From: Antechinus flavipes
Taxonomy: Eukaryota
Length of the DNA stretch: 64,000 bases
Reading direction: 5' to 3'
Assembly (NCBI RefSeq): GCF_016432865.1
Contig: NC_067399.1
Coordinates: 42,842,001-42,906,000, forward strand
Shown here: piece after piece, positions 1 through 64,000 of the stretch
Layout of the letters: each line of letters starts with the position of its first letter
How positions within the stretch are numbered: position 1 is the stretch's first letter
The notes under the pieces: model-generated
Database searches by the model: none
Told to the model about the DNA's origin: nothing
What the model saw: only the letters and a program-made list of their open reading frames with translations
Position numbers and translations under genes: made by a program

Positions 1-1096
1 TCTAATTCATACATATTCAGTATACTGTAATGATGTAATTGTACTAAGGTATATAAGAGCTAAGAAGGACTGGAAGAGAGACATTCTATCTTTGACCATC
101 CTCCTGGTGGCTCTCCTGACTCCTGCACTAACATCAAGGCTGATCCCAAGGTATTCCAGAAAACTAGCCCAAATATTACACAAAGCTAGGCAAACAGATT
201 AACAAAAATAGAATAGTCTTATAAGATTATCAGAATCTTTAATCATCAGAATGAATTGAGGCAAGTAACACAGGCAAAGGACAACACAAAATGATTCTTG
301 TTTTTATGCTTGTAAACTAAATTTAAAAGGGCAATTGGAGCATCAGAAAAGAGAAGACTAGTGCTCAGTATACAAAAAGAGGCAGAAGACAGTTCCAGAC
401 CTTTGCAATGGATATTTTTGTTACAGGATATGTTATTTAATATATCATCCTTCCTACAAACAAATGTCTGACCTTAAGTTCATAATCTAATAAAAGAGAC
501 AAGTAGACAAATTTTTATGTGCAAACTATATACATGAAAAAAAGGAAATAACTCAAAGAGGAAAGGCATGAGAATTAAGGGATTGGCAAAGACTCCCTGT
601 CACAGACAGGGTTTTAGTTGGGACTTGAAGAAAGTCAGTAGTTGGAGAAGGAAAGCATTACAGGTCATCGGGACCTGTCTTGCAAAGGTCTTGGAAGACA
701 GGGAAAAAAAAAAAAAAAAGGAAAGGGCTAAGTCAACAAGCACCATGAGACACACCAGGGACATAAATATAAAAACAAGAAGAGTCCCAGCCCTCAAGGA
801 GCTTCCCTTCTACTGGGGTCTATCGTAATAAACAGATCAAGTTAAATATTATAGATAATCTGAGTTTTAAAAGTACTAACAACTCAGAGGCTCAAGAAAG
901 GCTTCCTATAGAAATATCACCTCAGCTGAGCCTGAAAGAAGGTAAAGCTTCTATTGAGAGATATTTTGAAGAATTAAAAAGCCTCTATTAGAGCACCATT
1001 CTACTCTAAAGCAAGTATTTTAAAAAGTTAAAAGCATTAAGTAATATTTAAATCACTCTCCAGAAAAAGCCAAGGTTAATGATATATTTTTACAAA

Positions 1097-1208
1097 TTCC
1101 CTGAATTCCGGAGGATCTGAGTTCAAGTATGGCCTCAGACACTTAATTCCTAGCTGTGTGATCCTGGGCAAGTCACAACTCCAATTGCCTCAGAAAAAAA
1201 AAAAAAAA
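1097..1208 (+). mobile_element. WSINE1-like marsupial CORE-SINE (5'-truncated)
   Basis: ccctgaattccggaggatctgagttcaag...ctagctgtgtgatcctgggcaagtcac...gcctcag followed by an A-tail; near-identical to the copy at 8243-8392. Confidence 0.75.
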
Positions 1209-1392
1209 GACCTAATAGGTATTTTCAATACTCATGGAAGGTTAGGTCTGAAGGAGAGGAAGGGCAAGAAAATAATTGCATTTGTTGATCAGTTACACAA
1301 GGAGAAGATCCTAACCCTAACAAAGGAAAAAAGACAGTTAATAACAACACTTCAGGTATCTGTTAGAATAAAATCTAAAAGGGAAGTCATGT

Positions 1393-2160
1393 TGATGAAG
1401 GGAGCCTGAAACTGAAGGGGGTACCCCAAAACTCTCTGAAAACAATTCTCCTTGAACCCTGCCTCTCTGTGAGACCCGCCCCAAGGAACCAAGAGAAGTG
1501 GTTTATCTTGGTGGGTCTAGTTGAAGTAATCTCACTTAGCTGGACATCTAGATTTCTATTGACCACTATATTACATTGTTGACTCATAATCATTCCCAGT
1601 AAGGAGTCTCATCTAGGACTGGGGGGCAATGACAGCATTGAGGGAATCTCATTTGATTGAAACTTCTCAGATTTCTTTATAAAAACAGAACTTGGGGCTC
1701 AGTCCTTGCAGAGGACTTGCCATGCCACGCCGTGCCATGCTATGCCAAGGAAACCTTTGCCCAATGAAATAATATTCTCTTTCACCATTACCCTCTCTTT
1801 ATCTGCCTTACCTATTTCCTTAACAAGACTTTATATCTCTCTGTTGGGACGTTGCCACTAAGGAATTCAGCCTTTCTATTTATGTATAGCAAAGACTGAC
1901 TTCCTGAGGCCAATAATAAACTCCCTTTTATCGGTCTAGCTTTTCAGGTTCAAAAATTCCTTTACTAAGGAACTTTGCGCTGCCAGAAGGGGGTTCCCAG
2001 AACTCCTTACCTATGTACCAATACTAAGAGTATTTAGGGGAACCAAACCTCTTCATTTGATTCCCTGAACCCCAAACCTGCCACTAACCTCATCATTTAA
2101 CTCCCTGACCACCAGGAACCCTAATCTCATCATTTTGGTTCCCTGAATCTAATCTCATCA
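1393..2160 (+). mobile_element. Solo ERV LTR (768 bp) in DDX19 intron 1
   Basis: Termini TGATGA...TCATCA (perfect 6-bp inverted repeat), 4-bp target-site duplication ATGT (1389-1392 and 2161-2164), internal AATAAA at 1915-1920; related copy on minus at ~31442-32110. Confidence 0.85.
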
Positions 2161-3639
2161 ATGTTGGGAAGACAGGAATAAGCACTAAACTATATACTGA
2201 TGAACTATTGCTGGCAAAAGATATGGCTGAATTTTGGCTATCTTTGTAACTAATCATACAAATAAATTTAAGAGGTAGCCTTTCTAAACTACTACTATTC
2301 TTTACTACAGATGTTTGAGAATACTTATTTTAATACTTATAATTACAATGTTTACAGAGAATGCCTATCCAAATAAATGATATCTTACCATGAATTTCCC
2401 AAATTGCATTTTTTTCAAAAAGTCTAAATCTTCTATCTAAATCCTTTGCAAATACTTATGATTAACAATGTTAGATGTAGCATTTTAATATCTTTTCAAT
2501 AGAAGATATGTTATTTAATATATCATCCTTCCTATTAAACAACAACAACAAAAAACTTGCACCAAGTTATAACAATTAGAATTTAATTTTCAGGTAAAAA
2601 TATACTAATAAATAAAATACATTTTCTAGCATTTTGTAAAGATCCCAGCACAACCCAACCATAGAATGCCCACCTGGTTCTAGGAATTTAGCTTAGATTA
2701 GAACAGATCTCACGATCTCACAGACCCATAAAGCAAAGCCTTCAACTCCTTCCCTAATTCCTTTATTTTCTAACTCTTATTTTCCATCACTAATGATAAT
2801 ATACTGAACTCAAAAAACATAAGGATGAAAGAAGCACGAGTTAACCTCCTATAACTCTCTTTACTTTGACCAAAGAAAAAGAACTAAATGTTACATATCT
2901 CCCTGGAAACATTTTCTACTTCTGGAAATTAACCAGCAAACCCAAACAACAAATTGAAACCTATCACAGTACTATTATCACAACTACAAACTTTCAACTG
3001 GCCTTTATCCAAGCATTTAAATCCTAAAATTCAGAGATCAGTGAAGATCTATATTTTCCTTCTTGTTAAACAACTATTAAAGGAACCTTTAGCGTTAATT
3101 CTAGGGAACTTTCCCAAAGAAAGGCAGAATGGTGCTGGTCTCAGCCAAAAATGAAAGGGTGGCAACCTGAAGCACCCACCTCACTAGCTTTTTCTAAACC
3201 ATATTTCTCCTTTGTCCTAGACGGTACATATTATTCTTAAGTGCCTCGGGTCCTTAGAATGCCCACCCAACCGGAACTGTCCTCAACTAACACTGCTCCT
3301 TTATAGGGCTCTCCTTCCATTAGAGCCTGCAAAATCAAAAGTATCTTATAAACCAGATATTACAGTATTAAATAATAGATGATGGTTTAATCAGTTATCA
3401 GTCCCAAAGGTAATAATGCTTTTCAAATTACATGAGAATTGGTCCCAAATCAGGATTATCTACCCGTTCTCCACTTACAACCAATAACAAACACTTGTCC
3501 AAAAAGAGGTTGGGAGGGGGAAAGGAGAGGGGTTTTAGTATAGATGTGGGCACAGAGGGCAAGCGACCCTACCCATAAAGGGGATGAAATCAAACAATCC
3601 ACAAGTGTCTATCGAGCACCTCCCACGCAGGGATAACAA

Positions 3640-4400
3640 AAACAAAAACGAGTCGGGGCCTGTCCTCAAATACCCTGGAGGAGGGGGCCCGGCCCTGGAG
3701 AACACCGGCCACACCGCGGAGGCCGCCCCCGGGGCCGGGCAGCGCCTCCGAGAGCCCGGGCCTATGGGACATCCCTGCTCCCGCGCTGCTCAGTCCAGCC
3801 GGAGGCGAGGGCCGGAGCCCGGCAGGTCCCAGCCGAGCCCGCCCGCGCCTGCCAGCTGTCAGGGCTCGTTCCTTTTCCCCCGAGGCAGAACAGAAGTAGA
3901 CAAAGACCACTGCGCGATTTCGAGAGCTCCGGCCTCCCGCCGCCTCCCGGCCCCGCTCCCCCCGCTCTCCCGGGGCCCAGGCTCAGTGACAGTAGGGCCA
4001 GCTCACCGACTCGGCCGCCGCCTCCTGCTCGTCCACCGCCAGAGCCCACGAGTCAGTGGCCATGGCCCCGGGCCGGTGGCTCGGGCTGCAAGGATCCGAG
4101 GCTGGCACGGAGGACCCCATGAGCAAAGGCCGAGCGGCGGAGGGCCCGAGCGTCGCTTAGAAGCTGGGCTGGACCAGAGGCCACAGCTTCCTTTCCGGGG
4201 CGTCCAACCCCGCCCCGGTCACTCCAGAGCCCCTCCCGCGGCCCGCCCCCGGTCCGCCTCCTCCAGCGGATCGACATTGAGAGAAACCCGCAGTCCTCTA
4301 GAAAAGGGGTTCCAAGCCCCTAATAATTAGAGAAGGACAGATAAGTCACGGCAACTTTGGTTCCACCTCAAATCTGGCAATGACGCGTATAAACTGCTCT
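3640..4400 (-). promoter_or_regulatory. CpG island / DDX19 promoter
   Basis: Dense CpG, GC boxes (cccgcccc ~4207 and ~4242) upstream of the DDX19 ATG. Confidence 0.75.
4007..4063 (-). CDS. DDX19B: DEAD-box helicase DDX19, coding exon 1 (MATDSWALAVDEQEAAAES); remaining exons lie left of the window
   Basis: ATG at 4063 in GCCATGG context, 57 nt, then donor G|GTGAGC. Peptide matches the DDX19A/B N-terminus as I recall it. Head-to-head with AARS1 as in human 16q22; A versus B is assigned by synteny only. Exon 2 not found in 1-4006. Confidence 0.93.
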
Positions 4401-4817
4401 TCTGGGCCTCAGTTTCCTCATCTGTAAAAGTCAAGAATGTCGAATTTTTTTTAAAAAGTCCAGCAGCACCAGATCTCAAAGTATACTCAAAGAAGGGACT
4501 ATGGCAGCTATTTTGGTGTGTTTTAAAAAGAGAAACTGATCAGTGCGCACAGAAGCAAACGAATACAGTAACATACTCTCTGATAATAAACCCCCAGACT
4601 TCCACATCCCAGGCTAAGAACGAATCCACCAAAAACAATGGGAAAAGTAGAAAGCAATCTAACAGATATTTGGTACAGACCAACCAATCCCAATAGATAC
4701 TTGACTTAGATGTTAGAGTGTTATCTTTAATTAGAGGAGAAAAGGGGAAATACCTTCACCATTGCCAATAAGGAAAGAGTCCAGGATCAAACAAAGGTGA
4801 CATTTTGATTACATAAG

Positions 4818-4856
<39 letters not shown>

Positions 4857-4989
4857 AATACAAGTGAGAGTAAAAGGGTAATAGTCAAGGGGGGGCGGGG
4901 ATGGAAGGGAGAATCCTCACAAGTTTCTCAGATAAAGGCATCCTATCCACAATACATAAAGAACAAACTCAATTTTATTAAAACGAGTC

Positions 4990-5760
4990 ATTCCCTAGTA
5001 GATTAAAGGCAATATATTAATACTTAGTTTTCAAAGGAAAGAATCCAAGCTGTCCACAGACATATAAAAAGATTATCCAACTAATAATTAAAGGGGAAAA
5101 AATTAAAACTACTCTCTCACATTCATCAGATTGGCTAAGACAACTCCACAAAAGGAAAAAAATAATCATTGGAGGTTTGAGGGAAAACAAGCTCATTAAT
5201 ACACTGCCAATGGAGCTGTGCATTGATCCAGGTACTTAAGCAATTTGAAACTATGCTTCAGAAGTCAATGAATTTGGGCATAGTTCCCCAGAGATGCCAC
5301 CACTAGGCATATACTTCAAAGACATCAAGAAAGAGAGAAAGGAATTAGTATATATAAAAAATGTTTACAGAAGCCCTTTTGGTTATAGCAAACTGAAAAC
5401 TAATTGTTGAGCAGCCAAATCAATTATATTTGAATATCACTACATCAAGAGACATGATGAAAGGGACAGTTTTCAGAAAAATCTTGGAATACTTATATGA
5501 ACTAATGTGGAGTGAATGAGCAGAGCTATGATTGGGGATTGTCAGAACAAACTGTGATAAGTAATGGAATATTACTATGCTGAAGAAACTGCAAACATGA
5601 TAAAGATTTATGTGAACTAATACAAAATGAAGAGATGTAAAGTAAACAATACATACTAGGACAGCAATACTGTAAATACAAATAATAATCATTATAATAA
5701 AAAGTGAAAGTTGTGACACTACAAAGAATTATTTCTGTTTTATTGATCATTTTTACAGAT
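4990..5760 (+). mobile_element. Old LINE-1 fragment (ORF2 C-terminus / 3' region)
   Basis: AT-rich decayed L1-like text (atacactgccaatggagctgtg..., gaactaatgtggagtgaatgagcag...). Boundaries approximate. Confidence 0.6.
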
Positions 5761-5799
5761 TTTTGGCTCCTTCCATTTTTCTTTTAAAAAAAATTTCTC

Positions 5800-6150
5800 T
5801 AAGATCCCAAGATGAAAACAATCTCAAATATCACAGCCAATTTCTGAAACTTTCAGGTCAAGGAGAAAATATGACAAAAGCATCCAGAATCAAACAATTC
5901 AAGTATAATGGAGTCACAGTCAGGATTACATAGTATTCCAGGAGAGCAATGGAGCCAGGATTACAACCAAGAGTCACCTACACATCTAACTATAATCTTT
6001 CAGGAGAAAAGATAGATATTCAATTTAATAGAGGACTTTCAAGCATTCATAATAATAATAATAAAAAGATCAGAGCTGAATAGAAAATCAGATTTAAGAA
6101 CTCTGAACTTTGTAATGACTAAACCATGATTCCAGAAGACTGATAATGAA
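5800..6150 (+). mobile_element. LINE-1 ORF1 fragment
   Basis: caattcaagtataatggagtcacagtcaggattaca translates to QFKYNGVTVRIT, resembling marsupial L1 ORF1p; interrupted by stops. Confidence 0.55.
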
Positions 6151-6299
6151 ATCATGAAAAGTGATGGTACTCAAGACTCAGAATAAAAGTTTTTTGGACA
6201 TTGGGAATGTTTTGCTTGACTATGAATATTTTTTGTTACTTTTTTTTCCAATGGGAATGGAGGAGGAGAAGGATCTATGGCTAGAATTTGAAGGAAGGA

Positions 6300-7010
6300 A
6301 CGAAGCAATAAAGGGAGGGAGGGAAGGAAGGAGGGGGGAAGGAGGGGAAAGGAGAGAGGAAGGAGGGGGAAAGGAGAGGAGAAGGAAGGGAGGAGGGGAA
6401 AGAGCGGGGAAGGAGGGGGGAAAGGATGGGGGAAAGGAGAAGGGAGGAGGGGGGAAAGGAGGAAGGAAGGAGAGAGGAAGGAGGGGNNNNNNNNNNNNNN
6501 NNNNNNNNNNNNNNNNNNNNNNNNNNNNNNNNNNNNNNNNNNNNNNNNNNNNNNNNNNNNNNNNNNNNNNNNNNNNNNNNNNNNNNNNNNNNNNNNNNNN
6601 NNNNNNNNNNNNNNNNNNNNNNNNNNNNNNNNNNNNNNNNNNNNNNNNNNNNNNNNNNNNNNNNNNNNNNNNNNNNNNNNNNNNNNNNNNNNNNNNNNNN
6701 NNNNNNNNNNNNNNNNNNNNNNNNNNNNNNNNNNNNNNNNNNNNNNNNNNNNNNNNNNNNNNNNNNNNNNNNNNNNNNNNNNNNNNNNNNNNNNNNNNNN
6801 NNNNNNNNNNNNNNNNNNNNNNNNNNNNNNNNNNNNNNNNNNNNNNNNNNNNNNNNNNNNNNNNNNNNNNNNNNNNNNNNNNNNNNNNNNNNNNNNNNNN
6901 NNNNNNNNNNNNNNNNNNNNNNNNNNNNNNNNNNNNNNNNNNNNNNNNNNNNNNNNNNNNNNNNNNNNNNNNNNNNNNNNNNNNNNNNNNNNNNGAGGAA
7001 AGAAATGGGA
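6300..7010. repeat. Purine-rich (GGA/GAA) low-complexity tract containing an assembly gap (N at 6487-6994)
   Basis: Directly visible; the two X-filled ORFs here are artefacts. Confidence 0.95.
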
Positions 7011-8242
7011 AGAATTAAAAGTTTTTTAAATGCACAAATGGAAAGTCAAAAGTAGAGCAGGTAGCTTTTGAACTTTACATGCTGAATTTAATATACATAT
7101 TTTCCAAAAATGCAGCTTTAAACCATAATTTCTAAAGTATAAATGCTACAAACTTACCAAAAAACCAACAAAATTATTGCCTTGTCTCATTAAACTTATT
7201 CAAAATTCACAAAAGTTTAACAGAAATTTAAATATTTACCTTTCAACTGATTTTTTGTAATTTATAGCATTTATACTTTTGAAGTTAAAGATTAAAGTTT
7301 AAAATATCATTAAAACCTTTAGGATACCTTATATACTTAAAAAGAAAAGTAGTACCAAAACAGAGATTTCTGATTTCATGTACATTATCTTCCATTCTAA
7401 TGGGACTATAGAAATGCTCATTTTATTGAGGGCTTAAGGTTCAGAATTTTTTTTAAAATGTTTTTTCTTAAAAGATTAGCTATTACAAGGTAAAACCATT
7501 TAATCCCAGTTAAACCCTCAGTTCCTTCACCTGTAAAATGAGCTGGAAAAAGGAAATGGCAAACCAACCACTCCAGTATCTCTGCCAAGAAAATCCCAAA
7601 TGGGATCACAAGGAGCAGGACATGACTGAACAACAAAAAGTCTGAAAGGAGCTTACAATTTTTAATATACACTAACACTTTTATAAAATCAAAATACCAA
7701 CCTTCTAAACTTCCCATGTTACTGAGAGTAAACACAGTTGCAAGAACTCTCACTGAATTTGGAATTAAAGAACTTGAGTGCAAATTCCTTAGCTCTGCAT
7801 TTGGAGTTATAGGAACTTGGCTCACTCGGATCTGAACTCTGACTATTATAGACGTCTCAGTCTCTCTGGGCTTCCAATTCCTTATCTGTATAGTGAAAAA
7901 GTGGATCTGGATGATCCTTTAGGTACCTTAAACACCTCGAAGCAGAATTCTTTGTGGCAAATGGCAGGAGGGGAAATGTTACACTATTTTATTCTCTATA
8001 GTTGACAAATCTGCACAACAAATGTTTTCTCTGGTACCTGTTAGAATTACTCTAATAATATCTCTTGTTACTGTGCAGTTCATTCTAATGGAAGTAAAAC
8101 TGAAGAGCAATAATTACCCTCCAACTTTTCCTTCTTCAACTCCACTTTAAATACTTCAACTACCAGAAGATTCAGACTCACCAAAAGAGAAAGGGAGAAC
8201 AAATAGCCCTGCGACTACTCAGCCTCAGAAGAGGGGGAGCCT

Positions 8243-8392
8243 GGGGCAGCTAGGTGGAGAGAGTACCTGCCCTGAATTCCGGAGGACCCGAGTTCAATCT
8301 GGCCTCAGACACTTAACACTGCCTAGCTGTGTGACCCTGGGCAAGTCACTCAACCCCAAATGCCTCAGCCAAAAAAAAAAGAAGAAGAAGAA
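8243..8392 (+). mobile_element. Full-length WSINE1-like CORE-SINE
   Basis: ggggcagctaggtgg head, CORE, A/GAA tail; 15-bp TSD gaagagggggagcct (8228-8242) / gaagagggggaacct (8393-8407). Confidence 0.85.
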
Positions 8393-9739
8393 GAAGAGGG
8401 GGAACCTGGTTTATTTCCTTATTTTTTCCCTCACTGTGTTCAAAATTTTTTTGGTTCTTTTTAATTCCTTTTATTTGTTTTTTCCTCTTTTTAATTCCTT
8501 TTAAACTCAGGTCCTATAATTACTAAACTGTGATTTCATTTTAACTCAGTTTCACAATCTCCAAACGCCCTGGAGATTTGTCAGAATTAAGGATGAGATT
8601 TTTCTTATTCCCCATTGTTGCTTTTTGGGGCACTAAACAACTTGATAGCCAAGCCCTAGTTCAAATTCTATCCCAGACATTTACCAGCCTGTGCAGCCCT
8701 TACCCAGTTAATGACCCTTCAATAAAATGAGATGGCTGGATCCACCGATCCCAGGGATTATTCCATGTCCTCTTCCTTCCTCATCTGAGCAGCTGACTGG
8801 GCCTTGGGAGGGGGGTGGAGGTATGGGGGCTGCCTGAATGGACTAACCACAGGCCTGGGCCTCCTCTTCCTGCTCCATGCCCCCCCAACATTAATCTCCC
8901 CCAACCCCCAACAACACTTACGTCCCCCACCGGCAGGGCCAGAGAGAAGAGGCCCAGGGCACGGCCTCGGGCTCGGCCACTCCTGCCGGCCATGGCCTCC
9001 ACAGCTCCCCCCTGGGCAGTGGCAGTTACAGTAGCTCCAACTGTCACCCTCAGTAGGGCCCAGTTGTGGAGGAGGCTGTCATTGGCTGAGGAGAAGATGG
9101 ATGGATTGGGACAGCCAATCAGGACCAGGGAAGGGCCCTCAAAAGCAGCTGGTCCTTGGGGTAGACATCTTGAGGAGACTTGGCCAGCCTCCCACCTGGG
9201 GGAGCAAGAGAGGCCCATGGGTGGCAGAGCCCAGTCAGACCCCAAAGGCCACCCCCACCCTGCTCCCCAGGGCTGCAGATTCCTTCTCCCCCAGGTGGGG
9301 GCAACCACACTTCTAAACACCTGGAAGCTAGAATCATCATGGGACTAGGCTACCAAGCACCCCTTGCCATTCCCGCTTTGGGGTCTTCGGAAGCCTTTCT
9401 TAAAGCAGTTAGGGAACAGATTACTCCTACTCTAGCTGCCAGTCCAGCCTGAGAGGTGATCCCTTAGCACAAGCCTTCCAAGCTGGGCACGTCAACAAGG
9501 GGAGTATCCCCCATCCTGCTCCTGAAGCAGGAGAGAACCTTTCTTCTGAGACCTGGGTCTTGAACTTAGGCAATACTATGACATCAACTGCCCACAAGGT
9601 TCATAAACAAGGCCTGGTCAGCTCTAGGACACACTTCAAAGGTTTGGGGAAGAACAAGGTCGGGCAGCCAAGCAGGAAAGGAGAGCTGGAGTTCAGAACC
9701 ATTCTCCTCTCTAAGTGAAGCTAATAAGAATCAGCATGA

Positions 9740-10270
9740 GGATGATTTCAGAAAGGCCTGGAGAGACTTGCATGAACTGATGCTGAGTGAAATGAGCAGG
9801 ACCAGGAGATCCTTATATACCTCAACAACAATACTATATGATGATCAATTCTGATGCACGTGGCCCTCTTCAAAAAGGAGATGAACCAAATCAGCTCCAA
9901 TAGAACAGCAATGAATAGAACCAGCTACACCCAGCGAAAGAACTCTGGGAAATGAGTGTGAACCATTACATAGAATTCCCAATCCTTCTATTTTTGCCCA
10001 CCTTCATTTTTGATTTCATTCACAAGTTAATTGTATACTATTTCAAAGTCGGATTTTTTTTGTGCAGCAAAATAACTATATGGGCATATATACATATATT
10101 ATATTTTCTTTAACATATTTAACATGTATTGGTCTGCCTGCCATCTGGGGGAGAGGGTAGAGGGAAGGAGGGGAAAAATTGGAACAAAAGGTTAGGCAAT
10201 TGTCAATGCTGAAAAATTACCCATGCATATATCTTGTAAATAAAAAGCTATAATTAAAAAAAAAAAAAAA
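9740..10270 (+). mobile_element. 5'-truncated LINE-1 (3' end with poly-A)
   Basis: Marsupial L1 3' sequence, AATAAA, poly-A; 14-bp TSD aagaatcagcatga (9726-9739) / aagaatcaacatga (10271-10284). Confidence 0.9.
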
Positions 10271-13200
10271 AAGAATCAACATGAAAAGAACTATCTGCCA
10301 GTTTAACTGACCAGAATCATCTTCCCTAAGAGAAAGGCATAGTATGTTCCAACCAGCCAGTATCTCACTATTTTTAGTGATAGCATACGCATGTGCAAAG
10401 TCAATGAGTGAGGTAGGCCATATCACCCTAAATCAACTCATAACATATTAGTCAACATTAAATTTAGTTATAATTCCTATTAATTTTCTAACTTTTCACA
10501 AGCAATTTTTTTTCCCTTTAGGTGAGTCCGAATCCAGGTTTTGTTTCTTATTAGCTCTATGATCTTATCACCTAATCTTCATTTAGGCTTCAATTTCTTC
10601 ATCTTTAAAATTGAGGTGTCCAACTCACTGCCAAATGGAGCCCCTCCTTAAGTGCTGCAGAAACAAAATTAAACTTGAACAAAAATTTAAAATTTTACAC
10701 GGACTTTGCTCATTTGTTATTTTAGGTCCACATGCAGCCCCAGGGATCCATTTCTAATTGGTTTTGATACCACTGAATCAGACAATTATGACCTCTGGGA
10801 ATCTGCCCCCCAGCTCTTATGAACCACTTATGAAATGAGCCAAGGGGCTGCCAAGTGAAAGTTATCAAAGAACCTGTCCTACACCTGTTTGAAAGGTTTA
10901 GCTTTTGATGAATCATCTGCTCCTAGAAAACACTGGCAGAAAAAAGACTGGCTACTGAGGGCTTTCAGTTTCCCTTCGGGACTACTTTTTTAAACTTAGA
11001 TTCTAAACTGAATTCAACAAGAACTTTCCCCTCCAGCCAGGCTACTAAGTTCCTATGCAAATCCCACCATCCTTCAATTTACATTTAAAGTTCCAATTTA
11101 AGGGGAAAATTTGTTCTCAGTTCCTCTACAGAGACTTCCTTTATCTCTTCACTTCACATTGATTTCCTGAAATGAGAGGCCAAGATGACTTATCAAGTCT
11201 CTTTTAGCTCTGTTTTAGGATTCTATGAATTCTGATAAGACTTATTAGACTTCTTTAAATTTGTTATATACTAATTTGTTTTGTTACTTAGCTACTTTGT
11301 GCATGTAATAATCTATTTACCTAACAAGGTAAACTCCTAGATATCCTACAGAAGTTTAGGAACCAGAGAAGCAGAGCTGCCCTGGGAATGAGGTCCATTT
11401 CCCTGTATCCAAGAGAAGTTATCCAAGGACCAGACAACTTCCTGGTTCAATTGGGACTCAAGACAAAATGTGCTGATTAAATGGACATTGGGAATGAGTT
11501 ACTAGAATAAAAGAGACCATTCATGTAGTTTGAATACATGCCTGCCTAAAAGACTATTTATGAAGAACTCATATAATTATTTTAAGCATTCACTCAGTGG
11601 TCAAAAAAAGCAAAACAAAGATACTCTCAAAGACCTCTCTAAAGAACTTTAGAACTGACTACATGACAGGGGACATTCTGGCACAAGACCATCCAGCATG
11701 GCATGCCCTCATTAGAGAAAAGTGCTGTGCTCTATGAGCAAAGCAGAATTGAATCAGCTCAGAAGAAACAGAAAGAATGTGAATATTTAGAGACTCCACT
11801 CCAAAAGTTCTGTGACTAGTGCGTTCTAAACTCATACCGATTTTTGCAGCCATCATCAGACTGTAACCTGATTCTAACGGAGTGGTCCTTTACCCCCTAA
11901 CTCAAGACCTCAGTTTCTGGTCAGATTCCAAGATTGACATGAATTTTCTTGTAAGTACACATCTCAAATAACCCCTATGTCTTTATCTGAAAACTGAGGC
12001 AGTATTATCAGTTACTGTTTCCATGTTCCTTTGATTGTTTACAGACACCTAGGGGGTAGTAGGACAACTCTTTTTCTGATTTCAGGTCAGCCTATTTGCA
12101 CTCCCTCTCCCAATCTGGAAGGTCTCTAACCTATCCTCCAATTAGAAATCAGATTAGTAATAGTGTATTTTGGTTAACTTCCTTTTAATTAATTGGTCTT
12201 ATTTAATAACTTGTTTTAAAGTATAAAAGTCTGTCTCCCCCTCTACCTGGGATCCAGCCCTCAGGTGAAGAGATCTGGTACAGATCTGTGATGCAATTGC
12301 ATGAATTGCTTAATAAATCAATACTCTCAGTTGATTTAGCTTTTACCCACCATAGTACTGAACTCCCCTCAAGACTAAGTTAACAGTACTCTGTCTCCCA
12401 GAGGAGGCTCCTCCTGATCCCATTCCTCCTCCCCCCACCCTCCATCCCCAGTACTTTGGGTTTATTCTTTATGTATACTGCATTTTTAAAAATCTGCAGA
12501 TAACTCCATTTTCCTCAAATATAAGCTCTACCCCATTACTGGCTCTGAATCTTCTGTGTCTTGGCACAAAACAGTCCCTAATGTTTGTTGACTGCCCCTA
12601 GGCCGGGCGCCTCCTATTTTCTTGGCAGGTTCAACCAAGGCCAAACTGTAACCACGGGGCCTCGGGGCACAATGCCCAGCTCCACCACTGGGCTCAGGGG
12701 CCGCTCTCCCGGCGCGGCCTGCGCGATGCCAGGTTCCTTGGTGCCCACCATGGGCCTTTTCTCTGCAGCTTTTGCCGCTCTTGACCCCACTCTCTTTCTG
12801 GAGCCGCAGGCCCCCCCACTGACTGCGGGCACCACCCCCCGCCCGGACCCCGCCCGGGAGCCTCACTTCTCTCCCTGTGGATTACTCCCACCACTCGGCA
12901 TCCAGCCCTCACCTCTCTCCTAAGTGAGTCAGCATTTTCAGCCACGGCTCCTCGAAGAACCCTCTCCTGCACTCCGGCCCACTGTCCCCATGTGGCCACC
13001 TTCTGCCGTCCAGCCTCGCTGCTCTGGGCTCCCTGCATCAGTCCTACTCTGCGGCCGCCGGAGCGGTATCTCCAGCCTCGGGGCCTTGTCCCTTGCTGCC
13101 TCCCGGGCCTGGCGTGCTCCTGCTCCCGACCCGGCTCCCTCTCCTCTCTGGGGCTCCCCTGCATGCCCTACGTTTGGGCCCTTTCTTGAGGGCACCGGCC

Positions 13201-13509
13201 TGCAGACACCGAGAGATTTGGGGGAGCAGACACGGCCTATATCCACAGCCCCGTCTCCCAGGGCCCTGACACTTGTCTCTGGCCAGCCGGGGCCTTCCCC
13301 CACCTGGGCCTCAAGGCCTGGCTCGAGGCCTCAAACTGGCACCCTTTCCACAGACCCAGCTCAGGGTCTTTATCCGTTGCCTCTCGCCAACGTCCCCAAA
13401 GCATGACCACGCAAAGTCAGGACAGCGGTATTCTGGCCAGTCACTGGACTTGGAGCACCAGTGTCCAGCATCGAATGAGGTCAAAGCTCTGGCCGTCTCA
13501 TCTCTCGGC

Positions 13510-13700
13510 AAAAGAAAATGGCGGCCTGGATCACCAGGCCAGTTGGAGTCAGCGTCACGTGACAGACCCCGCCCCTCCGCTTTCGGCGCCATTGCATCAG
13601 CCGGCTTACTACGCCCCGCGCTTGGTGCGGTACGGGGCAGCTGCGGATGCCGGGATTGATTGGCGGGGCAGAGAACCAATCGGCGGCCGCCGTGCTCCGG
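13510..13700 (+). promoter_or_regulatory. AARS1 CpG-island promoter with YY1, CLEAR/E-box, GC-box, C/EBP-ATF and CCAAT motifs
   Basis: aaaatggcggc (~13515), GTCACGTGAC 13554-13563, ccccgcccc 13567-13575, ATTGCATCA 13591-13599, gattgg/ccaat at ~13657 and 13676-13680. Confidence 0.8.
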
Positions 13701-13739
13701 CAGCCGCACCTTCGCTCTCAGTCCTCTCGCTCCGATTGG

Positions 13740-13823
13740 AACACGGGCAGGGCAGCTGGCAAGACTTGTGTGGAGTCCGGCTGATCTTGAGCTGACGGAT
13801 ACGGCAATCTTGGTCCGTCTCAG
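13740..13823 (+). other. AARS1: AARS1 non-coding exon 1 (TSS approximate)
   Basis: Lies downstream of the CCAAT boxes in the CpG island; donor CAG|gtaacg at 13823/13824. Confidence 0.6.
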
Positions 13824-14978
13824 GTAACGGCCTCGCGGCGGCTGGAGAAGTGGCCGGAGTGCCCGGGGAGGTGGGAACGGGTCGGGGTCGGAGAGTGGTG
13901 CGAACCCTGCAGTGTCCCCCGAGACCGGAGAGCCGGGTGCGAGGTACGGCGTCCTGGAGGAGTTCCGGCGCCCCGGGAATGGAAGCGGCGGCGGCCGCGG
14001 CCATCGGGCCTCCTCCGGGGGTCCGGACTCCCCAGGAGTCGGGCAGGTCGGCCGCGGGGGGGACGAGGTTTCTTCCCGGATTCTCCGGCCATCTCTGTGA
14101 GGGCGGGAGGAGGGAGTGGGGGTGAGTGAAGGGCTCCCTGTCTACACCTGCCCCAGCGTCACTGAGCTTTAAGCACCCCTGGGGAACGAACGGAGAACTG
14201 AATCAACACGGCGTTTTTTCTTTGGTTGGTTTTATGTTGGGGTTTTTTTATAATTCCGCCTACCCGGGGCTTTAAAAAACCCCTTTGGGAGAAAGAGCCT
14301 TCCTCGCCTTGTTTTGGGTCCTGGTGGACCTTCCCCGCTGTAGACTCCCCTCCTCGCGGCCACGTGACCGTGCTGCACAGCTCGGGTCAGACCCCATGCT
14401 GGACAATAATGTGGGGACGCCGGTGGAACCCTCATTTTGTCTGCGACTTTTATTTCATAAATATTTCACGTTTCTGTGTCACTATCCCTCCCAGCAGTGT
14501 GGGCCATTGTTACAGAAGGAGGATGCTGACCTAGAATGTCTCGGGGTTTGAATGGACTACTGGTTGAAAAGCGTCCTCATCTTTTCTCTCTTGTGATTGA
14601 TTGTGCTCTCTGAACCTTTCCATTGCCTTGTGTCTGAGGGAAAGCTTGTAGACCCGGTCAGCTGGCTTTTTATCGTGCTATGAGCGACCCCGAGCCCCTA
14701 GTTTACATCATTTACATTATTTGGGGGAAAGAAGAGTAAAACAATAGAGTTCTTGGTACTCAGAAAGTATTTCTCAAATTCAGTCGAACTCCATGGTTGA
14801 TCGCAAAGATTGGGAGAGGGTTCAAGAAGAAAGAATGATTGATGAGGCACCGAACTTTTAGGTACTTGCTCAGCAATGTAAGGATTTTCATCAATTCTGA
14901 AACTGAATAATATCATTTCCTCTGGTCTGATTTGGCTTGGCTTGAGATCCCAGAATCTTGTATATGGCGGTCCTTTAA

Positions 14979-33676
<18,698 letters not shown>

Positions 33677-34001
33677 GGGCGGCTGTGTCCGCTGGCAGGT
33701 GTCTCACCTCGCCACAGTGAGTGGAACGCTGCTGACATCTTAAGTCATCCCTTCCTCTTGGCCGTCCGCCCTAACAAAAACTGTAGCATTCTCCGGGACC
33801 CATTGGTCCCTGATTCAGGGCTAAAGTCCCTTGGGCCCCGGACCCACCTGGAACCACTACCCACCCAGGAGCCTGGGCTGTGCCGCTGCAATATTGCCCT
33901 CCATCCCCAATCTCCCCGGCCCTGAGACTGCTGTCCAACCTGATTGTCCGTCCCATGAGACCCATTACTTTGGGAGTAGGGATGGAAAGGGCTGTACCAA
34001 A

Positions 34002-34007
34002 ATTAAA
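34002..34007 (+). terminator. Probable AARS1 polyadenylation signal (ATTAAA)
   Basis: ~325 nt after the stop codon, followed by GU-rich sequence. Confidence 0.6.
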
Positions 34008-37000
34008 GAACCACATGCGTTGAATGTTGGCGTCTTGTGGTCATGGTCTCAAGGTGGCCTTTTATTTATTTTTTTAAATTTTTATTTATTTTGCTGCGGC
34101 AATTGGGGGTTAAGAAAAAAACTCCAAAGAGAGGGAAGGAAAAAAACAACAGAAAAAAGAAAGTGAACATTGCATGTTGATTTACATTCAGTCTCAGTTC
34201 TTTTTCTGAATGCGGATACACTTTCTGTCCAAAGTCTATTGGGATTGCTTTGAATCACTGAACCAAGTCTGTCACAGTTGGTATTACACATTTCTTTTGT
34301 TTTTGTGAGAGATCATGGCCTTCCCAATGATTGAAAAATGTGTACTAAATTTAATATAATAACAATATTGTTTCTAGTCCTGAACTTTTTTTTTTTGCAT
34401 TACTTTCACTAACCAACTTTCTTTTCTTTTTTTCTTTTTCTTTAAGTAACATAACCAGGGTCACACAGCTAGGGAGCATTTCTTTGGGTGGGTACACTTC
34501 CAAACCCTTTCATGACTTCCCCCATCTTTGTTACTTTAGGTTGAGGAAACTGCTGCTTAATTATCTTAATGCCATTTCCTCAGCAGTCAGTCACTTTGGC
34601 TGTGTTCTATCTCATTTTCTGTCTTTTCTCATCTATTAGCTCTATCAGTACAATCTCCAGTTTTTCCATCTTCCCAAAAAACCTGGATTTGACCAGAGAG
34701 TGAAGGGACAAGAATTGGGAGCAATCGTTACACCGATGATAAAATAACTAAAAGGAAAATCATATTGAAAAACCAGATTTGAACTCGCATCTTCCTGACT
34801 TCAGGGCTGGTGCTCTTTCCACCGCACTACCATGCTGTCTTTTTTTTTTTTTAAGCTTTTTATTTTCAAAACATATGCATGGATAATTTTTTGACATTGA
34901 CCCTTGTGTAGCCTTGTGTTTCAAATTTTCCCCCACTTCCCTCTACCCCCTCTTCTAGATGGCAAGCAATCCAATATCTGTTATACATGCCTAACCAGCT
35001 TTTTATCCTTTACTTCCTCCTCAAATAGAAGCCCTTCCTTTTAGCAAAACATATCAATATAAAGCCTGCCCCCCTGCCCCAATACATCCCTGTTTGATAA
35101 AAGGAAAAAGTGAAACCCCGACTTCATCCTAGCCTTCTGAAGCCACAGTGGTCTTTGCCTTGCCCTGAGTTCCAAGGTCTTTCAATGTGATTTTCCTTTT
35201 AGTCAAATCCAGATTTTTTGGGAACACCCTGTTTCTCCGGGAAAGCAGGAGGCTCAATGTTCTATGTAAGCCTCCTGTTCTTTCTATGCTGAAATGTTTT
35301 TCTGGGCTTTTTAAAGTAGGTAAGGTCACTTGAGGAAAAGCTCCTGTTTATAGAATGCTTTTCAAGTTTGCCTATCACTGCCCTTGTGCATTTATGTTGC
35401 GAGGAAACTGCAACAGGATCCTCCTTTTAGGGAGGAAGCTGTTGGAAGTTCAAGTGACTGGCCTAAAAAAATCAGGTGAGATTCAAACCCAGAGCTTCTG
35501 AGGCTTCCAGAGATATTTGACAACAGCTGAAACTACAATTAAGGGGATAGTAAATAAGTGAATAAATGAACTAAAAAACTTTAAGCAACTATGTAGGAGC
35601 AGACTGAGGGTTGCACACTTGCCATCTCAGAACTCTCTGGGCCACTTGGGCCCAGGAGGAGACTCTCAGACTCTAATCATTGTTTATTTAAAGGAGTCAC
35701 TCTCGACATCCCGCCAGCTAGAGCTGGTAGAGTCTGAAAGTCCCAGAGGAGGATACCTGGTCTGTGTGGCAAAGCCCAGGATAGGACACGGGGCTGAAGT
35801 ACTATGCATAGCACCTTCAAGGAGCTTATGCTGTCGATCAAATAGCAAGCATTTATTAACCCACAAACTGTCAGGTGCTGGGAATGCAGAGAGGGAAGCT
35901 GGCCAACACCTGGCTCACAGCAGGTTTTAGTGATTCATCCAGGTCAGACAAAGTGACCTGGGATGGGAAGACTGCTTTCCATGACCTGTGCTTAGACTGA
36001 CTCTGGAAAGAACCACTGATCAGATGGGACACAAGCATCCAGTGTGAGGGGCAGACAGCAAGTGCACCAGCAAAGCTGAACTTCAACAGAGTATGACCCA
36101 GACAGGACACTGGCCCTTGTTCCAGACACCATCACCACCCTGGGTGGGCAACATCCTTCCAGCCATCCTTGACTTCTCACTCAGTACATACTCCCAACAA
36201 AAATGGGGAAAAGCAGCATTATACAGTAGAGTCCTGCTTTTCCAGTCTGATTCTGATAGCATTTTACAAATATCTGATTTAATCCTCCCAACTCTGGGAA
36301 GTAAGGTGCTTTTATTATTCCTATCTGCCAGATGAGGAAACATTAACAAGGTCAAGGGAGTTGCCTGGGATCACACAGCTAGTATCTTGACCCCATCATC
36401 CTACTCAATAGTCTCTCACCCTGGGTTCAGCTCCTTTCAAGGCCTCCTTGGACTATTGCAGGACCTCCTTCGTGGCTTTTTGTTTCATCTCTTACCCCTT
36501 CCTGAAGCACAGGTCCTGCTATAGCCTGTTCAGTAAACCTCAATATTCCCATTAGGTGCTCAAAAGATCCAGCATAAAATTCTGATGCTGTTAGGGTAGC
36601 AGTTTCTAGTTTAAAATAAACATGAATTCATAGTGGCCATTCTCTGCCAAAAGGGACATTAATTTAGAAGTTAAAAGAAAAAAATAAAATAGCACCAGGA
36701 GTGGTAAATATGAAATAGATTTGAAAGAACAATTGAGTTATCAGGGATCTGAAAGAACCCATTAAATACATTAAAAGGTGAGTATCACCTGGCAGATTAA
36801 GTCCACGAAGAGTGTAGCAGACTATAGTAAGGCGAAAAGCCATTAAGGCTTTTAAGGTAGTAAGGAAAACATCATTAAAGGGAAGGCAGTATGAGAGAAC
36901 CTCCTAGTCCTGATAATCGAAGATCATCATAAGCACATCTTTTTTAGGGGAAATCTATAAACCTTTTATAGGGGAAAACCAGGGAGGTTCTTAAGGGAGG

Positions 37001-38329
37001 AGTTTGATAACTTAGGAGGGATCAAGGAGAAGCCTTTGATCAGTGGATGGAAGTCTGAGGGAACCTGGTCCCAGACTGATCTGAAGATGAGCTGATTAAT
37101 ACTTCAAAGGTTGTTTAAGTTGCCCAGAGATTGGAGGGCAGACAGTGGAGGGTGATAAAGAATTCCCAGTCACTCTACAAATGAGACAGTCTGGGATTTG
37201 GGTGTTCCTGCTAATAGCCAGGTGGGCTTCTTTCTGACAAGGGAAGAGAATAAGCTCAAACTCCACATCACTGGGGCAATGAGTGCCCTTTACCAACCTT
37301 GCCATCTCCTCACTTTGTAGTTCAGCCACTGCCCACAATGTTCTATCCTTCTGAAGAGGAAGAGCCGCCACCATCTTGCTCATCTTGCTCACCTGCCTGT
37401 TTGAGCTTTCAAAGCTTAGACAAAAGGCCATCTTCAAAAAACCTTTTCTGATCTCTAAGCCCTTCCCACGAGCTGCCACATGAGCCACCCGTGCACTTAG
37501 GACTGTGATCATCCCTAGGGGTGGATGGCGTGGTAAAGGTGGAAATTAGGATGGTTGATACAGAGTGCCTGAGGTTTGCAAAGTATTTCAAGGAGACTGC
37601 TGCATGTAGGTTATGGGGTTGGGGAGTAATGACGGGAAAGCAGCCGCTATCCTCCCTGGAGCCTGGAGGGTTGGGATGGAGAAGACACCTTGGGACTACA
37701 CATGAAAAAAGAAGCATGATCTGGCTTCCAGGAGAATTGTAGGGTAACCTGTGGCCTCCTCAGATACCCAAGAATATTGTGCTTCTTCCCAGGTGCATGG
37801 GCCCTCTGGATTATCTGGCACAAGGATGGAACAGGGCACCCACAAAATAGTGGGTCTCAGTGAGAGTGGAAGGGAAGAGCCCTTTGCTTTCATCCTCAGA
37901 GGCCCACGGCCACAGGGCTCTGCTGCAGCCCTTCCAGGTGCACGGAGAGTGCCCCCCCCCCGGACAGACATGGCCACGGCCTGCTGGCTGCGCCCTCGGG
38001 TGCTGCGGGATCTACTTCTGACCAGCAGAATGGCCGGGACGCCAACGATGCAGGCAGGCCGAGAGGCCGTTCCAGGGAAAACCTCCGAACCTCCTCTCTC
38101 CTTCCTTCCTAACAGTTTTTAAGCACAGCAAGGTTGTTAAAAGCATACACTCGTTCGCGAGCAACACCTGCGGCAGCAAATTCGCTTCATGACCTCCCGA
38201 CAGACATCTGGCCTTCTCTGGGGGCCGGTTCTTGAGCCCGTCAGCTCTGCTCAGAGAGGAAGAAAGCAGGAAAGGCTGATTTGCGGCTCCTTAACTCCGG
38301 ACAAACCAGACTTCTTTGAGTTTCTCACG

Positions 38330-38814
38330 GAGGCTTAGGAGCGCCCCGTGCCCTTTAAAGGTGCCCGCCCCTTGAACCTTTTACAGGGTTTCTGCCTTTC
38401 ACACCTAAGCGCGGTCCTCCACTGGCGTGCGTGCCTGCAGGTGCCTCCCGACACCGCCCGCGGGGGGCGCTGGCCGCAGGTGCCTCCCGACACTCCTAGG
38501 GGTCCGTGCTCGCCCTCGGGGGCGCCGGCAGCCCCCCTCGGAGGTCCGTGCACGGCCGCCAGGGCACCGCCGGCCACCCTCCGAGGGGCGTGCACAGCCG
38601 CGCATGCCGCTCTCCCGGGCGCTCGCGGGCCGCGTTCCGAGCCCACAGCGCATGCGCGCTTCGGGTCCGTCGCAGTTCTCTACCCCGGGCAGCAGGGGGA
38701 AGCAGCGCGGAGCAGCGTTCTCCCAAATCAGGCGGAAACGGCGAGGGTCCCACGCCGGAGGCGGACCTGCGGAATCGGCCAGCGGCCTCAGACGCGGCGC
38801 CGGCGATCCCAAAC
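38330..38814 (+). promoter_or_regulatory. EXOSC6 CpG-island promoter / 5' UTR with NRF1-like GCGCATGCGC
   Basis: gcgcatgcgc at ~38648 and gcgcatgcc at ~38600; CpG-dense. Confidence 0.65.
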
Positions 38815-39807
38815 ATGCCTGGGGATCACCGGCGCATCCGCGGGCCCGAGGAATCGCAACCGCCTTCGCTGTACGCGCTGCCGGGCCAGGAAGACGACGA
38901 CGATGAGGGGGAGGCCGGAGCGGCTGGGCCCCGCGATCCCGCGCGGCTGCGACCGGTATACGCGCGTGCCGGTCTGCTGAGCCAGGCCAAGGGCTCGGCC
39001 TACCTAGAGGCCGGCCGCACCAAGGTGCTGTGTGCCGTGTCCGGGCCGCGGCCGGCCGAGGGGGAGCGCTCGGGGGCGGCGGCGGCCGGCGCGGGCGGCC
39101 GCCTGGTGTGCGACTTCCGGCGGGCGCCTTTTTCGGGACCGCGGCGGCGGCGGCCGGGAGGTGCGGGCGCGGGCGGCGGCACGGAGGAGCGCGAGCTGGC
39201 GCTGGCAATGCAGGAGGCGCTGGAGCCCGCAGTGCGCCTGGGCCGCTATCCGCGCGCTCAGCTCGAGGTGTCGGCGCTGCTTCTGGAGGACGGCGGCTCG
39301 GCACTGGCCGCCGCGCTCACGGCCGCCTCCCTGGCGCTGGCGGACGCGGGCGTCGAGATGTACGACGTGGTGGTGGGCTGCGCACTGAGCCGCGGCCCGG
39401 GCCCCGACGCCGCCTGGCTGCTGGACCCCACGCGCCGCGAGGAGGAGCGCGCCGCCGCCGGCATCACGGTGGCGCTGCTGCCCGTACTCAACCAGGTGGC
39501 GGGCCTGCTGGGCAGCGGCGAGGCGGGCGAAGCGGAGAGCTGGGCGGCCGCCGTGCGCCTGGGCCTCGAGGGCTGCCAGCGCCTGTACCCCGTGCTGCAG
39601 CAGTGCCTGCTCCGCGCCGCGCGCCGAAGGGGTGAGGCGGCGGCGCCTGGCCCAGGCCCGGCCCCCGCCGCGCCCGGACCTGCCGATGCTGCCGCCGCCG
39701 CCGCGCCCTCCCGGACCCCCTCCGAGGCTGCTGCTGCTGCTGCTGCTGCTTCCGCCGCCGATGCCAACGCCATGACCCTCGACCCAGCTGGGGACTTGGA
39801 GGCCTGA
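38815..39807 (+). CDS. EXOSC6: Exosome complex component MTR3, intronless, 330 aa
   Basis: [17 protein letters not shown]...[24 protein letters not shown]...[20 protein letters not shown]...[13 protein letters not shown]; RNase PH family. Downstream of AARS1 in the same orientation as in human. The ORF-track start at 38506 is an upstream non-ATG start. Confidence 0.97.
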
Positions 39808-40274
39808 GTGCCCCCATCGGGAGGGAGGAGGACCCATCCCCATCCTCCTTGTCACCTCCCTCCTCCCTCTCCCCAGAATGGCAGCAGTCCTGCCCCCCTG
39901 CTGCCACCCCTTCCCCTCACCCCCAGGCGATGGACCAAGGCCTGGGCATTCAGGAGCCCCACCCACCCAACCCCACTTCCCCCTCCCCCTGACCTGCTGC
40001 AACCCCGACCCACTCGAGGCTGCCAACACTGGTGCAAAACCCCTCCGGCCTTGACATCTTTCCTCCCCGAGGCCTGGGGGGGGTGGGGAGCGGCACCGGC
40101 CATCACCGGCCTCCTCCTCCCCAGCGATCCCCAAACCTGTTCTAACCATCACCGCCCACCCCCAATCCCCTGCAGCGGCCTCAGGACCCCCACCCTGCAA
40201 GTGCCTTCCTACAAGTGACAGACTTTGGGGGGACAGTTGCCTTTGGAGCCACGGAGCCATTTCTGTATATGTTG

Positions 40275-40280
40275 ATTAAA
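40275..40280 (+). terminator. Probable EXOSC6 polyadenylation signal (ATTAAA)
   Basis: ~470 nt after the stop codon, followed by GT-rich sequence. Confidence 0.5.
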
Positions 40281-40979
40281 AGATTGTTTGGCGTTTGACG
40301 AGCTGTTTTCCTTTGCCTCTTGGGCTTCCCGTACTGGCAAATTGGGGATTTCTCCCCTCCTTGCCTCTGAGCCCCCAGGTGTTAGACTGGGACAGGCAGG
40401 GAAGGAAGAGGGCCCCATAAGCTGGTGCTCCTATTGGGGAGACCTCAAGGTTGGGGGGCAGTTTTCTGATACCTGGATCGGCCTAAACAAGTGCCTGACT
40501 GCCTGCAGGGCCCGGCCCTTCCCCCCCCCAGGTGGTCACAATTACTGAAATTACTGGCAGGTGGCTCTAAAAAGGCAGGAAAGCACCAGGTCAGTCACTT
40601 GGGACTCTGCCATGGAGCCAAAGTGGGCCCTGCCAAGAGTGGCTTTATTTGGTCTACTTGGAACCCAAAATATGGCGTTAGGTCAAGGATGGGGTGCTGG
40701 CCGTGGCTCCTGGGGCTGGGTGCCCTGAAGAGGCCTGGGTACCAGTGGCTGGGACACAAATGTGTAAGGAATTTAGAGCTGAGCTGCCCAAGGGGGGGGG
40801 GTCCCCATCCCCTCAATAAGCAAAGATGTGGACATTTCCAGGAGTTCAAGGGCCATCTGGGTGTTTGGGATTGATCTGAGTGTTGGTCCCAGGAAGCCTA
40901 GGGCCTGCAGTGTGGTTGGGGGAGAGCAGAGAAGGAACTCATCCAAAACCCATTTAACCAGAGAAAAGAAATACAAACT

Positions 40980-40985
40980 TTTAAT
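40980..40985 (-). terminator. Candidate polyadenylation signal (ATTAAA) of the RALY-like gene; alternative AATAAA at 40644-40649
   Basis: Minus strand reads TGTATTGTGTTTAAAGGAAAAAAAATTAAAAGTTTGTATTTCTTTT, a typical 3' UTR end. Confidence 0.4.
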
Positions 40986-43010
40986 TTTTTTTCCTTTAAA
41001 CACAATACACTTTTCCAGAGCAGATTTGAAATACACAGTATCATACCAGCAAGAAGACAAGCTAGAAACTGGACATAAGAATGAACTACACCTGTTCTGA
41101 AAGGACAGCATGGGGGAAGGGGGGACAAGGAAGTAACAGGGCTAACCGGGGCAACATCGACCAAGGACCTGACTTATCTTCTACGGAGCAGAAACGCACC
41201 TGTCGGAAACAGAACTCATTTCCCATGCACCACTGTGGGTATGGAATTCTGCAGGGGCTGGGGGAGAAGGGGTCACATGAAGGCTAATAGTGCAAAACAT
41301 TGAAGCCACGGGGTCCTGGGAAAAGGGGGAACCTTGATGAGCCACCGGGAGCTGAGGCGCTGCCCTTGGCCTGGCTTGGTAGGGGTTCTCAGGGACCAGA
41401 GAAAGCACAGAATGGTATCGATCTCATTTTCTCACGCCACAGGGATAAGGGGGTATGCAGCCAATGTCTCCCCGACACTGGCTGGGCAGAAAGAAAGCTG
41501 GGGGAGCCCCATAAGGAACACTGGGGGGTTCTGTGTCAGATGGCTGATTTTGAGAGCAAAACCTGGGTTGTGTCTGCTGTGGAGCCAGGAAGCGAGCCAA
41601 TACTGTTGTAAATGGACTGACTGCTCGAGAGATGGGGGGCTGGGGTGGTACCAGTTCTATCCCTGGGAATGTTTCTTCAAGAAGAAATGTTGAGTGGGTA
41701 CCTGGTGGGGACGGGGAACTGAAAATCATCACTGAGCGATTTTGCAAGAACTTGGAATTGTTGGCCCAGACACTTCCCCAAATGCCCGTCCTGCCAAGCC
41801 TTACTACCAAGGGAACCCCTTTTTCATGAGGTGGGGGAAACAGCACAGAGGAAAGGAGGGTGGAGTTTTTTCAAAGGGAAATTCTAGACCTGCTGGATTT
41901 TCCTGCCTCCCCAGGCCCGTACTCTAGGCCTGCACCTCAGGGACTTGTGCCCAGCTTCTGGAGGAGAGGCTGGAGGGCAGGTCTCACGTGGCACAGGCTG
42001 GGAGGCCGACCCAGGAAGGGCCCCAGTGCTTCTACTGGCTCCCGTCAGGGTCCGATGTGTGGTTTTTCATCTGTACAGGGAAAAAGATGTCTTTAGTCCT
42101 CCCCAGGGCTGCTCAGAGGACCCGAGTCAAAGGCTTGAAGGAGCTATTAGAGGCAACGTGGTGGGGGAGAGGGAGCCAAGTCAGCCGTGGACTCATTTCC
42201 AAGAAGACCCCCGTCTGTGGTGGATCTAAATGGAGTTTTTGAAGAGACCACAGTGGTCTCGTGAGCCTCCCTGAAAGTGTGTCCCACAGTAAAATGGGGA
42301 ACCACGAGAAACTGAACGCAGTGGGAGGTGGGGCTCTGTGTCCGGGTTGTGTCTGAGCCCGAGAACCTCAGCACCCAGGGCTGGGCCAGAGGAGAACACC
42401 TCAGTCCGATTTCTTTCTCCCCCCTCCCCCCAAAAAAAGGAGCTGAGCCAGCTGGGAGGGAAGAGAGATCCCAGCTCCTTCATCTCTCAGCTGAGGATGG
42501 GGGGCTCTCAGAACCCAGAGAACCTCGTACATCAACAAGGTGACGTGAGGATCGACTGGGAGGGACATGGCTCTTCTCCCCGGGAGCGATTCGGGCCGGT
42601 TCCAACACATTTGTGATGGAGGGAGCCGTCCGCACCCAGGGAGGTCTACAGAGCCCAAATGTTCCCCACAACACAGCTTCTCCACCTGCTTGCTCGTTTT
42701 TTCCTTTCCCGTCGTCTATTCCCTTTTTGGTCTGATTTCTTTTGCGCAACAGGGCAACATGGAGATATGTTTACAAGGACTGCGCGTATTTAACCTAGAT
42801 CACAGTGCTTGCTGACTCAAAAACTTGGAATCCAACGTTTCACAAAAAATGAAGGTTGGAACGATGACCAGTTCCAGCTTTTAAGTGGGGGGGTCCAGCG
42901 CTCACTTCTCTCTCCCTCTCCCCTAGGAGGAGCTAACGAGATGCCTCCCCAACCAGCGCAGGGGCAGGAGGGCTGGGGGAAGCGGGGCTGGCGTGGACAC
43001 GGACCCTCAC

Positions 43011-43174
43011 TGCCTCCTCCGTGTCCGTGCTCTCTTCCGCACTGTCGGCCTCCCTGCGGCTGCGAGCTCTGGCCTCCGGGCTCTCTTTGCCCCTGGGCTC
43101 CCGCTGGGCCTCCGGGGCCGCACTGGAGGACTCCCCGCCGGCCGAGGCCGCCTTCTTCTCGCTGTCTTGGGGCC
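43011..43174 (-). CDS. RALY-like gene, acidic C-terminal exon (...EADSAEESTDTEEA)
   Basis: Acceptor CTCTTGTTGCGCAG, probable donor CA|GTGAGG; DSAEE resembles hnRNP C DDSAEEGD; 164 nt. Confidence 0.78.
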
Positions 43175-46100
43175 CTGCGCAACAAGAGCCACCCTGAGAG
43201 GAAGGCTGGGCCTCCCCAGGGTGCCTGGCCCCGCCCCCACCTCTGCCCCCCGGGGCCCATGGGCCCGTCTTCACTGTCCCCAAGGTCACAAACACAGGGG
43301 TCCCCCTGCTCAGTGCGGGGGTACAGAGGGTCGGCCCCCTCCCTGTCCCCAAGGAGCTTATTTCGGTCCGACGGCAGCTCCAGCCGCTCCCACCAAGTCC
43401 ATCTAGGGCGGGCCGGCCCCCTCCACACGGCTCTGGCCAAAGTGAACGGGGCATTTCTGGTGAAAAATGGAACCAGTTCCGCCTGAAGTAGGTTCAGGCG
43501 GTGAAGAAACAGTGGAGAGGGATGGAGAGGGATGGAGCCGGCTGCCACCGGGGCAGCAGCGTCGGAGCGGTGCCAGAAAGCCCAGACGGCACACGGAGCT
43601 TCTTACCTGGCCGGCTCTAGGACCCTGGTCAACTCCCGTCCCCTCTGCCTGCCTCAGTCTGCTCATCTGTAAAATGGGGATAAGGAGGGCCCCTCCTGCC
43701 CCAGGCTGTGCGGGGAGAAGGAGCCGGCACCGGTGACACCCCCTCCCCACCCACCCCCGAGCCCGAAGGCGTTCCATGGTCCTGCCGTGTCTGGAGAGCA
43801 GCCTCCCGGGGACCTGGCCTCCGCACCCCGGGGCAGCCTTACCTCCCAGCCGGTCTCGCCGCTGATCCATGCGCTCCAGACTCTCGAGCAGACTGTCCAC
43901 CTGGGCTTTGATCTGGCTCAGCTCCCCCTTGATCGAGTGCAGCTCCTCAGCTCTTACTGTGCGGGGACAGGGGGTTCAGGGGCCGGCGGGAGGGGAAGGC
44001 CGTCTGGGTCGTGGCTCCCGGCACGCCCCCCCCCCGCCCCATCTCCCCACTCACACTTTGTCCGGACAGGGGGTGGGTTGTTGCTTCGTGGGGGGATGTG
44101 GGGATTGAGGCCACTCTTGCCCCCTGTTCCCATGTGAGTCCGTCTGCTCTTGACAGGCGCTCGGTTGATAAGTGGGGGGATCCTCTGATACTCATAGACC
44201 CTAAAAAACAGCGGGGGCGCCCTGGATGGAGCTCAAGCCTCAGCACAGCCTCGGGGCCGGCCCAGCGGGTGCCCCTCCCAGCAGAGCCCCAGGAAGGGGC
44301 TCTCGAGCCGAGGGGGAAGCACTCACCTGTAGGGGAAGTCTTCCCGATACAGCTCGTAGTTCAGGTCACAGTTACTGCTGCGGAGGAAACGGCAAACACC
44401 AAGGTCACCATCACCCGGGGGCTCCCCGAGCCGGCCCCCAAGTCAGGGACACCCGGGACCACAGGCGGGACAGGGCCCAGCAGCTCTGGCCGGAGCCGCC
44501 CGGCTTCCTCCTGGCCTTCAGGTTCTGGCTGGCCGCGCCACCAGCTCTGGTTCAACTTCTTTCCCGACCCAAAAGGGCGCTTCCCTCCTTTCCTCCTCAC
44601 CCACCTAGGGCAGGATCCCCCTTGTTCCTAGTACTCCCGGCCCCCATCACTGCCAGGTTGTTGTCCTCTTTGGGGGAGCACAGCAGGAGGGCGCAGGCTA
44701 TCGGGCAAGGAAGGAAGCCCAGGGGAAAGGCCTGCGCCTAGGGGCTAGTCGGCAGCAGACACCCCACGATGCGGGGGGTCCCACAGACGCCAAGCAGAAC
44801 CAAGAACAAGAGCTGAGCGAGCGCGGCAGCAAAGGGGCGGAAGCCCCGGGCCGAGGCTCCCCTGAGATAGAAGGAAAGACCGGGGAGCACAGGAGGCACC
44901 GACATCCCAATCTCAGCGGGGGGAGAGCCCCATCGTGCCCCAGGAATGGGCTCTCCTTTACCACCCACGGTCACAGTCTGAGCTACTGACTCCGGGCTGG
45001 CAAAGCTACAGAGCCGGACCCCCGCAGAGCCAGCCCATGGCAACCGTCACATGCTCCGCGGACGAGTGTGGGGAGTACAGAGAAACTGAAAAGATCTTAA
45101 AGAAGCAATGAAAAGTGGAAAAAAGCAGAAAGATAGAGAAAAGGGGAAAAGCAGGGGAAAGCTGGAAGTATCTGGGACTTTAGCTTGCATGGAAGCTGCT
45201 ATCCCGTAAATGTGGCTGTCTGTCTGCCCACAGCCCCATTTCTAGTTCAGGAGGCAGCTGAGGGAGGGGGGAGGGCGGGAAGCAAAGTCCACAAGATTCA
45301 AGTTCAGCCTCAGACAGACTTGTTTCAGCCGGGTGACTATGGGCAGGGCACCTCACCCAGTCTGCCTCAGTTTCCTCATCTGTAAAATGAACTGGACAAG
45401 GAAATGGCAAGCCACTCCAAGAAAACCCCAAATGGGGTTGAGTTGAACATAAATAAGAGTTTAAAAGAGAGATTGTTCACATGTCCTTAACAGCAAAATG
45501 GAGCAAGAAGAGGAGCAAGAGGTCAGGGAGGGAGCAAATTTAAAACTAAGACGATAAGCCAGAGATCAAACTAAGCCCCATCTCCTCCAGGAGGCCTCTC
45601 CAAGGGGCCAGTGCTGGGAGCAAAGGGCAAAGGCTATTTCTAATCAACATGGAAGGGAAAAGAATGTCCCATCCCTCACTCAGACCCCAAACCATCATTC
45701 ACCGGGCTGGGCAGAATAGGGCCATCGAAGGGATTCCCACCAGGGCTAATCACGTCTGGTTCCCAAGGCCGCTACAGTCTGGAGAACAGACAGCAGCTGG
45801 AGCGCAGCAACAAGGGGATGGGGATGCAGCGAGGGAGTCCGTCTGTACCGCTGACCCAGGAGAACAAACCTTGGGGGCTTCCTTTGCTCACCAAGAGACA
45901 AAACACAAAGTGCGCTGCAGCCCCAGCGCCGAGGAGAAACTCGGGCCCCAAGGAGGCTCCCGGCCGCTCAGAGGAGCACGGAAAGCTTCCGGCCCGAGAG
46001 AGCGGAGGCAGCAGCCGGCGGCCCACGGCCCGGCAGGCTCCGCTGAGCTTCCCCCCTTTTATTCTGGCTTATGAGGAGGGACCTCGGCAGGAGAGCCGGC

Positions 46101-49100
46101 CCTGGCCAACACACCAGCCCCAGAACAGGCGGGCCGGGCGGGGACATGATCTGACGGGCCCCCGCTCGGGGGGTCCAGCCTCCGGAACCGATGAAGATGC
46201 TAACCTAGGGAACCGAGGCTGCTTTTTAGAGTGCGACCAAATGGAGCCGTCAGCCAGGGGCAGGGGCTGGACAGCAGGCCCGAGTGGCAGGGGGAGCTCC
46301 GGAAGGCAGCTTTCAGCCAGGCTCAAAGAGCCACGAGGGCCGGGCTTCCTCTGGAAGCCGGGCAGGGCCAGGCCCCCGGCATCATCCCTGCTTTTAAGAA
46401 GCAAGACCAGAAATGACAGAAGCTTAAAAAAAGAGAAAGAAAATAAATAGAAGCAATGGCAGCACCTCCAGCAACAGCCCCTGCCCAGGCCCCTGCCTCA
46501 TGGGGGGATGTCCCAGCACACCAGAGGCTGCTCCCCCTCCCCCCTCCCTGAGTGAGGGCAAGCTGGAAGACTGGGAGATTCCAGGGGAAAAGCAGAAGGA
46601 ACAATGGGGCCTGCTGACTTGGGAAGTCAACCAAGGCGCAGCCCCCAAGACCCGGCCTGAGCGCCCCCTTCTGGTCCCCACTGCAGCGGCAGAGGCCAGC
46701 CCCTGCCCTTCCCCCACTCCCCCCCACATGGCTGCAGACCCACAGGCCGACAGCAGGGGGCCTCAGGCGCACTACTTGGGCAGCTGTGAGCCAGGGCCGG
46801 GGCAGCTGGCGCATTGGTGGTTCAGTGGTAGAATTCTCGCCTGCCACGCGGGAGGCCCGGGTTCGATTCCCGGCCAATGCAGGGCCCTCAAGCCTTTTAG
46901 GGGCTTTTCTCACTCTGCACGGACCACAGAGTCTAAATTTAGTCTCTGGAGTTTAAGATAAAAGCATCATTCCCTTAACTGGGCCCAGGGACTCCCACGG
47001 GCCGGCCCCAAAGCTGAGCAGGGGGATGCCCAAAGTCATCCGGCTCTACTCTGTGGGCAGGGCCCCCTCCTCAGCAAAGCCTGGCCCAGGACCCCCGAGC
47101 CAAGAGCGCGCCTTCCCCCAGGAGCTCACAACCTAACTGGGGAGACGCAAACTCGGCCCAGGGAAGCCCTGCCATTAAGCATGGCTGGGACAGGTTTTAG
47201 CGGGAGCCCGAAGGAAGCCAGGGAAGTGCAGAGGGGAGAGTTCTGTCTGGGAGAGACGCTGCCAGGAGGCAGGCCGCTAGGCGGGAGAAGGCGACAGAGG
47301 CAGGAGGGGCTGCGATGGAGAAAAGGGGCCTCTGGAGCGGGCCGAGGTGCCCTGGGCAGACCCGCACTTCAGGAAAACCCTTGGGCTGGAAGGAGGAGCA
47401 GCCGCTGGGGCGGGCCAGGGCAGTGTCTGGAGAGGAGAGCTTGGATACAGGAGGGGCTGAGAGTCTCCGGGACTCGGCAGTAACAGGGGAGGCGGGGGCA
47501 GGGAGGGGTTGAGTCTCCCTTGTCTACTGGACTTTGAGTTTGAGACACCCGCAAGGCAGGCAGAGATGCCGGATCGGGTCAGCAGAGAGATTGCAGAAGG
47601 ACAAGGAGGTCTGAGAATCTTCCACCAAGAGACGGGAGTTAAATTTGGACATCAGTCAGCAGCTGCGCTCTACCCAAGCAACAGCTCTGAACCTGACCCG
47701 GGAGAGTTCCAATTCACCAGGGGGGATCAGCACTTCTCTGACGTGAACTAGAGACCTGATCTGACGTGGATGAATGTGAATCACAGTCTTCATGATTCTG
47801 AACCTACCACATCTACTATAGGGCTGCTGATTTCCCACAAAAAAAGAGAGAAAAAGGAGAAATGTGGATATACGGATATCTCTTGGCCAAGTCCATCTTT
47901 CCCTGACCCTTCAATCATCTCATTTCCCCCCCTTTAATCCTACATTGGTAAAGACTGTAAGTTCCATAAAGAGAGAATCATAACTTACCTAAAATTTGAA
48001 TCTCTCCCAATGTTACAATGCCCAAACACAGCAGGTACGTAAAAAATGGTGGATAAATCAAAGAGAAAATGCCAAGTGGTCTTCACCAATTCGAGGTGGA
48101 AGGCCTTGCGGAGATCTCTCCCATTGTCAGGTTCCCCACCCTCTATTCCTTCTTCCTGCTTTTCTGATCCCACCCCACAGGGAGATCAGTGGAGGCTCCG
48201 AGCTTTAAGGAGAGCACCTTGAAGGATGATGTGGAGAATAACCCAAATAAACAGGACAGGAGAAATGATGGGGAGAGGTGAGCTGGGGCTATGGAGAATG
48301 GCAGACAGCAGCACTTAACAGCTTTTTGGGTGTCACCAAGATGGGACCAATGAAACAATAGGTCCAGAGCTACCTGGCTGGAGCTGGCCCCATTACTGAT
48401 GGAGGAAAAGGGAGCTGCCAGCAACAGCATTCATGAGACAGAAAGCAGACCTCTCCCTCTTCAGGCCAGAGCACTCCTGGACCATCCCCATGGCAACAAG
48501 CTAAGTAATTAGGCCCCTGAGCAGCTCCCTGGGCTGGTTCTCCCTCCTTTTGCTTCCCTCCCCCTTCCGGCTCCCCCCCATCCCTTTTCTCAGCAGGAGG
48601 ATGCTCAGCCATGCCCCATCCCAAGCAAGACTCACCCAGCAGAGACCCGTGAATGCTATAGGTGGTCAGTGGGGGGTGACAAGCCTATGCCCACCTTCCT
48701 AGGGCAGGCTAGGGCCAGAGGTCATCTCCAGGCCACAGCCTTCACAAGCCATCAGTCCCCAACTTTGGCCTGGTTCTGGCTAGCAGACTCCTCTGGGTCC
48801 CCGAGAAGCCAGGGTGATAGGGAAGGATTGACAGAAAGCCCAGCTTTGTGCTGCATCACCCCGGGGGGATTCCGTGCTGGCTCAAGAGGATGGAGTGGAG
48901 CCTCTGCGTCCCTAGCTGGTCTGAGGCATGGGTCCAGACCCAGTGGAATGAGTGGCCCCCCAGCCTCCCCCAGCCCCACTCTCCTTGGGCCCTTTGGCCA
49001 GCTTGTCCCCAAAGCTCTGAAAGAGACTCACTGGTAGAGGGTAGCGCTGTGCTGTCGCTTCTGGCCAGGCCGGGCCCGGCTCCCTTTGGGGTCTCTGGCC

Positions 49101-52100
49101 ATGTCTAAATCTAGAGAAAAGGAGGGAGAAAGAGCAGTTAGAAGCACGAGAAAGCAGGCTAGCTAGTGGGTAGGCAAGGCTATTAAGGAGAGGGAAAGAA
49201 GTCCAGCAAAGAAACCTTAACTTTAAAAATGCCTAAAGATGCCAGAGGTGGAGACTTCAGCCCAAAGCGGCCTTGCACCCTCAGTCCTCCTTGGGGACCT
49301 GGACCAGGGCCACCCCAACCCAAAAAGACTTAGGTTCTGGGATATGAGACCTACATTTGCTTCCACAAGACCTTGCAGGAAAAGCTGAGTTCAGAAAAGA
49401 TTCTTCAGGAGCAACAAAAGGTGTTTCCTCCCCAATCTAAAGTAAGGGGCCTACAGCTCTCCTCTCCCAGGCTCTGGAACCAAAGGACAGGTGAGAAGTA
49501 TCATCTAAACCTTCTGTGCTCTGGGGGAGAAAAAGGCTCAGGAGCTCCTGGGACCCCATCCCTCTCCAAGCAGGCTTCTGGGGCAAATAGAAGAGGCCTG
49601 GAAATCTGCCACCCCCCAAAGGGGCAGAACAGGCCACAACTTGCCAGTGGTTCGCTGTATCCTGTTAGCAAGCGTAAGGTTCAATCAAGTGCTGAAACCC
49701 CCTGGAGAGTCTCACCAAGTGCATACTGACCCAGACACTAAAGCTTGGGGTTCTGGGGGAGGAGCCAGAGAGAAATTAGAGGGGGATTTAGAACATCTGT
49801 TTTTAAACTCTCTTCCTGGTCTTTAGTGAAATAAATTCAACAAACTGACAATTCAAGTAGAAGTCCCCAATTAATCTGGATTTGTTTTAAAGATCCACAA
49901 GTTCAAAGCTGTAAAGGATGTTAAAAGATTATCTAATCCAACTCCACTTTAAGACCACAAATGGAGACAAGATGCAGCAACTTGTCCAATGTCACACAAT
50001 TTAGTGACAAGAGCTGTGACATGTTTGCAATTAATTTTATTTTATTTTTAGCGCAGAATTCTCTTCCTCCCACCTCCACCTTATCCATTGAGAAAATACA
50101 AACAAAATGTACAGAAATGGATAGTCCAGAAAAAACCACATGTCCAGGTTGGCCCCTACCTCCCGGCCATCACCTCAGTCAAGAAGTGACAGCAGGCAGC
50201 ACCGGGCACCCTGTGAGGACTCCCCAAGTCTTTACAATGTTGCTCAACCTCTCTCTTAGTCGTTCTCCTGGGCCGGCTTTGCATCAGTTCATACAAGACT
50301 TCCTTGGGTTTCTCAAGAAACGTCCCCTTCTTCATTTCTTATGGTGCAACACACTCCATCACAGTCAAACACCCCAGTTGATGGGCATCCCCTTGATCCC
50401 AACTCTGCTGCCCCAGAGCTGCTCCATGTGGGGCTTTTCTTCCGCCTCTGGTCAGAGCTGTGACTGAAGCCAGATCTGACTCCAGTTCTTGCTACTAGAC
50501 ACCTTACTTTATACTTAAAATCACTTTAAAGGAACTGCCATACCAAGAATTATCTTTAAAAGATTATTGGCATGCTGTAAATTGGTTATAAGGAACAGGA
50601 AAAAACGCTGCCCTGGGTATCCATCAGCCAACAAGCACCTGCTAAACACTTACCATGTCCCAGGCAATCCTAAACATGGGCTACAACAAATAATGTTCTC
50701 ACCCTCAAGGAGCTCACGTTCTAAGGACACGATCTATACAGCATGATAGGATGGTGATCTTTGAAGGAGGAGGGAGCCTGAGCCAAGGTCTGAAGGAAAC
50801 CAGACAAGTCAGGAGTGGTGAGAAGAAGCCAGAGCAAAGCCCCAGAGCCCAGCCTAGCACCGACCAAGGCAAGGAGGCTGGAGGCAAGGGCTGCCCAAGA
50901 AGTCTGGGGAGGTCCCTGTGAAGGCCGTGGCTGTGGGAGTAAAAAAGGTGGAAATGGGGAAGGTTTGGAGGGAACCTAAGGTGTGCAGGCCCCCAAGCTT
51001 CAATGAAGAATGGAACAAACGGCTTGGAGCAGGAGGCTCTACCTGAGCAAGTCGCTAAGAACAACAGATGTGAAGCTTTCTCCAACAAAGCACAAAGCAC
51101 TCTGCTTCCCCCACCATACATCAAGTGCAAGGCACAGAACAAGCAACATCAGCAAGAAAACTTGCCAGCAGCCTTGTCCAGAGGGAAGCCATACAATTTC
51201 CAGACATCAACCAAAGACTCCATTCAGTAAACATGGACATGAGTCTTTCTAATTTCCTTTTTCATAGTCACAACAGTCCTGCAAGAGGAGAAAATTCTTC
51301 AGAGTGCCAGTTAGTCGAGACCTCCCCTCCCTCCGAGAAGATGGGACTTAGGAGACCAAAGCAGGCAGCACGCCTAAGGATGGGAGCAGCCTCCCCACCA
51401 TTCACTGGGCCCAAACATCATCCTGCATCCCAACACGGGGCGGGTGGATGTCACTCAGAGTCCTTTGGCCAGCAATGTCATATGGGAACCAAGAATTTCC
51501 CAGTCTCCGATCACCATCAGCCTGCTTCAGTCTCCTGACCATCCCACCGCCACACTCATTTAGATGCTCATTCTCACAGAACTTATTACAAGAGTCTCTT
51601 AACTGGTCTCTAACTCTTTACTCTCCACTTTCCAATCCAACCTCCCTTCAATACGTGAAGCAGAGTGGGGCACATGGTTCCTCTGCACGAGAGCCCAGGT
51701 GCAAAGCCAGGTCCTGACTCCAAGGCACACCCTTCTTTGGGGCAAATATAAAAGTGGATTCCAAAGGAAAAAGAAAACCAGCAGGTGGAACTCCAAGCAA
51801 GCTGAATTGTTCTACATCTCCTTTTACTGGGTTTTCTGAGGACTCTAAGTGCAGGCGTTCCAGGGCAGCAGGGCCCCACAAGCGCTAGGCAAAAACCCCA
51901 GATGTGGGGAGAATACCTACCTCCAGAGATAGAAGGAACAGTGTGTTCCTGAGCGAGCGAGCAGGGCCACAGAGAAAGTCCCCAGAGAACCGACACTGTG
52001 CAGCCTCGTTATGGGGACCCACGCCTCTGCTGCCCCACACCTCTGCTGCCCTCCTTTCAAATGCAGGATTCCCGCAACTTGTCTTTACATCTTCCTAGAA

Positions 52101-55100
52101 TTCCAACTCTGTCCCAGATCCTACCTGTCTACAGACATGTAGGTGCGTCTTTTTCTAATTTATTTTTTCCTAAGTCACAACAGCTCTTGAACCTACCCCT
52201 AGAGAGAGATTAAGCTGTCTAAGGAATCCTCTATTGACCGTCTACATCTGACTTAATGATTTGGTGCTGCTTTGACCAACGAATGAACCAATGGGGAAAG
52301 GAGTGAGAACCAGCAGGGCTGCTGGATGATTAAATTTTTAACTACTGCAACTTAAGACCTGTAGCTCAGATGGAGAGGGGTTGCTGCCTTTGCTAGTCAA
52401 GGCATCTGCAAGCAAGCCTTTTAATGGTGACTCTCCTCTCCAAATATCTGAGCAGCCAACATGGAGAGGGGAGGACAAAGTTATGTTTGGGCCAGGTGCC
52501 AAAAGTGGCTACCTAAAATGCAAGTATCAAGAGGTGAGTTGAGGCTTATAGCAGAGAAAACAGGACTATTTAAAAGTGAATGTGCTGCCTTGAGAATAGG
52601 CTTCAGAAATCTTTAAGGCTGAATGAGGATCGCTTCGATAACTTATTTTAAAAAATTTTTCCTGTCTTTTTGTTTTCAGACCCATCATCTCCAAACACAT
52701 TTCCCCAGTATCAACCACACAGGGACCCCTTCTAACCAGGGATGCCATTAAAACATAAGGGGCTCTCTACTTTTCTGCCAAAAAGAGGAATATTTCATCC
52801 TTTGTTCCCTGGTACCATAAAATCACCGAGTTTAGCTTTTTCTTTCCATAATTAGGGTCACTGTTCTCCTGGTTGCTCTTGTGTAAGCACACTGGTGGGG
52901 CCTCAGGACCTATAGAGCTTATGGGACAGCTACCCTTAAGCTCTAGAATCCAAATCAACAGCCACTCTTCTAGGGGACCCTAATCTCCAAGCATGAAAAT
53001 CACATGAGATGCAGAGGGAGTGAGCCTAGAGGAGACAAGAGCCCAGAAAGACTGTTAGGGTAGTCAACACCCATGCTCTGATAATTTGGTATTTGTCTTA
53101 AGAGTCAGTTTTTGAAGGAGGGAAACAGCCAGATCTGTGATTTCACTGGTAAAAAACTGTTAAACTCCCAATGCAGATCAGCAACTGCTCTGTAGTTTCA
53201 GAGAATTAGTTTCCTCCTCTTGTGGCACAATAATCCATTCCATAATCAACAAAACTTGGTTTAATTTTTCTCCAATTCATGTGGACTCACTTTTGTTTCA
53301 AGTTTTTTACTACCATAAAAAAGTGTTTTTAATATGCACATATATATTGGGGCTTTCTGTGACTGCCTTGATGTGTGACCCCAAAGTGAGATTTGTGGGA
53401 TTAAAGATCAAGTTTAGAGCCTTTTCTCCTAGAATTTCAAACCATCTTCAAGAACAATGAGTCAATTCACAGCTTCATCAACATTTGTGTTTGATTCCCA
53501 CAGCCCCTCCAATACTTTTCATCTTTGACACTTTGTTGGGTATGAGACTAAAGCCCCACAATTCTCCTAATGTATATTCTTTTAGCGTAATCTAGACTGA
53601 TTTCTCACGTGACTGATTACTTACGGCTCTTGAAAACTGCATTTATATCTTATGACTTTGTGTATTTGTTTCAAATAACAGCTGGAACAGCCACAGATTC
53701 TAATTTAGAGAAGCCTTTTCTCTCATATTTTGGAGCTGTCTGACTTCTGCATGTGTCCCTGGTAGTCTCAGGGCTAGTCCAACCATAAAACTCAGTGTGT
53801 TCCTAACCTCCCTTCCTAGCCCGGCCTTGAAGGAATTTCAGAGCACTATTCCCAGTCATTCCATCATCTTCAAAGTTCACTGGTTAAATCCAGCCTCAAA
53901 AACTGTACTTCTCAATAGACCTACCTCAATGATGGAGATGGGGAAGGAAGGCAAAAGGTAGTGGGACCAAGTTGAGCTTTAGTTCCCTTCTCAAGAGGTA
54001 AACATGTCAATTCACATTAGCAAGTGCCTCCCACTTGGCCAAATACTTCCACACCCATGGTCTTCTACATGATCTTGACCACCCCGTGAAGCCAGCAGCA
54101 CCCTTTCGCTACGCCATCTCCTTTTGTTAGATTTCTATCCTATCTAGGGCTTCTCTGTCCTTATGTTTGCTTGTCGTCTTCCACATTAGATTGTGATCTC
54201 CTTGAGGGCAGTCTCCTGCCTTTCTTTGTACAGGGCAGCCAGGTTGATGGGAGAGAGCTTTGCCAATCTTAGAACACTATGTAAGTGGTGATATGCCAGC
54301 ATCCTGCCCGCTCTGTGCCAGGCTATGCCTCCCTGCTCCCAGCCAGCCCCAAGACCCAGAGGCAGAGGTGCTCCAAGCCCAGCAGGCCTTCCTTAACCCC
54401 CCTGCCCCGACCCTTGACACTTCAAGGAGGGACAGTCTAGACCCGAGAAGAAGGGATGGGAGGCCCAGGGCAGGTGCACAGAGAGAACTGCGCTGACTGC
54501 CTGGGGTCTGGCTGCCTCAGGGACTGATCTGCCCTTCACTTCTTGCCCATCCTTCTGCTGGCTCTGTTGCCTGACCCTGATGTGAGCAAGCAAGCAGAAG
54601 AGCCTCAATTAACTCAAGCGAGCTCTCCCTTAGCTATGCACTGTGGAGTGGACAGTGTTCTTAACTGGAGTAAGGAAGACTTGGATTCAAATCCTAGCTC
54701 AGAGATCCTGATCATGTCCCCGAACTCCTCAGCCTCGGTTTCCTCACCTGTAACTGAGGGCTGGGAGGAAGGATAAGACCCCTTCCAGCTCTGTTTGTGA
54801 GCGCAGGCCCTGGGACACGGTGGGATGAATGTGCAGACCTTCGCATCTCAAAGACCATCCACCAAGCTGGAGAGGGGCTGGTCACCCCCGAGGAGGCCAC
54901 ACAGGTGACAGACCAAACAATGCTCCCCACTCACCGCCTTCCTCCCGTCAGCCTCACACTTAGGTCTGAACGTCGGGTAGAGATCTGATTTCCACATCTG
55001 TCCAGCTCCTCACAAATATCAAGGGGACATGTTTCAGATGCCTCTGAACTTCCCCGGGCAGGGGGCACACAGGACAATCCCGGCCACACTTCAGAGGCTG

Positions 55101-64000: not shown

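What the first reader, a model, noticed from the sequence alone, without database searches (positions are those of the whole stretch)
49111..57636. The RALY-like gene appears to lack the RRM: possible modulatory or dominant-negative subunit of hnRNP C tetramers
Seen: no ORF with RNP motifs (SRVFIGNL, KYG, KGxAFVQY) in the ORF track or in my manual read of either flank. The CpG-island exon (phase 1) joins the linker exon (phase 1) directly and in frame. Known: hnRNP C family proteins bind U-tracts through an N-terminal RRM and oligomerise through the leucine-zipper-like coiled coil, which is well preserved here (LHSIKGELSQIKAQVDSLLESL). Inference: an RRM-less paralogue could co-assemble with hnRNP C/RALY and lower RRM valency or change specificity, like Id proteins for bHLH factors, giving a regulatory layer for splicing and SINE-exon suppression.
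Basis: partly seen in the sequence, partly recalled or inferred. Interest (0 to 1): 0.8.

Follow-up and report, generated by a model that had tools for sequence, protein, structure and literature searches.

The report
RRM-less fourth hnRNP C paralogue
This marsupial gene is a real, strongly conserved fourth member of the hnRNP C/RALY/RALYL family that lacks the RNA-recognition motif in every vertebrate examined but keeps the basic region, the tetramerising zipper and an acidic tail, so it is in effect a natural "delta-RRM hnRNP C" that I found no paper on.

Summary
Positions 49111-57636 are exactly intron 1 of a minus-strand gene identical to Antechinus flavipes XP_051829489.1. Exon 1b (MTLFGSEEACRR plus 1 nt) joins exon A (49110-49032) in phase 1.

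- **No RRM at this locus.** None is encoded in the 64-kb window or in the 10 kb upstream of the annotated start. A CLEC18-like gene ends about 64.5 kb in window terms, so little room is left for a hidden exon.
- **No RRM in the orthologues.** Teleost, lungfish, coelacanth, sauropsid, monotreme, marsupial and many eutherian proteins (mouse Gm38523) are all RRM-less. Squamate RNA contigs show the exon 1 to exon A join, one with an in-frame stop upstream.
- **A working gene.** dN/dS among marsupials is 0.07-0.12.
- **A fourth clade.** The family forms its own gnathostome clade (97/89), sister to HNRNPC (83/75).
- **An old first exon.** Its 13-codon first exon resembles the alternative first exon of RRM-less RALYL isoforms, which suggests an old internal promoter.

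The zipper core matches hnRNP C, so mixed tetramers are plausible but untested. Unlike Id proteins, this protein keeps the basic region, which in hnRNP C gives sequence-independent RNA binding.

I found no paper on it. No anthropoid primate protein appeared among the named hits. Two other first-reader notes of this scan cover the same stretch.

The parts
58671..58865 (-). Alternative non-coding 5' exon (1c); ends are approximate
   Evidence: A spliced didelphid cDNA-like contig (L001) aligns here and then continues into exon A. It has an in-frame stop upstream, so this isoform starts at the Met of exon A.
58304..58379 (-). Alternative first coding exon 1a (MHGSRHKC...HART plus 1 nt, GTGAGT donor)
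   Evidence: tblastn with Sminthopsis isoform X8; sequence read.
57637..57673 (-). Conserved first coding exon 1b: MTLFGSEEACRR plus 1 nt, GTGAGT donor, inside a CpG island
   Evidence: The same 13-residue start is seen in birds, turtles, crocodile, squamates, platypus and teleosts.
57674..58039 (-). Open reading frame upstream of the conserved Met (MSPGPK...), included in the 333-aa NCBI model; probably 5' UTR or promoter DNA rather than coding
   Evidence: Over the 74 codons of this stretch that a koala-like RNA contig covers (about 57674-57894), dN/dS is 0.69 and changes are spread 5/7/7 over the codon positions. dS is 0.12 there against 0.36 in the core.
49111..57636 (-). Intron 1 (8,526 nt): no RRM-coding potential on either strand
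   Evidence: no notable repeats; no Rfam match.
49032..49110 (-). Exon A: (Y)LDMARDPKGSRARPGQKRQHSATLY(H), homologous to the D|INMAGEPK...LY exon that follows the RRM exon in RALY, RALYL and HNRNPC
44327..44377 (-). Exon B: acidic-aromatic AUX motif (SNCDLNYELYREDFPYR); NAGNAG alternative acceptor at 44374
   Evidence: isoforms with and without the Ser.
44055..44200 (-). Exon C: VYEYQRIPPLINRAPVKSRR... = BASIC region (8 K/R, 2 His and no acidic residue in the 40 residues before the zipper)
43843..43956 (-). Exon D: leucine-zipper-like coiled coil (LRAEELHSIKGELSQIKAQVDSLLESLERMDQRRDRLG)
   Evidence: Matches PDB 1TXP, the hnRNP C tetramerisation domain, at E=1.6e-5. AF2 predicts a helix at residues 107-141 with block-mean pLDDT 94-98 over residues 111-140. 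Heptad comparison.
43011..43174 (-). Exon E: acidic, Ser-rich tail with the conserved DSAEESTDTEE; alternative donor 6 nt downstream
42032..42070 (-). Exon F coding part: MKNHTSDPDGSQ plus stop; the 3' UTR runs on to about 41020

Best explanation
This is a working protein-coding gene: the fourth gnathostome paralogue of HNRNPC, RALY and RALYL. It sits between a CLEC18-like gene and EXOSC6/AARS. It encodes only the post-RRM part of the family architecture: the AUX acidic-aromatic motif, a BASIC region, the leucine-zipper-like coiled coil and a short acidic tail.

Transcription starts in a CpG island. A 13-codon first exon (MTLFG...RY) splices in phase 1 to the exon that follows the RRM exon in the other paralogues. 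That first exon resembles the alternative first exon of RRM-less RALYL isoforms. The likely history is therefore that an ancestral internal promoter already made an RRM-less isoform, and this paralogue kept only that form.

Inferred mechanism: the zipper drives tetramer formation, which presents four BASIC regions. The protein would then bind long RNA in a sequence-independent way, like delta-RRM hnRNP C, without U-tract specificity. It could do this on its own or mixed with hnRNP C-family subunits.

Shown: the gene structure, the absence of the RRM, the conservation, and the retained BASIC and ZIPPER features. Inferred: oligomerisation, RNA binding and any interplay with hnRNP C.
For: - Canonical splice sites and a product identical to XP_051829489.1.
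- No RRM in the window or in the 10 kb upstream of the annotated start. Neighbouring genes bound the locus.
- More than 100 RRM-less orthologues, from teleosts, lungfish and coelacanth to mammals. Pfam RRM_1 is absent in them and present in the paralogue controls.
- Squamate RNA contigs join exon 1 directly to exon A. One (L004) has an in-frame stop three codons before the ATG. Marsupial spliced contigs have no RRM exon either.
- dN/dS is 0.07-0.12.
- The family forms its own clade, 97/89, sister to HNRNPC.
- The first exon is shared with RALYL isoform X2. X2 and the RRM-bearing X1 diverge exactly at the D/Y codon before INMAGEP.
- The zipper matches 1TXP. Its a/d residues are the same as in hnRNP C except one conservative d-position change (I to M), and it is 21/28 identical to the non-mammalian HNRNPC consensus.
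- The BASIC region is kept.
- AF2 predicts one confident helix and disorder elsewhere.
- Delta-RRM hnRNP C binds RNA like wild type, and BASIC plus ZIPPER carry that binding (PMC9943658).
Against: - There are no RNA reads from Antechinus itself.
- Oligomerisation and RNA binding are inferred from sequence only.
- The acidic tail is much shorter and less acidic than in hnRNP C.
- Eutherian copies evolve faster. Muroid copies have lost exon B and most of the tail. No anthropoid protein appeared among the named hits. The function therefore seems dispensable in some lineages.
- The first-exon homology rests on 13 residues.
- The deeper tree nodes have only moderate support (83/75 and 93/85).
Confidence: 0.62

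Rival explanations
1. One reading: the protein acts mainly as a modulatory or dominant-negative subunit. It enters hnRNP C, RALY or RALYL tetramers through the shared zipper. This lowers the number of RRMs per particle and weakens U-tract-dependent functions such as repression of SINE exons.
For: The a/d core residues and the e positions of the zipper are the same as in hnRNP C except one conservative d-position change (I to M), and no repulsive charge is introduced at g positions. The zipper matches 1TXP. The clade is sister to HNRNPC. RRM-less RALYL isoforms from the same ancestral exon suggest that RRM-plus and RRM-less subunits have long been made side by side.
Against: - No test of hetero-oligomerisation was possible.
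- The solvent-exposed b/c/f residues of the zipper are clade-specific and nearly invariant across amniotes (H, G, S, A-Q). This fits a private partner or self-assembly at least as well.
- The BASIC region is kept, so the protein is not an Id-like blank subunit.
- Expression level and tissue overlap with hnRNP C are unknown.
Confidence: 0.3
2. The protein has left RNA biology. The coiled coil and the conserved PPLI/PVK and DSAEESTDTEE motifs would serve a protein-scaffold or chromatin role unrelated to hnRNP particles.
For: The invariant IPPL motif and the C-terminal KNHTSDPEGSQ have no known RNA role. The acidic tail differs from hnRNP C's. There is no Pfam or structural match outside the zipper.
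Against: The BASIC region composition is maintained across about 430 My, as expected if nucleic-acid binding is retained. The AUX-BASIC-ZIPPER order is colinear with hnRNP C.
Confidence: 0.1
3. An RRM exon exists but was missed, either outside the window or too diverged to detect.
For: In RALYL the RRM exon lies upstream of the alternative first exon, so an upstream exon was worth looking for.
Against: - Nothing was found in 49111-64000 or in the further 4 kb upstream.
- The next gene on the same strand (CAP plus Lectin_C domains) ends about 5.6 kb upstream of the first exons.
- None of the orthologue models or RNA contigs has an RRM.
- One squamate mRNA has an in-frame stop just before the ATG.
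Confidence: 0.02
4. It is a decaying pseudogene or a non-coding transcript whose ORF is preserved by chance.
For: The gene evolves fast in eutherians, is truncated in muroids, and has no anthropoid protein among the named hits.
Against: dN/dS is 0.07-0.12 among three marsupials at dS 0.36-0.50. All splice sites are intact. The zipper is invariant across amniotes.
Confidence: 0.02

Closest known systems
hnRNP C1/C2 (HNRNPC)
   Same: Same order of AUX acidic-aromatic motif, BASIC region, leucine-zipper-like coiled coil and acidic tail. The zipper is 21/28 identical to the non-mammalian HNRNPC consensus, and all a/d positions are the same except one conservative d-position change (I to M). The intron position and phase before the INM/LDM exon are the same. 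It is the sister clade in the tree.
   Different: There is no RRM exon at all. The protein is shorter (209 aa). The tail is much shorter and less acidic. A 13-residue N-terminus comes from its own CpG-island promoter.
RRM-less isoforms of RALYL (for example Oncorhynchus masou isoform X2, and Paramormyrops and Mastacembelus RALYL models starting MTMYKGKRRNQRY)
   Same: The first coding exon is 13-14 codons long, of the pattern M-T-[LM]-[FY]-K......R-Y. It is spliced in phase 1 to the same downstream exon and gives a BASIC plus ZIPPER protein without an RRM.
   Different: In RALYL this is one of two promoters of a gene that also makes the RRM form. Here it is the only form, and the gene belongs to a different clade at a different locus.
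Engineered delta-RRM hnRNP C (Dantsuji et al. 2023, PMC9943658)
   Same: The domain content is the same: BASIC, ZIPPER and ACIDIC without the RRM. The mutant binds RNA about as strongly as wild type and still blocks PHAX on long RNA.
   Different: That is a laboratory deletion of human hnRNP C. This is a natural gene with its own sequence, and its binding has not been measured.
Id proteins (dominant-negative HLH)
   Same: Both keep the oligomerisation module of a nucleic-acid-binding family while lacking a binding module.
   Different: Id proteins lack the basic region that contacts nucleic acid. This protein keeps its BASIC region and lacks only the specificity module.

Membership tests
hnRNP C family (HNRNPC/RALY/RALYL) | N-terminal RRM (Pfam PF00076) with RNP2 and RNP1 | tested here: not met
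   There is no RRM_1 hit at E up to 1 in the product or in orthologues, while controls score 1e-10 to 1e-11. No coding potential was found in the window or in the 10 kb upstream of the annotated start.
hnRNP C family (HNRNPC/RALY/RALYL) | Post-RRM exon (D)INMAGEPK...LY with the intron in phase 1 before it | tested here: met
   Exon A 49110-49032 aligns to it. The phase was read, and the same boundary appears in the RALYL X1/X2 isoform pair.
hnRNP C family (HNRNPC/RALY/RALYL) | AUX acidic-aromatic motif (DLDYD-Y-RDD-Y-R) | tested here: met
   Exon B encodes NCDLNYELYREDFPYR, nearly invariant in the clade.
hnRNP C family (HNRNPC/RALY/RALYL) | BASIC region of about 40 residues, rich in K/R and free of acidic residues, next to the zipper | tested here: met
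   The count is 8 K/R, 2 His and 0 D/E here, and 7-10 K/R with 0-1 D/E across amniote orthologues. HNRNPC has 9-11 K/R and 0 D/E.
hnRNP C family (HNRNPC/RALY/RALYL) | Leucine-zipper-like coiled coil homologous to the hnRNP C tetramerisation domain (PDB 1TXP) | tested here: met
   A profile hit to 1txp_A at E=1.6e-5, an a/d core matching hnRNP C apart from one conservative I-to-M change, and an AF2 helix at 107-141 with block-mean pLDDT 94-98 over residues 111-140.
hnRNP C family (HNRNPC/RALY/RALYL) | Acidic C-terminal domain | tested here: inconclusive
   The tail is about 75 residues with 17-21 D/E but also 10-14 K/R. hnRNP C has 40-49 D/E in 105-119 residues. A conserved DSAEESTDTEE block is present.
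hnRNP C family (HNRNPC/RALY/RALYL) | Placement inside the family tree | tested here: met
   Using the post-RRM region (191 columns), the family forms a separate fourth gnathostome clade (97/89). It is sister to HNRNPC (83/75), with lamprey as root.
hnRNP C family (HNRNPC/RALY/RALYL) | Formation of stable tetramers and binding of long RNA | not testable with these tools
   This needs biochemistry or a multimer prediction. Only a single-chain model could be made.
Id-like dominant-negative subunit | Keeps the oligomerisation domain but lacks every nucleic-acid-binding region | tested here: not met
   The RRM is absent but the BASIC region is retained. In hnRNP C the BASIC region is the main sequence-independent RNA-binding determinant (PMC9943658).

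The most novel reading that the evidence does not exclude
Before the vertebrate genome duplications, the ancestral hnRNP C/RALY gene may already have had an internal promoter making a BASIC plus ZIPPER isoform without an RRM. One of the four ohnologues then became a dedicated RRM-less subunit (subfunctionalisation). It has been kept for more than 400 My because it sets the RRM valency and U-tract dependence of hnRNP C-family tetramers. Anthropoid primates lost it, which would mean human hnRNP particles lack a regulatory subunit that most vertebrates have.
Probability: 0.25. Interest if true: 0.78.

Novelty: new variant of a known kind. Interest (0 to 1): 0.58.

Why it matters
[quoted passage not shown] It measures transcript length and keeps SINE and Alu exons out of mRNAs. 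Its family is described as having three members, all with an RRM.

A fourth member exists, conserved from fish to marsupials, that has only the BASIC-ZIPPER-ACIDIC part. It is a natural experiment on what the RRM contributes. It is also a candidate partner or competitor of hnRNP C particles.

Databases label it only with automatic names such as "RNA-binding Raly-like protein" or "hnRNP C-like". This hides it behind true RALYL. The mouse orthologue Gm38523 had no paper in the searched library, and no anthropoid primate protein appeared among the named hits, which may explain why it has been overlooked. It can be tested directly in mouse, chicken or zebrafish.

Tried and rejected
- **RNA reads.** No Antechinus RNA evidence was therefore obtained. 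Those places were sent to no search tool afterwards; later scans started at 45400.
- **RNA runs.** The look-up of sequencing runs listed likely RNA runs holding 72-74% of the words of 42700-44400, but they could not be examined.
- **Pfam on single exons.** This gave only chance coiled-coil hits (BLOC1_2, E about 0.06-0.09).
- **AGRP as a neighbour.** I tested whether AGRP sits next to the gene, by analogy with ASIP next to RALY. No agouti cysteine pattern is present in the window, and the paper that prompted the idea mentions RALYL only in a synteny list.
- **Literature.** Searches for a described RRM-less paralogue, for RALYL alternative promoters, for a family phylogeny and for Gm38523 found nothing relevant.
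- **The 333-aa NCBI model.** I considered that its N-terminal extension, which contains RGG-like motifs, might replace the RRM. I rejected this as unsupported: dN/dS is 0.69 and changes are even over the codon positions.
- **Exon A alignment.** I first read exon A as having a two-residue deletion relative to LDINMA. The correct alignment is Y-L-D-M-A to D-I-N-M-A without a gap.
- **Earlier findings.** A word search returned nothing.
Full report
**What is there**

The finding's interval 49111-57636 is exactly the first intron of a minus-strand gene. I rebuilt the gene from the sequence and from tblastn with orthologous proteins.

| Part | Coordinates | Content |
|---|---|---|
| Exon 1b (coding) | 57673-57637 | MTLFGSEEACRR plus 1 nt, GTGAGT donor |
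| Exon A | 49110-49032 | Begins with 2 nt of a codon |
| Exon B | 44377-44327 | AUX acidic-aromatic motif |
| Exon C | 44200-44055 | BASIC region |
| Exon D | 43956-43843 | Zipper |
| Exon E | 43174-43011 | Acidic tail |
| Exon F | 42070-42032 | C-terminus and stop |

Every acceptor is AG and every donor is GT. The 209-aa product equals the C-terminal part of XP_051829489.1, "heterogeneous nuclear ribonucleoprotein C-like" of Antechinus flavipes, apart from a 6-nt alternative donor. The window is therefore from that dasyurid marsupial.

Two further first exons lie in the same CpG island. Exon 1a is coding (58379-58304). Exon 1c is non-coding (about 58865-58671) and is seen in a spliced didelphid contig.

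**Is the RRM really absent?**

- A six-frame motif scan of 49111-64000 gave three isolated chance hits and no RNP2/RNP1 pair.
- A permissive tblastn used the first 130 residues of 13 RRM-bearing family members (RALY, RALYL, HNRNPC, lamprey, hagfish). It hit only exon A in the whole 64 kb, through the post-RRM segment.
- The Antechinus locus with 10-kb flanks shows a gene with CAP and Lectin_C domains (CLEC18-like) upstream on the same strand. It ends at window-equivalent position about 64,480. Downstream lie a single-exon RNase_PH gene (EXOSC6-like, 38815-39807 on the plus strand) and an alanyl-tRNA synthetase.
- The 10 kb upstream of the annotated start hold no RRM homology either. The "exon beyond the window" loophole is therefore nearly closed.
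- Pfam finds no RRM_1 in the product or in orthologues at E up to 1. RALYL, HNRNPC and RALY controls score 1e-10 to 1e-11.
- AlphaFold2 with a 40-sequence alignment gives one confident element, a helix at residues 107-141 (block-mean pLDDT 94-98 over residues 111-140). The rest is predicted disordered.

**Relatives**

A word-indexed search with the zipper exon and an exhaustive profile search found RRM-less orthologues in these groups:

- marsupials and platypus;
- birds, turtles, crocodile and squamates;
- many eutherians: cats, dog, pig, whales, horse, rhinoceros, bats, elephants, dugong, tenrec, armadillo, rodents (including mouse Gm38523), hare, colugo and lemurs;
- lungfish, coelacanth and teleosts (hake, smelt, arapaima, shad, a catostomid and others).

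Non-eutherian proteins start with the same 13 residues, MTLF[GK]S....R[YH].

Two squamate-like RNA contigs join that exon directly to LDMAREPK. One (L004) has an in-frame stop three codons before the ATG. Two marsupial spliced contigs go from CpG-island exons to exon A or exon B, with no RRM exon.

Among primates, only strepsirrhines appear in the named hits. This suggests loss or non-annotation in anthropoids, but I did not test it on DNA.

**Is it a working gene?**

Pairwise dN/dS between Antechinus and two other marsupial coding sequences is 0.07-0.12, at dS 0.36-0.50. Twenty-seven columns are invariant in a 34-species amniote alignment, most of them in the zipper.

The N-terminal extension of the 333-aa NCBI model behaves differently. 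Over the 74 codons compared, dN/dS is 0.69, changes are even over the codon positions, and dS is low. I read it as conserved promoter or UTR DNA rather than coding sequence.

**Place in the family**

A maximum-likelihood tree of the post-RRM region (44 sequences, 191 columns, lamprey as root) gives four gnathostome clades:

| Clade | Support |
|---|---|
| RALYL | 99/91 |
| RALY | 100/99 |
| HNRNPC | 100/99 |
| This family, with its fish members | 97/89 |

This family is sister to HNRNPC with moderate support (83/75). Both cyclostome sequences carry an RRM.

The position between CLEC18, EXOSC6 and AARS corresponds, from my memory of the human map, to 16q22.1.

**An old internal promoter**

RALYL also makes RRM-less proteins that begin MTMYKGKRRNQRY (several teleosts) or MTMCRSKRRHQRY (a bat). 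In Oncorhynchus masou, isoforms X1 (with RRM) and X2 (MAMYNKGRRRNQRY) of one gene diverge exactly at the D/Y codon before INMAGEP.

The shared features are:
- exon length (13 codons plus 1 nt; 14 codons in the salmonid form);
- phase;
- the downstream partner exon;
- six identical residues.

Together these argue that the first exon here and the RALYL alternative exon are homologous. If so, an RRM-less isoform predates the split of these paralogues, and this gene kept only that form. This step is an inference from a short motif.

**How it probably works**

The 40 residues before the zipper hold 8 K/R, 2 His and no acidic residue. Across amniote orthologues the range is 7-10 K/R and 0-1 D/E, against 9-11 K/R and 0 D/E in HNRNPC.

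The zipper profile matches PDB 1TXP, the hnRNP C tetramerisation domain, at E=1.6e-5. The a/d residues are L-I-L-I-V-L-L-M against L-I-L-I-V-L-L-I in hnRNP C. The e positions are identical, and the g positions differ conservatively. Overall, 21 of 28 residues equal the non-mammalian HNRNPC consensus.

For human hnRNP C, Dantsuji et al. (PMC9943658) report three relevant results:
- the BASIC region gives strong sequence-independent RNA binding;
- the ZIPPER gives tetramers;
- a delta-RRM mutant binds RNA about as well as wild type, while the RRM adds U-tract recognition.

The simplest reading is that this gene encodes a natural delta-RRM subunit. It would form tetramers and bind long RNA without U-tract preference.

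Whether it forms its own tetramers or mixes with hnRNP C, RALY or RALYL cannot be decided here. The interface residues allow mixing. The clade-specific, invariant surface residues of the helix fit a private assembly or partner equally well.

The Id analogy fails on one point: the nucleic-acid-binding basic region is kept.

**Limits**

There is therefore no direct RNA evidence from Antechinus. Those places were sent to no search tool afterwards.
- Names and taxa come from automatic database annotation.
- I could not check amphibians or cartilaginous fishes.
- The deep nodes of the tree have only moderate support.

**Novelty**

The gene models exist in NCBI under misleading automatic names. I found no paper that describes a fourth, RRM-less family member, and none that mentions Gm38523. 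I rate it a new variant of a known kind, of moderate to good interest.

Noticed in passing
window:46811-46881 (+): A tRNA-Gly(GCC) gene or tRNA-derived element lies inside the exon A to exon B intron, on the opposite strand. Rfam scores it 66.6 bits, and ARAGORN agrees.
   Followed up: partly
window:38815-39807 (+); L003: A single-exon RNase_PH gene (EXOSC6-like, Pfam E=1e-30) sits in the GC-rich block just downstream. An alanyl-tRNA synthetase follows it, and a CAP plus Lectin_C (CLEC18-like) gene lies just upstream of the window end. From memory, this order corresponds to human 16q22.1.
   Followed up: partly
window:57674-58039 (-): The 333-aa NCBI model starts at an upstream ATG (MSPGPK...). 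Similar starts are predicted in opossum, platypus and elephant. However, over the 74 codons compared (about 57674-57894) dN/dS is 0.69 with low dS. The stretch looks like conserved CpG-island or UTR DNA, so the model may be over-extended.
   Followed up: partly
window:44374-44377 and 43005-43011 (-): A NAGNAG acceptor at exon B adds or drops one Ser. An alternative donor 6 nt downstream of exon E adds or drops Val-Arg. Both forms appear among marsupial isoform models.
   Followed up: partly
L001 (GCA_029782595.1 contig JARCCX010223086.1, 1679 nt): A fully spliced copy of the gene sits on a short contig of a marsupial genome assembly. Its protein is identical to the corresponding part of the Monodelphis model. 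It is either a processed retrocopy or cDNA contamination. It also carries a short internal duplication of the exon E/F junction.
   Followed up: no
L002 (Logan SRR31061196 contig): A koala-like RNA contig joins exon 1b directly to exon B and skips exon A. This shifts the frame of the MTLFG start, and the gene caller used another start. It is an exon-A-skipping isoform of unknown abundance.
   Followed up: no
orthologues (P0292, P0128, P0289, P0290; P0073-P0092): Eutherian copies are more diverged from the marsupial protein (52-58% identity) than bird or turtle copies are (67-74%). They have lost the MTLFG start codon. Muroid copies, including mouse Gm38523, lack exon B and most of the acidic tail. 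No haplorhine primate protein appeared among the named hits.
   Followed up: partly
P0321 (Phalacrocorax carbo isoform X3): A cormorant model fuses a Lectin_C domain to this protein. It is presumably a read-through from the upstream CLEC18-like gene, and it shows that the neighbourhood is conserved in birds.
   Followed up: no
They lie in the exon A to exon B intron, were not studied further, and were sent to no search tool.
   Followed up: no
runs X1-X18: Eighteen runs of a second organism each hold exactly 0.20 of the sampled words of 42700-44400. This was not explained; it could be a conserved part or a threshold effect.
   Followed up: no
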